From Candidatus Multivoradales bacterium (GTDB taxonomy: Bacteria; Acidobacteriota; Thermoanaerobaculia; Multivoradales; Multivoraceae), in the NCBI GenBank assembly GCA_965223325.1, contig CBDCWI010000002.1, positions 32,001-96,000 of the forward strand: DNA of 64,000 nt. Reading direction: 5' to 3'. The notes beneath the pieces were generated by a model. It had not been told where the DNA came from and searched no databases. It saw only the letters and a list, made by a program, of their open reading frames with translations. Numbering within the stretch: position 1 is the stretch's first letter; every line of letters starts with the position of its first letter. Position numbers and translations under genes: made by a program. This document shows, piece after piece, positions 1-64,000 of the stretch.

Positions 1-1263
1 TACGTGACCGGCCAAACGCAGGACTCGACCGACTACACCCAGGGGTGTCAGAGCGGGTGGACGAACTGCGAGGAGTCGGAGGCGGTCTATCTCGACGGGG
101 TCCACCTGACTCCGGTCACGAGTAAGGCCAACCTCGACCAGGACGACGAGTTCTACTTCGACTACGCCGCCGACCGCATTTACTTGAACTTCGATCCCGA
201 GCTCAACCAGGACCTGGTCATCGAGGCGACGTCCGAAGAGAAGGCCTTCGATCTGTCCGACAGTACAGAGGCGAACCCGCACACGGTTCGAAACTGCACG
301 GTCAAGTTCTTCAACGCGTCGGCCGAACCTCCGGTCGAGACGAACAACGTGATCGACATGGGCGCCGGCGCGATCTTCGAGTACTCGTACCTCGGCCAAA
401 GCGGCGGCGTCGGAATCATGATGGACGGCGACGGCTCGACAGTCCAGCACTCGATCATCGAGGACATCGGCCGGCTCGGTATCGGTGGCAACAACGACGA
501 CCTGACGGTCGAGAACGTGGCGATCAGGCGGGTCAACCGCGACAAGGGGCATTCCTACGTCTGGGAGGCCGGCTGCACCAAGTTCGCAACCGGCAACGTC
601 GACAACCTGCTGCTCGCCAACAGCACCGCCGAGGACTGTCTCGGACCCGGCTGGTGGACCGATATCGACGTGGGCGATGCCGTTGATTCAAGCATCGTGT
701 TCCGAGACCTCTGGGCGTCAGGCAATCAGGAAGGCGTCCGCCACGAGATCGCGTTCGCCGCCACGATCGAGCGCGTCATCGCGATGCGAAACGAGGATGC
801 CCAGATCGCCGTGGCGAACAGCGAAGACACGATCGTCCGCGACTCCTGGATACAGAACACGATTGTCGACTCGCCCGGGGTCAACAGCGGCCTGAGTCTT
901 GGCAACGACTGCCGCACTTCGCCGGCGAACTACTACACCCGCGACGTCACGGTCGAGAACAACATCTTCGTCTCTGAGGGCGATAACGACGGGTGCTGGT
1001 CTTGCGGATACGTGGTGTCGATGCAGGTAAGCCCGACGACAACGTCCGGCTGCCCGCTGAACCTCGATTCGACGCTGGCCAACTGGTTCAACGGAACGAA
1101 GAACCCCACGAAGATCGACAACAACCGGTACGTGCTGCTCGGCGAGGAAGCGTTCGTGGGGCAGAGCGGCTCAGACGGCCGCGCGGAAATCAACTGGTCG
1201 AGCTGGCAGGGGCTGGGGCTCGACACCAACAGCGAAAAGGTCACAACCCGAGGAGGCAACTAG
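1..1263 (+). CDS. Right-handed parallel beta-helix (pectin lyase-like) protein, 5' partial
   Basis: Frame open from base 1; repeated beta-helix-type strands (e.g. 'STVQHSIIEDIGRLGIGG', 'GPGWWTDID', 'GNQEGVRHEIAFAATIE', 'VTVENNIF'). Confidence 0.7.
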   Translation, partial: YVTGQTQDSTDYTQGCQSGWTNCEESEAVYLDGVHLTPVTSKANLDQDDEFYFDYAADRIYLNFDPELNQDLVIEATSEEKAFDLSDSTEANPHTVRNCTVKFFNASAEPPVETNNVIDMGAGAIFEYSYLGQSGGVGIMMDGDGSTVQHSIIEDIGRLGIGGNNDDLTVENVAIRRVNRDKGHSYVWEAGCTKFATGNVDNLLLANSTAEDCLGPGWWTDIDVGDAVDSSIVFRDLWASGNQEGVRHEIAFAATIERVIAMRNEDAQIAVANSEDTIVRDSWIQNTIVDSPGVNSGLSLGNDCRTSPANYYTRDVTVENNIFVSEGDNDGCWSCGYVVSMQVSPTTTSGCPLNLDSTLANWFNGTKNPTKIDNNRYVLLGEEAFVGQSGSDGRAEINWSSWQGLGLDTNSEKVTTRGGN

Positions 1264-1470
1264 ATGCTGGTCGAGATTGAGATGTTGACAACAGAGGGCA
1301 AGTACAAGAAGGGCCAGGCCTACGAGGTGGACGCCCAGCGCGCGGCCGCGTGGGAAGCCGCCGGCGTGGCGCAACGCCCAGGAGCTAAACCAGAGCGCCG
1401 CTCAAGTGGCCTCAAAACACGAAGGCCCGCGGGCGCGGAGCCATCACCAACTGACGACCAGGAGGTCTAG
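1264..1470 (+). CDS. Small phage structural-module protein
   Basis: GAGGAGG SD upstream, abuts neighbours, 68 aa, typical position before the tail tube gene. Confidence 0.65.
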   Translation: MLVEIEMLTTEGKYKKGQAYEVDAQRAAAWEAAGVAQRPGAKPERRSSGLKTRRPAGAEPSPTDDQEV

Positions 1471-1473
1471 ACA

Positions 1474-2208
1474 ATGGCAGGCGAGAAAAGAGTGGTGGTT
1501 CGAAACGCCACAGTGATCTACGAAGAGTTCAACTACGCGCCATTCGCAAACGACGTGTCGATTGATCTGTCACAGCAGGACATCGACGCTTCGAACTTCG
1601 AGAGCCCTGGGGGCTTCGAAGACACGTTACCCGGCAACAAGAGCGCGACGTTCACCGTCAGCGGATTCGCAATGTCTGGCGACCTCGAGCGGGCACTGTG
1701 GACCCGCGAGGACGATGTCCTCGTGTCGTTCTCACGTGAGCGGCCGGTCGAGGCAGGCGATCTCGTGTACTTCGCGAAGGCGCGACGCAGTGGCAACCCG
1801 ATCCAGACCCGAGTGGGCCAGATCGCGACGCTGTCCGCGAACTTCAAACCGATCGAGGGCATCGTGCAGGGTTATGGCGCATACAGCAGCCTGGCTATCA
1901 CGGCCAGCGACACCGGCGGCGAGATCAACATCCCCGGCGGCGTGCCTAACGGCTCGACGCTCAAGATGATCGTGCATTGCACGGACGCGTCCGGCACGAC
2001 CCCAACGATGGACATCATCGTGCGCAGCGCTGCGGCGACCGGCATGGGTACGCCGACAACTCGCGGAACGTTCACTCAGATCACAGCGGCGGGAAGCGAG
2101 CTCCTCGAGGTCGATGGCCCGATCACTGACGAGTTCTGGGACGTCGATATCACGGTGGCCGGTACGACACCCAGTTTCGGCGTGATGGTTGCGATCGGCG
2201 TCATCTAG
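1474..2208 (+). CDS. Major tail (tube) protein with C-terminal accessory beta domain
   Basis: AGGAGG SD; 'IDASNF..GGFEDTLPGNKSATFTVSG' resembles siphovirus tail tube N-domain; lies upstream of TAC and tape measure. Confidence 0.75.
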   Translation: MAGEKRVVVRNATVIYEEFNYAPFANDVSIDLSQQDIDASNFESPGGFEDTLPGNKSATFTVSGFAMSGDLERALWTREDDVLVSFSRERPVEAGDLVYFAKARRSGNPIQTRVGQIATLSANFKPIEGIVQGYGAYSSLAITASDTGGEINIPGGVPNGSTLKMIVHCTDASGTTPTMDIIVRSAAATGMGTPTTRGTFTQITAAGSELLEVDGPITDEFWDVDITVAGTTPSFGVMVAIGVI

Positions 2209-2214
2209 ATCCCT

Positions 2215-2310
2215 GCGGCGGTTGAGGGGGCCCGGGCTGCGGCGAGACACCGTCTCCACTCTCCCCCGTGAGAGGCGAGTTGCTCGGGCGCCCTCACGGC
2301 CGTCGCTTTT
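2215..2310 (+). terminator. Branched stem-loop / attenuator-like structure between tail tube and chaperone genes
   Basis: GCGGCGGTT-GAGGG-G-GCCCGGGC pairs with GCTCGGGC-G-CCCTC-A-CGGCCGTCGC (G-U pairs on + strand), encloses two small hairpins, followed by TTTT. Confidence 0.5.
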
Positions 2311-2324
2311 CCATGGAGAAAAAC

Positions 2325-2969
2325 ATGTCTACAAGATTCGACCTGACCAACGTACTCGGCGCGATGCAGGAAACGCGGCGCGTCGTCGACCCGTGGGGCT
2401 TCGGTTGGGAGTTCGAGATCGCTCGACTCGATTGTCGTCCCTACGCAGAATGGCAGCGTCAGGAGCAGGCCCTCAACCCGCTCGCTAGGGCAATGACCAA
2501 CGTGTCGGCACAGGCGGCGCTTGCGGCAGCGGCCGAAGGCCAGAACCTCGGCGGTGAGGATTTCGAAGCGACCCGGAAGCAGGTCATGCTTAAGGCCTCG
2601 GAAACGTTCGAGCTCGACCCAGAGCAGATGGCCGAGAGCACCGCTCGAGCGGCGCGAGGGGTAGCGGAACACCTGATTCGCGGCTGGGCCGGCGTGCTCA
2701 GTGCTGACGGCGTGACCGTGCCCTACACAGTCGACGCCGCGGTCGAGCTCCTGACGGACACGACATCGTTTCCCGCGACCAAGAAGCACCCAGACACCGG
2801 CGAGGACGTCGAGATCCCACACGGTGGAAACACCGTCGGCCAGGCGGTGCTGTCGTGGGTGCTCGAGGAGGCGGCCAAGAACGAGGCCTATCGGGCCGTT
2901 GAGCTGAGGGCCGTCGAGGGAAAATCCGAAGCGCGCTCCGATGGCACATCGGCACCTGGGGCCAACTGA
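2325..2969 (+). CDS. Tail assembly chaperone (lambda gpG-like), 214 aa
   Basis: GGAG SD then ATG at 2325; lies between tail tube and TMP; in-frame slippery heptamer G GGA AAA at 2918-2924. Confidence 0.8.
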   Translation: MSTRFDLTNVLGAMQETRRVVDPWGFGWEFEIARLDCRPYAEWQRQEQALNPLARAMTNVSAQAALAAAAEGQNLGGEDFEATRKQVMLKASETFELDPEQMAESTARAARGVAEHLIRGWAGVLSADGVTVPYTVDAAVELLTDTTSFPATKKHPDTGEDVEIPHGGNTVGQAVLSWVLEEAAKNEAYRAVELRAVEGKSEARSDGTSAPGAN

Positions 2970-3316
2970 GCGCGCATGTACGCAACGCGGCAGAGGGCGT
3001 CTACCAGGAGCGGCGGAAGTCGGGAGACTCTCGCCCGCGCCACGTCATCCTGGGCGAGCTCCTCGAGTACGAGGTTCCCGAGGACGATGCTCTCGTGAGT
3101 GAGACGCTGTTAGCCGACTCGCGCATGGCCCGCGACGTGAACGGGCGGACACTCCTCTCTGAGCAGCGTCAGTTCCTCGACGAGCGTGGGATCGTTGATC
3201 CCAGCGAACGAGACTTCTGGCTGCGTCTCTGGGCGGTGTGCAACGACGAGAGGGCCCAGATTCGGGCGGACGAGCGAGAAGAGGGTCCGGCCGGCGGCCA
3301 GGGCCTGGAGGGCTAG
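2918..3316 (+). CDS. -1 frameshift extension of tail assembly chaperone (gpGT-like; fusion 2325..3316, ~330 aa)
   Basis: The -1 frame is stop-free from the slippery site (GGG AAA ATC CGA AGC GCG...) through the listed 3095..3316 ORF to TAG, 3 nt before the TMP start. Confidence 0.8.
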   Translation, partial: GKIRSALRWHIGTWGQLSAHVRNAAEGVYQERRKSGDSRPRHVILGELLEYEVPEDDALVSETLLADSRMARDVNGRTLLSEQRQFLDERGIVDPSERDFWLRLWAVCNDERAQIRADEREEGPAGGQGLEG

Positions 3317-3319
3317 TCC

Positions 3320-6300
3320 GTGAGCGCTAGGTACCGCATCGAGATCGACGTCAGGACGATCAACGCCCGTCGTGCGCGCCGCGAGGCCGAGGAGATGGGC
3401 CCTGCGTTTGACAAGGCGAACCGCGGGGCCAGGGGGCTGACTGCCAGTCTCGGCGGCCTGGGCAAGGTGGTCGCGGTCCTCGGGCTCGCCAAGTTGACGG
3501 GCAGCCTGATCAGGTTCGCCACAGACTCGGTTGCGGCGTTTGACGCCCAACGGCAGTCGATCGCGCAGCTCGAGGCCTCCATCGCTTCGACCGGTGGCGC
3601 TGCTGGACTCACCTCCCAGCAGCTGCAGCAAATGGCCAGCTCGATCCAGGCCAACAGCACGTTCGGCGACGAGCTAGTCGTCCAGGCCCAGGCGATTGGG
3701 TTGACCTTCACCAAGATCACCGGTGAGGTCTTTCCGCGATTCATTCAGTCCGTTGCGGACGTCTCGCAGAAGATGGGGCAGGACCTCAACACCACGGTGG
3801 TCCAGTTGGGCAAGGCGCTGAACGATCCGATCGCCAACCTCGGCGCCCTCTCGAGAACCGGCATCCAGTTCTCGAAGGATCAGAAGGAAGCCATCAAGGC
3901 GATGGTCGAGATGAATGACCTCGCCGGCGCGCAGTCGATCATTCTCGCGGAGCTCGAGTCTCAGTTCGGTGGCTCGGCGAAGGCCGCCTCGGAGGAGTTC
4001 GGTGGCCAGGTCAAGCAGCTGAAGAACGATCTCGGCGACCTGGTCGAGGAGTTCGGAGAGGTCGTGGCGATTGTCCTGGGACCATTCGTCGGTGCCGCGG
4101 TCGACGGTGTGGGCTCCTGGAAAGAGGCATGGCTCGAGCTCAAGCCTGCAGTTTTCCAGGTGCTTTCTGCGATCCTCGATCGCGGAATCGAGGTCGTCAA
4201 CGAACTGCTCCGACTGTTCAATCGATTCGCCGTCGTAGGTGTGCAGATTGCGAGCATCGTTCCGGGTGGCGACGCGGTGGCGTTCGGCCTGGCCGGGGTT
4301 GTGGCCGAGGTGAACAAGTCGGTTCGACAGAACGCGCGGCTAGCCAAGGAGATCTCGGACAACTTCTCGGCGGCGGCGGAACGCGCTTTGGTGGCTCAGG
4401 GAGCGTTTGCCAGTGGCGAGGCGTCTTCGGCGGTCGTAGCAAAGAACGTAACCGCAGCTGCAGACGAGGCCGAGCGCGTCGCCCGTGCCTTCGAGGGCAT
4501 CCAGAGGATCAAGTTCCAGGAGTTTGACAACGTCAACCTTCGAGAAACGGCGATCAATGAGCAGAACCGGGCGGAGGCGGAACGGCGTCGTGAGGCCCAG
4601 TTCATACTCGGCGCCCTGCAGGACTTCACCGCAGACGTGAAGCGGACAGAGACCCTCGTCAAGAACGAGAGTCTCGAAGCCTCTCGGGCGTGGGTCGATG
4701 CCGTACAGACCGGTGCAGACGTTCTCAGTCAGAGCAACAACGAGTGGGTTCGTGCGGTGGGCCAGGCCGCGAACACGTTTCTCCGGGCCGTGGAGCAGGG
4801 GGCCAGCGCACTTCAGGCTGCCGGCGCTGCGGCGGGCCAGCTTGCCGGGCAGGTGTTGGACAGCATCGCGGACGAGCGCGCGAAAGACTTTCAATCGAAG
4901 GAAGCTCGCGAGTCCGCCGAGGTTGGCCTTTCGCTGACCAAGGATACCGGCCAGGAGCAGTTTGAGGTGGGTCGAGAGGTCGCGTTTCTCTTCGGCAAGA
5001 TCATCGGCGACTACTTCACAGGTGGACTCTTCGGAGACGCGATCGGATCGGTGTTCGACATCGCCTTTCAGGAGGGATTCAAGATCGAGCAGGAGCGTCA
5101 GCCCGGTCAGAACTCGCTCGACTTGTTGCTCGGCACGGGGAACTTCTTCGAGAACCTGGTCACCAACTTCTCGAACATCATGACGCTCGGTATCGACGAC
5201 CTGATCAGCGACGCGACCGGGCTTGGCATTCAGGACATCGGACAGGGCGACCCGTTCGGGCCAGGCGGCCCATTTGCACCGTCGACGCCCTTCACGAACT
5301 TCGACATCGGTGCCGAGAACGGCGTGTTCACACAGGTGAACCTGGACGAGAACAAGCGAGACGTGGAGGAGCTGCAAGGGCTCGGCGCGCAGATCACCGA
5401 CTTCCTCAACGGTGTGGTTGCCGCACTGGGCGGCACGGTCGAGAGCATCGGGAACCTGAACTTCTTCGAAGAGGCGGGAAACATTCAGGTCCGCGTTAAC
5501 GAGCAGGTGATCGGTGAGTTCGGCAGCGACCTACAGGCGGCCGTCGAGTTCATGATCACGGAGGCCCTCCAGATCGCTGACATTTCCGGAATCCCAGATC
5601 ACCTCCTGACCGCTCTTCGAGACTCTGCCGCCGAGGCACAGGCTAACGGTGACTTTGCAAAGTTCGCGCGCGAGATCGGATTCCTGGAGTTCTTCAACAA
5701 CTTCGAGAGCGCCGCAAGCAAGCTTGGCGCGCAGGTGCAGGTCTCAACCCAGATCGTGCTCGAGGCAGCCGCAGCGGCGACCAAGTATGGCGCAGACATG
5801 GATGCTGTTCGGCTCATCGCTGAGGGAGCATTCGCAGGGTTGAAGGACCAGATTCTCGGTCCGATCAGTCAGTTCTTGCCAGACATGACGCGCTGGGAGC
5901 TCATCTTTGCGCAGGTTCGAAACCAGGCCGAAGCCTACAACCAGGCCCTCCTCGAGCAGATCGCGGCACTCGAGGCCGCCGGCGACAACGCCGACATCCT
6001 CAAAGAGCAGCTCATTGACATCGCCCAAATCGATGCGGCTGAGCAGCAAGCCAAGAAGCAGCGCAACCCCGGAGCCGCATCGCGCCGCGAGGCGCGCGAG
6101 CGTGGCCGCGAACAGATCGCCAAGACTCTCGAGCAGATGTCACGGCAGGGGTTGCCCGAGTTCGATCTGGCGCTTCTCGAGCTCCAGGACCGACTGGACG
6201 CGATGCGAGCGACCGCCACTGATGTCGGGTTCGACCTGTCGCTTGTCGAAGACGCTTTCGCACGGGCCGGCGAAGAGCTGCGCTCTCAGTTCGCCGCGCA

Positions 6301-7255
6301 GGCCTCGAGCGATGCCGATTCCCTGCTCCTGGATGTCCTCGATCTCCTGGGCCGGGAAGAGGAAGCTGCCCAGCTCCGTCACGATCTGATGCTCGCCGAG
6401 CTCAAGATTCGCGAGGCAGAGCTAGCGATCGCGGTCGAACGCGGGCTGCTTGAGGCCGAGATCTTCGACCGAATCTCCGGCTTGATCAGCGAGATCCCTG
6501 CGACGCTCGAGGGGCTCAACGACGACGCGAATGACTCGACCGAGATCATCGGCGATCTGGGGACCAAGTTCACGGACATGCTCGCGGCTCAAGAGGCCGA
6601 GACGCAGAGGATCGCGAAGGAGCGCCGTGACTTCAACGCCCAGCTAGATCGGATCATCAACCAGGGCTCTCAGAGTGGCGGTTCGTCGGACCGGCTCGAT
6701 GCCCTGAACGAGCAGTTCGAGGAGCTGTTTGCCACGGCCGAGCGGCTGGGGCTTGGCGTTGAGCGAGTGACTGAGGCGTGGGCTGCCGCATCGGATCGGT
6801 TGCTGTCCGACATCTTGGCGCCGATCCTCAGCCTTCGCGACGAGATCCTCGCCGGCGGCCCCGGGTCTTTGTCCTCAGCGGACCTCTTCTCGAGCCTCCA
6901 GGACCAGTTCCAGCAGCTCAGCCAGGCGGCGCTAGGCGGCGACCTGGACGCGGTTGACGATCTACCCGATGTGATCCAGCAGTTCCGGGAAGCAGCGCTC
7001 GACCAGCTTGGCGGGTCTGGCCTGGGAGTGATCGACGAGCAGATTCTCCAGGTGCTCGACGCACTAGGACGCGGCGAACTTGTCGGCAATCCAGCCGACG
7101 GCACCGTTCGGTTCGAGCCGGGGACCCTCCGCAACGAGTTTACGGGCGCTCTCGCCGGAACCGAAACTGGTCTGCGCGGCATTCGCGAGGAGATGCGCGG
7201 TCTCCGCGGGGACATCTCCACTCTGCTGCGCGATCGCGTCCAGAGGGTCGGCTAG
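3320..7255 (+). CDS. Tail tape measure protein
   Basis: 1311 aa, Ala/Gln/Glu-rich helical; 'QLGKALNDPIANLGALSRTGIQFS' TMP-type motif; follows the G/GT pair. Confidence 0.92.
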   Translation: MSARYRIEIDVRTINARRARREAEEMGPAFDKANRGARGLTASLGGLGKVVAVLGLAKLTGSLIRFATDSVAAFDAQRQSIAQLEASIASTGGAAGLTSQQLQQMASSIQANSTFGDELVVQAQAIGLTFTKITGEVFPRFIQSVADVSQKMGQDLNTTVVQLGKALNDPIANLGALSRTGIQFSKDQKEAIKAMVEMNDLAGAQSIILAELESQFGGSAKAASEEFGGQVKQLKNDLGDLVEEFGEVVAIVLGPFVGAAVDGVGSWKEAWLELKPAVFQVLSAILDRGIEVVNELLRLFNRFAVVGVQIASIVPGGDAVAFGLAGVVAEVNKSVRQNARLAKEISDNFSAAAERALVAQGAFASGEASSAVVAKNVTAAADEAERVARAFEGIQRIKFQEFDNVNLRETAINEQNRAEAERRREAQFILGALQDFTADVKRTETLVKNESLEASRAWVDAVQTGADVLSQSNNEWVRAVGQAANTFLRAVEQGASALQAAGAAAGQLAGQVLDSIADERAKDFQSKEARESAEVGLSLTKDTGQEQFEVGREVAFLFGKIIGDYFTGGLFGDAIGSVFDIAFQEGFKIEQERQPGQNSLDLLLGTGNFFENLVTNFSNIMTLGIDDLISDATGLGIQDIGQGDPFGPGGPFAPSTPFTNFDIGAENGVFTQVNLDENKRDVEELQGLGAQITDFLNGVVAALGGTVESIGNLNFFEEAGNIQVRVNEQVIGEFGSDLQAAVEFMITEALQIADISGIPDHLLTALRDSAAEAQANGDFAKFAREIGFLEFFNNFESAASKLGAQVQVSTQIVLEAAAAATKYGADMDAVRLIAEGAFAGLKDQILGPISQFLPDMTRWELIFAQVRNQAEAYNQALLEQIAALEAAGDNADILKEQLIDIAQIDAAEQQAKKQRNPGAASRREARERGREQIAKTLEQMSRQGLPEFDLALLELQDRLDAMRATATDVGFDLSLVEDAFARAGEELRSQFAAQASSDADSLLLDVLDLLGREEEAAQLRHDLMLAELKIREAELAIAVERGLLEAEIFDRISGLISEIPATLEGLNDDANDSTEIIGDLGTKFTDMLAAQEAETQRIAKERRDFNAQLDRIINQGSQSGGSSDRLDALNEQFEELFATAERLGLGVERVTEAWAAASDRLLSDILAPILSLRDEILAGGPGSLSSADLFSSLQDQFQQLSQAALGGDLDAVDDLPDVIQQFREAALDQLGGSGLGVIDEQILQVLDALGRGELVGNPADGTVRFEPGTLRNEFTGALAGTETGLRGIREEMRGLRGDISTLLRDRVQRVG

Positions 7256-10200
7256 ATGGGCGTTTACCTCCTCGAGCTCGAGGTCTACAACCTCGAAACC
7301 GACAGCCTGGAACAGCTCTATCTCGCGACCGATCCCTGGGTCTCGCGACCGACGGATACGCCGGCGAATCAGCCGTACGCTGCACGGCTCGAGCGGCCGC
7401 CGAAGATCTCCCGGAGCCTTTACTCGCCAGGAACGATCGGCGGCCGGTCTGTGGCTAGTGCCGGCGAAGCGTGGATCAGCAATCTCGACGGGGAGATGGA
7501 CTTCCTCGAGCGCTGTGCGGTCGACAGCCGCAGCGTGAGGCTGCTTTACCACCCGACGGGCAAAGCTGCCCGAGACGAGTTCTCGACGGTCTTCGTCTCG
7601 ACGATGGACGATGTTCTCCCGGGCCACGACCGAATCGTGCTGATGATCCGAAGCCCACAGTTCCGGCTCGACGAGTCGCCGGCTGCACCAGACTTCTTTC
7701 TGCCTCATCACACTGCGGCGGTTTTCGGTACGGAAGCGAAGACCGCCCAGGCGCCGAGCGTTGCCTCGCCTTACAACCTCGCCAACTACACCGTTGAGTT
7801 TCGGTTTCGAATGCAGCCCGGGGCCGCTTGGGGGGCCCTCGTGTCCTTCGGCCGGGACGACACCAACCCGAACGGCCAGGCCTCGGTGCGCATCGGGAAC
7901 AGCAGCTGGGGCGGCGGTGCTCAGATCAATATCAACGGGACCAGCGCCACCTACAGCGGCCGCAGCTACCTAGATGGCATGGCACATCACGCAGCTCTAC
8001 GCCGGCGTGGAGACGACTACGAACTGCTGATCGATGGCGAGATGGTTTGCGAAGCGACGGTTTCAACGACCACGGTCACGAACAACTACTACACGATCGG
8101 CGCGCGCAAGACCGCAACCGGCCTGCGGGAGCACCCGGAAGCGGAGATCTGGGAGGTGCGCACTTGGGACCACGGCCGTACTGACGAGCAGCTCCTGTCT
8201 CTGCGAGAGGCTCGGCTCGAGGGAACCGAGGAGGGTTTGCGGTCCTATTGGCGCTTGGACGAAGGCGTCGACGTGACGACGGGCCTGGTCGCCACGGATT
8301 CGAACTGGTACGACCCATCGAACAACTCGAATGGCATCTTCTTCGACTCTGGCCCCAACAAGCACCACGGCATCTTCGTGACGGACGGTGAGTGGTCGTC
8401 CACAGGCGAGGGGCCTGGCGGCGTCCGCAAGCCTCTCCCCGTCGGCCACGTCTTCAACCTGGAACCGAGCCTTCTCGACGCCCGGGCTCAGCGCTACGCG
8501 GTGTCGGACGGCCCGGTGCGTCATGTAGAGGTGACGGAGGGCGGGCGCGTCCTGATCGACCAGCCTCGAATCGATTTCGACGGGACCGCCACCAAGGTGA
8601 CCATCTCTGGTTCGTCCGACTACGCGTTCACGGTCTCTGACGAGTTCACCGTCGAGACGCTCTTCCAGATCGACGATCCAGACTGGGCCGCCGGCGACAT
8701 CGTCAACCTGCTGGACCAGCCGGGCACCGGGAGTGCCAACGGCTGGTATCTGCGCGCGATCAAGGCTTCCACCGGAAAGTTCCGGGTGTTTGGGGTGGCC
8801 ACAACAGGCGATGGCTCCGGAGGCCTCACCGTCTGGTCGAACACCCTCTTGAGTTCGGGCCGCCGATACCGGATTTCCTTTGCGGTCAACGCGGCCGAGG
8901 ACAGGGGCGCGCTCTACCTGAACGGAAGGCTGGAGAACACCGCCGAACCGGTCGACCCGGCCTGGACAGGCGGTTTCGGTCTCTCCACCACCGACATCCT
9001 CGTCGGTGTCGAGGCCGGCGGGAGTCCTGACTACTTTCCCGGCAAGATCTGGGATCTGCGTCTCTGGGAGACGGAACGCGAGCCCGACGAGATCGAGTCC
9101 TGGGCGTTCCGACCGATCCGCTCGGCCCCAGCCTCACTGGTGGGCTACTGGAGGATGAACGAGGGCACCGGAACGACCGCCGGCGACCTAGCAGCCGGCG
9201 CCAACGACGGCACAATCACCTCGGGCACTTGGGTTGACGCGCAGGTTGCGATTGATCGCGTTCGCGGCCTCTTCGACCTCAGCTTTGCACCGACCGCGCC
9301 GATCCGCGCGAACGTCGAGGGCTGGATGCCGTTCGGACCATCGGTAGCCCTGGACGGTAGCACTGGTCGGGTCAAGTTGGTCGCGGCAGAGATACCGGCG
9401 GGCTCGTTCACGGTGGCTGGCTGGTTTCGGTCGGATCGATCGGCCGGCGATGCTGGTTCGAATCAAACGATGATCTATCGGTGGGACGCGAACGCGGGCG
9501 CCTTCCAGCTACGACTGTCGGACCAGTCCGGACCGCTGGAGAACTCGCTCGAGCTTGCCCTTCAAACCTCAACCGGAAGCCACACCGTTTCGACCTCCGC
9601 ACTCGAGTTCGAGGTTGGCCGCTGGCACCACGCTGCCGCCGTCTTCGACGAGACCGCCGGCGAGGCTCGGCTGTACCTGGACGGCCGGCTCGGTCACTCC
9701 GAGAGTGTCACCGGTACGCGCCCAGCACATACGCGTCTGATCAACATCGGGTCCGGGTCCTCCTCGAACCACGTCCTGGGCGCCGTGTCGGACGTCTTGA
9801 TTGCGACACGTGCGATGGACGCCGACGAAATCGCAGCGCTTCCGTACACGCGCCCGGCACCGGACGACTCGGCGCTTTACCGGTGGCTTCCGATGAATGA
9901 AGACACGGGGACCACCACGCACGACCTGAGCACCAACCTGGACTCGGGCACCCTTGACGGGGGTGCGGTCTGGGACGATGGTGTGTTCCCCGAGACGCCT
10001 GGCGAAGCGATTCGGTGGCTGGTGGCAAGCCGTGCGGCGCTCTTGGCTACCGAAGTCGATCTCGAGTCGCTACGCGACTACGACGCCCTGCTGTCATCCC
10101 CTCGAATCGGCTGGCTCGCAGAAGACAGCTCGGTCTCGGCAGTTCTCGACGACCTACTCCGGCCCGCCGGCTTCTTTGGATTCGGCCCGAACGGCGAACT

Positions 10201-11413
10201 CGAGCTCGGCAGGCTCACCGCACCGGATGTCTACCGCGAACTCCGACTCCATTCGGGAGGCTACGCCGGCGCGTCCGCCTACGCAGAAGTGCAGTACGGG
10301 CAGTTCACTGCGGGCAGTCAGAGCCGCAGGATCACCGCGGAGCTTTGGGCCGAGCGACTCGGCGAGGGCAGCACGACCGAGGAAACGCTTTTCGAAGTGA
10401 CGGCGAACTACGCGATCTACTTCGACAACGCCGACGGGCAGCTGCACGTCAAGGAATGGAACGGCGACTTCCCAGGTGACCTGGTCGACTGGACTGACTC
10501 AGGGTGGAAGCTTGATCCCGGAAACCGACGACACATTGCGCTGGTGCTCGGCGGTTCCGAGCCGATTCTGTACCTGGACGGCTCGCCGGCGTCATCCGGT
10601 ACCAGCTCAACGACGGCCGAGAGCGGCAGCCATGTTGCTCAGTCCATTGAGGTTGGCAGGGGAGGGAACGTACGCGTCTCTGAAGTGAGGGTCTGGTCGC
10701 GGGCTCGCACACCGAGCGAGATTGCTTCGAGCCGTTTCGCGCGCCTCGACGGCGAAACCGATCACCTGGTCGGCTACTGGCGAATGGACCAGGCGGAAGG
10801 TACGACAGTGCCGAACCTTGCATCGTCTCGCCACGTTACCGCCGGCGAGGATCTTCTCCTGTTTGGGTCCTCGTCCTGGGATCTCGTGGCCCGGCACAGC
10901 GAGCCATTGACTCCCGACTCCACCGAGATCGTGCCGGGTATCCATTCGAGGGTCGTGCCGATGCCTGCCGAGGTGCCACGCCAGGGCGTGGTCGTGAAGT
11001 ACCGAAAGAACTGGTCTCCGATGAGCCGGGACGACCTCCTGGGGCTGGTCACCGAGTCGCCGGCCGACGTAGAGCGCTACACCCGCGCCAGCTCTCTGGC
11101 GCGGCGCGACGTCGCGAACGACGTCACCGAGCGACACCCTTCTGCACCAGGAGCGCTGACGCTCGAGACGGCGCTTGTCGACGCGGCGGACGCCCAGGCC
11201 GCCGCGAATCTCGAGGCCGCGAACTTCGGTGTTCGCCGGCGACCGTGGAACCTTCTGTTGCACGAGGGAGCCAGTCTCGGACTGCGCGCCGGCGACGAGA
11301 TTCTGGTCAAGAGTCGCCGCGAGACTTTCGGAGTGATGGGGAAGGGTCTGGTAGTTCTAGACGACCGGCTTGATCCGTCGCGAGACGTTCTCGAACTGGT
11401 GGCGTGGGGGTAG
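7256..11413 (+). CDS. Tail tip/baseplate hub-like protein with four inserted LamG/concanavalin A-like (pentraxin) domains
   Basis: Follows TMP; four repeats of FTVxxWF..WHHxA..LYLDG..G-I-(D/E)-VR-W..L(V)GYWxMxEG interleaved with scaffold segments. Confidence 0.8.
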   Translation: MGVYLLELEVYNLETDSLEQLYLATDPWVSRPTDTPANQPYAARLERPPKISRSLYSPGTIGGRSVASAGEAWISNLDGEMDFLERCAVDSRSVRLLYHPTGKAARDEFSTVFVSTMDDVLPGHDRIVLMIRSPQFRLDESPAAPDFFLPHHTAAVFGTEAKTAQAPSVASPYNLANYTVEFRFRMQPGAAWGALVSFGRDDTNPNGQASVRIGNSSWGGGAQININGTSATYSGRSYLDGMAHHAALRRRGDDYELLIDGEMVCEATVSTTTVTNNYYTIGARKTATGLREHPEAEIWEVRTWDHGRTDEQLLSLREARLEGTEEGLRSYWRLDEGVDVTTGLVATDSNWYDPSNNSNGIFFDSGPNKHHGIFVTDGEWSSTGEGPGGVRKPLPVGHVFNLEPSLLDARAQRYAVSDGPVRHVEVTEGGRVLIDQPRIDFDGTATKVTISGSSDYAFTVSDEFTVETLFQIDDPDWAAGDIVNLLDQPGTGSANGWYLRAIKASTGKFRVFGVATTGDGSGGLTVWSNTLLSSGRRYRISFAVNAAEDRGALYLNGRLENTAEPVDPAWTGGFGLSTTDILVGVEAGGSPDYFPGKIWDLRLWETEREPDEIESWAFRPIRSAPASLVGYWRMNEGTGTTAGDLAAGANDGTITSGTWVDAQVAIDRVRGLFDLSFAPTAPIRANVEGWMPFGPSVALDGSTGRVKLVAAEIPAGSFTVAGWFRSDRSAGDAGSNQTMIYRWDANAGAFQLRLSDQSGPLENSLELALQTSTGSHTVSTSALEFEVGRWHHAAAVFDETAGEARLYLDGRLGHSESVTGTRPAHTRLINIGSGSSSNHVLGAVSDVLIATRAMDADEIAALPYTRPAPDDSALYRWLPMNEDTGTTTHDLSTNLDSGTLDGGAVWDDGVFPETPGEAIRWLVASRAALLATEVDLESLRDYDALLSSPRIGWLAEDSSVSAVLDDLLRPAGFFGFGPNGELELGRLTAPDVYRELRLHSGGYAGASAYAEVQYGQFTAGSQSRRITAELWAERLGEGSTTEETLFEVTANYAIYFDNADGQLHVKEWNGDFPGDLVDWTDSGWKLDPGNRRHIALVLGGSEPILYLDGSPASSGTSSTTAESGSHVAQSIEVGRGGNVRVSEVRVWSRARTPSEIASSRFARLDGETDHLVGYWRMDQAEGTTVPNLASSRHVTAGEDLLLFGSSSWDLVARHSEPLTPDSTEIVPGIHSRVVPMPAEVPRQGVVVKYRKNWSPMSRDDLLGLVTESPADVERYTRASSLARRDVANDVTERHPSAPGALTLETALVDAADAQAAANLEAANFGVRRRPWNLLLHEGASLGLRAGDEILVKSRRETFGVMGKGLVVLDDRLDPSRDVLELVAWG

Positions 11414-11416
11414 AGG

Positions 11417-12928
11417 ATGCTGATCTTTCCGAAGCGAAACCTCGTCGACCTTGCCGGCGACATTGGGGGTTCCGATCCGTTGCTGGTAGGGCCGGACTCC
11501 CATCCTCACTGGTTCGTGACTTCGGCGTTCACGTCGTCTCGTCTCCCTCTCACGCACCTGCAGGACCGGCGGCTGTCGAACGTGTATCGCGTTCTTTCTG
11601 CCGACAGAGCTAAGACCTTCGCCTCGATCGAGTTCGGCGGGGCGAACGCGGGACGAACCGTACGCGGCCTCGCCCTGGTCGGCCACACGCTCTCACCTGG
11701 TGCGAAGGCTCGGGTTACCGTCGCCTCTGCCGAGACCGCCGGCGAGGCGACGTATCCGCTCCGTCAGGAGAAGCCCACGAGCATCGAGGCTAACTCCGGG
11801 TACTCGTCGCCGAGTGTCAACAGCGTCGACGACGATCCAGACGACCCGGGAGCGGATCTCCTTGCTCCATCCACCGCCACGTCGACGACAGATGTCCGTC
11901 TGAGTTTCGGCACGCCAGCAAGCGGAACGGACCTTCTCAGCGGCGCGAACCTCCAACAGTTCCGGGTCCTGGTCGGGCTCGACGACGGTACTGGCGTCGC
12001 CCAGGCTGACAGCGGAGACTCGGCGACCGTGGAGATCGAGCTCTGGGAGTCCGGATCTCTGGTCTCGGCACTTGAAACCGCCTGGTCGCTGACAGCCGCC
12101 GCGGTCGACGGCGGTGAGGCCCGGAGCTTCTTCTTCGATGCCACGCTCCTTTCCAACGCGCAGGGCGCGAACGTCGAGCTACGGATTCGGTGCGTGCCAG
12201 ATGGTGGGTCCACTCTGACGGGAACTCTGATGGCTGCCATGTGGTACGCCGACCTGGACGACTACGACTACGACTCCGGCTGGCTCGACGTGTACCCGTC
12301 CGCCGCCGAGGACGTCGACCTCTGGCCCTTCGGGCGAAACTTCGTCCACGTGCTCGCCACGCCACTGGTCCTGGACTCAACCGTCCAGGTGCTCGAAGTG
12401 CGGTTCTGGGACCCGAGCAACGTGGCGGGGTTCGTGGACCTCGGACGCCTAATCGTTGGCGATGGGGTAGTCCCTGCGATGTCCTTTTCTCTCGGCCAGC
12501 CGCTCAACGTTGACGATCCGTCGCCAGGCGCGCACTCCATTGGAGGCGACTACTTCGCCGACAATCGGCGCCGGCGTCGTGGGTGGAAGTTCCGCCTGCC
12601 TGGTCTCGCGCGGGCAGGGGCTCACGAGTTGCTCGACCTATTCGCTCGAGCGGGCAACCACGGAGAGGTCGTTGTCGTCCCTTCCTCGAGTGATCCCGAT
12701 GTCTACGGATACGAGGCGGTCTACGGGCGCATCCTAGGCAGACCGTCGGTCATTCCGCTGACCCCCAATGCCCTGGGTATCTGGACTTCTCGATTCAGCG
12801 TTGAGGAGATCAACGTCCAGCTGCTCTCCGAGCAGATTGCCGGGACTGAGTCCGCCATCGTCGGCGCGCTCCTATCCGAGTCCGGTTCCCCGCTTCTAAC
12901 CGAGGGCGATAGCCCGATCCTTACCTGA
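11417..12928 (+). CDS. Phage tail tip (distal-tail-like) protein with internal insertion
   Basis: Position after hub; 'YDSGWLDV', 'DPSN.AGFVDLGRL', 'SIGG..FAD.RRRRR' segments typical of siphophage tail-tip proteins. Confidence 0.65.
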   Translation: MLIFPKRNLVDLAGDIGGSDPLLVGPDSHPHWFVTSAFTSSRLPLTHLQDRRLSNVYRVLSADRAKTFASIEFGGANAGRTVRGLALVGHTLSPGAKARVTVASAETAGEATYPLRQEKPTSIEANSGYSSPSVNSVDDDPDDPGADLLAPSTATSTTDVRLSFGTPASGTDLLSGANLQQFRVLVGLDDGTGVAQADSGDSATVEIELWESGSLVSALETAWSLTAAAVDGGEARSFFFDATLLSNAQGANVELRIRCVPDGGSTLTGTLMAAMWYADLDDYDYDSGWLDVYPSAAEDVDLWPFGRNFVHVLATPLVLDSTVQVLEVRFWDPSNVAGFVDLGRLIVGDGVVPAMSFSLGQPLNVDDPSPGAHSIGGDYFADNRRRRRGWKFRLPGLARAGAHELLDLFARAGNHGEVVVVPSSSDPDVYGYEAVYGRILGRPSVIPLTPNALGIWTSRFSVEEINVQLLSEQIAGTESAIVGALLSESGSPLLTEGDSPILT

Positions 12929-12956
12929 TTCCTCTTCTTCTAAAGGACCCCGCGAC

Positions 12957-13385
12957 ATGGACTTCCAGTATCAACCAACCGAGATCGGCGTCATCTTCCT
13001 TGCTTTCCTCGGGCTGCTCAAGCTGGTCGTCGAAATCTGGAACGCCTGGGCGGTGCGCCAGGGCAAGAAGGACGATCCCCTCACGACACTCGTCGACCTC
13101 CTGAAGACCATGACGTCGGAGGTGAAGGAGATCCGCGCGGAGGTGAACGACCTGCACGCCTGGCACAACATCGCCGACCCCAACGAGCCAACGGCGATGA
13201 ACTGGCACAACACCCAGTACGACCGGCAGAAGGTCGCTGAAATCTCAGCCAAGTCGGACCGCATTCTGGCGTCCCACGCCGACACCAGGCAGGTCGTTGA
13301 CGCGATGAATCAGGACCTGTCTCGCGTGCTGAACGAACTCGTTGCGCTGCGCGAGTCGATCGATCGCCGGGAGCATGCGAGGTGA
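12957..13385 (+). CDS. Putative holin / membrane protein (one N-terminal TM plus coiled coil)
   Basis: AAAGGA SD; TM 'IGVIFLAFLGLLKLVVEIW'; overlaps the start of the amidase gene. Confidence 0.55.
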   Translation: MDFQYQPTEIGVIFLAFLGLLKLVVEIWNAWAVRQGKKDDPLTTLVDLLKTMTSEVKEIRAEVNDLHAWHNIADPNEPTAMNWHNTQYDRQKVAEISAKSDRILASHADTRQVVDAMNQDLSRVLNELVALRESIDRREHAR

Positions 13386-13858
13386 TACGCCGGCGGTGGC
13401 AGGGGATCGTTGTGCACCACACCGCGGGGCCCGACTTGGTCACGATGGAGATGCCCTCGATCAAGCGATGGCACATGGAGGGCCGCCGCTGGCGCGACAT
13501 CGGGTACCACGCCGTTGTCGAGCGCGTTGGTTCAGACCACGTGGTGATTTCCGGTAGGCCGCTTTACGAGAACGGTGCCCACGAACCCCTCGCTAATCGC
13601 ACTCACCTGGGCCTCGCGTTTGTCGGCGACTTCAGCGATCGCGAGCCGGCGAACGACGCCCTGGTCGAAGGCGCCCGGTGGGCTGCCGGCATGGCGATGA
13701 TCTGCGGCTTCGAGCCTCGCGACATCGAACCCCACCGGAACTTCAAGGCAACGGCCTGCCCCGGCCACGAGTTTCCGATGTCGGATTTCCGCGCCCTCGT
13801 GGCGCTACACATGGGGCTCCCTGCCCCGCAACAAACGAGAGGTCAGCAACATGCCTGA
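13382..13858 (+). CDS. Endolysin, N-acetylmuramoyl-L-alanine amidase (Amidase_2 / PGRP / T7 lysozyme-like)
   Basis: 'IVVHHTA', 'WRDIGYH', 'GRP...GAH', 'HRNFKATACPG' with intact Zn ligands. Confidence 0.92.
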   Translation: MIRRRWQGIVVHHTAGPDLVTMEMPSIKRWHMEGRRWRDIGYHAVVERVGSDHVVISGRPLYENGAHEPLANRTHLGLAFVGDFSDREPANDALVEGARWAAGMAMICGFEPRDIEPHRNFKATACPGHEFPMSDFRALVALHMGLPAPQQTRGQQHA

Positions 13859-14054
13859 ACTAGACGACGCAGCAGTCGCCGAACGCATTCGCCAGGTCCG
13901 GGAGTACTTCGAGGTTGGCTCCATCGCATTCGATTCGCAGATGGAGACCGTCGTGCCCGACAAGCAAATCATCCAGGAGGCGGGCTTGCTGATGGCTGCC
14001 GTCGGCTCCCGGCTCGCCGACTGGGCCGAAAGCGAAAGCGAAGGCGGGGTCTAA
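13851..14054 (+). CDS. Hypothetical phage protein
   Basis: GAGG SD, overlaps endolysin stop, acidic 67 aa. Confidence 0.6.
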   Translation: MPELDDAAVAERIRQVREYFEVGSIAFDSQMETVVPDKQIIQEAGLLMAAVGSRLADWAESESEGGV

Positions 14055-14055
14055 A

Positions 14056-14427
14056 GTGGCCAGCGGGGCAGTGGTCGGCACGATCCTGGGCAGGATCGCT
14101 GCCGAGGTCGTGCCGGCCGTGCTCTCGCAACGCGGCAAGAAACGTCACGCCCGAATCTCGTGGATGGTGTGGGACCTGGTCCTTCGCGCCAGGCGGATGA
14201 CCGACCTACCCGGAACCTCGAGGGCCGCGTGGGTCGTAGGCGAACTCTACGAGCTCCCAACCCGAGGCGGCTGGTGGCGCCGCCGGCGTTGGAAATGGAT
14301 TCGCCGCGAGGAGATCTCCGCTGTTACCGAGCTGGTCCGGCGGGTCTACCAGGAGCAGCAGAAGCTCGGCGCCCTCGATATGGCCGATCTGCCGCCCGCG
14401 CCTCCAGGGTGCGAAAACTGCCCCTGA
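14056..14427 (+). CDS. Hypothetical lysis-module protein (hydrophobic N-terminus, C-terminal CxxC)
   Basis: Coupled to previous gene; last + strand gene before the convergent intergenic region. Confidence 0.55.
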   Translation: MASGAVVGTILGRIAAEVVPAVLSQRGKKRHARISWMVWDLVLRARRMTDLPGTSRAAWVVGELYELPTRGGWWRRRRWKWIRREEISAVTELVRRVYQEQQKLGALDMADLPPAPPGCENCP

Positions 14428-14486
14428 ATCTGTCCCATTTACCCCTAGGGTATCGGGGGAAGATTCACGGCAGTTTTGGGTGGGGG

Positions 14487-14561
14487 AAGAAAAAGTCAGC
14501 GACCCGGCGGAGCAGTCTGCTCGCACGGGTAGTTTGGAGGGAAACCCGACCCGGGCCGCTG
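14487..14561 (-). terminator. Intrinsic terminator-like three-way-junction structure ending the leftward cluster
   Basis: Minus strand: CAGCGGCCCGG / CCGGGTCGCTG 11-bp stem (one G-U) followed by ACTTTTTCTT; two internal hairpins. Confidence 0.55.
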
Positions 14562-14572
14562 TGCCCAAACCT

Positions 14573-14923
14573 CTAGGACCATCGGGATACATCGCCGGCC
14601 TCGAACCCGTCCTCGAACAACGGGCCACTTTCCGCCGGCGCCTCCTTCCAGGACGGGAAAGCGGGACGGCACCCGTGCTGGCGCTCTGCCCAGTACCTCC
14701 GGAGGACCATCGGCCCCCGGGGGCTGCGCACACTCGAGAACTCTCGCCATAGGGCATAGTTGTCGGCGTTGACGCGCTGTCCGTACTCTGAGCAGGATTC
14801 GTTCGACTGGCGCTTCCACTCGGCGGCGCCGCTTCGCGGTAGCAGCGTCGCAACTGCCAGACCTCCGATGATGCCGGCGGCTCCGAGGGCGGCGAGCACG
14901 TTCTCGCCGGCTTTGATGGCCAT
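14573..14923 (-). CDS. Small exported protein with C-terminal (I/L)FxDGFExGD tag
   Basis: N-terminal hydrophobic signal/TM, two Cys, ends 'PLFEDGFEAGDVSRWS'. Confidence 0.7.
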   Translation of the reverse strand: MAIKAGENVLAALGAAGIIGGLAVATLLPRSGAAEWKRQSNESCSEYGQRVNADNYALWREFSSVRSPRGPMVLRRYWAERQHGCRPAFPSWKEAPAESGPLFEDGFEAGDVSRWS

Positions 14924-14926
14924 CAA

Positions 14927-15493
14927 TCAGACCCCCTGATTCTTTTCGAGATAGCCCCCATACACCGCGTCCCAATCGGTTTCAGGGTCCTCGGCTGCTC
15001 TCTTGGCTGCAAGCCGCGCGAAGAAGTCAGCCTGTCGCCTTTCGTGCTCTCGGCGCACGGTCTCGCGGTAGTGCGCGAGGCGCTCGTCGTCCTCTTGGTC
15101 GCAACGGGCTCGCCACGCCGTGTGCTCCTGCGCGACGATCTCCGCCCAGTCCTCGTCGCTCGACACCTGCTCGGAGATACTCGACAGGTCGAGCCAAAGC
15201 TGTTCCAGGCGCCGCCCATCCACCACGCCAACGAGAACGGCGCGGCGCTGCCATCTCTCGCGCTCGGCGATGAACTCATCGAGCGTCGGCAACCCAGGGT
15301 CGCCGCCAGGCAGGTAGTACGACCAGGGAGGCGTTTCGTCGACCAGGTCGAGCCCCTCGAAGATCTCGTGCATCGTTCGGCCCAAGGCGCGGGTAACAAA
15401 GCGCATGTCTCGAGACTGAAAGACCCACAGCCTCCGCAGCTCAAGCAACTGCTCCTCGGTCCATTTCGTCGACGTGCCGTCACGAGGCGGCAT
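14927..15493 (-). CDS. Hypothetical protein with GcrA/Myb-like N-terminal helix-turn-helix
   Basis: 'WTEEQLLELRRLW...RALGRT' resembles the GcrA N-terminal HTH; translationally coupled on both sides. Confidence 0.55.
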   Translation of the reverse strand: MPPRDGTSTKWTEEQLLELRRLWVFQSRDMRFVTRALGRTMHEIFEGLDLVDETPPWSYYLPGGDPGLPTLDEFIAERERWQRRAVLVGVVDGRRLEQLWLDLSSISEQVSSDEDWAEIVAQEHTAWRARCDQEDDERLAHYRETVRREHERRQADFFARLAAKRAAEDPETDWDAVYGGYLEKNQGV

Positions 15494-16085
15494 CGCGATA
15501 TGTACGTCCAGCGAGGATCGCCCGCACGGTACTGTCGCCTACGCCGAGGCGCCGCGCGATGGCCCAGGGCTTCCACCCGGCGCGAGCCATTTTGAGAGCA
15601 TCTCGAGCTTGTTGGTTGGTAAGCCTGCGCCGCTTGGGCTTGCTGTAACGAGCGAGGTGGCGATGTCGGCAAGGGTGGTCAAGCACTTCATAGTGGTCTG
15701 GCTTGATGCAGCCTCGGGTGCCGCAAGTTCGGACGACATATTTGCCCTTGGGCACGGTCTCTTTCAGGGCCACGTGCATCATCCGCGTCAGGGAGTACTG
15801 GGTCGGCCTGTGCTTTCCTCGGCCGACGCTTATGCGCGGCGAAGAAGGGCCGCACAGTGCGTACGTCGTCAGCCAGTGGCCTTTGTGCTCGAACGTTCTT
15901 TGCGAGACGCGTCTGAGGATGAGTGCGCAGCGCCGCGGGTGGAGATCGTACGTTGCTGCCATTTCCATCAAACCGCCCGGCCTCACGCTTCGCTCAATCG
16001 CGTCGAACTCTTCACAGGCCTGCGCGATTAGCTCGGGTGGCATACCGATCTGGTCGAAGATCTCCTCGAGGCGGTTGCTACTCAT
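15480..16085 (-). CDS. HNH-fold (His-Cys box-type) protein with C-terminal HTH, probably nuclease-inactive
   Basis: 'VPKGKYVVRTCGTRGCIKPDHY' plus 'AIARRLGVGDSTVRAILAGRTY'; ATGA overlap with upstream stop. Confidence 0.7.
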   Translation of the reverse strand: MSSNRLEEIFDQIGMPPELIAQACEEFDAIERSVRPGGLMEMAATYDLHPRRCALILRRVSQRTFEHKGHWLTTYALCGPSSPRISVGRGKHRPTQYSLTRMMHVALKETVPKGKYVVRTCGTRGCIKPDHYEVLDHPCRHRHLARYSKPKRRRLTNQQARDALKMARAGWKPWAIARRLGVGDSTVRAILAGRTYRDAAS

Positions 16086-17321
16086 CGTCGCGCTTTCCTC
16101 TTCCGCCACCAGCTAACCAACCAGCCGACCAGGCCGGCGAGCGCCGCAGCGACCAGACCCTTCTCGAGGTCGTCGTCGTTGTCCGGCTTGGGGATCTGCC
16201 CGCTGGGCTCGGGCATGGGAACCTGCCCCTCGCGGGACAGGACCAGCCTTCCGTCGGTTCTCCAGTGCAGATGGACCTCGTGCGGGGACTGCGGACCGAA
16301 CGCCCAGGTCACCGGCTCACGGGGGCTCGTGGGCATAGCGACCAGGGACCTGCCCTGCACCTCGACGACTACAACCCCCTTGGATTTCAGCGGTGGCCCC
16401 GGAGACCCGGCCTTGATGAAAGTCGATCCGCCGTCCTTCTCGATCGCGACGATCTCTGCGGCGTCGTTCCAGCCGCGATTCATCCAGCTGACGCCCCAAG
16501 ATGCAGTTCTTCGAACGTGCAGCTCGGTGATCAGCTTGGCCGGCGGGAGTTCGTTCCAGAGTTCCACCGCTGCTTCGGGCCGGCCGTGAACAACCGCCTG
16601 ACGCAGCGCTTCTTCCATCCGGGGGCCGGCGAAGTGGGCTCGGTGCTCGAGGAGCCACTCGACCCCCGGGATGGTCCAGCCGCGGTCTGGGTCCATCTCG
16701 CCGGCGGGCAAGATCGGATCAGGTACTGCCTTGCTCTTGCGCAGTAGCTCGAGGCCGGCGAGGTTCTCGATCAGGCTCGTGACCGGAGCCCAGCCCGTGC
16801 TCACGCCCCACTTGGTTCGGAACCCGGCGGATGCCGTCCACCACCGTTGGCCGACCTTGGGTGCTCGCTTCGCGTCTTCGCTGGAGTCCAGCCAGGGGAA
16901 GGTGTTGAGCCCGTGGAGAATCGACCATCGCCGCAGCCAGGCCCGGGCATAGGCGCGGTGCCCCGCATTGCCCGAGTAGAGGAGCACGCAGAGCCACGCG
17001 ACTGCCGACCAGACCCCGTAGTTGCCTCGGTTGCCCAGCTCGCCCCCGTGCCAGCCGACAACCTGCTCGTCCCTGATCAGGACGTCGCACAGGTCGGGGA
17101 AAAGAGCCGCCAACATGGCGGCCCAGTTGTCGGACCGCCCGCCGCCGATCAGTGGTTCGCCGTCGTCGAGCTTCGCGCGGAATCGGGCGGCGATTCTCAG
17201 GACCTTCTCCCAGATCGGCTTCGGAATGTCGTCGCCTAGAAGCCGACAGCCGACCGGCTACGCCGAGAGCCTCTTCGTTCTGCCCGTGGCGAACCACGCC
17301 CTGGGCGTCGTGGTTGGCCAT
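16082..17321 (-). pseudogene. Frameshifted gene for a C-terminally membrane-anchored protein (intact 3' ORF 16082..17116)
   Basis: 3' frame stays open ~47 codons upstream of ATG 17116; AGCCGAC x2 at 17241-17254 separates it from the frame starting at ATG 17321; C-terminal TM plus RKRKARR. Confidence 0.6.
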
Positions 17322-17663
17322 AGCGATCGCGAGCCGCCGGCGTTGTTCGAGGGCTCCCCAGTCGCCATTCGGAGTCGAACCCTGCGTGCCACGTGGTGAG
17401 CAGGCCTGTTCCCGGTAGCAGGCGCTCGTATCGCTCTTGGCACGATCATGCTCTGGCCAGAAGAGCGCGATTACCCAGGCCGGGATCGTGGTGAAGCCTT
17501 CGGCCAGGCAGTCTTGGGCTGCTGGGTGGCGCCGGAGACATCGGCTCGGCTCGTCCCATCATGAAGAGTCTTCTTCCCGTGGCGGCCTCAGGCAGGCGCC
17601 ACCACGCAAGTCGCAAGCCTGATCAGGGGCGGCGCGAGGATGCGGTCCTCGAAGCTAGCTTCC

Positions 17664-18092
17664 TCACGACTCACCCCCAGATGAGTCCAGACGGCCACCG
17701 GCTTCGGCGGAGGGTGCCCCGCCGGCGGCCGCCTGGGTCTCAAGCTGGCTGCTTGTGTGTCGTTCTAGGCCGTCACCCCCGTTGTTGGGGTGGAGCGGGC
17801 AGACGACGGAGTGTTCGCGGACGATGGCGGGTTCCGGCCCTGGACCTTGCCGTCGGAATCCGCAGTCGGGCCACCGGCAGCTATCGACACGACCCCATTC
17901 GTCAGTGTCCAGTACGGCCTCGCGCAGGTACTCTAGGAACACGGTGATGCTCACCCCAGCCGGCCAGTCTGGTGGTAGCGCCGCCACCGGCCGTCGCGGA
18001 GACGAGTGGAGGTGCCGGCAGTTGTCGCACTCGACACCGGGCAGGTGGGAGCAACTCACAATCGCGACACCCGTGGGCCACTGGTGGGCCAC
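17664..18092 (-). CDS. Cys/His-rich hypothetical protein (possible Zn-binding)
   Basis: CSH..CDNC..H, CRWPDC, HSVVC..H motifs; start uncertain (GTG 18092 or 18059). Confidence 0.5.
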   Translation of the reverse strand: MAHQWPTGVAIVSCSHLPGVECDNCRHLHSSPRRPVAALPPDWPAGVSITVFLEYLREAVLDTDEWGRVDSCRWPDCGFRRQGPGPEPAIVREHSVVCPLHPNNGGDGLERHTSSQLETQAAAGGAPSAEAGGRLDSSGGES

Positions 18093-18217
18093 TCCTGCCC
18101 GCGGGGGTCGCCTTGAGCGCCAATAGCCGCCATTCGACCTATCTGGAGGCCCCTGATTTTGCTAGGGTTTGCGGCGGTTAACGTATTTACCGGCGTCGAT
18201 GCGCGGCCGACTTTCGC

Positions 18218-18263
18218 TTTCCTAAACCGTAGGTCGCAGGTTCGAATCCTGCCGGGCGCACCA
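18218..18263 (+). other. Prophage att site: 3' half of tRNA-Arg(CCT) (anticodon loop to CCA), not a complete tRNA
   Basis: TTTCCTAA-ACCGT-AGGTC-GCAGG-TTCGAAT-CCTGC-CGGGCGC-A-CCA; no D-arm and no 5' acceptor or anticodon strands upstream. Confidence 0.88.
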
Positions 18264-18356
18264 GGGGCAAACCGGCCCCACGAGCGACTTCCCGATCCAC
18301 CAACCATCGAATCGGCCCTACCGTACGCCGCCGGTTCGCAGAGCAGGCCTAGCAGT

Positions 18357-19079
18357 ATGAATCGACAGGACATCAAGCGCGACGAGGTTCGCGAAACCCT
18401 CGAGATCTGGTTCGACTGGATCTACGACCACCTGAAGACCATCGTCTGGGCTGCCCTGGTTCTTCTGGCCGCGGTGGTCGTTGGCGTTCTGATCTGGACG
18501 AATCAGCAAAACAAGATTGCGCGCGCCAACGATGCCCTGGCGGACGCGGTGCGGGTGTACGAGGCGCCGGTCATTGCCCCCGATGTGGTGGAGGAGCCGA
18601 CGCCCGATGATCCCACCAATCCGAGCTTCGGCTCTCTGGAGGCTCGCCAGTCGAAGGCTCGTGAGCTCTTCGAGGTGGTGCGGAGCGAGTACGGTTCGAG
18701 CGAGGCGGCTGATATCGCTGGGGTCTATCTGGCGCGGCTGGCGCTGGCCGACGGTGACCGGGCGACTGCTCGCCAGCTGTGGGAAGGGTTTCTCACGACC
18801 CGCCGCGGCCACGCCCTGTCGACCGCAGTGCGCCTGAACCTCTGGAGCCTCGAACGCGCCGAGGGCAATACCGAGCAGGTCGCGGAACAGATTCGCTCGC
18901 GAATCGACTCCGCCGACGCCCAGATTCCACAGGACGTCCTGTTGTGGGAACTGGGCGTCACGCTCGAGGAGGCCGGCCAGGCCGAGGAAGCACGGCAGGC
19001 CTTTCAGCGGCTTGTCGATGACTACCCGACCTCGCCTTGGGCGCAGTCTTCGCGCCAGCGCCTCGACAGCCCGTCTTGA
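18357..19079 (+). CDS. Membrane-anchored TPR protein (YfgM-like)
   Basis: 'MNRQDIKRDE' N-terminus, single TM, TPR helices ending 'LVDDYPTSPWA'. Confidence 0.75.
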   Translation: MNRQDIKRDEVRETLEIWFDWIYDHLKTIVWAALVLLAAVVVGVLIWTNQQNKIARANDALADAVRVYEAPVIAPDVVEEPTPDDPTNPSFGSLEARQSKARELFEVVRSEYGSSEAADIAGVYLARLALADGDRATARQLWEGFLTTRRGHALSTAVRLNLWSLERAEGNTEQVAEQIRSRIDSADAQIPQDVLLWELGVTLEEAGQAEEARQAFQRLVDDYPTSPWAQSSRQRLDSPS

Positions 19080-19082
19080 GCG

Positions 19083-20426
19083 TTGAAGAGAGCGCCTGAC
19101 ACTCCGGATGACCCGCCGGAAGGTTCCTCGGATCTAGCGCTCGAGCCTTTCGCGATTCTCAATCGAAAGCGGTTCGGCGAGGAGCTGTCGCGGAGCGAGC
19201 TCGAGGCGGTCGCGCGCGGTGCAGCGCAAGGCTCCTGGGACGACGCTCAGCTCGGTGCCTTCTTGATGGCTGCTGCGATCCAAGGTCTCGGCGAGCTTGA
19301 GGCCGCGTCTTTGACCACCGCGATGCGCGATTCGGGGACTTGTTGGCGGCTGGCCGAGGACGTTCCAGGGGTGGTGGACAAGCACTCGACGGGGGGAGTT
19401 GGCGACAAAGTCTCGTTGGTGCTGGCGCCGGTTCTCGCAGCGCTCGACATTCCGGTCGCGATGTTGACGGGGCGGGCGCTCGGCCATACCGGCGGCACCG
19501 CGGACAAGCTCGAGAGCATCGCTGGGGTGGACCTGGCGCTCGATAGAGACGGTGCCGTTCGCTCTCTCGAGCAGACTGGAATGGCGATCGGAATCGCTAC
19601 CGAAGAGGTCGCACCGGCCGATCGACGGTTGTACGCCCTGCGTGATCGCACCGCGACGGTGAGTTCGATTCCGCTGGTCATCGCCAGCATCTTGTCGAAG
19701 AAGCTGGCCACCGGCACCGCGGCAATCGTCTTCGACGTCAAGACCGGCGACGGTGCCTTCTTCCCAGATCCTGAGGTGGCCTCCGAGCTCGCCCAGCGCC
19801 TGGTCGACGTGTCGAACGAAGTGGGTTGTCCAGCCCGGGCGCTTTTGACCGACATGAGCCAGCCGCTCGGCCGGGCGGTAGGGCATGCGGTCGAAGTCGA
19901 AGAAACGATCGCCTACCTCGAGGGTCGCGCTGATGAGCGCCTCAGCGAACTGACCAATCGTCTGGTCCTCGAGCTGGCTGCACTCCGCGACCAGGGCGTC
20001 GATCTGGTAGCGATCGAGGAGACGATCACCAGTGGCAGGGCTCGGGAGTGTTTCGAAGTCTGGGCGCGGCACCGGGGGGCTTCTTCCGACTGGCAGGCGA
20101 AGCTCGAACGCGCCCCTTCGGAGCATGTCGTGTGTGCAGAGGGAGCCGGGTATCTGGCCAGGGTTGAAACTCGGCGCCTCGGTGAGATCGTCGGACACGG
20201 AGGGCGTCCTGGTCAGCACGGCTCGCGTGGCGCCGCGGGGCTCGACCATGGAGTCGGTCTGATCTACGAAGCGCGCCTCGGCGAGCGCGTGGTGGCCGGC
20301 CAGCCGCTGGCCCGCCTCTTTCTCAGGCAACCCGACGAAGGCCTGGTCTCGGCTCTCGAAGGGTGCTTCGAGGTTCGCGAAGAACGGATCCAGGCGCCGG
20401 CGATCGTTCGCCGTTCGTTCGTCTAA
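19083..20426 (+). CDS. deoA: Thymidine / pyrimidine-nucleoside phosphorylase
   Basis: 'DKHSTGGVGDK', 'GRALGHTGGTADKLESI', 'SILSKKLA', 'DVKTGDGAF'. Confidence 0.93.
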   Translation: MKRAPDTPDDPPEGSSDLALEPFAILNRKRFGEELSRSELEAVARGAAQGSWDDAQLGAFLMAAAIQGLGELEAASLTTAMRDSGTCWRLAEDVPGVVDKHSTGGVGDKVSLVLAPVLAALDIPVAMLTGRALGHTGGTADKLESIAGVDLALDRDGAVRSLEQTGMAIGIATEEVAPADRRLYALRDRTATVSSIPLVIASILSKKLATGTAAIVFDVKTGDGAFFPDPEVASELAQRLVDVSNEVGCPARALLTDMSQPLGRAVGHAVEVEETIAYLEGRADERLSELTNRLVLELAALRDQGVDLVAIEETITSGRARECFEVWARHRGASSDWQAKLERAPSEHVVCAEGAGYLARVETRRLGEIVGHGGRPGQHGSRGAAGLDHGVGLIYEARLGERVVAGQPLARLFLRQPDEGLVSALEGCFEVREERIQAPAIVRRSFV

Positions 20427-20456
20427 GGCCTCCCGGGGGTGGCGTCGCTCGTTTCT

Positions 20457-22427
20457 CTAGCGCGTGTCGGCGCTGCACAGGCAGTGCGCCGTGAGAGCTC
20501 GCGGGCTGTCGATTTGTTCGAAGAGGAGCTTCAACTCCGCGGTCAGTGTGAGCCAACCAGGGCCTTTGTGAGTCAGACTCTGTGGAGAGGCGAGAAACGG
20601 CAGGCGCTCGCTGAGCGATGCCCGCATCGTCGTTTTGACACTCTGATTGAACGCCTCCAGGAGTAGCTCCTGCCAGGTTGGCTCGTCGCTTGCGAAACGG
20701 CGTGGCGCGTCGTCGGGAAGCTCAGCCAGCTCGCGCGCCTTCGCGACGGCGGCATCGAGGTCGCCTAGAACGTCGACCAGGCCGAGTTCGTGGGCGTCGT
20801 GGCCGCTCCATACCCGCCCCTGGCCGATCTCGTCGACTCGTTCGACGGTCATCCCGCGGGCCTTGGCCACGCGATCGAGGAAGCGGCGGTAGCCCTTCTC
20901 GACGCTCTGTTGGAGGACGTCACGCAGGGGTTCGGAGGGACTGCGGTCGAGCGTCAGACCGCCGGCGAGTGGGCCGGTCTCGACACCGTCACTGTGAACG
21001 CCGAGGCGTGCGAGGCTGCGCTCGAAGGTCGGGAAGCCGCTGAAGATGCCGATTGAACCGGTGAGGGTCGTCGGGCTCGCGACGATGCTGTCTGCGGCGG
21101 TCGCGATCCAGTATCCACCCGAAGCGGCGACCGAACCCATCGACACGACGACGGGGGTGCCGCTCTCACGAATGGTCTGCAGCTTGCGACGAATGACCTC
21201 GGAGGCGAAGGCGCTACCACCCCCCGAGTCGATGCGAAGAACGAGTGCCTTGGCATGCTTACCTTCGGCCGCCCGGTCGAGACGGTTCGCAAGGGTGGTG
21301 CCACCGATGGCGCCGGCAGGTTGCTCGCCGTCGAGGATGACCCCCGCCGCGGTGACAATGACCACTCCGTCTTCGCGGAGGCGACGGTCACGCTCCGGCC
21401 GCTCGTTCTGGAGGTAGGTCTTGATGCTGACGCTCTTGAAAGAATCGTTGTTCTCACCGAGCTCTTCTTCGAGTTCGGCCTCGAGCTCTTCCCAGCCCAG
21501 CAAGCGATCGACCATTCCCAGGGCGAAGGCCGCCTCTGCGGCATCTCCGTCGTGGTCCCGCAACACCTCGGGGTAGGTCGCGACCCAGCGATCAAAGGTC
21601 TCCGCCGAAAGCTCGCGGGCGCCGAGCACCCGCTGGCGGTAGGCCCGCCATAGGTCGCCGAGCCAGTCCAGCCGCGACTCGCGGTCGGCATCTGACATCT
21701 CGTTCGAGAGGTACGGCTCGAGAGCCGACTTGAACTCGCCGACCTTGAAGATGTTGTAATCGACGTCGAGCTTCTCGAGTGCCTCGGCGAAGTACATGCG
21801 ATAGCTCGAGAAACCGGAGATGCTGAGCTCGCCCATGGGGTCGAGCACGATCTCATCGGCGTGCGCGGCCAGCAGGTAGTCGGACTGGCCGAGGTTGTCA
21901 CCGTAGGCAATGACCTTCTTCTCGGCCGCTCGGAAGCGTTTGATGGCGGCGGCCACCTCTTCGAGCTTGCTGAGGCCTCCACCGGCGAGGGAACGCAGGT
22001 CGAGAACCATCGAGTCGATGTCCTTGTCACGGGCGGCGAGGTCAATGGCGTCAATGACGTCGCGAACCAGGGTCTCCTGGGGGCTACCAGCGACCACGCC
22101 GAGGAGCGAGTCGGTGCTCAGCTCCTCGACCAGCTGGCCACTCGGGGCGACGACCAGAGCGGCACCACGCGGCACCTGGGCCGGGCTACCAACCGCTACG
22201 GCGCTCAAAAAGAGCATCAACAGGAAGCCGAAGAGGAACAGAATGGCGACCGTCAAGAGAATGCGTGAGCCGACGTCGAGGATGCGCCACATCCACAACA
22301 GCGCCTGAACCGGAGCCGAGTGCTGCTGGGCGGGCGGGCGCGGCTCCTGGGCGATTGCCGCTTGCGGTTGGCGAGGAGGAGGGTCGAACCGCGGGGACTG
22401 GGGTGGAGTGTTGTCGCTCGGTTCCAC
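20457..22427 (-). CDS. sppA: Signal peptide peptidase SppA, 67K type
   Basis: 'KVGEFKSALEP', 'LRIDSGGGSAFASE', 'SMGSVAASGGYWI', 'TGSIGIF', 'QGRVWSG'. Confidence 0.95.
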   Translation of the reverse strand: MEPSDNTPPQSPRFDPPPRQPQAAIAQEPRPPAQQHSAPVQALLWMWRILDVGSRILLTVAILFLFGFLLMLFLSAVAVGSPAQVPRGAALVVAPSGQLVEELSTDSLLGVVAGSPQETLVRDVIDAIDLAARDKDIDSMVLDLRSLAGGGLSKLEEVAAAIKRFRAAEKKVIAYGDNLGQSDYLLAAHADEIVLDPMGELSISGFSSYRMYFAEALEKLDVDYNIFKVGEFKSALEPYLSNEMSDADRESRLDWLGDLWRAYRQRVLGARELSAETFDRWVATYPEVLRDHDGDAAEAAFALGMVDRLLGWEELEAELEEELGENNDSFKSVSIKTYLQNERPERDRRLREDGVVIVTAAGVILDGEQPAGAIGGTTLANRLDRAAEGKHAKALVLRIDSGGGSAFASEVIRRKLQTIRESGTPVVVSMGSVAASGGYWIATAADSIVASPTTLTGSIGIFSGFPTFERSLARLGVHSDGVETGPLAGGLTLDRSPSEPLRDVLQQSVEKGYRRFLDRVAKARGMTVERVDEIGQGRVWSGHDAHELGLVDVLGDLDAAVAKARELAELPDDAPRRFASDEPTWQELLLEAFNQSVKTTMRASLSERLPFLASPQSLTHKGPGWLTLTAELKLLFEQIDSPRALTAHCLCSADTR

Positions 22428-22428
22428 C

Positions 22429-23340
22429 TCAGCCGTCTCCGACCTTCACTTCGACACCGCGCAGAGTGTTCATCAAAGAGAGTGCCGGAGCGCGCCAGCG
22501 GTAGGCTTCGAGACGCCCCGTTTCCTGGCCGTCGACGTAGATGATGCCGGCAGGAATGCGGTTGAAGCCCGCCCGCTTGACCTCGGGATCGCTCTCTCGA
22601 TTCTGGGGGATGCCGTAGTACTCGAAGGTGATGTTGGATCCCTGGAGCTCTTCTTCGAGCCGCAGAATGTTGGGCAGCATCTCAGAGCACACCGAGCACC
22701 AGGTGCCGTAGTAGACCTTGATGTGAACCGGCTTGTCGAATTTCTTGAGTGCATCAACGTAGGCGGGCTGGACGATGGCACGCGCCGCCTTCTGGGCGTA
22801 GCTCGGGTTGTGGTCGATGACCTTCTTGCGGCTCGCCGGGCCGAGTAGCGGAGGCCTCGAGATGAGTCGCACGCGATGGTCCTCGATCTCGAAGGCGGGG
22901 CCGCCACCGGCGACCGAGTAGCGGCCCGTCCAGGTGACCGGCGCCCCGCTGATGAAGTCGACGCTACCGTCAGCCGCCTCGTCGAGGTCGGCCTTGTTGT
23001 AGGCCTCGAGACGCTGACCCGAGGGCAGGATGCGGACGATGCTCGAGAGCTCGGGGCTTCGCAAGACGACTCCGCGTCCCTGGGGACCGAAGTAGATGCG
23101 CGACTCGGGAGACTTCTCGCCGTCAATCTCGACATCGAAAGTGCCGATCAGATCGAAGCGCGGCGCCTTGGTACCGGTGGCGAGAGACTGCGCCTCGGCA
23201 ACGCCGGTGAAGATCGTGCCGGTTCTCGGGTCGCTGGGCGAGCACAAGAGGGCGACAACCAGAGCGCCGGCGGTGAACCCACCGAGGTTTCGCCCGCTGA
23301 GCGAACGTTTGCGGGCCGGATCGAGTCTGGAGTACTGCAT
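22429..23340 (-). CDS. Exported thioredoxin-family protein
   Basis: Signal peptide; C-terminal 'YGTWCSVC' CxxC and 'RIPA' cis-Pro region. Confidence 0.75.
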   Translation of the reverse strand: MQYSRLDPARKRSLSGRNLGGFTAGALVVALLCSPSDPRTGTIFTGVAEAQSLATGTKAPRFDLIGTFDVEIDGEKSPESRIYFGPQGRGVVLRSPELSSIVRILPSGQRLEAYNKADLDEAADGSVDFISGAPVTWTGRYSVAGGGPAFEIEDHRVRLISRPPLLGPASRKKVIDHNPSYAQKAARAIVQPAYVDALKKFDKPVHIKVYYGTWCSVCSEMLPNILRLEEELQGSNITFEYYGIPQNRESDPEVKRAGFNRIPAGIIYVDGQETGRLEAYRWRAPALSLMNTLRGVEVKVGDG

Positions 23341-23479
23341 GTTGGGGCCTCAGGCGTTGAGGAGATGGGCGAGCGATCAGACGGAGGTCTGTTGGTCGGG
23401 GCTGTCCGAGCTGGTCGAAGGGCGCTTCTGACCGGCGGCTCAGGCGCCGAGGAAGCTATCACGCAGCGGGTGATCCAGG

Positions 23480-23545
23480 CCGGGCACTCCCCGGGCACTC
23501 CCCGGGCACTCCCCGGGCAATTCCCGGGCGATTCCCGGGCAATTG
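23480..23545. repeat. Tandem repeat, 6 x 11 bp (CCGGGCACTCC / CCGGGCRATTS)
   Basis: Three identical copies then three variants, intergenic between iaaA and the thioredoxin gene. Confidence 0.9.
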
Positions 23546-23585
23546 ACTGGGGTGATTCTGGGATTTCGCGGCTCGACGACCCGCT

Positions 23586-24713
23586 CTAGCGGTTGGTCGA
23601 CGCTTCTTGAACATGGCGCGTGGTCTCCCAAATTCCGACTTCGAAGCGTCCACTGGCGTCGGCTGCGCCGCGAAACATTCCCGGACTGTTGAACTCGAGG
23701 GCAATGCGACCGCGAGGATCGACCGCGATCACGCCGCCGTCGTTCTCAGACAGCACTTCGTGGACGACCTGGCGGGCGGCTTCATCGACGTCGAGATCGA
23801 GGTGCTGGACGCGGGCGGCGATTTCATGCGCAACGTTGTGGCGAATGAACTCTTCGCCGCGTCCGGTGCAGGAGACGGCGACCGACTCATTGTTGGCGTA
23901 GGTGCCGGCGCCGATCAGCGGGACGTCGCCAACCCGGCCCCAGCGCTTGTTGGTCATCCCACCGGTCGAGGTTCCGGCGGCGAGATTGCCGTAGCGGTCC
24001 AGCGCGACCGCCCCGACCGTCGCCATGGCGCCCCCTCCGCCACCCGAAGAGGTGCCGCTGCGCTCTCTCTGCTTCGCCTCTTGTAGCTGCTGGTAGCGCC
24101 GCGGACTGTGGAAGAACGCCTGTCTGACCATCTCCACGCCGTTCTGTCGGGCGAAGTCGTCGGCGCCCGCGCCGCTCAAGAGAACGTGCGGCGAGCGCTC
24201 CATGACCCGGCGCGCCAGGGTGATCGGATGACGGGTATTGCGCACGCCTGCCACGGCGCCACACGCCAGGGTGCGGCCGTCCATGAGAGCTGCGTCGAGC
24301 TCGTGGGTCCCCCGTGAGGTGTAGACGGCACCGCGACCAGCGTTCCAGCGCTCGTCGTCTTCCATGATTCTGACCAGCTGCTCGACGACCTCGAGCGCCG
24401 CGGTGCCTTTTGCGAGCGCGCGACGACCTTCGGCAAGCACCTCCTCGAGGGCGCTCAGGTAGCCGTCGGCGTCGGTGTCGTCACGCGCGATGACCCCGGC
24501 ACCGCCGTGAATGGCCAGGGCCCATTCGAGTCTGGGCTCTTCAACGGGCTCCGGGGGAGGGGTTTCGCTGCTGCGCTCTGATGGCTCCGGAGTGGATCGG
24601 CTGTCCTGATCTCTGCTGCAGCTCGCCGACACGATGAGCACCATCATGAGCGCGACGGCCGCCGCCCAGCGCCGGGAGCTTTGCACCTGTGAAACGCCTG
24701 CTAGGGAACGCAC
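23586..24713 (-). CDS. iaaA: Isoaspartyl peptidase / L-asparaginase (Ntn hydrolase), with lipoprotein-like signal
   Basis: 'LAIHGGAG', 'ELDAALMDG', nucleophile 'TVGAVALD', 'TSTGG..NK..GRVGD', 'CTGRGE'. Confidence 0.92.
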   Translation of the reverse strand: MRSLAGVSQVQSSRRWAAAVALMMVLIVSASCSRDQDSRSTPEPSERSSETPPPEPVEEPRLEWALAIHGGAGVIARDDTDADGYLSALEEVLAEGRRALAKGTAALEVVEQLVRIMEDDERWNAGRGAVYTSRGTHELDAALMDGRTLACGAVAGVRNTRHPITLARRVMERSPHVLLSGAGADDFARQNGVEMVRQAFFHSPRRYQQLQEAKQRERSGTSSGGGGGAMATVGAVALDRYGNLAAGTSTGGMTNKRWGRVGDVPLIGAGTYANNESVAVSCTGRGEEFIRHNVAHEIAARVQHLDLDVDEAARQVVHEVLSENDGGVIAVDPRGRIALEFNSPGMFRGAADASGRFEVGIWETTRHVQEASTNR

Positions 24714-24943
24714 GCTTGAACTCGCTCTCGCAGAAAGGCCTGGACCACCGGTCCAGGAATGAAGGGTGAGGGCGAGACTATCGGATGTCCCTCGAAGGTC
24801 TGCCGGCTGCCCACACCGTCGGCTACCTGGTCTCGACTGAGGAAGACCCAGGAGGGCTGGTTATGATGGTCGCCTGTTTTCATTCTGAGTCGAGACGATC
24901 GAATACGGCCACGCACTCGACACGGGCCGTGAGGAAGGTGCGC

Positions 24944-25246
24944 GTGATCGATCCACAAGAAGCCGACGACCGGAAGCCCTCGCCGCTGCCAGAGTACGCC
25001 GACCAGCAGGACCTCGCGCGTCTCTGGGCCGAGGCAGCACCGGACTCTGAGCCGGCGAGGACTCGCTGGTTTCTTCCGGTAGTGGCGCTTCTGCTCCTGC
25101 TCAACGTTCCCTGGTATTTACCGCAGGCGTTCGCCGGGCACATCTACGCGGGTCTTCCTGGCTTCGTGTGGATGGCGCTCTTGACCTCGGTCGGCCTGGC
25201 GGCGGTGACTTCGTTCGCGGCTCTCAGGGAGTGGCGCGACGGATGA
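24944..25246 (+). CDS. Small two-TM partner of a sodium:solute symporter (DUF3311-like)
   Basis: Two TMs, 'VPWY', 'GLPGFV'; ATGA overlap with symporter; start approximate. Confidence 0.6.
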   Translation: MIDPQEADDRKPSPLPEYADQQDLARLWAEAAPDSEPARTRWFLPVVALLLLLNVPWYLPQAFAGHIYAGLPGFVWMALLTSVGLAAVTSFAALREWRDG

Positions 25247-26739
25247 ACGACGGCTCGATTCACTTCGGTCAGGGGCCCATGGTGGTCATGGGCATCTACC
25301 TGGCGGTGGTTCTGCTGCTCGGTTGGATCGGCCGGCGCTCGCGTCGCGAGGAGTCGTTGCGCGACTTCTACCTCGGAGGCAGCTCTTTCGGCTTCGTAGT
25401 CCTCTTCCTGACCATTTTCGCCACCCAGTACAGCGGCAACACCTTGCTCGGATTCTCTGGTCGATCCTACCGCCAGGGGACGACCTACATCGTGAGTGTC
25501 ACCTTCATGATTCTGGTGGTGACCGTGTACCAGGTCTACGCGCCGCGCCTGTTCAAGCTCTCGCGTCGCTTCGGCTACATCACCCCGGCGGACTTTGTGT
25601 ATCACCGCTTCGGGTCGCATCGAATGCGGGTGCTGGCGGTTTGCCTCTTGTGCTGGGGGCTTGCCAACTACGTTCTCGAGCAGCTCGTCGCGATGGGGCA
25701 TGCCGTCGAAGCGATCAGTGACCAACGGCTCAGCTTCATGCAGGGAGTCGTGCTCCTGGCCCTGGTGATGGTGGTCTACGAGAGCCTGGGCGGGATGCGA
25801 TCGGTGGCATGGACCGACGTCATCCAGGGCGGCCTTCTGTTGGTGGGCTGTGGGGTCCTCTTGTATCTCTTGATCGGGTCGGAGGGCGGACTGCCACGAG
25901 CCAGCCGGGTGATCGCCGAGACGGCTCCCGAACGGCTCGCTCCTCCCTCCACGGCCGGCCTACGGAACTGGATCTCAGATCTCGTTCTCTTGGGTTTTGG
26001 TGTTGCGATCTATCCCCACGCCATTCAGCGTCTCTTCGCTGCGCGTTCCCTCAGAAGCCTCCGGCGCTCGCTCGCACTCATGGCCTGGATGCCTTTTGGC
26101 ACGACCCTGCTTGCCTTTCTGATCGGCTACGTCGCGCTGAGTCACTACCCGGATCTCTCGGTCCTCGAGAGCGACAAGGTGACGGTTCTGATGCTCGGTC
26201 GTCTGCTCGATCGCGGCCCGTTCGAGTACTGGCTGGTGGTGCTGGTTTTCTCAGGAGTCGTGGCAGCGATCATGTCGACGGCTGACTCGGCGCTCCTGGC
26301 CATCGGTTCGATGGCAGTCAAGGACATCTACAAGCCCTATCTGCGTCCGTCGGCGTCGTCGCGGGAAATGCTGCTGGTCGGTAAGTCGTTCGCCTGGGGC
26401 TTGATGCTCTTCTTGATGCTGATGGCCTGGGTCTCGCACCGCACCGAGAGCTCTCTGTGGCTGTTGATCAAACTCAAGCTCGAGTTCATGGTGCAACTGG
26501 CACCAGCGATCGTGCTCGGGGTGCAGTGGCGTCGCCTGGCAACCAGCCCGACGTTCTGGGGTATGGCCGCGGGGACGCTGCTGACCCTCGTGCTGTGGGT
26601 CGGGGTGCCCTTCGGTTGGTGGGTGGAACGCTCACCGGTGGGAATCTCGGCCGGGGTGTGGGGGCTGGCGCTGAATGCGGCCATCGCCGTCGGGGGAAGC
26701 CTTGCGGCGCGAGAACCAGCCCCCGCCGAGCAGAGGTGA
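25243..26739 (+). CDS. Sodium:solute symporter family protein
   Basis: 'DFYLGG', 'ATQYSGNT', 'GGMRSVAWTDVIQG', 'AAIMSTADS'. Confidence 0.92.
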   Translation: MNDGSIHFGQGPMVVMGIYLAVVLLLGWIGRRSRREESLRDFYLGGSSFGFVVLFLTIFATQYSGNTLLGFSGRSYRQGTTYIVSVTFMILVVTVYQVYAPRLFKLSRRFGYITPADFVYHRFGSHRMRVLAVCLLCWGLANYVLEQLVAMGHAVEAISDQRLSFMQGVVLLALVMVVYESLGGMRSVAWTDVIQGGLLLVGCGVLLYLLIGSEGGLPRASRVIAETAPERLAPPSTAGLRNWISDLVLLGFGVAIYPHAIQRLFAARSLRSLRRSLALMAWMPFGTTLLAFLIGYVALSHYPDLSVLESDKVTVLMLGRLLDRGPFEYWLVVLVFSGVVAAIMSTADSALLAIGSMAVKDIYKPYLRPSASSREMLLVGKSFAWGLMLFLMLMAWVSHRTESSLWLLIKLKLEFMVQLAPAIVLGVQWRRLATSPTFWGMAAGTLLTLVLWVGVPFGWWVERSPVGISAGVWGLALNAAIAVGGSLAAREPAPAEQR

Positions 26740-26928
26740 TGGGCTGGCTGGGGGGTACGGCGCCCTCAGAAAACTTGCTTTTCTTGGGATAGACTTGATG
26801 GGCTCAGGTTTCCTCGGCGATTGCTGTTCTCTGGGAATGGCTGTGCTGTGCCGTCTCGGGCGAACCCGTGCTCTCAGTTCCCGTCCTCTAGTGCCACCTT
26901 CATCTCCCGGAATCGAATCGTACGCTCC

Positions 26929-29154
26929 ATGGCCTCGCGCTCAAAGTTCTGGTCGCGCCTGAAGGGTGACTTCACCTCTGCCGGGGATCTCTACTACCGC
27001 GAGGGGGAAATCACCAAGGCCGCCGAGATGTATTCGAAGGCCGGGAACATCCTGCAGGCTGCCGAGGTGTGCGGCGAGGCTGGGATGATCGACGAGGCGG
27101 TGGCGTACTTCCTGGAGGCAGGCGAGAACCGCAAGGCTGGTGAACTCCTGGCGACAGCCAAGCGACCGCGTGAGGCGCTGCCGCTGCTCGAGAAGGCCGG
27201 TGCCTGGTGGAAGGCAGCCGAGGTCGCCTCGGCACTCGGCGATCACGGGCGCGCCGGTCGTTTGTTCAAGCGTGCGAATCGCATGGAAGAAGCGGCTGAT
27301 GCTTTCGAACGGTCAGGCGATCTCGACGCGGCGCTGGTGCTGTGGAAGAAGGAGTCCGAACGCTTGTCGCGCGACACGAACTCGGGTGCAGATGCACTCG
27401 AGCGGCGTCGCAAGATCGACGAACGCCGCGCGCTCGCCATGGCACAGGTGGGGCGCGTCGAAGATGCGGCCGAAATCCTCCGCGGGGTCGGAATGCACGA
27501 GCAGGTCGGTGCCTTGCTCGAGCGTCTGGGGCGCTACGACGAGGCCGCCACCGCCTACCTCGAAGCCAATCTCAATCAGCGCGCTCGACGAGCCCTCGAG
27601 CGCGCCGGTGGTCTCGACAAGCGTACCCAGGCTGAGATCTACCAGCGGGCCGGGGAGTACAAGCGCGCCGCGCTGTTGTGGCGCGACATCGGTGAGCTGG
27701 GCGACGCCGCCGAGGCTTTCGAGGCGGCGGGCGAATGGCAAGAAGCCGCGATCACCTGGGAGCAGGACGAGGACCCCGCGCGCGCTGCCGAGCTCTTCTA
27801 TCGCGCCGGCTACCGTGCCGACGCCGCCCGCTGCTACGCCAGGGCCAACGATCATCGCCTGGCTGCCGAGACCTTTGCCGACGTCGGCGATCATCAGTCG
27901 GCGGCCCGCTCGTACCAGCAGGTCGGTCGGCACCTGCGCGCTGCCCAGCACTTCCTGAAGGCGGGCGACCGTCCGGCTGCGGCAGAGACTCTGCAAGAGA
28001 TCAGCCCGGATGATCCGTCGTTCGAGCACGCGACGCTCTTGTTGGTACCGCTCCTGCTCGAGGAACGCCTCTTCGAAGGGGCCCTGCATCGTCTCAAGAT
28101 GCTCTCGAAAGATGCCTCGACGAGTACCTTCGCGGTCGAGCGGCTGTACTGGGAGGGGCGCATCCACGACGCTCAGGGAGACCTCCTGGCCGCCGAGCAG
28201 AGCTACCAGCGGGCGGCCGGGCTGAGGCGCGAGCACCGCGACCTGACGGCGCGTCTGATCAGCCTCCGGCAACGGATGAAGCGCGCCGGCATCGAGCCGG
28301 GCTCACGACCGCAGCACGGCGTCATCCCAGGGGTGCTGGACTCGGGCACCGTACTGCTCGATCGGTACGAGGTTCTCGAGGAGATTGGCCGTGGCGGGAT
28401 GGGCCGCGTGTACCGAGCGCGTGACCGTCAGCTCAACGCCGACATCGCCGTCAAGACCCTGATCCCGCGCCAGAGCGACAAGTTGAACTCACCGGCACGC
28501 ATGCGGCGGGAGGTGCAGATTTGCCGCAAGATCTCTCATCGCCACGTGGTGCGGGTCTTTGACATCCATGACTTCGCCGGCTGGCAGTTCGTCACCATGG
28601 AGTTGCTCGACGGCACGACGCTCGACCACGAGATTCAGTCGGGTCGTCGGATCGAGCTCGATCGGGCACGCGCCATGTTCATCGAGATCCTGAGCGGTCT
28701 GACCGCGGCACATGCGCTCAAGGTCATTCACCGCGACCTCAAACCGGCCAACATCGCATTGACCAGTAGTGGTGCCAAGATCATGGACTTTGGCATCGCC
28801 CACCTCGAAGATGCCGATGTCAGCCTGACCCAGACCGGTCAGGTCGTCGGCTCACCGATGTACATGTCGCCCGAGCAGATTCAGGGGCTGCCGCTCGACG
28901 TGCGAACCGACCTCTACAGCTTTGGTGTCCTTGCCTTTACGACCTTGGCTGGGCGCGAGCCCTTCACCGGCAAGACCGCAACGCAGATTTCGCTCAAGCA
29001 TCTCCAGGAACCCGTACCCAGTGTCCTGGCGCATCGTCCCGAAGCGGACCCGGCGTGGGACGCCTTCCTGCAGCAGTTGCTGGCGAAGAAGCCGGAGCAA
29101 AGGTACCCTAACGCCCACGCCGTGCTCGAAGCGATCCAAGTGCTCTTGGTCTGA
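26929..29154 (+). CDS. TPR-repeat Ser/Thr protein kinase
   Basis: N-terminal TPR/SNAP-like repeats; 'GRGGMGRVY', 'AVK', 'HRDLKPAN', 'DFG', 'YMSPEQ'. Confidence 0.92.
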   Translation: MASRSKFWSRLKGDFTSAGDLYYREGEITKAAEMYSKAGNILQAAEVCGEAGMIDEAVAYFLEAGENRKAGELLATAKRPREALPLLEKAGAWWKAAEVASALGDHGRAGRLFKRANRMEEAADAFERSGDLDAALVLWKKESERLSRDTNSGADALERRRKIDERRALAMAQVGRVEDAAEILRGVGMHEQVGALLERLGRYDEAATAYLEANLNQRARRALERAGGLDKRTQAEIYQRAGEYKRAALLWRDIGELGDAAEAFEAAGEWQEAAITWEQDEDPARAAELFYRAGYRADAARCYARANDHRLAAETFADVGDHQSAARSYQQVGRHLRAAQHFLKAGDRPAAAETLQEISPDDPSFEHATLLLVPLLLEERLFEGALHRLKMLSKDASTSTFAVERLYWEGRIHDAQGDLLAAEQSYQRAAGLRREHRDLTARLISLRQRMKRAGIEPGSRPQHGVIPGVLDSGTVLLDRYEVLEEIGRGGMGRVYRARDRQLNADIAVKTLIPRQSDKLNSPARMRREVQICRKISHRHVVRVFDIHDFAGWQFVTMELLDGTTLDHEIQSGRRIELDRARAMFIEILSGLTAAHALKVIHRDLKPANIALTSSGAKIMDFGIAHLEDADVSLTQTGQVVGSPMYMSPEQIQGLPLDVRTDLYSFGVLAFTTLAGREPFTGKTATQISLKHLQEPVPSVLAHRPEADPAWDAFLQQLLAKKPEQRYPNAHAVLEAIQVLLV

Positions 29155-29258
29155 ACCCCCAGCGACACGGCCAACGACCAACGCCGGTGCGACCGGCGAG
29201 CCGAAGAGCCAGAAGGGCCAGGAGCGCCAGGAGCGCCAGGAGCCAGGAGAGACAGCGC

Positions 29259-30278
29259 ATGGCTGACATGAAGAGAGTGCTCTCAGGCATTCAACCCAGC
29301 GGTTCCCTGCACCTGGGCAACTACCTGGGGGCGGTGAAGCAGTGGGTCGAGCGCCAGGATGAACGCCACAGCTTCATCTGCATCGTGGACTTGCATGCGA
29401 TCACGGTTCCGCAAGACCCGGATTCGCTGCGCCAGAAGACCCGCGCACTCGCGGCCCAGCTCTTCGCCTGCGGTATCGACCCGATGCGCGCGACGTTGTT
29501 CGTTCAGAGTCACGTGCGCGCCCATGCCGAGGCGCAGTGGATTCTCAGTTGCGCGACACCGCTCGGTTGGCTCGAGCGCATGACGCAGTACAAGGCCAAG
29601 GCAGCCAATCAGGAGCGGGTGAGCACCGGGTTGTTGACCTATCCGGTACTCCAGGCCGCTGACATTCTGCTCTACGATCCGGACGAAGTGCCGGTGGGCG
29701 AAGACCAGAAGCAGCACATCGAACTGGCGCGCGACGTGGCGGCGCGCTTCAACCACCGTTTCGGCGACACCTTCCGGATTCCCGAGCCAGTGATTCCGGA
29801 GGTCGGCGCGCGCATCATGGGTCTCGACGATCCACTGGCGAAGATGAGCAAGAGTGCCGCCGACAATCGTGGCCACTCGATTGCACTCAACGACAGCGAC
29901 AAGGAGATCGAACGCACCTTCAAGCGGGCGGTCACCGATTCGGGGCGCGAGATCGTATGGAGCGATGAGCCGGAGAAGGCTGGGGTGAACAATCTGCTGT
30001 CGATCTACCGCGCACTCACCGGCAAGAGCCCGGAACAATCGCTCGCCGACTTCGCCGATGCGCGGGGCTACGGAGATCTGAAGATGCGGGTTGCCGAGGT
30101 CGTCATCGAGACCCTGGCGCCGATTCGTGAACGCTACGAGGCGCTGCTCGATGACCCGGCCGAACTCGATCGTCTGCTCGATCAAGGCGCCGAAAGTGCG
30201 CGCGCGGTCGCTGAGCCGATGGTTGCGAAGATGAAGGATCGGGTCGGATTTCTCAGACCGGGGCGTACCGACCGTTGA
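29259..30278 (+). CDS. trpS: Tryptophan--tRNA ligase
   Basis: 'SGIQPSGSLHLGNY', 'YPVLQAADIL', 'VPVGEDQKQHIE', 'KMSKS'. Confidence 0.97.
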   Translation: MADMKRVLSGIQPSGSLHLGNYLGAVKQWVERQDERHSFICIVDLHAITVPQDPDSLRQKTRALAAQLFACGIDPMRATLFVQSHVRAHAEAQWILSCATPLGWLERMTQYKAKAANQERVSTGLLTYPVLQAADILLYDPDEVPVGEDQKQHIELARDVAARFNHRFGDTFRIPEPVIPEVGARIMGLDDPLAKMSKSAADNRGHSIALNDSDKEIERTFKRAVTDSGREIVWSDEPEKAGVNNLLSIYRALTGKSPEQSLADFADARGYGDLKMRVAEVVIETLAPIRERYEALLDDPAELDRLLDQGAESARAVAEPMVAKMKDRVGFLRPGRTDR

Positions 30279-30323
30279 CCATGTGAGACCTTGTGGCCCC
30301 GGGCCCCTGGGCTCGGCGATGAC

Positions 30324-31613
30324 TCAGCGGTAGGAGGCGACCAGGCGCTCGAGCCGGTCGAGCCCCTTCTCGAGCGACTCCCGGGCGGACCCGAAGGAGA
30401 AGCGAGAGAAGCTCTGGTAGCGCGTGCCCGCACGTCGCCGGCCGGGATTGACGTCGAAGAACCCGCCCGGCACCGTGATGACCTTCACCTCGAGCGCCTT
30501 CTCGAAGAAGCGCATGCCGTCGTCGAGCGGCAGCGGAAGCTCGCTCAAATCGCCCCAGACGTAGAACGCTCCGGTTGGTTCGTGAGTCACGACCACGCCA
30601 ATCTCCCGCAGGCGATCGACCATCAAGCGCCTCTTGGCGTGGAACTCCCTCTGGATGGCGCGCGTCTCGGCGAGGGTGGTGGCGGGATCGAGCAGCTCTG
30701 CCGCCTGGCGCTGGAACGGGTGGTTGGCGCCACCATCGAGAAACGAACCGGCGCTCGAGACCTGATCGATCAAGGTCCGGGGCCCGACCGTCCAACTCAA
30801 GCGCCAGCCAGGGTAGCGCCAGTTCTTGGTCAAACCGTCGACCATCACCACCGGGTCCTTTTCGATGTCTTCGACGTAGCGCGCGGCAGAGACGGTTGGT
30901 GGGTCGGTCTCGTCGTCGGCCTTGCCGTCGCCGTAGACATAGTGCGAGTAGAATTCGTCGAGGATCAGGGCGCTTTCGCACTCGCGCGCGGTTTCGACCC
31001 AGGCGTTGAGGTCTTCGCCAGCCACGACCTGGCCGGTGGGGTTGCATGGATTGCTCGCCAGGATGGCCGACAGGCCGCGCCCGACGATCTCTTCGCGCAG
31101 TTGGGCGGCGGAAGCGCGGTAGCCGGATTGCGGGTCGAGCAGAATGGGGATGGGGACAAAGCCTTTGAACGCGGAGAGCAGTTCTTCGTAGGCGGTGTAG
31201 TCGGGAATGAAGTGGCCGAGGTTGACTTCAGCCATCGACGCCACCAGGCGGGTCACCGAGGTGCGGCCGCCGCCGGCGATGGCCACGTTCTCGGCGCTGT
31301 ACTGGGCGGGCAGTCCACGCCGGTAACGACGGTTGTAGAGCTGCGCGACGCGGTCGCGAAGATCCATTGAACCGGCGACCGGACCGTAGGCGAGCTCACT
31401 GGGATCGACCGACAGGTTCTCGAGGCGCGGCGGAGCTCCCGGGAGGTCACCGGTTTCGGGAGAGCCCTGGCCGAGGTTCGTCCACTGGTCGTCGCCGCGC
31501 TGATAGCCGGCCTGGCCGGCGCGATGCATGACGTAGATGACGCCGGTGCGCGGCACTGCGCGAAAGCCGGGCAGCGGGCGTTGTCGGCGGAGGTTCTGTT
31601 GAGAATCGTTCAT
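30324..31613 (-). CDS. PLP-dependent aminotransferase class I/II
   Basis: 'SNPCNPTG', 'DEFY', 'GLTKNWRYPGWRL'. Confidence 0.9.
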   Translation of the reverse strand: MNDSQQNLRRQRPLPGFRAVPRTGVIYVMHRAGQAGYQRGDDQWTNLGQGSPETGDLPGAPPRLENLSVDPSELAYGPVAGSMDLRDRVAQLYNRRYRRGLPAQYSAENVAIAGGGRTSVTRLVASMAEVNLGHFIPDYTAYEELLSAFKGFVPIPILLDPQSGYRASAAQLREEIVGRGLSAILASNPCNPTGQVVAGEDLNAWVETARECESALILDEFYSHYVYGDGKADDETDPPTVSAARYVEDIEKDPVVMVDGLTKNWRYPGWRLSWTVGPRTLIDQVSSAGSFLDGGANHPFQRQAAELLDPATTLAETRAIQREFHAKRRLMVDRLREIGVVVTHEPTGAFYVWGDLSELPLPLDDGMRFFEKALEVKVITVPGGFFDVNPGRRRAGTRYQSFSRFSFGSARESLEKGLDRLERLVASYR

Positions 31614-31728
31614 CGAAGGTCTGCGGGCGGCGGGCTAGAGCTTCGTCGCCGCGGGCGACGAATGGTAACCGACCGCCGGCGATTCTGGCGATCTTCGACG
31701 GTCTAGAACGGTCCCGTCTCTGCCGCCC

Positions 31729-32778
31729 TCAGACCTCGATCGCGGCCGCTGGGCGCAGTTTCTGCCAGCTCGCCTGGCGGCGCAGTTCGCGTGCACGGGC
31801 GGCGATCGTTCGGCCGGTATCGCGTTGCCAGGCCAGGCGCACGGGCTCGGCGACTCGCGCCCAGTGCTGCTCGTGGTCGCGGCGGGTGGCGGCGACCGCA
31901 CGATCGAAGCCCGCGACGGCCAGGTGAGTGCTTGCGGCGTGCGGATCGCAGTCAGCCAGGGCGACCGCTGCGACGAGCAGGTGCAGAAGCTCTTCGTGGG
32001 CTTCTTCCGGCCATTCGAACTCAACGGCCCGTCGCAGGGTGTAGGCGAGAAGGGCAGCGGCGATATAGAGATCTTCGATGAGCCGGAATGGTTTGACTCC
32101 CGCCAGCCAACCGTCGCCATCCCAGACCTCCTCTGTTTGGACTTCGACCCCGTCGAGGGTGATGATGGCGTGCTCGATCTCGGGTTGTACGGCATGGTCT
32201 GAGTCAGAGTCCCGAGAGTCGGAGTCCATGGGCGTGATGTCGATGCCGGAACGGTCCGTCGGCACCACGGCCAGGCGCAGCTGGTTGCGGCCGAACACCC
32301 AACCCTCCGTCGCCAGCACCACCAGCCAGTCGGCGGCTGGCGCCAACGTTGCCCAGCGCTTTTCGCCGTCGAGCACCAGTCCGGTCCCGTCGGCGTGGGG
32401 TGCGGCCGTCAGGCTGGTCTTGATGGTGCGCGGGTGGGCGCCCCGGTCTTCGGTGGCACACATGGCATAGAGGTCACTCCCAGGCCGCCGTCCCAGCACA
32501 CGGCAGATGGCATGTTGGTGGCCGGCGAGGGTGGCCCAGGCGACGCGGTCGGCACTGGCGGCGGCAAGAATCGCCCCGACAACAAGCGGGTCATCACTCG
32601 CGGTGTTCGCGGCGGGCTGAAGGGCCCACCAGGCTCGTGGGGCGTCGGGGGCTTCGCGATCAACGAGAGGAGGCGCGCTAGCGGCCGTCCACAGACGGGT
32701 CAACCAGGTTGCGGCGCCCCGGTCCGTGTCGCTCGGGGAGGAGGGCCTGGGTTCTCGGTTGCTAGTACCCCGTACCAT
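31729..32778 (-). CDS. Acyl-CoA dehydrogenase-like protein (5' end interrupted by MITE; inferred native start ATG 32931)
   Basis: 'AMCATE', 'LDGEKRWAT', 'KPFRLIED'; current ATG lies inside the MITE inverted repeat. Confidence 0.7.
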   Translation of the reverse strand: MVRGTSNREPRPSSPSDTDRGAATWLTRLWTAASAPPLVDREAPDAPRAWWALQPAANTASDDPLVVGAILAAASADRVAWATLAGHQHAICRVLGRRPGSDLYAMCATEDRGAHPRTIKTSLTAAPHADGTGLVLDGEKRWATLAPAADWLVVLATEGWVFGRNQLRLAVVPTDRSGIDITPMDSDSRDSDSDHAVQPEIEHAIITLDGVEVQTEEVWDGDGWLAGVKPFRLIEDLYIAAALLAYTLRRAVEFEWPEEAHEELLHLLVAAVALADCDPHAASTHLAVAGFDRAVAATRRDHEQHWARVAEPVRLAWQRDTGRTIAARARELRRQASWQKLRPAAAIEV

Positions 32779-32927
32779 TGGAACGGATAGTGGCTGAGTG
32801 GATGATCGTGCTCGATATCAAGGCGTCACGACGCAGGCATATTGGTGATCTGTCTAGGAGTGACAACGCAGAGATCGAGTGCGAGGAACGCTCAGACGCT
32901 GTGCGGTTCAATGGTACGGGGTACTAG
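32762..32927. mobile_element. MITE copy 1 (166 bp including CTAG ends)
   Basis: Perfect 19-bp terminal IR CTAGTACCCCGTACCATTG / CAATGGTACGGGGTACTAG; close second copy at 51370; empty site reconstructs a SD-ATG gene start. Confidence 0.85.
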
Positions 32928-33045
32928 TCATCGGGGCTCCGGAGGGCGGTACTCGCTCGAGTGTTGCATGTGCCAACAAAGCGACGTCCGAGCGCTATCA
33001 TCCTATGATGCTAGGCGTTCCTCTGGGCCTCGAAGTCGCTGCGAG

Positions 33046-34425
33046 ATGACCGCCCACGACAAAGTCTCCGCCCGTTGGTACGTCGCCTGGACCTTGGTTT
33101 GGCTGGTGGCGACCCTGGGCTTCGCGCTGCTGGTCGCCGGCTGCCAGGTCAAGAGTCTGCCGGCTGAAACAAGGGTAGCCAGGGCGAGCGAAGGCCCGGT
33201 GACGATTCTGCTGGTGACCGTCGAGGGGCTCGGTCCGGCGGCGCTCGCCGACCCCAGGGTGATGCCGTTTCTCGTCGACACTGCGGGTGTCCAGCAGTGG
33301 TCGGTGGCAGTCCTGCCGTGCCCTGATCCGCAGGTGGCGATGGCCGGGATCCTCACCGGCGTCGAACCGTGGCGACTCGGCATTGTCGGTCGACCGTCTG
33401 AGTACCTCTCCGAGCACTACAGGACGCTTCCTGAGATTCTCCGAGACCGTGGCTGGCAAACCACGGCGGTGACCGGTTCCGAGGGTCTTGGTAGTCATGG
33501 TCTGGTGCAGGGAATCGAACGTTCCGACCACTACGACGCGCTGCCGGCGATGTTGGAGGCGCTTCTCAAGTTCGATCCCGAGCGGTCGGTCTTTGCCTGG
33601 GCGCATCTGGCAAGGGCTGCGCCGCCGTGGCGCATCGACCGCGACCGTGCGGCGGCCCTCGAGGCAGCCGGCGCCTTGCCGGTGCCCGCCTCGTCGCTGC
33701 CACGTCGGCTGAGGGCGCAGAATCCTGCGACCTCGAAGCAGAGCGTCCGTCGGCTCGAGCACGCCATGTACCTGAACGGTCTGGCGGTCGTCGATGCGCA
33801 GATCCGTGCGATCAGCGAGGCTGGAGAAAGCCGACTTGCGCACCAGGCGGGCATGGATAGCAGCCGACCGGCGCGCCTGGTCGTCGCGGTGGTGGGAACA
33901 CGAGGAGCCGACTTCGGAGCGCACTCCTCGGTTCCCCAGCGCTCGGCAGCCAACGCGGGCATCCTGGCGCGGCGCGAATCCGTCGAGGTGGTTTATGGGT
34001 CTCTGCCTGGCTCGCTGGCGGAGAGCTCCCTGATCGAGACCGGGGTCCGCCGCTCGACGGACGCGGTTTTCCCGTTGCTGCTCGAGGCTGCCGGAGAGTC
34101 AGTACCGCCGCGCGTCCTGGCGGCTTCTCCGTGGCAGCGCTCCGCATGCGTGACCGACGAGGGCGTGCTCGAGGTCGCTGCCCGACGAGGCGGTCTGCGG
34201 GCGGGCCGCCGGGGTCCCGAAGGCCCGGTGTGGTTCGAAGACTGGGACGATGAGACCTTCATCCCGCCAGCCGTTCCCGGTCAGCGGTTCGCGGCCCACC
34301 TCGAGGTTCTCTCGGCACTCGATGCCGCGATTGCGGCTCCCGGGGTCGGGCGGTCGCTCCCTGAGGACACGACGGCCGCAGAAGCTCGCCAACGCATGGT
34401 GGATGCCGCCGTTCGCAACGAGTGA
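33046..34425 (+). CDS. Sulfatase/alkaline phosphatase-superfamily protein, degenerate; putative lipoprotein
   Basis: 'LLVAGC' lipobox, 'ILLVTVEGL', 'ILTG..P..LG', 'TLPEILRDRGWQT', 'FAWAHL..PPW'. Confidence 0.6.
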   Translation: MTAHDKVSARWYVAWTLVWLVATLGFALLVAGCQVKSLPAETRVARASEGPVTILLVTVEGLGPAALADPRVMPFLVDTAGVQQWSVAVLPCPDPQVAMAGILTGVEPWRLGIVGRPSEYLSEHYRTLPEILRDRGWQTTAVTGSEGLGSHGLVQGIERSDHYDALPAMLEALLKFDPERSVFAWAHLARAAPPWRIDRDRAAALEAAGALPVPASSLPRRLRAQNPATSKQSVRRLEHAMYLNGLAVVDAQIRAISEAGESRLAHQAGMDSSRPARLVVAVVGTRGADFGAHSSVPQRSAANAGILARRESVEVVYGSLPGSLAESSLIETGVRRSTDAVFPLLLEAAGESVPPRVLAASPWQRSACVTDEGVLEVAARRGGLRAGRRGPEGPVWFEDWDDETFIPPAVPGQRFAAHLEVLSALDAAIAAPGVGRSLPEDTTAAEARQRMVDAAVRNE

Positions 34426-34436
34426 GGTTGCTGGCG

Positions 34437-34949
34437 GTGCCGATCTACGAGTTTTACTGCAGCAACTGCCATACCCAGTACAGCTTCTTCTCCTCTGCTG
34501 TCGAGCCGGAGCGCCAGGCTCGGTGTCCCAAAGACCGCGTAACGGTGCTCGAGCGCCGACCTTCGAGCTTCGCGATGCGCGTCGGGCGCACCCACGCAGG
34601 CGAGGCCGACGACGAGTTGGCGATTCTCGATGGTCTCGATGAGACAGCGGTCAGCGGTGCGCTCGAGGTCCTGGCCGACGAGATCGAGGGCGCTGCGGCA
34701 GCAGAAGACCCACGGCGGATCGGCGAGGCTTTGAGTCGCTTCGGCGAACTCACCGGGCTGCGGCTCGGCGATCGCATGCAGGAAGCGCTGGCACGTCTCG
34801 AGGCTGGCGAGGACCTCGAGGCCATCGAGAGTGACCTCGACGCTGGCGTCGAGGACGACGAAGACCTCAGTGAGTTCTTCGAGTTCAGTCGTCGGCGAAG
34901 AGGGCGCCGACCGCGCGTCGACCCGGAGCTCTACTTCTTCGACGACTGA
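34437..34949 (+). CDS. FmdB-family zinc ribbon protein
   Basis: '(M)PIYEFYCSNC..CP', C-terminal 'PRVDPELY'. Confidence 0.8.
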   Translation: MPIYEFYCSNCHTQYSFFSSAVEPERQARCPKDRVTVLERRPSSFAMRVGRTHAGEADDELAILDGLDETAVSGALEVLADEIEGAAAAEDPRRIGEALSRFGELTGLRLGDRMQEALARLEAGEDLEAIESDLDAGVEDDEDLSEFFEFSRRRRGRRPRVDPELYFFDD

Positions 34950-35003
34950 GCGGGGCACGATGGCAATGGTCCAGACCTGCGGTTTGCCGGCAGGGGTGTG
35001 GCG

Positions 35004-35903
35004 CTACTCTGAGATCGCGGCGGGGACCCCGGCAGCGCGCGCCAGCGCATCGGCGGCGCGTTCGACGAGATCGCGCGGGCGCGCCGTGTCCTCGTTCCAT
35101 TCCGCCACACCGACGACCAACTCGAGGTCTGCTGACAGTGGCGCGATCTGGTTCTGCAGTCGCGCGGCGAGCGACTTGGAGGCGCTCCTGTCGGTGAACG
35201 GTGAGACGACCAGGAAGTGGTCGGGTCCGTGCTGGGAGATCAGATCGGTGGCGCGCACCGAGGCCTCGAGTCGGCTGCTGATTTCGCGCATCGTGGCCTC
35301 GGGGATCTTGTCGCCCGAAGCGGCACGCGGCGAGGCCAGAAGGCAGACCAGCGGTACGCCGTAGCGCCGCGCCATTTCGATCGACTGCTCGAGACGCCGC
35401 AGGGAGTAGGCCTCCTGTGCCGTCGGTCCCGCTCCCGTCCCAGGTTGTTTTCCGGAGTCGCCACCAGCGAACATCTGCTGCTCTCTTCGACGGACCTCCT
35501 GGCGCAGGCGAGCAAGCCGGGCGTTGGCGTCGTCGAGTCGCGAGAGGTTGTGGAGTGCGCGTTCGACGTCGAACTTCGATAGCTTTCCGGCGGGGAGGAC
35601 GTCCCAGGGTCCCGACCACTCGAGCTCGAGCGCCCGCTTGATCGAGCGCCGGTCGCTGACCACCAGCGCCGGGCAACCAGGCCTCAGGCGGCGAAGGGCA
35701 GAGAAGGCATCGTCGGCCTCGCCCAGTGCAACCACCACGAGGGTATGGCGCTCGAGGCGCGGGTCGTGGGGCTCCATGGAGCTGGCGTCTTCGAGGACGA
35801 ACACTTCGGGGCGCTTGCCGCTTTGCGCTTCGAGCACCCGGACGAGCGCATCGGTGGTCTCCCGTTCGACGCCAAGGCTCGCGATGTGGCTGTAGTTCTT
35901 CAC
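35004..35903 (-). CDS. Receiver-like plus degenerate GGDEF domain protein
   Basis: 'RATD-LISQH-GPDHF' (I-site intact, active site degenerate), 'LVERAADAL..A'. Confidence 0.7.
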   Translation of the reverse strand: MKNYSHIASLGVERETTDALVRVLEAQSGKRPEVFVLEDASSMEPHDPRLERHTLVVVALGEADDAFSALRRLRPGCPALVVSDRRSIKRALELEWSGPWDVLPAGKLSKFDVERALHNLSRLDDANARLARLRQEVRRREQQMFAGGDSGKQPGTGAGPTAQEAYSLRRLEQSIEMARRYGVPLVCLLASPRAASGDKIPEATMREISSRLEASVRATDLISQHGPDHFLVVSPFTDRSASKSLAARLQNQIAPLSADLELVVGVAEWNEDTARPRDLVERAADALARAAGVPAAISE

Positions 35904-36046
35904 AGACCCTCTAAGGGTAACGAAGGTGAGGGCCTCTGCCTATCGGCGGTCCTTACCGCAAGGCGCTCCGCCGACGACAACGGGCGCTGGCGCCGGCCAG
36001 AGCAGAAGGGCGAGTGGGCGGGGGCCTACGCTATATTCGGCGGCCC

Positions 36047-36877
36047 ATGAACGCCCCCCACAGTGGCCCTCAGGGTGCTGGTCGGAGTGCCTCCGGCCAC
36101 GCCAGAGGCGCCGGTCTCCATCCCATCGAGGCGACCGCTCTCCATGCGCGGCGCGAGCGGGTCTTCATAGTGTTGGCGGGAATGTTCATCGGTTCGATGG
36201 CGATGCTCAACATTCTGGGCGTGACGCGTTTTCTCGACCTTGGGTTTGAGATCTTCGGCGTCGAGGTGCCGATGCCCCTGGCGATTGGCGTTCTGCCCTA
36301 TCCGCTGACCTTCCTATGCACCGACTTGATTTCCGAGATCTACGGGCAGAAGCGAGCCAACTCAGTGGTCTGGGTGGGGTTCCTGGTCAACGCCTGGCTG
36401 GCTTTCATTCTCTGGCTGGGTGGCGCGCTCCCGGGGTTCGACGAACCGGTCGCCGACGCAGCAGGCAGGTTGCCTCTGTTCTTCGAGATTCGGGTCCTGA
36501 CGTTGGGCTCGATCGCTGCGTCGATGATCGCGTACCTCACGGCGCAGCTCTGCGACGTCCACCTCTTCCATTTCTGGAAGAATCTCACCCGCGGCCGTCA
36601 CCTCTGGCTTCGCAACACGGCTTCGACAGTGGTTTCGCAGTTCGTCGACACCTTTGCGGTGATCACCATCACGCATTTCTGGGCTGGCGCCCTACCGATC
36701 GATCATGCCTTGCCAGAATGGCCACAGCTGTGGGTCTTCATTCTGACCGGCTACGTCTTCAAATTCCTGGCAGCGCTTTTCGACACGTTGCCGTTCTATC
36801 TCGGCACCAGTTGGCTCAGCCGCTACCTCGAGATCGACCCGAACCTAGAGTTCCGAACCGCCAACGGAGGGTGGTGA
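36047..36877 (+). CDS. yhhQ: Queuosine precursor transporter (YhhQ/VUT family)
   Basis: 'PLTFLCTDLISEIYG', 'ASMIAYL.AQ..DV', 'LWLRN.AST.VSQFVDT', 'ALFDT'. Confidence 0.88.
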   Translation: MNAPHSGPQGAGRSASGHARGAGLHPIEATALHARRERVFIVLAGMFIGSMAMLNILGVTRFLDLGFEIFGVEVPMPLAIGVLPYPLTFLCTDLISEIYGQKRANSVVWVGFLVNAWLAFILWLGGALPGFDEPVADAAGRLPLFFEIRVLTLGSIAASMIAYLTAQLCDVHLFHFWKNLTRGRHLWLRNTASTVVSQFVDTFAVITITHFWAGALPIDHALPEWPQLWVFILTGYVFKFLAALFDTLPFYLGTSWLSRYLEIDPNLEFRTANGGW

Positions 36878-36899
36878 GTGGTGGCACGAAGGAGAAACA

Positions 36900-38294
36900 G
36901 TGACGCGTACAAGAATGACTGAAGAGCCGAGTACCGCTCCGGCGCTCGACTGGACTCCGACCTCCTGGACTACGAAGGAAACCCTTCAGCAACCGACCTA
37001 CGAAGATCCTGAGCATCTGCAGGCCGTGGTCGAGGAGATGTCGGGCCTTCCGCCGCTGGTGACGTCCTGGGAGATCGAGAGCCTCAAGGAACAGCTGGCT
37101 GGCTGTGAGCGCGGCGAGATGTTCCTGCTCCAGGGTGGCGACTGTGCCGAGAACTTCAGGGAGTGCTCGTCCGACAACATCACCAGCAAGCTCAAGATTC
37201 TGCTGCAGATGAGCCTGGTGTTGGTTCACGCCTCCAAGACGCGGGTGGTGCGGGTTGGCCGCTTCGCCGGTCAGTACGCGAAACCGCGCTCGTCTGACGT
37301 CGAGAACCAGGATGGCGTCGAACTGCCGTCGTATCGCGGTGATCTGGTCAACGGGCTCGAATTCGATGCTGCGGTTCGCACCCCTGACCCAGACCGTTTG
37401 ATGCGGGGCTATGAGAAGGCCGCATTGACGCTCAATTTCATTCGCGGATTGATCGATGGTGGCTTCGCCGATCTTCATCACCCGGAGTACTGGGACCTGG
37501 ACTTCGTCGAACACTCGCCGAACGCGCGCGAGTACCAGTCGATGGTGCAGTCGATTGGCGACTCACTTCGCTTCATGGAGACGATTGCCGGTACCGACGT
37601 TGGGCAGATCGACCGGGTCGATTTCTTCACCAGTCATGAAGGACTGCACCTGCACTACGAACAGGCGCAGACTCGGCGAGTGCCGCGGCGTGTCGGTTGG
37701 TACAACCTGTCGACCCATCTGCCGTGGATCGGTATGCGGACCGCCGCCATCGACGGTGCGCATGTTGAGTTCTTCCGTGGTATTGAGAACCCGATCGGCG
37801 TCAAGATCGGTGTTGGGACGACGCCCGAGGGTCTAGTGAAGCTCGTCGAGCGCCTCGATCCCGACGATGAGCCTGGCCGGTTGACTCTCATTCATCGCTT
37901 CGGTGCCAAGAACGTCGGGGAGCACCTCGAACCCCTCGTCGAGGCCGTCAAGGCGAGCGGGCGCACGGTCTTGTGGTCCTGTGACCCGATGCACGGCAAC
38001 ACGCAAAGCACCGAGGAAGGGTTCAAGACGCGCGCCTTCGAGGACATTCTCGCCGAGCTCGAGCAGTCTTTCGAGATTCATCATCGCTGTGGTGGGCACC
38101 TGGGCGGCGTCCACTTCGAGCTCACCGGCGAAGACGTCACCGAGTGCGTGGGCGGTGCGCGGGGGCTGGTCAAAGAAGACTTGAAAAGGGCCTATCGCTC
38201 GCAAGTCGACCCGCGGTTGAACTACGAGCAGGCGTTGGAAATGGCGCTTCTGATGGGCAGGAAGATGGCGGCGCTTCGCGAGCGCGATCGTTAG
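36900..38294 (+). CDS. 3-deoxy-7-phosphoheptulonate (DAHP) synthase class II
   Basis: 'LQGGDCAE', 'GRFAGQYAKPRS', 'FFTSHE', 'CDPMHGNT', 'HFELTG..VTEC', 'DPRLN'. Confidence 0.96.
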   Translation: MTRTRMTEEPSTAPALDWTPTSWTTKETLQQPTYEDPEHLQAVVEEMSGLPPLVTSWEIESLKEQLAGCERGEMFLLQGGDCAENFRECSSDNITSKLKILLQMSLVLVHASKTRVVRVGRFAGQYAKPRSSDVENQDGVELPSYRGDLVNGLEFDAAVRTPDPDRLMRGYEKAALTLNFIRGLIDGGFADLHHPEYWDLDFVEHSPNAREYQSMVQSIGDSLRFMETIAGTDVGQIDRVDFFTSHEGLHLHYEQAQTRRVPRRVGWYNLSTHLPWIGMRTAAIDGAHVEFFRGIENPIGVKIGVGTTPEGLVKLVERLDPDDEPGRLTLIHRFGAKNVGEHLEPLVEAVKASGRTVLWSCDPMHGNTQSTEEGFKTRAFEDILAELEQSFEIHHRCGGHLGGVHFELTGEDVTECVGGARGLVKEDLKRAYRSQVDPRLNYEQALEMALLMGRKMAALRERDR

Positions 38295-38466
38295 GGGACG
38301 GGGAATCACCAGAATCCTAGAAGACTGCTAGGATTCAGGGAGATTTTGTCCTTGCGCCAGCTCGGAAACTGCGGGAGTCTCGTGGTCATCGAGCCAGAAT
38401 AGGCCTTCGAAGAGATTCTCCAGAAGGAGGCCCGACGGCGTTCATACGGTCCGGAGTTCCCTCAAC

Positions 38467-40230
38467 ATGAGTTCGAGCGACCCAAAGGGATTTCGCTTCC
38501 GCGAATCCACGCGCGCCCCCCATCAAACCCAGGTTCGAGTGCGCTTCGAACGCGACGGCCAGCCCGCCGTTGGCGCGACCGCGAACCTGTCGATGGAGGG
38601 AATGTTCATCCAGTCCGACGAACCGAAGCCTGTCGGTACGCTGATTCAGTTCGAGTTCGAGATCGAAGATCAAACCGTGCAGGGCTTGGGCGACGTGGTC
38701 TGGATTCGCACGCGCGCACTGGGATCCGACAAGCCACCGGGCATGGGCTTGCAGTTTCGCTACATTGATCCCCAGAGTCGTGACCTGATTTTCAAGGTCG
38801 TCGATCGCTACTTGAAAGACGCCAAGAACAACGGTCTGCCACAGATCCCCAAACCCGGGAGCGGCATGCCCACTGGAGGAACCCTCGGCGCCCCTCCCGC
38901 CGGTAGTGGAAGCGGCGCGATTCCTGCCGTCGGCCACCAGGCGGAACATCAGGACCAAGGGGCAGCGGAAAAAGAACCGGGCTTCGCACTCGACGTCGGC
39001 GAGTCGTACAGCATCGACGACAGCGCCAGCGGAGGCGCAGCACCGCTCGGCGAAGAGGCGAGCTCGCTTCTCGGCGAGTCGGTACCGGCCGAGGATCTCG
39101 ACCTGACGGTCGTCGACCAGCCGTTGCCGCCGCCTGAAGGAGACCCGACCGCCGCAAGAACCGTGGCCACCGACCTCGGGGACGTACCCCCACCCGCTGA
39201 GTCGCCAACGTACGGTTCGGAGGCCTCGACGCTGGGCTTTGACGATCCAATCCAGGCACCCGACTGGGAGGAGCCTCTACCCGCGGCCCAGCCGGGAGCA
39301 GACGAGACTCCGGGCGGATCGTTCGACATCAACAGTCTGGTCGATGAGGAACCCGTTGCGCCGATCGCGGCGCCTCCCGCCGACAGCTACCTGGGCTCAG
39401 GTTCCGCCGATCTGGACTACGACGACGTCGACATCATCGTCACGCGCACGGGCGGCAGCGGGCGCGGTCGCCTGCTCGGCCTGCTTGCGCTTCTCGTTCT
39501 GCCGCTCCTGCTTCTCTTCTTGCTCCGCGAGCGTTGGATGCCGCTCGTGGGTCTGGGCGGTGGAGACTCCGAGACCACGATCGAGGAGCCGGCGCCTTCA
39601 GAACCGGCCAACGATCCTGCTGCTGATTCCGCGGCGGCGACTACCGTCGCCAGTGCAGATGGAGAAACCGGGGAAGACAATGGAGAGGCGGGAGACCCCG
39701 ATTCGGACGCAGTTTCGGAGGACTTCGATGATCTCTTTGACGAGATGGAGCAAGACACCCAGGCAGCCGCGCCCGACGACGATTTCGGGACGCTCGACGA
39801 TGATCTTGCCGACGTCTCCGCCTCTCGGGCCCAGGACGACGTCGCGGCGGTAGCGCCCACACCGGCGCCGCAGGAACCTGCGGTCCGGGCGACGGCTCCG
39901 ACAGTACGCGTCGCCGACATGGCAGCGCGCGAAGAAGGCGGCCAGTCGGTGGTCACCATCGATTTCGATGGCCCTCTCGGTGGTGGCGCCGTGACCAGCC
40001 TGACGCTGCCGTCACCACCACGGCTGTTGGTGCGCGTGCAGGGGGTCTCGACGCGCTACAGCCCGGCGAGCTTCGCATCCGAGCACATCAGCGGCGTGCG
40101 CGCCGGGCTCCACAACACGGCCGAGCGCGGTGCAGAGATTCACTTCGTCTTCGATCTCGCTCAATCGGGGCTCGCCACCGACGTCAACGCGACCGGCAGC
40201 AAAGTCGTCGTACGTGTTTCGAACCCCTGA
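38467..40230 (+). CDS. PilZ domain - acidic linker - TM - AMIN-like domain protein
   Basis: RxxxR ('RESTR') and 'NLSMEG'; 'GMGLQF'; TM; C-terminal 'TLPSPPRLLV..G...VRAGLH....FVFDL'. Confidence 0.75.
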   Translation: MSSSDPKGFRFRESTRAPHQTQVRVRFERDGQPAVGATANLSMEGMFIQSDEPKPVGTLIQFEFEIEDQTVQGLGDVVWIRTRALGSDKPPGMGLQFRYIDPQSRDLIFKVVDRYLKDAKNNGLPQIPKPGSGMPTGGTLGAPPAGSGSGAIPAVGHQAEHQDQGAAEKEPGFALDVGESYSIDDSASGGAAPLGEEASSLLGESVPAEDLDLTVVDQPLPPPEGDPTAARTVATDLGDVPPPAESPTYGSEASTLGFDDPIQAPDWEEPLPAAQPGADETPGGSFDINSLVDEEPVAPIAAPPADSYLGSGSADLDYDDVDIIVTRTGGSGRGRLLGLLALLVLPLLLLFLLRERWMPLVGLGGGDSETTIEEPAPSEPANDPAADSAAATTVASADGETGEDNGEAGDPDSDAVSEDFDDLFDEMEQDTQAAAPDDDFGTLDDDLADVSASRAQDDVAAVAPTPAPQEPAVRATAPTVRVADMAAREEGGQSVVTIDFDGPLGGGAVTSLTLPSPPRLLVRVQGVSTRYSPASFASEHISGVRAGLHNTAERGAEIHFVFDLAQSGLATDVNATGSKVVVRVSNP

Positions 40231-40263
40231 TCCAGCCTCCGCCTGACCAGAACGGGCGATTCG

Positions 40264-42006
40264 GTGACTCGAGATGTGACCGAGCGACCCGCTGAACCGG
40301 ACAGAGAGGCCAGCGCTTCGGCCGGTGGGGCCGTGGCGGTGGGCGCCGGCATTCTCACCAGTCGCCTGGCAGGGCTCGTGCGTGAGGGGGCCATTGCGCA
40401 CTGGCTCGGTTCGACGGCGTTCGCCGATGTCTTCGTCGTTGCCCTGCGCGGCCCCAACCTGATTCAGAACCTGCTCGGCGAGCAGGCACTCTCGGCGGCC
40501 TTCATCCCCGTGTACCGACGGCTGGTGCGAAGGGGCGCGGAGGGCGAGGCGCGCCGGTTCGCGGGTTCGACGCTCGGCTTCCTACTGGTTGCGGTCGCCG
40601 TCGCGGCGCTCACCGGCATGGTGCTGGCGCCCTGGTTGGCGATGCTGTCGGCGCCTGGCTACCTGGCGGACCGCGGGTCGGAGGTCGATCGCTATGCGCT
40701 CCTGGTTCGGGCGATGCGCATCTTCTTTCCGATGGCTGCGGTGCTGACGCTTTCGGCCTGGTGTCTGGCGGTACTCAACAGTCACCGACGTTTCGTGCTT
40801 TCCTATGCCGCACCAGCGGTCTGGAGTCTGTCGATTGTCGCCGCCGCCGCGATCGGCCATCGTCTGGGGCTCGGACTCTCCGGGGTGCTCTTCTCGGCCT
40901 GCCTCGGCGGTTTGGTCGGGTCCCTCTTGCAGTTCCTGGTGCAACTGCCGACGGTTCTCGAGGAACTCAACGGCCGCCTGCCGGTCGCACCGCGGCGCGA
41001 CGCGCCCGGAATGAGAGAGGCGCTCACGGCTTTTGGCCCCGCCTTGATGGGGCGTGGAGTCGTTCAGGTTTCGTTCTGGTTGGAGACTCTGTTGACATCG
41101 TTTCTGGCCCCGGGTGCTCCCGCCCACCTCGCCCGCGCGCAACGCCTCTATGCACTGCCGGTGAGCCTGTTCGGCGGCGCCATCGCGGCGGCGGAGTTGC
41201 CCGGTCTCTCCGACCACGAAGCCAGCGATGAAGAAGGTCGAAGGCGCCGTGCCGAACGCCTTTCCGGCGCGCTCACGATCGCTCTTTTTCTCGCTGCCGG
41301 CGCCTGGGTCGGTCTGGTCGTCTTGGGTGGCTCGCTGATCGACGCCGTTTTGCGGCGTGGACTGTTCGGTGTCGCAGACCGTTACACCGTGTGGGTGGTG
41401 GTGGTGTTCTACGCCTTTGGAGTGGTGCCGAGTTCCTGTGCACGTTTGCTCCAGAATGCCTACTTCGTCGACGGCAACACCGCCACGCCTGCGCGCGTCG
41501 CCGCGGTTCGGGTGGGGTTGATGGTTCTCCTGGCTGTGCCGGCGATGCTGTGGCTCGACGGTTTGACGATCGGTCAAACGATAGAGGGCCTGTGGGCGGC
41601 GCTTCCGGCCGCGGTCGCCGATCGTGTCTTTCTCGCCGCTGATCTGGGGGCGGTGCGATTCGCCGAGCTCCGTCTCGGAGCGGCCGGTGTTGCCCTCGCC
41701 GCCAGCGTTTCTGGGTGGCTCGAAATGATCGTCTTGTTTTCGCGCCTCGGTGCCCAATGGATGCGCCCCTGGAAGGAGCTCGTTCGAATCCCGGTCTTTC
41801 TGCTGGTGGCAACGATCGCCGTCGCACCGGCCGCCTGGCTGGGAAGCATCGCCGCGCTGCCCGCCATTCCACGGATGTTGCTGCAGTTCGCGACGTTTGG
41901 CGTTTGCTACTTCTTGCTCGGCTATGTCCTACATTTGCCGGCCGCTCGGGCGCTCGTACAGGGCGCCAGATCCCGGCTGCCTGGGCGTCTCGGGGCCCAC
42001 AGCTAG
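40264..42006 (+). CDS. murJ: Lipid II flippase MurJ (MviN)
   Basis: 'SRLAGLVRE', 'ADVF..ALRGPN', 'GEQALSAAFIPVY', 'AQRL..LP..LFG'. Confidence 0.92.
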   Translation: MTRDVTERPAEPDREASASAGGAVAVGAGILTSRLAGLVREGAIAHWLGSTAFADVFVVALRGPNLIQNLLGEQALSAAFIPVYRRLVRRGAEGEARRFAGSTLGFLLVAVAVAALTGMVLAPWLAMLSAPGYLADRGSEVDRYALLVRAMRIFFPMAAVLTLSAWCLAVLNSHRRFVLSYAAPAVWSLSIVAAAAIGHRLGLGLSGVLFSACLGGLVGSLLQFLVQLPTVLEELNGRLPVAPRRDAPGMREALTAFGPALMGRGVVQVSFWLETLLTSFLAPGAPAHLARAQRLYALPVSLFGGAIAAAELPGLSDHEASDEEGRRRRAERLSGALTIALFLAAGAWVGLVVLGGSLIDAVLRRGLFGVADRYTVWVVVVFYAFGVVPSSCARLLQNAYFVDGNTATPARVAAVRVGLMVLLAVPAMLWLDGLTIGQTIEGLWAALPAAVADRVFLAADLGAVRFAELRLGAAGVALAASVSGWLEMIVLFSRLGAQWMRPWKELVRIPVFLLVATIAVAPAAWLGSIAALPAIPRMLLQFATFGVCYFLLGYVLHLPAARALVQGARSRLPGRLGAHS

Positions 42007-42110
42007 ACTGGGACTCGCGGGCGTGTTTCATCGCCTGGAACAAAACGGAGCCCTCGAACGTAGGAGCAGATGAACGCCGGACCCGCGCGGGTCCAAGGAG
42101 TGAGACGCCG

Positions 42111-42716
42111 ATGGAATCCATGATCGAACCGCTATTGAGCATTTGCCTGGGTCTGGGCCTGGCCGCCGCGTGCGGTTTCAGGGTCTTTGTCCCGTTCCTG
42201 GTCATGAGTCTCGCCAGTCGGGCGGGGGAGATGAATCTCTCCGAAGGCTTTGCCTGGATCGACTCTGACGCCGCCCTGATCGCTTTCGGTGCGGCTACCG
42301 TCCTCGAGATCGGTGCGTACTTCATTCCGTGGGTCGACAACCTGCTCGACTCGATCGCAACCCCAGCGGCAGTCGTCGCCGGCATTGTCGCGACCGCGGC
42401 GGCGGTTGGAGACACCAGCCCACTGGTCGGTTGGGGTACGGCGGTCATCGGCGGTGGCACCGTGGCCGGCGTTGTCCAGGGTGCGAGCACCGTCATTCGC
42501 GGCGCGTCCAGCGTCATGACGGCTGGCTTTGGCAACCCGCTGGTGGCGGGAGCCGAAGCGGTCGGCGCGGTTGGCCTGGCCGCACTGGCGATCGTTCTGC
42601 CTCTGGTTGCGGCGCTCCTGGTCGCGACTCTGTTCATCGCCGCCAGCAGCCGGATGGTGCGCGCTTCGGTGGCCACCCGACAGAAGCAGCGGGCCTTGGA
42701 CAACCCGGTCAGCTGA
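42111..42716 (+). CDS. DUF4126-family membrane protein
   Basis: 'GLGLAAACGFRVFVP', 'YFIPWVDNLLD', 'GFGNP'; AAGGAG SD. Confidence 0.85.
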   Translation: MESMIEPLLSICLGLGLAAACGFRVFVPFLVMSLASRAGEMNLSEGFAWIDSDAALIAFGAATVLEIGAYFIPWVDNLLDSIATPAAVVAGIVATAAAVGDTSPLVGWGTAVIGGGTVAGVVQGASTVIRGASSVMTAGFGNPLVAGAEAVGAVGLAALAIVLPLVAALLVATLFIAASSRMVRASVATRQKQRALDNPVS

Positions 42717-42792
42717 CAGCCGGGGCGGCATCGGGGCCAATCCGGCGCTTCGTCCCAGAACCATAGGTCCGGCGTCTTCGGTCGGCCGTAGA

Positions 42793-43995
42793 ATGGCTGT
42801 GGTGATGGAGATGGAAGCCAACCGGCAAAGCCGTCGTGCAGCTGGCACCAGGAGGCCTCGAAGGCCCACTGGTCTCCTTGTTCTGCTTGCCGTCGCGGCA
42901 CTCACAGCGGTGGGCTGCTCGAACGCGACAGCCATCCGGCCTATGCATGTCGATGACATGCGCGCGCTGGCCATCGGTCGCGGAGTGAACCAGCCTGTTG
43001 TGCCCTTCGAAGTGACGTCGGCGATGGTGAAGTGGGCTCGCGCCTCGGCGCCGCGCGCGGTTCCAGAGGATCAGCGCATGGTGATGCTGGCCGAGAGCCT
43101 GCTCGACGAGAAGGGTCCATCGATCGACTACAGCAACCACCGCACGCAGACCGCAATCGAGGCCTTCGAGGAGGGCAAGGCGAACTGTCTCTCGTTCACC
43201 TTGCTGTTTGTCGCGATGGCACGCGAAGTCGGCGTACCGGCGTACTTCCTTTCGGTTCGCGACATCTCGGACTATCAACGAGACGGCAATCTGGTGGTGA
43301 TCTCAGACCACATCGCCGTGGGCTACGGGCCGTCGCACGATCTGACGATTCTCGATTTCTCGTCCGAACCCAACAACGGCTACCGTCAGATCCAGCCGGT
43401 CACCGACACCCGCGCCACCGCCATGTTCTACTCCAACCGTGGGGCGGAAGCGCTGCGCGACGAGCAGCTCGACCTCGCGGTACGTTGGTTGTCCGATGCG
43501 GTGCGCATCGACCCCGGTCTTGCGGTGGCTTGGGTCAACCTCGGGGTTGCCCTCAGGCGAAGCGGTGACAGTGAACGTGCCGAAGAGGTATACCGCACGG
43601 CGATCGAGGTCGACCCCGACACCCACTCCGCGTACCACAACCTGGCGGCGCTCCTGCGCATGTCCGGAAGGGACCAGGAAGCCGACGAAGTCATGGCGTT
43701 CACTGCCACGGGCTCGAACCGCAACCCCTTTACCTACGTGCAGTTGGGCGACATGAGCCTGCGCCACGGGCGAGTACTCGATGCCGAGCGCTTCTACCGT
43801 CGTGCGATGCGACTGGGTTCGAAGCTCGCCGAGCCGCTGGCGGCACTCGGCTTGCTGAATCTGGCCGAAGGCAACGAGGCGGCGGCGCGGCGTTTTGCCA
43901 GAAAGGCAACGCGCATCGACCCCGACGACGCCCGTTTGAGAGTCCTTCTCCGCGGGCTCAGCAGGCAGGATTCGAACGACCTCGAACGACCCTGA
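42793..43995 (+). CDS. Lipoprotein with transglutaminase-like domain and TPR repeats
   Basis: 'LTAVGC' lipobox; 'ANCLSFT', 'DHI', 'ILDF' Cys-His-Asp; TPRs; start approximate. Confidence 0.75.
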   Translation: MAVVMEMEANRQSRRAAGTRRPRRPTGLLVLLAVAALTAVGCSNATAIRPMHVDDMRALAIGRGVNQPVVPFEVTSAMVKWARASAPRAVPEDQRMVMLAESLLDEKGPSIDYSNHRTQTAIEAFEEGKANCLSFTLLFVAMAREVGVPAYFLSVRDISDYQRDGNLVVISDHIAVGYGPSHDLTILDFSSEPNNGYRQIQPVTDTRATAMFYSNRGAEALRDEQLDLAVRWLSDAVRIDPGLAVAWVNLGVALRRSGDSERAEEVYRTAIEVDPDTHSAYHNLAALLRMSGRDQEADEVMAFTATGSNRNPFTYVQLGDMSLRHGRVLDAERFYRRAMRLGSKLAEPLAALGLLNLAEGNEAAARRFARKATRIDPDDARLRVLLRGLSRQDSNDLERP

Positions 43996-44032
43996 AGTCG
44001 ACGGGGGTGGCACGCCGGGGCCGGACAGCCCG

Positions 44033-46420
44033 GTGCCTCCTCGTGACACCATCACTTCGATGTCCTTCTCCGGTTGGCAGTTCTGGATCGACACCGGCGG
44101 TACCTTCACCGACTGCGTGGCGCGTTCCCCCGACGGTGGCCTGAAAGTCGCCAAGGTGCTTTCGAGCGGAGCCCTGCGCGCCGTCGCGCGCCGTCGTCCC
44201 GAGGATGCCGCGACGCTCGAGATCAACGGACTGCCCGATGTTCCGAACGGCTTTCTCGTTGGCTACCTGGTGTCGAGCCTAGCCGGCACTGGCGGCGCCC
44301 GAATCGTTGACCACCGCGCAGTGTCAGGTGCTGTGAGCGGCGGAGGGCCACTCGTTTCGACGGCCGTGGTCACCCTCGACGCTGCCGGCTTCTTCTCAGG
44401 ACTCGAGGAGCCATTCGCCGTCGAGCTGACGGCTGGGGAAGAGGCGCCACTTCTCGCCGCGCGTGTCGTAAGCGGCGCCGGCCTTTCCGAGAACAGGCGG
44501 AGCGGCCGACTGGCCGGTGCGCACATGCGCTTGGCGACGACTCGTGCCACCAACGCGCTACTCGAGGAGAAGGGCGCCGACTGCGCACTGTTCGTCACTC
44601 GAGGTTTCCGGGACCTGCTCCAGATCGCCGACCAGACCCGCCCCGACCTCTTCGCTCTCAGGATTCCGGACCGGCGCGTCCTCTACCAGGAAGCTGTCGA
44701 GGTCAGTGGGCGGCTGGACACCCGCGGCAGGGTCCTGGCGAAACTCGATCTGGGCGAGCTTCGACGCCACGCGATGAGGCTCAGGAGTCGTGGCATCGAC
44801 AGTGCAGCGGTGGCGTTTCTTCATGCCTTTACAAACCCGGACCATGAACTCGCGGCACGAAAGGTCCTTCTCGAGACTGGGTTTCGCCATGTTGCATTGT
44901 CTTCTGAGCTCGTTCCGCTGATCGGCTACGTCGACCGCGCGTCGACCGCGGTGGTCGAGTCGTACCTGGCGCCGATTCTCGATGAGTACCTCGAGGCGAT
45001 TGTCGAGGTGATCGGCGCAGCCGAGCTCGAACTGATGACCAGTGCCGGTGGCGTCGTTCCTGTGACGGGCTTTCGCGCCATCGACAGCCTGCTTTCGGGT
45101 CCTGCCGGTGGAGCCGTCGGAGCTCGATGGTCCGCCCAGCGCGCCGGCTTCGATCGAGTTCTGGGCTTCGACATGGGAGGAACATCGACTGACGTCTCGC
45201 GCTGCGGCGGAGAACTCGAGTTCGATTTCAGTCACCAGATCGGGGCCGCCCGCCTGGCGACGCCGGCGGTCGCAGTTCGAACCGTCGCGGCGGGCGGTGG
45301 GTCGATCTGCCGATGGCAGAACGGTCGCCTGACGGTCGGGCCACAGAGCGCCGGTGCGGCACCCGGACCTGCTTGTTACGGGGCGGGTGGACCGTTGACG
45401 CTGACCGACGTCAATCTGCTCCTGGGTCGCTTTCGCGAGGACCGTTTTCAGCTACCGATCGACGTCGGAGCGGCGGAGGCGGCCCTCGCGCAGGTTCTTG
45501 CGGATATGGCAGCCGACGGCGCGAGTCTTCTGGTCGACGACCACGACGGCCACGCCGATGATGCGAGAAACCGACTCGATGCCCGCAGTCGGCTGCTCCT
45601 GGGTCTTCTCCAGATCGCTAACGAGAGAATGGCCGAAACGATGCGTGAGGTCTCGATTGCACGCGGGTACGATCCACGGGACCACGCGTTGGTCGCCTTC
45701 GGTGGAGCGGGCGGTCAGCACGCCTGTGCGATCGCGCGGCGGGTAGGCAGCGCGGCCGTCCTGGTACCGGAGGGCGCCGGTGTGCTCAGTGCTGTCGGGC
45801 TCAAGGTGGCCGAGGTCGAGCGCTTTGCTCATCGGCAGGTGCTCCGCCCGCTGGAGGCCCTCGGTCGTGAGGATTGGCAAGTCCTGCTCGAAGAGCTCGG
45901 CGAGCAGGCGGGGTCGGCTCTGGCCAGCGAGGGCTACTCCCGTTCAGCGATCGTTCGTGCAAGGACGATTCTCTGCCTACGGCTCGAGGGCCAGGACAGC
46001 GTTCTCGAAGTCGAGCACCACCCGGGCCTGGACATCCGCCCGGCATTCATTCTGCGCTACGAGCAGGTCTTCGGCTACCGCCCTCCAGACCGGGCTGTGG
46101 AGGTCGAGTCGGTGCGGGTGGCAGCACGAGTGCAGGCCGCCCCGGACGAACGTGGCGTCGAGCTTGCGACCGCAGGCGAGCCTGAAGGATCCTGCGAAGT
46201 GGGCGTTCAGCCGACCTGCTTTGAGTCGGGCTGGGTAGACGAGACCCGGGTCTATGACCACTCCGCCCTCGCTCCCGCTTCCACGTCGGCCGTGCTGGGC
46301 CCGGCACTTGTCGTCCTCGAGCATGGCCTCGTGGTTGTCGAGCCAGGTTGGTCGATTCGGCGGTTGGGGGCTTTCAAGGGGGGAGCGCTCTTGCTGGCCG
46401 ATACCACGTTGAAGCGTTAG
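44033..46420 (+). CDS. 5-oxoprolinase / hydantoinase A (N-terminal ATPase half)
   Basis: 'WQFWIDTGGTFTD', 'TTRATNALLE', 'LSGPAGG', 'FDMGGTSTDV', 'AFGGAGGQH'. Confidence 0.9.
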   Translation: MPPRDTITSMSFSGWQFWIDTGGTFTDCVARSPDGGLKVAKVLSSGALRAVARRRPEDAATLEINGLPDVPNGFLVGYLVSSLAGTGGARIVDHRAVSGAVSGGGPLVSTAVVTLDAAGFFSGLEEPFAVELTAGEEAPLLAARVVSGAGLSENRRSGRLAGAHMRLATTRATNALLEEKGADCALFVTRGFRDLLQIADQTRPDLFALRIPDRRVLYQEAVEVSGRLDTRGRVLAKLDLGELRRHAMRLRSRGIDSAAVAFLHAFTNPDHELAARKVLLETGFRHVALSSELVPLIGYVDRASTAVVESYLAPILDEYLEAIVEVIGAAELELMTSAGGVVPVTGFRAIDSLLSGPAGGAVGARWSAQRAGFDRVLGFDMGGTSTDVSRCGGELEFDFSHQIGAARLATPAVAVRTVAAGGGSICRWQNGRLTVGPQSAGAAPGPACYGAGGPLTLTDVNLLLGRFREDRFQLPIDVGAAEAALAQVLADMAADGASLLVDDHDGHADDARNRLDARSRLLLGLLQIANERMAETMREVSIARGYDPRDHALVAFGGAGGQHACAIARRVGSAAVLVPEGAGVLSAVGLKVAEVERFAHRQVLRPLEALGREDWQVLLEELGEQAGSALASEGYSRSAIVRARTILCLRLEGQDSVLEVEHHPGLDIRPAFILRYEQVFGYRPPDRAVEVESVRVAARVQAAPDERGVELATAGEPEGSCEVGVQPTCFESGWVDETRVYDHSALAPASTSAVLGPALVVLEHGLVVVEPGWSIRRLGAFKGGALLLADTTLKR

Positions 46421-49400
46421 GAACCGGCGACGATCGTGCCCAGGTTTTCACTTTCGCGGCGGGCACGGGCCGCGAGGTGGAAGAAGCCTTCCTCTGCGGC
46501 CTCCTGGGAGAGCGCGAGAAGACCCTCCCGGGCGCTCTCGGTGCGGCCGTCGAGCGCCTCGAGATGGGCGTTGAGGATTGCCAGCCGCAGGCGCTGCTCG
46601 TGAGACAGCCGCTGGCCACCTTCTTCCTGGGCAAACCGAATGGCGGTGGCCGCCAGGTCGCGGTCGCCGGTCACCAGGGCTGCCCGTGCACGAGCGAGAA
46701 CAGCCGCGACGATGGTCTCCAGGTCCTGCCGATCGCGCGCCCGCTTTTCCGCGGCGACGGCCGCCCGGGTCGCCTGCTGCGGCCGCTCCTGGTCTGCCCA
46801 GACCTCTGCCAGCCAGGCGGTTGCGAGAACCGCGGTCTTCGAAGCCACCGGACGGTCGAGATCGCCAGTGATTTCGAGCAAGAGCTGCTGGGCGCGCGCC
46901 AGGTCACCGACCTGGTGGACCGACCTGGCAAGTCCGAGAGCGGCTGCTTCGTGCTCTATGCCGAGATTGTGGGCGCGGTAGATCGTCAGCGCGCGACCAA
47001 ACGCGGCCTCTGCCTCCGCCGACTGGTCGCGGGTGAGAGCGACGAGGCCAGCTGCCAGGTGAAGGTCACCGGCTGCCGGTTCGAGTTGGAGCTCATGCAC
47101 CAGGCTGAGACCCTCTTCGATCATGCTTTGTGCTTCGTCGAGCTGTGCACGAGCGAGGGCGACCTGGGCGCCGACCGCATACACCTCGGCGGTCAGCCAC
47201 CGCAGCTCACTCTCGTGAGCGAGCGCGAGGGCATCCTGGTAGACGCCCACGGCATCCTTCCACTCGCCGCGCGCCGCGTAGGTGCGCGTCAGGCCGGAGA
47301 GACTTCTGCTGAGCGATCGGCGGTTCCCCATTTCCCGAAAGCTGCGGGCCGCGAGCTTGAAGTTCTCGACTGCCAGATCGGGCTGGCCCAAGCGCAGCTG
47401 GAGAACCGCCAGCTGATCGTTGGCAGCGGCTTCGGCGGCCGTTTGCGCGAGCGGTCGTGAGAGCGAGATCACTCGAGCAAAGGTTCGAGAAGCCTCTTTG
47501 GTGCTCCCGTTGCGCGCCTCGAGTTCGCCGGCGAGCAGGAGGCCTTCGAGCTGTAGGTCGAACCTGCTCTCTCGGCCGGCTGAGGCGGCGGTCTCTGCGG
47601 CCGTGGTCGCGGCGTTCTCGAGGCGGCCGCGCACCGCGGCGACCCGTGCTCTTTGTAGCTTCAAAGCCATGAGCTGCCAGCTGTCTCCGAGTTCTTCGAA
47701 GACTCGAGCTGCGTTCTCGAGGTGACGTTCCGCCTCGTTGGCTTCGCCGAGTCCGAGCGCGCCGCGGGCGAGCGCCAGGTCAGCCAGGGCGACGGTTGAG
47801 CTCACGCCGCGGAGAGAGGCGTCTTCTCGCGCCGTCAGTGCAGATTCCATCGCCCGATCCCAGCGATGGAGGTCGGCCTCGACCTCGAAGGCGGCGAGAG
47901 CCAGGCGAGGGTCGCAGCTCTCTTCTCCGGCGAAGTCCATGAGCGAGTGCAGAGTGGCCCTGGCCTGGTCGAGCTGGCCGGCCTCACGGAGGGCCTCGAC
48001 ATACCAGAGCGCCCACTCGATGTCATCCGGCGTTTCGCGCCAGACCTGCTCAGCGACCTCGGCCGCCTTCTGCCACCGGCCGAGAAGCCTCTGGTGCAAG
48101 TAATCGATCCGCCGCCTTTGATGGGGAGCGACGGTGCCGGCGAACTCGTGGGCGGTGCGATAGTGTTCGAGCGCTTCGGCGCGCGATCCGCGCTCTTCGA
48201 GGGCCTGGCCGAGGGCGAGGTTGATCGGCACAGAGTTTTCGTCGGCGAGGGCAGCGCGCTCGAGGGCTTCGATCGCTTGGTCGGGCTTTCGGAAGCGGGC
48301 GTGGGCGAGCGCCTCGCCGTAGGGTTCGATCGCCTCGCTCGGGAGCCATTCGAACGCCTCGCCTTTTTCGGGCACGGTCCGAGTGGCCATCTCCGGTAGC
48401 GCCTCGACGAGTCGCTGCCACAGTTGATCGACGGTGTCGCCGGCGGTTTCAGGGGAGGCTCGGACCTGGCGGCTCTCTCGGTCATAGATCGTCATCTCGA
48501 GGCGCGACGCGTCGCCGCCGCCGGAGACGAGGACAACTGAATCGGCGCCGACACCGGACGCGAGGCGCTCGAGAGTGGCGGGAAGGAGAGCATCGGCCGG
48601 ATCGGCGATCGCCGCTGCACGCAACACGCGGCCGGATTCTCTCGTGCTGACGACTCGCATGGGCCCCGCCAGTCGCCGCCGGATCTCCTCGGCCGCGACC
48701 GCGGCGAACCAGCCGTCTCGATGGTTGGAAGAGGTCAGGTCGAAGACACCAACCGTCGGCCGAGGTTGCCCGAAGTCGATCGCCAGCCTCGGCGTTTCGG
48801 TGTTCTCCGAGGACGATGGGGAAGACTTCCACAGCGTCCACCCCAGGAGGGCGAGCGCGAGAGTGAGAACGCCAGCGACGATTCTTCGCGTCCAGCCCTG
48901 TCTGGGCTGCTCTTCCTGGATCGGCAGTGGCTCTTCGTGGGCGGAGTCCGGGAACTCTGTGCCGCCGGCTTCGGGGTCGCTGTCGGTGACAAGGAAAAGA
49001 GAGTCGGCGCTCGGTTCAACAGGTTCTTCGGGCGGGGCGGCCTCGGTCGTCGGTTCGAACTCGCGGTCCGCAAGCGACTCCCGGCTGGCCAGAGCGTCAT
49101 CGTCTTCGTGGTGATCGCCTCGCGCATCGTTCGCCGGTAGGCCGCGGGCGGTGCGCGTAGGTGGTTCGGGGTCGAATCGGGCGGCGAGTTCGTCGTGTTG
49201 GGCGCGCAGTCGGTCCTCGAGCTCCACCGTCGAAAGCCTGCTCGACGGCGTCTCCTCGAGTGGCGTCGCGATGATCGGGAGGGCGACGTCGTTGCGGCTG
49301 TCGAGCGGCGCCGCCTTGAGGAGCAGGAGGGCGGCGGAGTGCTCCTCTTCCGGCGCCGTGGCCGGCGCGTCGGCTGGCGCGCTGACCGCGAGTGGCTCGG

Positions 49401-49506
49401 CGCGCCGCCGGTAGCGGGCGCCGCACCCGCTGCATAGGACAACGCCATCCGCGGAGGCCTGGCTTCCGTCGACGACGTCTTGACAGCGGCTGCAGCGAAA
49501 CTTCAT
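46417..49506 (-). CDS. Zn-ribbon / TM / TPR protein
   Basis: N-terminal CxxC..CxxC, acidic linker, TM, long TPR region. Confidence 0.75.
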   Translation of the reverse strand: MKFRCSRCQDVVDGSQASADGVVLCSGCGARYRRRAEPLAVSAPADAPATAPEEEHSAALLLLKAAPLDSRNDVALPIIATPLEETPSSRLSTVELEDRLRAQHDELAARFDPEPPTRTARGLPANDARGDHHEDDDALASRESLADREFEPTTEAAPPEEPVEPSADSLFLVTDSDPEAGGTEFPDSAHEEPLPIQEEQPRQGWTRRIVAGVLTLALALLGWTLWKSSPSSSENTETPRLAIDFGQPRPTVGVFDLTSSNHRDGWFAAVAAEEIRRRLAGPMRVVSTRESGRVLRAAAIADPADALLPATLERLASGVGADSVVLVSGGGDASRLEMTIYDRESRQVRASPETAGDTVDQLWQRLVEALPEMATRTVPEKGEAFEWLPSEAIEPYGEALAHARFRKPDQAIEALERAALADENSVPINLALGQALEERGSRAEALEHYRTAHEFAGTVAPHQRRRIDYLHQRLLGRWQKAAEVAEQVWRETPDDIEWALWYVEALREAGQLDQARATLHSLMDFAGEESCDPRLALAAFEVEADLHRWDRAMESALTAREDASLRGVSSTVALADLALARGALGLGEANEAERHLENAARVFEELGDSWQLMALKLQRARVAAVRGRLENAATTAAETAASAGRESRFDLQLEGLLLAGELEARNGSTKEASRTFARVISLSRPLAQTAAEAAANDQLAVLQLRLGQPDLAVENFKLAARSFREMGNRRSLSRSLSGLTRTYAARGEWKDAVGVYQDALALAHESELRWLTAEVYAVGAQVALARAQLDEAQSMIEEGLSLVHELQLEPAAGDLHLAAGLVALTRDQSAEAEAAFGRALTIYRAHNLGIEHEAAALGLARSVHQVGDLARAQQLLLEITGDLDRPVASKTAVLATAWLAEVWADQERPQQATRAAVAAEKRARDRQDLETIVAAVLARARAALVTGDRDLAATAIRFAQEEGGQRLSHEQRLRLAILNAHLEALDGRTESAREGLLALSQEAAEEGFFHLAARARRESENLGTIVAGS

Positions 49507-49596
49507 GGCAAGGTGACCCACGGGTGTCGCCCATGCCGATGAAGACGGCGACTGGACCCGGGGCCAGCTTACCAGATTTTCAAGATAAACGAGGAA

Positions 49597-51249
49597 TTAG
49601 CCGGTCTTGCGCGAGGGTGCCGCCAATTCAATGACTTCGAGGTCGCCGTCTGCGAAGCGGGCGCGGAGGACCTTCTTGTCGAACTTTCCGACGCTGGTCT
49701 TGGGGACTTCGCTGATGAACGCCCAGCGTTCGGGGAGCCACCACTTGGCGACCTTGTCACCGAGAAAGTCGCGCAGCGACTCGGCGCTCGCACTCGAGTC
49801 CTCGTCGAGGACCACACATGCCAGCGGTCGCTCGTCCCATCGCTCGTCGGGGACCCCGACGACGGCCGCCTCGGCAACCTCTGGATGACCGGCCAGGGTG
49901 TTTTCGAGGTCGACCGAGGAGATCCACTCGCCGCCCGACTTGATGACGTCTTTCGCGCGGTCGGTGATGGTGACGAAACCGTTGCCTTCGACCTTGCCAA
50001 CGTCGCCGGTGCGCAGCCAACCGTCGTGGAACTTCTCCTCGTCATCGACCAGGTAGTAGCTGCCGGTGACCCAGGGACCGCGAACCTCGATCTCGCCGAC
50101 CGCTTCGCCGTCCCACGGCAGTTCATCTCCCTCGTCACTGACGATACGGAGCTCGATGCCGGGCAGTACGCGACCGGTCTTCACCCGCCAGTCGAGCTCG
50201 TCAGCGTCGTCGGCTTCCTTCGGCGGCTTGGCCATGGCGCCGAGTGGGCTGGTCTCGGTCATGCCCCAGCCCTGGGTGACCGTGACGCCATGTCGATCGC
50301 GCAACGATTCGATCAAGGAGCGCGGGACCGCCGAGCCGCCACACACGATACTGCGGAGCGACGAAAGGTCGGCGCCGTCTTTGTCGGCCAGTCGCAAGAG
50401 GTCCGTCAGGACGGTCGGAACGGCACCGCTCAGGGTGGGCTTCCACAGAGCGATTGCCGCCAGGAGCGGTGCCGCCTGGAGGAAGCGGTCCGGCATGAGG
50501 AAGTCGGCCCCGGCCCACCAGCCAACGTGCGGCAGACCCCAGGCGTTGGCGTGGAACATCGGAACGATCGCCAGGATGCGGTCGTATTGATCGATGCCGA
50601 GGGCCGATCCGCTCGCACTCCCCATGGCGTGGAGCACCGAGGAGCGATGGCTGTATGCGACCCCCTTGGGGTTGCCGGTGGTGCCCGAGGTGTAGCACAT
50701 GGCGGCCGCTGCCCGCTCGTCGATCTCCGGCCAAGGGTAGTCGGTGTCGCGCCCCTCGATCAGAGCGTCGTAGTGATGGACTGCCGCCTTGCCTCCCTCG
50801 AGGGCGGCTCCTGCGGCGGGGTCACCGGTCACTACGAAGTGTTCGACAGTGGTGAACTGATCCTTGACCGCCGCTACCAGAGGCAGCAGCGAATCATCGA
50901 CGATCACAACCTTGTCTTCGGCGTGATTGACGACGTACACCAGCTGTTCGGGAAACAGGCGAATGTTGAGCGTGTGGAGAACGGCGCCCATGCACGGCGC
51001 TGCGAAGTAGGCCTCGAGGTGTTCCTGGTTGTTCCAGGCAAAGGTGCCGACGCGATCCGATTCGCCAATGCCGAGGTCGCCGAACGCGTGGGCCAACTGG
51101 CAGGCGCGGTCGGCCACCTGGGCGAAGGTACCGATCTCGGCATCGCCGTCGGCCATGGTGATGACCTGGCTATCGCCGTGTACTCGCCGACCATGCCGAA
51201 AGATCATGTTGATCGTGAGAGGGAAGTCCATCATGGTGCTTTCGAGCAT
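49597..51249 (-). CDS. Long-chain fatty acid--CoA ligase (AlkK/DmdB-like)
   Basis: '[11 protein letters not shown]', 'PMFHANAWG', 'WGMTET', 'WLRTGD', '[16 protein letters not shown]', 'PKTSVGK'. Confidence 0.93.
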
Positions 51250-51369
51250 CGGAATCTCCAGAGTGTTGACGCCACCTCAATCGAGGTGGGGCCCACGGTC
51301 AAACAGAATGCGTCTTCGACGCGGGCTCCTCATGGGAGACTGCGCGTCGTCGGGCTGGTGGGGAAGTTT

Positions 51370-51535
51370 CTAGTACCCCGTACCATTGAAACGGATAGTG
51401 GCTGGTGGATGATCGTGCTCGAGATCAAGGCGTCACGACGCAGGCATATTGGTGATCTGTCGAGGAGTGATAACACAGAGATCGAGCGCGAGGACCGCGC
51501 AGACGCTGTGCGTTTCAATGGTACGGGGTTACTAG
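51370..51535. mobile_element. MITE copy 2
   Basis: CTAGTACCCCGTACCATTGAAACG ... CGTTTCAATGGTACGGGGT(T)ACTAG; internally similar to 32762-32927. Confidence 0.85.
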
Positions 51536-51616
51536 TATAGGGCCACTGGCGGAAGGACCCAAAGGGCGGAGAGCCTCCCGCCTTTGCTGCTCGAGGCCCC
51601 CCGCGCCGAGCGTGCG

Positions 51617-53422
51617 ATGAAGGATCACACGATGGATTCCACAGCGTCAGCAGGCAGTCCGGTCAGTCCGGTCGATCCGATTGATGCGGAGCTGTTTCGA
51701 AACCGCTTCTCGAACCTCGCGCGCGAGATGGGCGAGGTTCTCTCGCGGACCGCGCTCTCGGTCAATGTCAAAGAGCGCCTGGACTTCTCGTGCGCCTTGC
51801 TCGACGCGCGCGGGCGGCTGGTCGTCAACGCGCCGCACATTCCGGTTCATCTCGGCGCGCTGGGTCTGTGCACCCGCACCGTAGCGGCAGCCGTGACGAT
51901 GAATCCTGGCGACACCGTGGTCACCAACCATCCCCAGTATGGCGGTTCGCACCTGCCCGACGTGACCCTGATCACGCCGGTCTTCCACGGTCCCCCAGAG
52001 AGCCAAGAGCTCCTCGGTTACGTCGCCAACCGCGCTCACCACGCGGAGATCGGCGGCTGCCGACCCGGTTCGATGCCCCCCTTTGCCGAGAACCTGGCCG
52101 ACGAGGGTGTCGTCATCTCGCCGATCAAGCTCCTGGCGGGTGGCGTGCCGGCCTGGGAAGTACTCGAGCGCACATTGACCAGCGGCCCCTGGCCATCGCG
52201 GGCTCCCGACCTCAACCTGGCGGACCTGCGCGCCGGCCTCGCCGCCAACGAACGCGGCGTGCGCGCCCTCCTCGAACTCGCCGACACGCACGGCAAGACC
52301 CTGGTCACCGAGCACATGCAGGCCCTGCAACAGCACGCCGCCTCCCGTGCCCGTGCGGCTCTCGGCGAGCTCCCCTCCGGGGTGTACCGTGCCCGCGACT
52401 CCTTCGACGACGGGACACCCATCGAGGTTGCCATCCACGTCACCCATCCCGAGAAGGGCGAAGGCAGGGCCGTCATCGACTTTGCAGGCACCGGTCCCAC
52501 ACACCCCAAGAGCCTCAACGCGCCGCGTGCGGTGACCCAGAGCGCCGTTCTCTACGTTCTGCGGCTGATGGTCAAAGAGGCGTTGCCCCTCAACGAAGGC
52601 CTGCTCGAGCCAGTGGAGATCAAGGTCCCGCCCGCCACCTGCCTGTCGCCCACCTTCGACGACGATCCAACCCAATGCCCGGCCGTCGTCGGCGGCAACG
52701 TCGAAGTCAGCCAGCGAGTCGTCGAAGTCATGCTGCGCGCGCTTGGCCTCGCCGCCGCCAGCCAAGGCACGATGAACAACACCCTGTTCGGCAACCAGAG
52801 CTTCGGCTACTACGAAACCATCGGCGGCGGAAGCGGCGCCACCTCCGAGGGTTCAGGCGGATCCGCCTTCCACGTCCACATGACCAACACCAGAATCACC
52901 GACCCTGAAGTCCTCGAACACCGCTACCCGGTGCGCCTCGAGCGCTTTGCAATCCGTCAGAACTCGGGCGGCGTTGGCCAGCACCGAGGCGGCAACGGCC
53001 TCACCCGTCACATCCGCTTCCTCGAACCAGTAGAAGTCTCCATCCTCAGCCAACAGAGAGGCCAAGGCCCAAAGGGCATCGAAGGCGGTGGCCCCGGCGC
53101 CCCCGGTCGCCAGGAACTGAGAAGAGCGAGCGGGGGGAAGGAGCCGCTAGAAGCCCTGGCCGCAGTCGAGGCCAATGCGAACGACGTCCTGGTGATCGAA
53201 ACCCCAGGCGGCGGCGGCTGGGGAGAAACCAGCCAATCCGTGGGCGCGCGCAGCGATGCCCATCCGGGCCGCCAGCACATCAATACTGATCAAAGTCGCG
53301 CGCCAAGCGACCCGCGGTCCACAGGCACAGGTGCAGGGCGGTCGCCGTGGCCGTCGACATGCGCCTTGGATCGCTTGCGACTTGCCCCCTTGGGGGGTAC
53401 CAGGGGGGAGAATGCTTTTTGA
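51617..53422 (+). CDS. 5-oxoprolinase / hydantoinase B (C-terminal half)
   Basis: '[13 protein letters not shown]', 'APHIPVHLG', 'GGSHLPD', 'QGTMNN', '[11 protein letters not shown]', 'TPGGGGWG'; ~65-aa low-similarity tail. Confidence 0.9.
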
Positions 53423-53518
53423 GGAGCCGTGGTAACGAGGAGCCGCTAACCGGTACCCGTCCTGTAACCACACAGGATCACACGAGAGCGCGCACCATCG
53501 GCGACCAACCACGGCTCC

Positions 53519-54844
53519 TCAAAAAATCCGATGGAAGCCACCACTCCGGTTCGAAAAGCGTGAGTTCACGATGTTGTTGTAGATCGACCCGAAGGTGTAG
53601 CTCAGCCCGATCCCGAGCCGCAGTCTCGTATCCGTCGCTAGCGCCCGCTGTTCGAGCAGCACTTCTTCGTCGGTGGCACCGCCGGCGGGCAAGAAGATCT
53701 GATCGCGCGTCAACGTTGCGCTACCTGTCAGATTGACCGAAAATCCGCGAACGATCCGCCATTCCAGGCGGCCTGCCAGCTCGACGCGATTGAGATCGAA
53801 ATCGTCGAGGTAGTGGGAGGCCTTGAGGTCGATGCTGCTTTCGCCCCAGGGTTGTTCGACATCGAACGCTACGAAGAGGCCCTGGTCGGGCCTGGTCTCG
53901 CTGAGCTCGCCGAAGATGGTCCGCTCTTCGTACTCGAAGCGGGTACCTCCTAGGAAGTAGGCGAACGTCAGCTCTCGTTCTGATGACTGGGAGTAGGGGA
54001 AGACGTTGTACTCAATCGCTGCGGCGAGGCGGTATGACGGATCGAGGTTCAAGAAGGTCGAGCGGCGGGCGGTGACGCCCAGTCCGACCCCCCAGTGCTC
54101 GCCCACCGAGCGGATCAGTCGGCCACCGAAGTCGCTGCCGCGACTGATCGTCCGCAAAGTGTCACCGTCATCGAACTCGAAGTTGGTCTCGCTGTAGGAA
54201 CTGCTGACGCTGAAGCCCATGCGCCAGAGGTCGGTGGTGCGGCTAGCGCTCACCCAGCCGGAATAGGAGCTCGCGTCACGCCTGTCCTCGTCGCGCAGCG
54301 AGGCGCGCCCGTTGATCCGGAAGACCCAAAAGTTCCACGGGTCGTCTGCCGGTTGGGCGGCGGCGAATTCACCGGCGGGAGCGCGATAGCTGATGCGCAG
54401 GTCGGCCGCCAGGGGCGTCTCGAGAAGGTATCGCACCAGGCCGAGCTGTAGAACTCGCGAAAAGCCGCGGCGCTGCTCGTCGTCTGTATCGGTCGAGCTG
54501 ACGTTGTAGAGGAGCACCTGATCTTCGCCCGCGAAAGCTCCGAGACCATGGAAGTTGAGCGTGTACTCGAGACCGGCGCCGGTTCTCTGATTGGTGACCA
54601 GAACGTGAACCTCGGCGTCGGATTTGTCGCGCACGTAGTTGACGTAGACGACGTCGCGACGCAAGAAGTTGAAGTCGCAGCCGCGATCGCAGTCGAGGAA
54701 GACGCGCAGAGCGTCGGTGCTTTCGGCGTCCCGTACGGCGGTTCGTGACCCGCCGTGGGGAGCTGCTCCGAGGCTGGCTGCGGCCACCAGGCCGGCGGTC
54801 AGGAAAGCCAGGCAGCGGAGTGGTTTGGTCAAGGTGAGGTTCAC
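53519..54844 (-). CDS. Putative outer-membrane beta-barrel protein
   Basis: Signal peptide, 'VFLDC..CDF', 'DPWNFWVF', amphipathic strands, 'YTFGSIYNNIVNSRF'. Confidence 0.65.
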   Translation of the reverse strand: MNLTLTKPLRCLAFLTAGLVAAASLGAAPHGGSRTAVRDAESTDALRVFLDCDRGCDFNFLRRDVVYVNYVRDKSDAEVHVLVTNQRTGAGLEYTLNFHGLGAFAGEDQVLLYNVSSTDTDDEQRRGFSRVLQLGLVRYLLETPLAADLRISYRAPAGEFAAAQPADDPWNFWVFRINGRASLRDEDRRDASSYSGWVSASRTTDLWRMGFSVSSSYSETNFEFDDGDTLRTISRGSDFGGRLIRSVGEHWGVGLGVTARRSTFLNLDPSYRLAAAIEYNVFPYSQSSERELTFAYFLGGTRFEYEERTIFGELSETRPDQGLFVAFDVEQPWGESSIDLKASHYLDDFDLNRVELAGRLEWRIVRGFSVNLTGSATLTRDQIFLPAGGATDEEVLLEQRALATDTRLRLGIGLSYTFGSIYNNIVNSRFSNRSGGFHRIF

Positions 54845-54966
54845 GGTTCGATCGTTGGGCCATGGTCGAGGCGTTGCATTCGGCGGCCTAGTGTAGAGGC
54901 AAATGGCGCGCCCCGGCACCGATCATCTGCAGGCGAGGCGCAACCTGCGAACAGGGGGCCGGGTGC

Positions 54967-55458
54967 TCAGCTCTTGCCGGTGACGGCAAAACGGCGCCGC
55001 CACTCCCAGAGCGCGATGCCGACTGCGGTCGAGAGGTTGAGCGACCGCACCGAATCGGCCTCCATGGGGATCTTGACCAGGCGTGTGCGATAGGCCTCTT
55101 TGATCTCGCGGGGGAGGCCGCTGGTCTCGGCGCCGAAGAGTAGAGCAGTGCCAGCGCTACTCTCGGGCTGGGGGTGAGAGTCGCCTTCCCAGAGCGACCG
55201 GGTTGCGTCGGAAGAGAAGAACCACGCCTCGCCGAGCCGCGGGAGCTGCTTCTCGAACTCCGACCACGCCTCCCAGACCTCAACCTCGACCCGGGGCCAA
55301 TAGTCGAGCCCGGCGCGTCGCACGCGGGCCTCGTCGAGGGAGAAGCCGAGTGGGGCGACGAGATGCAGGGTGGCGCCCGCCGCCAGGCAGGTCCGGCCCA
55401 CCGCGCCAGTGTTCCAGGGGATCTCGGGCTCCACCAGTACAACATGGAGGGCGCTCAT
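54967..55458 (-). CDS. trmL: tRNA (cytidine(34)-2'-O)-methyltransferase
   Basis: 'VLVEPEIPWNTG', 'RRAGLDYW', 'FGAETSGLP', 'RSLNLS'. Confidence 0.93.
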   Translation of the reverse strand: MSALHVVLVEPEIPWNTGAVGRTCLAAGATLHLVAPLGFSLDEARVRRAGLDYWPRVEVEVWEAWSEFEKQLPRLGEAWFFSSDATRSLWEGDSHPQPESSAGTALLFGAETSGLPREIKEAYRTRLVKIPMEADSVRSLNLSTAVGIALWEWRRRFAVTGKS

Positions 55459-55492
55459 CGGTGGACTGCCTGCAGAGTGATGGGTCGATTCC

Positions 55493-56818
55493 TCATGGTT
55501 CCTTCCTTGCGACCTCGACCAACGGCAAAGTCGTTCGCGCACAGAGCGCCAGGGTGAGAACGCGCGCCGCCATCAGGGCGACGAGCGCCCACCACAGGAG
55601 CTCGGGTCGTTCGAGCACCACGGCCGCCCAGGCAGGCGGCAGAAAGCAGACTAACGAGAACAACATTGAGTTGCGCAGCACCCTGCCACTGGTGAGCCCG
55701 AGGAAGAACCCATCGAGCACGTAAGCGATCGCGCCGAGGAAGAGGGTTGGAACCAGGAAAACCGACCACCTGCGGGCCAGGGTAGTGACCTCGGCATGCG
55801 AGGTGAGAAGGCCGAGTACGGCTCCGGGTGCGGCGACGACCGGCAAGAGGGCGATTGCGGCCATGACCAGGCCGGCGATCAAGGCGAGACGCAGCAGGCT
55901 CCGCAACATCTGCCCGTCGCGCTTTCCCCAGGCGATCCCAGCGAGCGATTCGGTGGCAAAGGCGCCCCCGTCGATGGCGAAGGCGGCGAGCTCAACGAGG
56001 CGCAGGAGAATGCTGTTGGCGGCCAGGACGGTAGTTCCGAGCAGGGCTGAGAAGTTCGTGAAGCAGGCGAAGGCGGTGATCAAGCCGACCGTGCGCACAA
56101 ACAGGTCACGGTTGAGTTTCATGAGACCCAACAGCGAGTTACGTTCGAGCACCTGGGAAGGGATCCACTCGAGTTCGGCGAGCATTCGCCGGGCCAGCCA
56201 CAGGGCGACGGCGAGCGCTACGTACTGTCCGGCCATCGAGGCCAGACCGGCGCCGCGCGCCGCCCACCCGAGGTGGTAGATGAACAGGAAGTTGAAGGCG
56301 ACGTTCGAGACGTTCGCCACCGCGGTCACCACCAGCGCCCGGCCACTCTGTTCGCGTCCCAGGAACCAGCCGAGCAGGACCATGTTGGCAAGCGCCGCCG
56401 GTGCGCCCAGGATGCGGGCGTTGAAGTAGGAGAGGCCGGCTGCCTCGACTTCAGCGGTGCCGGCGAGAGCAGCGAAGCCGAGAGCGCCGAGCGGCCGGTG
56501 GAAGACCACGAAGAGCGCCGCTGCGCCCGCCGCCAGGACCAGACCGCGCTGCAAAGACAGGCCGATCGCCCGGCGGTCGCGGCGACCGACTGCCTGCGCC
56601 GTCGTGCCGGTAGTTGCCATGCGCAGGAACCCGACGCCCCAGTAGAGGTAGTCGAAGAGCACCGTGGCCAGGGCGACGCCTGCCAGGAAGCGCACGTCGG
56701 GGAGATGCCCGAGCATCGCGGTGTCGACCAGGCCGACCATCGGGACGGTGATGTTCGAAGCGGTGTTGATCGCCGTCAGGCGCCAGAAGCGCGCCGCCAG
56801 GCTCTTGTCGGTCGCCAT
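55493..56818 (-). CDS. dinF: MATE family efflux transporter (DinF-like)
   Basis: 'NITVPMVGLVDTAMLGHL', 'GFLRMATTG..AQA', 'AYVLDGFFLG'. Confidence 0.88.
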   Translation of the reverse strand: MATDKSLAARFWRLTAINTASNITVPMVGLVDTAMLGHLPDVRFLAGVALATVLFDYLYWGVGFLRMATTGTTAQAVGRRDRRAIGLSLQRGLVLAAGAAALFVVFHRPLGALGFAALAGTAEVEAAGLSYFNARILGAPAALANMVLLGWFLGREQSGRALVVTAVANVSNVAFNFLFIYHLGWAARGAGLASMAGQYVALAVALWLARRMLAELEWIPSQVLERNSLLGLMKLNRDLFVRTVGLITAFACFTNFSALLGTTVLAANSILLRLVELAAFAIDGGAFATESLAGIAWGKRDGQMLRSLLRLALIAGLVMAAIALLPVVAAPGAVLGLLTSHAEVTTLARRWSVFLVPTLFLGAIAYVLDGFFLGLTSGRVLRNSMLFSLVCFLPPAWAAVVLERPELLWWALVALMAARVLTLALCARTTLPLVEVARKEP

Positions 56819-57017
56819 CTCGTTTCTCGGGGCACTTCTCGTGGCCCTCTCGGAGGGCACCTCAGAGAATCGGGGTGCGGGCTCTCGAAAGAGACCGTGG
56901 CAGCGGCCGGCTCAGAGGCCTGCTGTACGATCCCGGCTGACTCTCGAAAATACCTGAAGAAGCGGGCTGTGCCTCTCGCCTTCGGGGAGCCCTGGCCACT
57001 CCCTGGAGGTGGAGTTC

Positions 57018-57600
57018 ATGACGGCAGCCGAAGGGAGCGCCTACCCTGAACAGACTCGCAGTGTTGATCGACCGCCTACAGGGCCGGCTGGGGACGGCAG
57101 TGTCGTGGCTGTTGCTGTTGATGATTCTGCTCGGCGCGTTCAATGCTGTGGCGCGTTACCTGGGGCGGTCACTGGGCACCAACTTGAGCTCGAACGCCTG
57201 GCTGGAAGGGCAGTGGTACCTGTTCAGCATCGTCTTCTTGTTCGCCGCACCCTACGCCCTGGTCCGCGACAGCCACGTACGCGTCGACGTCCTCTACAGT
57301 CGACTGAGTGAGCGTACGAAGGGGCTCATCGACTTCCTGGGTTCGGTTCTTTTTCTCATTCCCTTCGCCTCCTTTGCGGTCGTGTTGTCGATTCCGACGG
57401 CCATGAACTCGTGGCAGGTGCGGGAAATGTCCTCAGACCCCGGCGGCCTGGCGCGCTATCCACTCAAGGCACTGGTGCCCATCGCCTTCGCGTTGCTGGC
57501 AGTCCAGGGCGTCTCGGAAGCATGGAAGGCGTGGTGTCGGTACCGAGGGTTCGAGATCGAACCCGAGGATGCCGGTGGGCAACACGAGGAGACCTCATGA
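57018..57600 (+). CDS. dctQ: TRAP transporter small permease (apparent +1 frameshift near 57033; intact frame 57061..57600)
   Basis: 'EGQWYLF', 'HVRVDVLY', 'SSDPGGL'; strong SD-ATG at 57018 is out of frame by one base. Confidence 0.85.
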
Positions 57601-58916
57601 ACGAGTGGCTCGGACCGCTGATGTTCGTGGTGGTGTTTCTGTTCATCTTCTCGGGCTATCCGGTGGCGTTTTCGCTCGGCGGCACGGCGCTGGCCTTCGC
57701 CGGGATCGGTCTCGCCACCGGCTTCTTCGACTTTGCCTATCTCTACGCCTTTCCCGAGCGGGTCTTCGGGGTGATGGCCAACTACGTTCTGCTGGCGGTG
57801 CCGTTCTTCATCTTCATGGGCACGATGCTCGAGCGCTCGCGCCTGGCGGAAGACCTGCTCACCACCATCGGTCAGCTTTTCGGTCGTCTCCGCGGTGGCC
57901 TTGCACTGGCGGTGGTGTTCGTCGGTGCGCTCCTGGCTGCGGCGACTGGGGTCGTTGGCGCTTCGGTGGTGGCGATGGGCATGATCTCGCTGCCGGTGAT
58001 GATGCGCCACAACTACTCACCCGAGCTCGCCACCGGTGTGATTACGGCGTCCGGGACCCTGGGCCAGGTGATTCCACCCAGTGTCGTTCTGGTGGTGCTG
58101 GCCGATCAGCTCGGGGTTTCGGTTGGCGACCTGTTTCTGGGCTCGCTGGTGCCCGGCCTCATGCTGGCCAGCATGTTCGCCCTCTACGTCGCCGGTGTTG
58201 CCCTGGTCAAACCCGCGGCGGCGCCAGCGCTACCCATCGAAGCGCGCCCCAAAGGCATAGTGAGCCTGGCCAAGCGCACGCTCCTGGTGATGATTCCTCC
58301 GCTGGCGCTCATCTTGGTGGTCCTCGGGAGCATTTTCGCCGGCATCGCGACACCGACCGAGGCGGGCGCGCTGGGTGCTGTGGGCGCGATGGTTCTAGCG
58401 GCGGCCAACCGACGGCTGACCTGGAAGGCGGTTTCCGAGACCCTGGATGAGACCACCAAGCTGACCACGATGGTGATCTTTCTGCTGCTGGGCTCGACAG
58501 CGTTTGCTCTGATCTTTCGGGGCTTGAACGGCGACATCTGGATCGAAGACCTCTTGACCAACTTGCCGGGCGGGCGGCTGGGCCTTCTGGTGGTGGCCAA
58601 CCTGGCGATCTTCATTCTGGGCTTCTTCATCGACTTCTTCGAGATCGCGTTCATCATCGTGCCGCTTCTGGCTCCTGCGGCGCGCATTCTGGGGATCGAC
58701 CTGGTGTGGTTCGGAGTGATGATCGGCATGAACCTGCAGACCTCGTTCCTGACCCCGCCGTTCGGCTTCGCAATCTTCTACCTGCGCGGCATCGCCCCGC
58801 CCGAAATCAAGACCACACAGATCTATCGCGGGGTCGTACCCTTCATTGTCATCCAGCTGATCGGTCTGTTCCTGATTTGCGTCTTTCCGCAGCTGGTCAC
58901 CTGGTTCGGGGTCTAG
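57597..58916 (+). CDS. dctM: TRAP transporter large permease
   Basis: 'GYPVAFSL', 'LLAVPFFIFMG', 'GTLGQVIPPS', 'TPTEA', 'SFLTPPFG'. Confidence 0.95.
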   Translation: MNEWLGPLMFVVVFLFIFSGYPVAFSLGGTALAFAGIGLATGFFDFAYLYAFPERVFGVMANYVLLAVPFFIFMGTMLERSRLAEDLLTTIGQLFGRLRGGLALAVVFVGALLAAATGVVGASVVAMGMISLPVMMRHNYSPELATGVITASGTLGQVIPPSVVLVVLADQLGVSVGDLFLGSLVPGLMLASMFALYVAGVALVKPAAAPALPIEARPKGIVSLAKRTLLVMIPPLALILVVLGSIFAGIATPTEAGALGAVGAMVLAAANRRLTWKAVSETLDETTKLTTMVIFLLLGSTAFALIFRGLNGDIWIEDLLTNLPGGRLGLLVVANLAIFILGFFIDFFEIAFIIVPLLAPAARILGIDLVWFGVMIGMNLQTSFLTPPFGFAIFYLRGIAPPEIKTTQIYRGVVPFIVIQLIGLFLICVFPQLVTWFGV

Positions 58917-59688
58917 CGAGGGTCGCGGTGCTCGCCGTTTCCTCGGACCGACGGCGTTCCTCGAAGGGGGATCGCGGTCGGCGGTCCTACCACGACCCTC
59001 GCTAGACGTGCTTCCCGGCAAGCAGCGCCTGGCGCTGCGCCTCGGATTCCTTGACCCCGCGTCGGAGCCTGCTTTCTCTGCAGGCGTTTCAGGGGTCAAG
59101 GAATCTAGCGAGGGTCGCGGTGCTCGCCGTTTCCTCGGACCGACAAGCGTTCCTCAAAAGGGGGATCGCGGTCGGCGGTCCTACCACGACCCTCGCTAGA
59201 CGTTCTTCCCGGCAAGCAGCGCCTGGCGCTGCGCCTCGGATTCCTTGACCCCGCGGCGGAGCCTGCTTTCTCTGCAGGCGTTTCAGGGGTCAAGGAATCT
59301 AGCAAGGGTCGCGGTGCTCGCCGTTTCCTCGGACCGACAAGCGTTCCTCAAAAGGGGGATCGCGGTCGGCGGTCCTACCACGACCCTCGCTAGACGTTCT
59401 TCCCGGCAAGCAGCGCCTGGCGCTGCGCCTCGGATTCCTTGACCCCGCGACGGAGCCTGCTTTCTCTGCAGGCGTTTCAGGGGTCAAGGAATCTAGCGAG
59501 GGTCGCGGTGCTCGTCGTTTCCTCGGACCGACGGCGTTCCTCGAAGGGGGATCGCGGTCGGCGGTCCTACCACGACCCTCGCTAGCCGTGCTTCCCGGCA
59601 AGCAGCGCCTGGCGCTGCGCCTCGGATTCCTTGACCCCGCAGTGAAGCCTGTTTTCTCTGCAGGCGTTTCAGGGGTCAAGGAATCTAC
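58913..59688. repeat. Tandem array of four 192-194-bp palindromic mosaic units (REP/BIME- or MITE-like)
   Basis: Units start at 58913, 59105, 59299 and 59493; each has a 13-bp IR, an 8-bp IR and a 14-bp IR. Confidence 0.92.
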
Positions 59689-59704
59689 GCTCAGTCTCCG
59701 CCGC

Positions 59705-60913
59705 TCAGTCGCCGTAGGCGAAGTTCTCGTAGCCGTGCTCGGCGGTAGAGAACCAGTTGTAGCTGGCGTCGCGAAACGCCGACCAGGAGTCGAAGGTCTT
59801 CTTGTAGGCCGGATCTTTGCTGGCCTCCTCGTTCATCAACTCGAAGGCGTGGTCGTGTGCGGCGCGGAGAACGTCGTCGGGGAAACGGTGGAGCTCGACG
59901 CCCTCACCGAGCAGTCGAGCGAGCGCCGGTGGGTTGAGCGCGTCATAGGCGGCGAGCATTTCGGTGTTGGCCTCGTATGCCGCGACGGTGAACATCTCCT
60001 GGTAGGTCGCCGGCAGGCTGTCCCAGGCTTTCTGGTTGACGAACGCCGAGAGGGTCGGGCCGGGTTCCCACCAGCCCGGGTAGTAGTAGTGCCTTGCCAC
60101 CTTGTGAAAGCCCAGCTTCTCGTCGTCGTAGGGGCCGACCCACTCGGTGGCATCGATCACTCCCCGCTCGAGGGCGGGATAGATCTCGCCGCCGGCGATG
60201 GTCTGCACCGAAACGCCGAGGCGGCTCATGACTTCGGCTCCGAGACCGGGAATGCGCATCTTGAGTGCCGACAGCTCGCTGAGCGAACTGAACGGTTGGC
60301 GAAACCAACCCCCCATCTGGGTGCCGGTGTTGCCGGCGGGAAAGTTGATGATGCCGAAGTCGCTGAGCACCGAGCGCATGGCGTCGAGACCGCCGCCACG
60401 GAACAGCCAGGCGTTCTGCTGGCGTGCGGTGAGCCCGAACGGCATGGCGGTGTCGAAGGCCAACGCCGGATTCTTGCCGGTGTAGTAGTAGCTCGCGGTA
60501 TGACCGACCTGGACGGTGCCCTGCTGCGTGGCGTCGAGCACCTGGAGCGGTGGCACGAGCTCGCCAGAGGGATGGCAGCGGATCTTGAAGCGGCCCTCAC
60601 TCAGCGCCTCGACCCGCGCTGCCAGGACTTCAGCCGCACCATAGATGGTGTCGAGTGAGCGCGGGAAGCTCGACGCGAGCCGCCAGTTGAGCTTTGGCTG
60701 GCTGACGACTGCTGGTCCACTGCCGGTCTCACTGCCGCAGCCAGCGACCAGACCACCGAGTGCCAGACCACCGAATGAGAGGCCAGTGCCGAGGAGGAGT
60801 CGGCGACGGCCGATGGGTTCGCCGGTCTGGGCCCGATCGGGTGAGGCCGAGGATTCGTTGCACCCTGAACTCGACGAGCCAGACGACGGGTTGGCGGTGG
60901 ACTTCTTCTGCAT
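59705..60913 (-). CDS. dctP: TRAP substrate-binding protein (TakP-like), Tat/lipoprotein signal
   Basis: 'RRRLL', 'VAGC', 'WRLASSFP', 'GNTGTQMGGWF', 'KMRIPG', 'EWVGPYDD', 'YYPGWWEP'. Confidence 0.93.
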   Translation of the reverse strand: MQKKSTANPSSGSSSSGCNESSASPDRAQTGEPIGRRRLLLGTGLSFGGLALGGLVAGCGSETGSGPAVVSQPKLNWRLASSFPRSLDTIYGAAEVLAARVEALSEGRFKIRCHPSGELVPPLQVLDATQQGTVQVGHTASYYYTGKNPALAFDTAMPFGLTARQQNAWLFRGGGLDAMRSVLSDFGIINFPAGNTGTQMGGWFRQPFSSLSELSALKMRIPGLGAEVMSRLGVSVQTIAGGEIYPALERGVIDATEWVGPYDDEKLGFHKVARHYYYPGWWEPGPTLSAFVNQKAWDSLPATYQEMFTVAAYEANTEMLAAYDALNPPALARLLGEGVELHRFPDDVLRAAHDHAFELMNEEASKDPAYKKTFDSWSAFRDASYNWFSTAEHGYENFAYGD

Positions 60914-60991
60914 CCTGCTCTCTCTTTCTCGGGCGGTCGCGGGGTGTCTGAGATCCTACCTGCCTTACGGTTCTGGTACTGGCGTACCCGG

Positions 60992-62533
60992 TCATTGCTT
61001 GGCGGCGAAACGACCCGGAAGCACGAGTGCCAGGTTGTCGAGCAGGCGACGCCAGAGACTCGGACCGAAGAGCCGCAACGCGACGACGAACGAGAGCGCT
61101 CCAACCGCGACCAGGACGAGCATGTGCCAGGGCTCGCCGAGAGCCTCCAGCGCCTCGATGCGACGGGCGGCCAGCGTCGACGCCGCGGTCGCCAGGGCAG
61201 CCAGGAGAGGAGCGCCCAACGCGCGCAGGTAGGCCAGCGCATCGAGGCCGAGAAGTCTTCGTCCCAAGAGCAGTTCGAGAGGCACGGCCAAGAGAGCAGC
61301 GGCAGCCATCGACCACGCCACCTGCGCCAGATCGGCTCCGAGGGTTGCCGCCCCGGCGAGGACGACCAGGATGAGTGCGGTGGCAGCCAGGTCGAGCCGC
61401 AGGCGTTCCCTCATCCGGGAGATCGCGGCGAGCCCACTCCTGATCGGCGATCCCAGGGTGAGCGCCAGTCGGTACGCGCAGAGAGCCTGAACCACCGGCA
61501 CCGCCGGACTCCAGTCGGTGGCGCCGCGGTAGAGAAAGGGCACCAGCTGTGGCGCCAGGATCATCAAGCCGAACGCCAGGGGCGCAACTGCGACGGCCGA
61601 CAGCTGGGCTGCCTCCTGGACGGCACGGCGGAGGCGTTCCCGGTCGGACTGAAGGCGGCTCAGGGTCGACCAGATGACCGGGCCGACCGCCGCGCCGATC
61701 ATGCCCACCAGTCCGCCGACGAGACCCTTGCCGATCTCGTAGAAGCCCAGCGCGTCCTTGCCGAGCAGGGTTCCGAGGAGTAATACGTCACCCCGTTCCC
61801 GGGCGGTGGTGGCGATCTGCACGCCGATCATGCGGGAGCCGAAGTGCAGCAGCTCGAGGTAGGCTTTCCACGAACAACGGAGCGCCGGGCGCCAGCCGGA
61901 AGCGATCCACAAGACGACCAGAGAGACGGCCTGCGAAACCAGGTGCATCCACACCAGGGCGAAGGCGCCGGCGCCCCGGAGGGCCAGCACGACGCCCACG
62001 ATCGCTCCGGCGAGCCGGCCAATGACCGTTCTGAGGGCGAGAGCCCGAAAGTCGAGATGACGCCGCAGGAGGGCGTCGTGGGTGGCGCTCCCGGCGGTGA
62101 GCAGGAACGCCGCGGCGAGCCAGGGCAGGATCGAGATCAGGTCAGGCGTCCGCAAGAGAGCAGCAATCTGGCCCGCACCGAACAGCGTGGCGACCGCGAG
62201 CAGCGCGGCGAATGCCACGTTGCACCAGAACGCGGTGTCGAGATGAATGCGCAACAGGTCGCGACGCTGGACGATCGCTGCGCTCAGCCCCTGGTTGAGG
62301 AGCAGGGACATCGCGTCGATGAAGGCCAGGGCGAGCGCTACCAGGCCGATCTCGCCCGGCCCGATCAGGGCCGCCAGAACGAGGTAGACCACCCAGCGCA
62401 GGCCCTTGTCGGAAAACTGCTGGAGCGCCGACCAGAACGAGCCGCGAACGGCCGAACCGCGCAGGCCGCCGTCGCTGGCCCCAAGAGGAGGCTCGATGGC
62501 TTCTGAGTCGGGTCCCGGAGGTTCGCGTGGCAT
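60992..62533 (-). CDS. wzx: Polysaccharide flippase (Wzx/PST family)
   Basis: 'AVRGSFWS', 'GLSAAIVQR', 'TAFWCN', 'LLRRHLDFRAL', 'LGKDALGFY'. Confidence 0.85.
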   Translation of the reverse strand: MPREPPGPDSEAIEPPLGASDGGLRGSAVRGSFWSALQQFSDKGLRWVVYLVLAALIGPGEIGLVALALAFIDAMSLLLNQGLSAAIVQRRDLLRIHLDTAFWCNVAFAALLAVATLFGAGQIAALLRTPDLISILPWLAAAFLLTAGSATHDALLRRHLDFRALALRTVIGRLAGAIVGVVLALRGAGAFALVWMHLVSQAVSLVVLWIASGWRPALRCSWKAYLELLHFGSRMIGVQIATTARERGDVLLLGTLLGKDALGFYEIGKGLVGGLVGMIGAAVGPVIWSTLSRLQSDRERLRRAVQEAAQLSAVAVAPLAFGLMILAPQLVPFLYRGATDWSPAVPVVQALCAYRLALTLGSPIRSGLAAISRMRERLRLDLAATALILVVLAGAATLGADLAQVAWSMAAAALLAVPLELLLGRRLLGLDALAYLRALGAPLLAALATAASTLAARRIEALEALGEPWHMLVLVAVGALSFVVALRLFGPSLWRRLLDNLALVLPGRFAAKQ

Positions 62534-62751
62534 GGAAGTGATGCTCACCCGTTCTGGCTCGGCAAGCAAGTGCTCGCCTGCGGTGGCAGAGCATCTTTGC
62601 GATTTGGTGGCATCTTGCGCATCGCCAGCGGGGGCTAGCGGTAGAATCCAGGTTCCTTCCGCCAATGTCCGCGAGCTGATCGTTCCAGCCCGCTCAGGCT
62701 CACACCGCTTCGCTTCGCCGAAGCATCTGCGGGCCGTAGGAGACCCAAGCC

Positions 62752-64000
62752 ATGAAGCCAAGACCCTCCTCGCACCTCGTCGGTCGCATGCGACTGTTGC
62801 TTCTGGTCGTGATCTCGGCCTCCTTGCTGCCGGCCTGTTCGATGAACCCGGCGACCGGTAAACGGCAGCTCAACTTCTTCTCGGAGGAGCAGGAGATTGC
62901 CATGGGCCGGGAGGGTAGTGACTCTTTCATCCAAAACTTTGGTCTCTACCCAGACGAGGAACTCCAGCAGCTGGTGGCCGAGATCGGTGCCGACCTGGCG
63001 GCGGCTTCGGAGCGGCCACACCTGCCGTGGCGTTTCGTGGTCATGGACGAGACGATCGTCAACGCCTACGCAATGCCCGGTGGCTTCATCCACATCACTC
63101 GCGAGATGCTCGCCCATATGAACTCGGAGGCCGAGCTAGCGGCAGTTCTGGGGCATGAGATCGGCCACGTCACGGCCCGGCACTCGGTCAACCAGATGAG
63201 CAAGCAGAGCATCGCGCAGGGCCTGCTGGCCGTCGGCATGATCGCCGCCGGGCCCGAGTACGCCCAGGACATCGGCCAGCTCGGTGGTGCAGCGGCTCAG
63301 ATGTTGTTTCTGAAGTATGGCCGCGACGATGAGTCGCAGGCCGACTCGCTGGGGCTTCGCTATACGGTCAGCGAGGGTTGGGATCCGGAGCACATCCCGG
63401 ATGTCTTTGCGACGCTCGGCCGGCTCGAGGCGTTTCATGGCGGCGGGCAGGCGATCCCGAACTGGGCGCGAAGCCATCCGACCGGGCAGGAGCGCGTGCG
63501 CCGACTCGAAGCGGAAATCGCTCAGATCGAGCCGATGGACGGTCGCTACGGCAGAGAAGAGTTTCTGGCGCGTCTCGACGGACTGATGTGGGGAGAGAAT
63601 CCGCGCGAGGGGTATTTCAAGGACGGGCGTTTCTACCACCCGGACATGGCGTTCTCGTTTCGCGTCCCGGAGAACTGGCGCAAGCTGAACCAGAAAGACG
63701 CCGTGCGGGCGCTCAGCCCGGAGGGTGACCTGATGGCCCAGCTGACCCTCGCGCAAGGCGGCGACGCTGAAACGGCAGCGCGCAACTTCTACTCGCAGCG
63801 GGGCATCGAGCGCGGTCGCACCGACTTCAGCCCGGTCAACGGAGTCAAGGCGTTCCGTGGCCAGTTCGGAGTGCCGCGACAAGGCGGCAACCTGGCCGGA
63901 ATCGTGGCGTTCTTCGAGCACCGAGGCACCGTTTTGCAGCTCACGACGTTCACCGTCGAAGAGCGCTATCGCAGTCTCGAGCGCTCGATGCTGGCGATCC
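62752..64000 (+). CDS. M48-family Zn metalloprotease lipoprotein, 3' partial (absent from ORF track because it runs off the window)
   Basis: AGGAGA SD; 'LPAC-SMNPATGKRQL', 'VNAYAMPGG', 'LAAVLGHEIGH', 'YGRDDESQAD', 'SHP'. Confidence 0.92.
   Translation, partial: MKPRPSSHLVGRMRLLLLVVISASLLPACSMNPATGKRQLNFFSEEQEIAMGREGSDSFIQNFGLYPDEELQQLVAEIGADLAAASERPHLPWRFVVMDETIVNAYAMPGGFIHITREMLAHMNSEAELAAVLGHEIGHVTARHSVNQMSKQSIAQGLLAVGMIAAGPEYAQDIGQLGGAAAQMLFLKYGRDDESQADSLGLRYTVSEGWDPEHIPDVFATLGRLEAFHGGGQAIPNWARSHPTGQERVRRLEAEIAQIEPMDGRYGREEFLARLDGLMWGENPREGYFKDGRFYHPDMAFSFRVPENWRKLNQKDAVRALSPEGDLMAQLTLAQGGDAETAARNFYSQRGIERGRTDFSPVNGVKAFRGQFGVPRQGGNLAGIVAFFEHRGTVLQLTTFTVEERYRSLERSMLAI

Follow-up and report, generated by a model that had tools for sequence, protein, structure and literature searches.

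The insertion described here is probably a young MITE of the IS630/Tc1-mariner type that entered a CTAG sequence at the start of an acyl-CoA-dehydrogenase-like gene, and whose terminal repeat offers the gene an in-frame ATG only by accident. In this explanation, the recent insertion of a non-autonomous element, adding 162 bp net, would have used as target the TA in a CTAG located in codons 2–3 of the gene, separating the gene body from its ribosome-binding site and ATG. The old ATG would now translate a 7-residue peptide stopping in the MITE, the long hairpin of the MITE would separate the coding region from the old start, and the in-frame ATG of the far repeat would be a by-product of the CCATTG that the terminal repeat contains in this genome. 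More generally, the family would target CTAG and its copies would persist where the CTAG is harmless, chiefly at TAG stops at gene ends, the studied copy being a rare one that adjoins a gene start. The gene may now be poorly translated or silent, or low-level translation may begin at the repeat ATG or at a TTG at 32703. The window, that is the whole stretch of 64,000 nucleotides that was analysed, corresponds to positions 32001–96000 of contig C2 of a genome (G000) of 6.69 Mb, assembled in 2 contigs and 98.2% complete.

The element, including both flanking CTAGs (32762–32765 and 32924–32927), covers 166 bp (32762–32927, given on the + strand, the better-folding one) and is matched by a covariance model, R1, with 142.9 bits; the net size of the insert, after subtraction of one CTAG, is 162 bp. 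Its terminal 19 bases constitute a perfect inverted repeat, CTAGTACCCCGTACCATTG, with a left copy at 32762–32780 on the + strand and a right copy at 32909–32927 on the – strand, and with 84% complementarity the arms reach 37 nt. Read on the minus strand, the left repeat carries an ATG (32778–32776) in frame with the acyl-CoA-dehydrogenase-like gene; the right repeat carries the TGA of a short ORF on the minus strand and an outward ATG (32912) on the plus strand, and all inward frames of the element are closed by stops. Between the arms lies a structured core (32806–32884, + strand), which is matched by the model R2 with 80.1 bits (E 8.7e-21) and whose conservation in the element family is indicated by alignment and covariation. 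The 16-mer of the repeat is found 4 times in the window versus 0.16 expected, which is far from chance, and a second copy of the MITE lies at 51370–51535 (+ strand; R2 78.2 bits) in a divergent intergenic region, without in-frame fusion. As RNA, the + strand is predicted to fold with –94.0 kcal/mol (z –10.7) and the – strand with –62.8 kcal/mol (z –5.7). A simple scan of 32600–33150 returned neither promoter-like nor terminator-like sites (0 and 0), and the covariance models of Rfam gave nothing relevant for the MITE of the window at E ≤ 10 or for the loci of 7 relatives at E ≤ 1.

By BLAST of the MITE against the genome, 38 near-full copies were found, 31 on C2 and 7 on C1. These copies and the sequence itself agree with the original prediction that the 162-bp insert, flanked by CTAG and carrying inverted repeats, is a MITE, i.e., a short non-coding mobile element bounded by terminal inverted repeats and present in many copies. 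R1 gives 41 matches in the genome; among these are two truncated copies, one remnant with only the core and a diverged neighbour in tandem arrangement (C2:727621), with one CTAG in common. CTAG is present on both sides of 33 of the 38 copies, and duplications of TA and of CTAG would yield an identical sequence. The three copies nearest to the studied one are 98.8, 98.2 and 97.6% identical to it, and no other exceeds 95.2%; since the studied copy is so close to these three, it is, as judged by sequence identity, a young copy and a member of the youngest subgroup. A repeat pair at the spacing of an insertion sequence, sought as the parent element, was not found in this genome.

The sites occupied by the copies were compared with home-made gene calls, obtained from ORFs with a codon log-odds model trained on long ORFs of high GC3 (5009 genes, 88% coding density). 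In 24 of the 38 copies a flanking CTAG provides the TAG stop of the adjacent gene, and in 3 of these convergent genes are served on both sides. As a background, 809 of the 2428 CTAG sites outside copies and gene interiors are stop codons, so that the copies are enriched at stops (p = 2e-4). With respect to the gene that donates the stop, the MITE has the same orientation in 11 cases and the opposite one in 10, a random orientation which argues against a simple role of the core in the mRNA of that gene. Along the contigs the orientation is 29 to 9; sorted by GC skew it is 24:6 where the skew is negative and 5:3 where it is positive, and does not flip. In another genome, G007, the copies are oriented 77:73 overall, with regional patches, and a split as strong as the observed one, which was chosen post hoc, arose in 1 of 300 permutations. 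A cross-genome stop-codon test on flanks of 200 nt counted 23, 21 and 18 open cases for the three frames in 44 flanks, a result that carries no information in DNA of high GC content.

The element belongs to a wider family. A degenerate 18-base pattern of the core, scanned against the collection genome_contigs, matches at least 116 stretches. Among the matches listed, the titles of the MAGs name Thermoanaerobaculia/Acidobacteriota, Gemmatimonadota, Geobacteraceae/Desulfuromonadales and "delta proteobacterium", with one chance match in a Streptococcus. Both ends were found at 52 of the 116 listed loci (the other 64, many of them at contig ends, failed the criteria), and the lengths of the family cluster at 165–168 bp. 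Aligned with one another, 37 diverse members vary widely at their ends and have 36 invariant columns, mostly in the core. The structure predicted by RNAalifold is a single long hairpin with 54 pairs, 39 of which show two-sided changes that preserve the pair; over those pairs G-U cells outnumber A-C cells by 161 to 21 across every end-type subgroup, and the pairing would therefore be selected on one strand only. The same strand folds better in 38 of the 38 copies of this genome, which share ancestry. At six insertion-sequence loci R2 found the core solely in MITEs and, as read from these loci, the core is not part of IS630 elements. The 12-mer of the core was not found in the bacterial papers searched, the files searched among the supplements of two Geobacter genome papers (PMC2996986 and PMC2700814) gave no match, and the motifs were not found in the text of PMC2188519.

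Mobilisation in trans by an IS630-type transposase is well supported by sequence comparisons. According to the available parts of the sources, IS630 prefers the TA within CTAG (PMC2170065) and the stop codon of IS870 is supplied by its CTAG target (PMC13630536). Four insertion sequences with DDE_3 transposases, cut out from relatives (G096, G021, G068 and G046) and 1112–1153 bp long, are all flanked by CTAG, and in all four the transposase ORF ends on the terminal TAG. The end of the G068 insertion sequence is that of the MITEs of the same genome (15 of 15 terminal bases), those of G046 agree with the MITE ends in 12 of 13 and 11 of 12 bases, and the insertion sequence of G021 has ends like those of a MITE subgroup of other MAGs; at its right end, the insertion sequence of G007 agrees with the repeat of this genome in 10 of the first 11 bases. 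Among 151 genomes of the class, 37 (22 of 67 genera) contain the element and 47 contain DDE_3, with an overlap of 18. DDE_3 is thus present in 18/37 element-bearing versus 29/114 other genomes (odds ratio 2.8, p = 0.013), and, where 9 or more matches are listed, in 8 of 11 genomes (all but G000, G090 and G136; p = 0.004), both p values overstating the association since they ignore kinship. In the 98.2% complete assembly of this genome there is no match to DDE_3 (PF13358) or to DDE_Tnp_1, and two IS630-type transposases of relatives gave only matches with E ≥ 0.025; judging from these searches, the partner transposase would either have been lost from the genome or be missing from the assembly. 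For the apparent recent mobility no driver is visible in the assembly, a point against the preferred explanation.

The gene itself is read on the minus strand, in the order GGAG (32940–32937), a 5-nt spacer, ATG (32931–32929), MITE and gene body. The native ATG is followed by ACT AGT ACC CCG TAC CAT TGA, with the stop within the right repeat, and the sequence (32931–32908) agrees with the original prediction that this start is read for 7 codons only. The prediction was also correct in placing the ATG of the opposite repeat (32778–32776) in frame with the gene, of which it opens the longest present ORF (31729–32778, minus strand; 349 aa; Acyl-CoA_dh_M E 5.5e-10). The further proposal that removal of the MITE restores a Shine-Dalgarno (SD) sequence and a start fits both the sequence and the orthologs, which are 42–51% identical, measure 334–350 aa and start with GTG or ATG behind a GGGAG-like site, the length from the reconstructed native ATG being comparable to theirs; the GGAG is read as a ribosome-binding site also in view of the SD-motif statistics, SD-like motifs preceding 630 of 1369 confident starts versus 139 of 1366 internal controls. 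An empty allele was not found; the contigs of two samples (X1 and X3) run into the MITE from each flank with no joint seen. The exact 22-mer of the left flank gave no match in metagenome_contigs, nor did the full 19-mer repeat in genome_contigs, a collection that may leave out the window's own genome. In G001, of the same genus, the orthologous empty site was not found (the flanking gene is about 69% identical and its ortholog ends on a different TAG), and the acyl-CoA-dehydrogenase-like query had no match.

On the other side of the element, the plus strand encodes a predicted lipoprotein (33046–34425) that is only weakly sulfatase-like, all family matches being far below the cut-offs (25.8 bits versus a cut-off of 481; a choline-sulfatase of the PDB at E 0.002). 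Its probable start, ATG 33046, directly precedes a hydrophobic stretch ending LVAGC, which we take to be a lipoprotein-type signal peptide. The frame was correctly described as open by the original prediction, since ATG 32912 of the right repeat shares the frame of the ORF 32842–34425, but from its sequence the neighbour most likely starts at ATG 33046, and an extension from the repeat ATG would bury the predicted lipoprotein signal. With this start the second in-frame ATG would therefore be irrelevant.

The position of the insertion depends on where the gene began. It is possible, although unlikely, that the gene always started at or near the TTG at 32703 (32701–32703, minus strand), in which case the MITE would lie 58 nt upstream, within the promoter region or 5' leader, and the presence of an ATG with its GGAG would be a product of chance. 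The codon-score gene finder does select this TTG, and in the ortholog alignment the conservation starts exactly at its leucine, which aligns with residue 7 of the orthologs, so that 6 residues precede it in these proteins and about 22 in this gene when counted from the native ATG. The 19 codons between the MITE and the TTG also have a weak coding score, with a log-odds of –2.67 that is intermediate between the coding reference (mean +3.56, sd 3.16) and the upstream one (mean –6.80, sd 5.86). However, the third-position GC of these codons is 0.84 in the frame of the gene versus 0.79 and 0.61 in the other two, no ribosome-binding site is found before the TTG, the length from the native ATG fits the 334–350 aa of the orthologs, and the open, in-frame succession of GGAG, 5 nt and ATG mirrors the GGGAG-like site and GTG of the orthologs. 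The native ATG appears considerably likelier than the TTG to be the ancestral start, mainly as chance would seldom produce a GGAG at the right spacing before an ATG that is open and in frame. The placement in codons 2–3 would rest on the reconstruction, the ribosome-binding site and the ortholog lengths, and the insertion might fall in the leader instead of the coding region. As for the ATG of the repeat, it had been proposed that the inverted repeats, with an inward stop and an outward ATG, are built to sit in gene starts and to convert them into a short ORF, a hairpin leader and a replacement start, in a self-mitigating or regulatory insertion. The studied copy, with both outward ATGs open and in frame, has the appearance expected from such a design, and the outward ATG is kept at 68 of the 76 MITE ends, but this reading became highly improbable when the phase was scored over all genomic copies, a check which the original prediction had itself put forward. 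Start-facing ends (a co-directional gene start within 300 nt and no gene between) are 23 of 76; the phase is in frame at 9 of the 20 that can be scored, which is no different from the expected one third (p = 0.19), and an ATG both open and in frame occurs at 2 of the 23, namely at the two ends of the studied copy. Fusion to a neighbour is seen in only 1 of 38 copies, and most of the copies (24/38) sit on stops rather than at starts. Nor are the frame coincidences at the studied copy remarkable: the xCT|AGx frame, the one that phases the repeat ATG, is used by 487 of the 2374 CTAGs inside predicted genes and by 47 of the 111 in their first ten codons, and an open in-frame run of 45 codons upstream of a gene start has a chance expectation of about 12%. 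Moreover, the repeat ATG is not preceded by an SD-like motif, in the mRNA orientation it is predicted to be paired in the basal stem of the –62.8 kcal/mol hairpin, and an ATG is present in the terminal repeat of only 4 of 50 non-redundant family members of other genomes. The in-frame ATG is an accident of the end sequence and not an adaptation.

A rescue specific to this locus is a different matter and may be envisaged, although we regard it as quite unlikely. The hairpin would be melted in its 5' arm by translation of the 7-codon ORF, or cut in its stem by RNase III, so that the AUG would be exposed and the gene expressed in a leader-dependent manner. The short ORF does cross the 5' arm in the mRNA orientation and its stop faces the AUG across the stem; by analogy, Correia hairpins are bound by RNase III, as stated in the available part of PMC2649163. 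The ORF of the gene is intact too, but in a copy so young this says little, the AUG has no ribosome-binding site, and 130 nt along the chain separate it from the stop. With regard to movement rather than expression, a Y1 (HUH) transposase could have moved the MITE in the form of single-stranded DNA, in a REPIN-like manner, in place of an IS630 enzyme; we consider this very unlikely. Pairing conserved on one strand over the whole length, with the excess of G-U (161) over A-C (21), would be expected of such an element; the genome has 28 Y1_Tnp matches and none to DDE_3 or DDE_Tnp_1, and the orientation of 29 to 9 along the contigs points in the same direction. On the other hand, this orientation does not flip where the GC skew changes, the terminal repeats match those of the DDE_3 insertion sequences of relatives, and matches to Y1_Tnp occur in 34 of 41 relatives, with or without the element, the element-bearing G039 having none. 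In addition, two Y1-rich stretches at contig ends contain no copy of the MITE. The insertion of a young IS630-type MITE into a CTAG at the gene start remains the preferred explanation.

Compared with known systems, the element resembles IS630, IS870 and ISY100 in its putative TA target inside CTAG and its terminal inverted repeats, and the insertion sequences of the relatives resemble IS870 in ending the transposase ORF on the target TAG. It differs from IS630-type elements in that the middle of the MITE is no piece of an insertion sequence (R2, six loci) and no partner transposase was found in the genome. Membership in the REPIN/RAYT group, which is marked by REP sequences with a GTAG tag, paired in inverted order and linked to a Y1 (RAYT) gene, was considered and rejected, as the element consists of CTAG ends, 19-bp repeats and one central core, not of a REP pair, and Y1_Tnp does not track it. 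ERIC (MITEEc1) and RUP are IS630-linked, TA-flanked, hairpin-forming intergenic MITEs, conserved beyond the needs of transposition. The present family is likewise a TA-flanked, intergenic hairpin element whose sequence is conserved beyond such needs, but it has another sequence, its ends vary by lineage and its core is kept across phyla; for ERIC, the ISfinder label MITEEc1_IS630 appears in the available part of PMC11602168. The REP2 repeats of Neisseria and the IR repeats of Borrelia bring a promoter and a ribosome-binding site, together with an ATG, and are placed systematically before genes, according to the accessible portion of PMC3184786; the likeness lies in a repeat from which a downstream ORF can obtain its start codon, and the difference in that the present element has no ribosome-binding site and is fused in 1 of 38 copies. 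Rickettsia palindromic elements (RPE) are inserted in frame in genes and read through as protein (PMC10969869, available text), so that, as here, a palindromic element is tolerated in a coding region; the present element, in contrast, closes every inward frame with a stop and cuts the native start short.

A further resemblance is to the Correia elements (CREE/NEMIS) of Neisseria, with which kinship is no more than suggestive on the basis of sequence and predicted structure. In the part of PMC2649163 available, Correia elements are described as mostly 153–157 or 104–108 bp long, with a directional conserved core, a TA target and no known transposase, and they were reported in 2009 as confined to Neisseria; their 26-bp inverted repeats start with TA-TAGTGGATTAAC (PMC2649163, PMC5039591, both in part). 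They share with the present family a similar size (153–157 versus 165–168 bp), inverted repeats around a directional core, a TA target (putative in the present family) and a long RNA hairpin. The elements of relatives start with C-TAGTGGAC.GTAAC, so that TAGTGGA..TAAC is common to their repeats and to the Correia repeat, whereas the repeat of this genome shares only fragments of the TAGTA..GTAC type with the 26-bp Correia repeat, and neither an IHF site nor a promoter was found. For a direct comparison, 27 loci with the Correia repeat were taken from viral_contigs. With R2, the short Correia form can be aligned over its whole length, at 17.9, 16.9 and 15.0 bits (E 0.004–0.025) versus 13.7 bits for the best non-family match in the 64-kb window, which is statistically weak, and with colinear blocks comprising CAAGGCG, GCAG.CA, a small hairpin, AGG and CAACGC. 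A sequence-only profile (nhmmer) against the Correia loci was non-significant (E 0.12), and R1 reached 26 bits at best on these loci, on both strands, which is weak evidence as R1 matches generic hairpins and palindromes too. For the supplementary sequences of PMC2649163 the comparison was only visual, and a literature search for Correia-like elements returned nothing relevant. We put forward tentatively, as a reading that is possible and still rather doubtful, that the centre of about 80 nt is a functional single-strand module (acting as RNA, or as DNA in transposition) which travels as a passenger of IS630 MITEs across at least three phyla and shares ancestry with the Correia core, its ends being re-tailored to the local IS630 transposase; it would then be due to the module, and not to the terminal ATG, that insertions are tolerated at the ends and starts of genes, for example because the hairpin serves in processing or insulation.

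Taken alone, the single insertion is an ordinary mutational event, and its value is that of a clean negative, as the apparent replacement start vanishes once all copies are counted. The family is more interesting than the single insertion, since its ends appear to follow the local IS630 transposase and the 80-nt core is kept. If the link with Correia elements holds, it would provide material on what moves these elements and on what their core does, with hundreds of genomes for comparison in which IS630 partners would be identifiable.

The core of the element, about 80 nt long (window 32806-32884), is kept across MAGs while the terminal repeats are variable. Among the matches listed (loci L024-L139 in other genomes), the MAGs that share this conserved core include ones titled Acidobacteriota, Gemmatimonadota and Geobacteraceae/Desulfuromonadales, and the terminal repeats, unlike the core, differ between family members. 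In an alignment of 37 diverse members analyzed with RNAalifold, covariation is found in 39 of the 54 pairs of the family hairpin, over which G-U cells outnumber A-C cells (161 vs. 21). The core has no match to any Rfam family.

The window carries a second copy of the MITE (51370-51535), located between divergent genes and with a one-base insertion in its right repeat. Elsewhere in the same genome (G000) two family members are arranged in tandem and have one CTAG in common (C2:727459-727786), the second being far more diverged (92.5 vs. 141.4 bits with the family covariance model). Of the 38 near-full copies of G000, 29 point one way along the contigs and 9 the other (p = 0.002), with no flip at the change in GC skew. 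The skew is positive on C2 except for C2:0.36-3.5 Mb, where it is negative, as it is throughout C1; the two contigs may belong to a single chromosome, C1 being in reversed orientation. The 150 copies of a relative (G007) are oriented 77 to 73 overall, in a patchy manner, for example 27 to 4 in the stretch from 0.97 to 1.86 Mb. Y1_Tnp (PF01797) has 28 matches across the whole G000 genome, and clusters of such matches, in open frames of ~320-350 aa, occur at contig ends on both C2 and C1 (C2:4455510-4486968 and C1:2126128-2143849), where they may be the reason for the assembly breaks.

CTAG-flanked DDE_3 (IS630-type) insertion sequences are present in relatives (L186:1419-2571, L187:2281-3422, L188:605-1717 and L189:1-1112), and in all four the terminal CTAG supplies the TAG stop codon of the transposase ORF, as is likewise reported for IS870 (PMC13630536). 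At L186 the insertion sequence is adjoined by a MITE, and this terminal CTAG is common to both. Outside the MITE copies, G000 has 4785 CTAG sites, about five-fold fewer than the ~22,000 expected from base composition, and TAG is the stop codon in 1805 of 5009 rough gene calls. Three G000 copies (C2:630555, 997482 and 2196140) lie between convergent genes, both of which end on the flanking CTAGs of the element; before insertion, a single palindromic CTAG presumably formed the overlapping stop codons of both genes.
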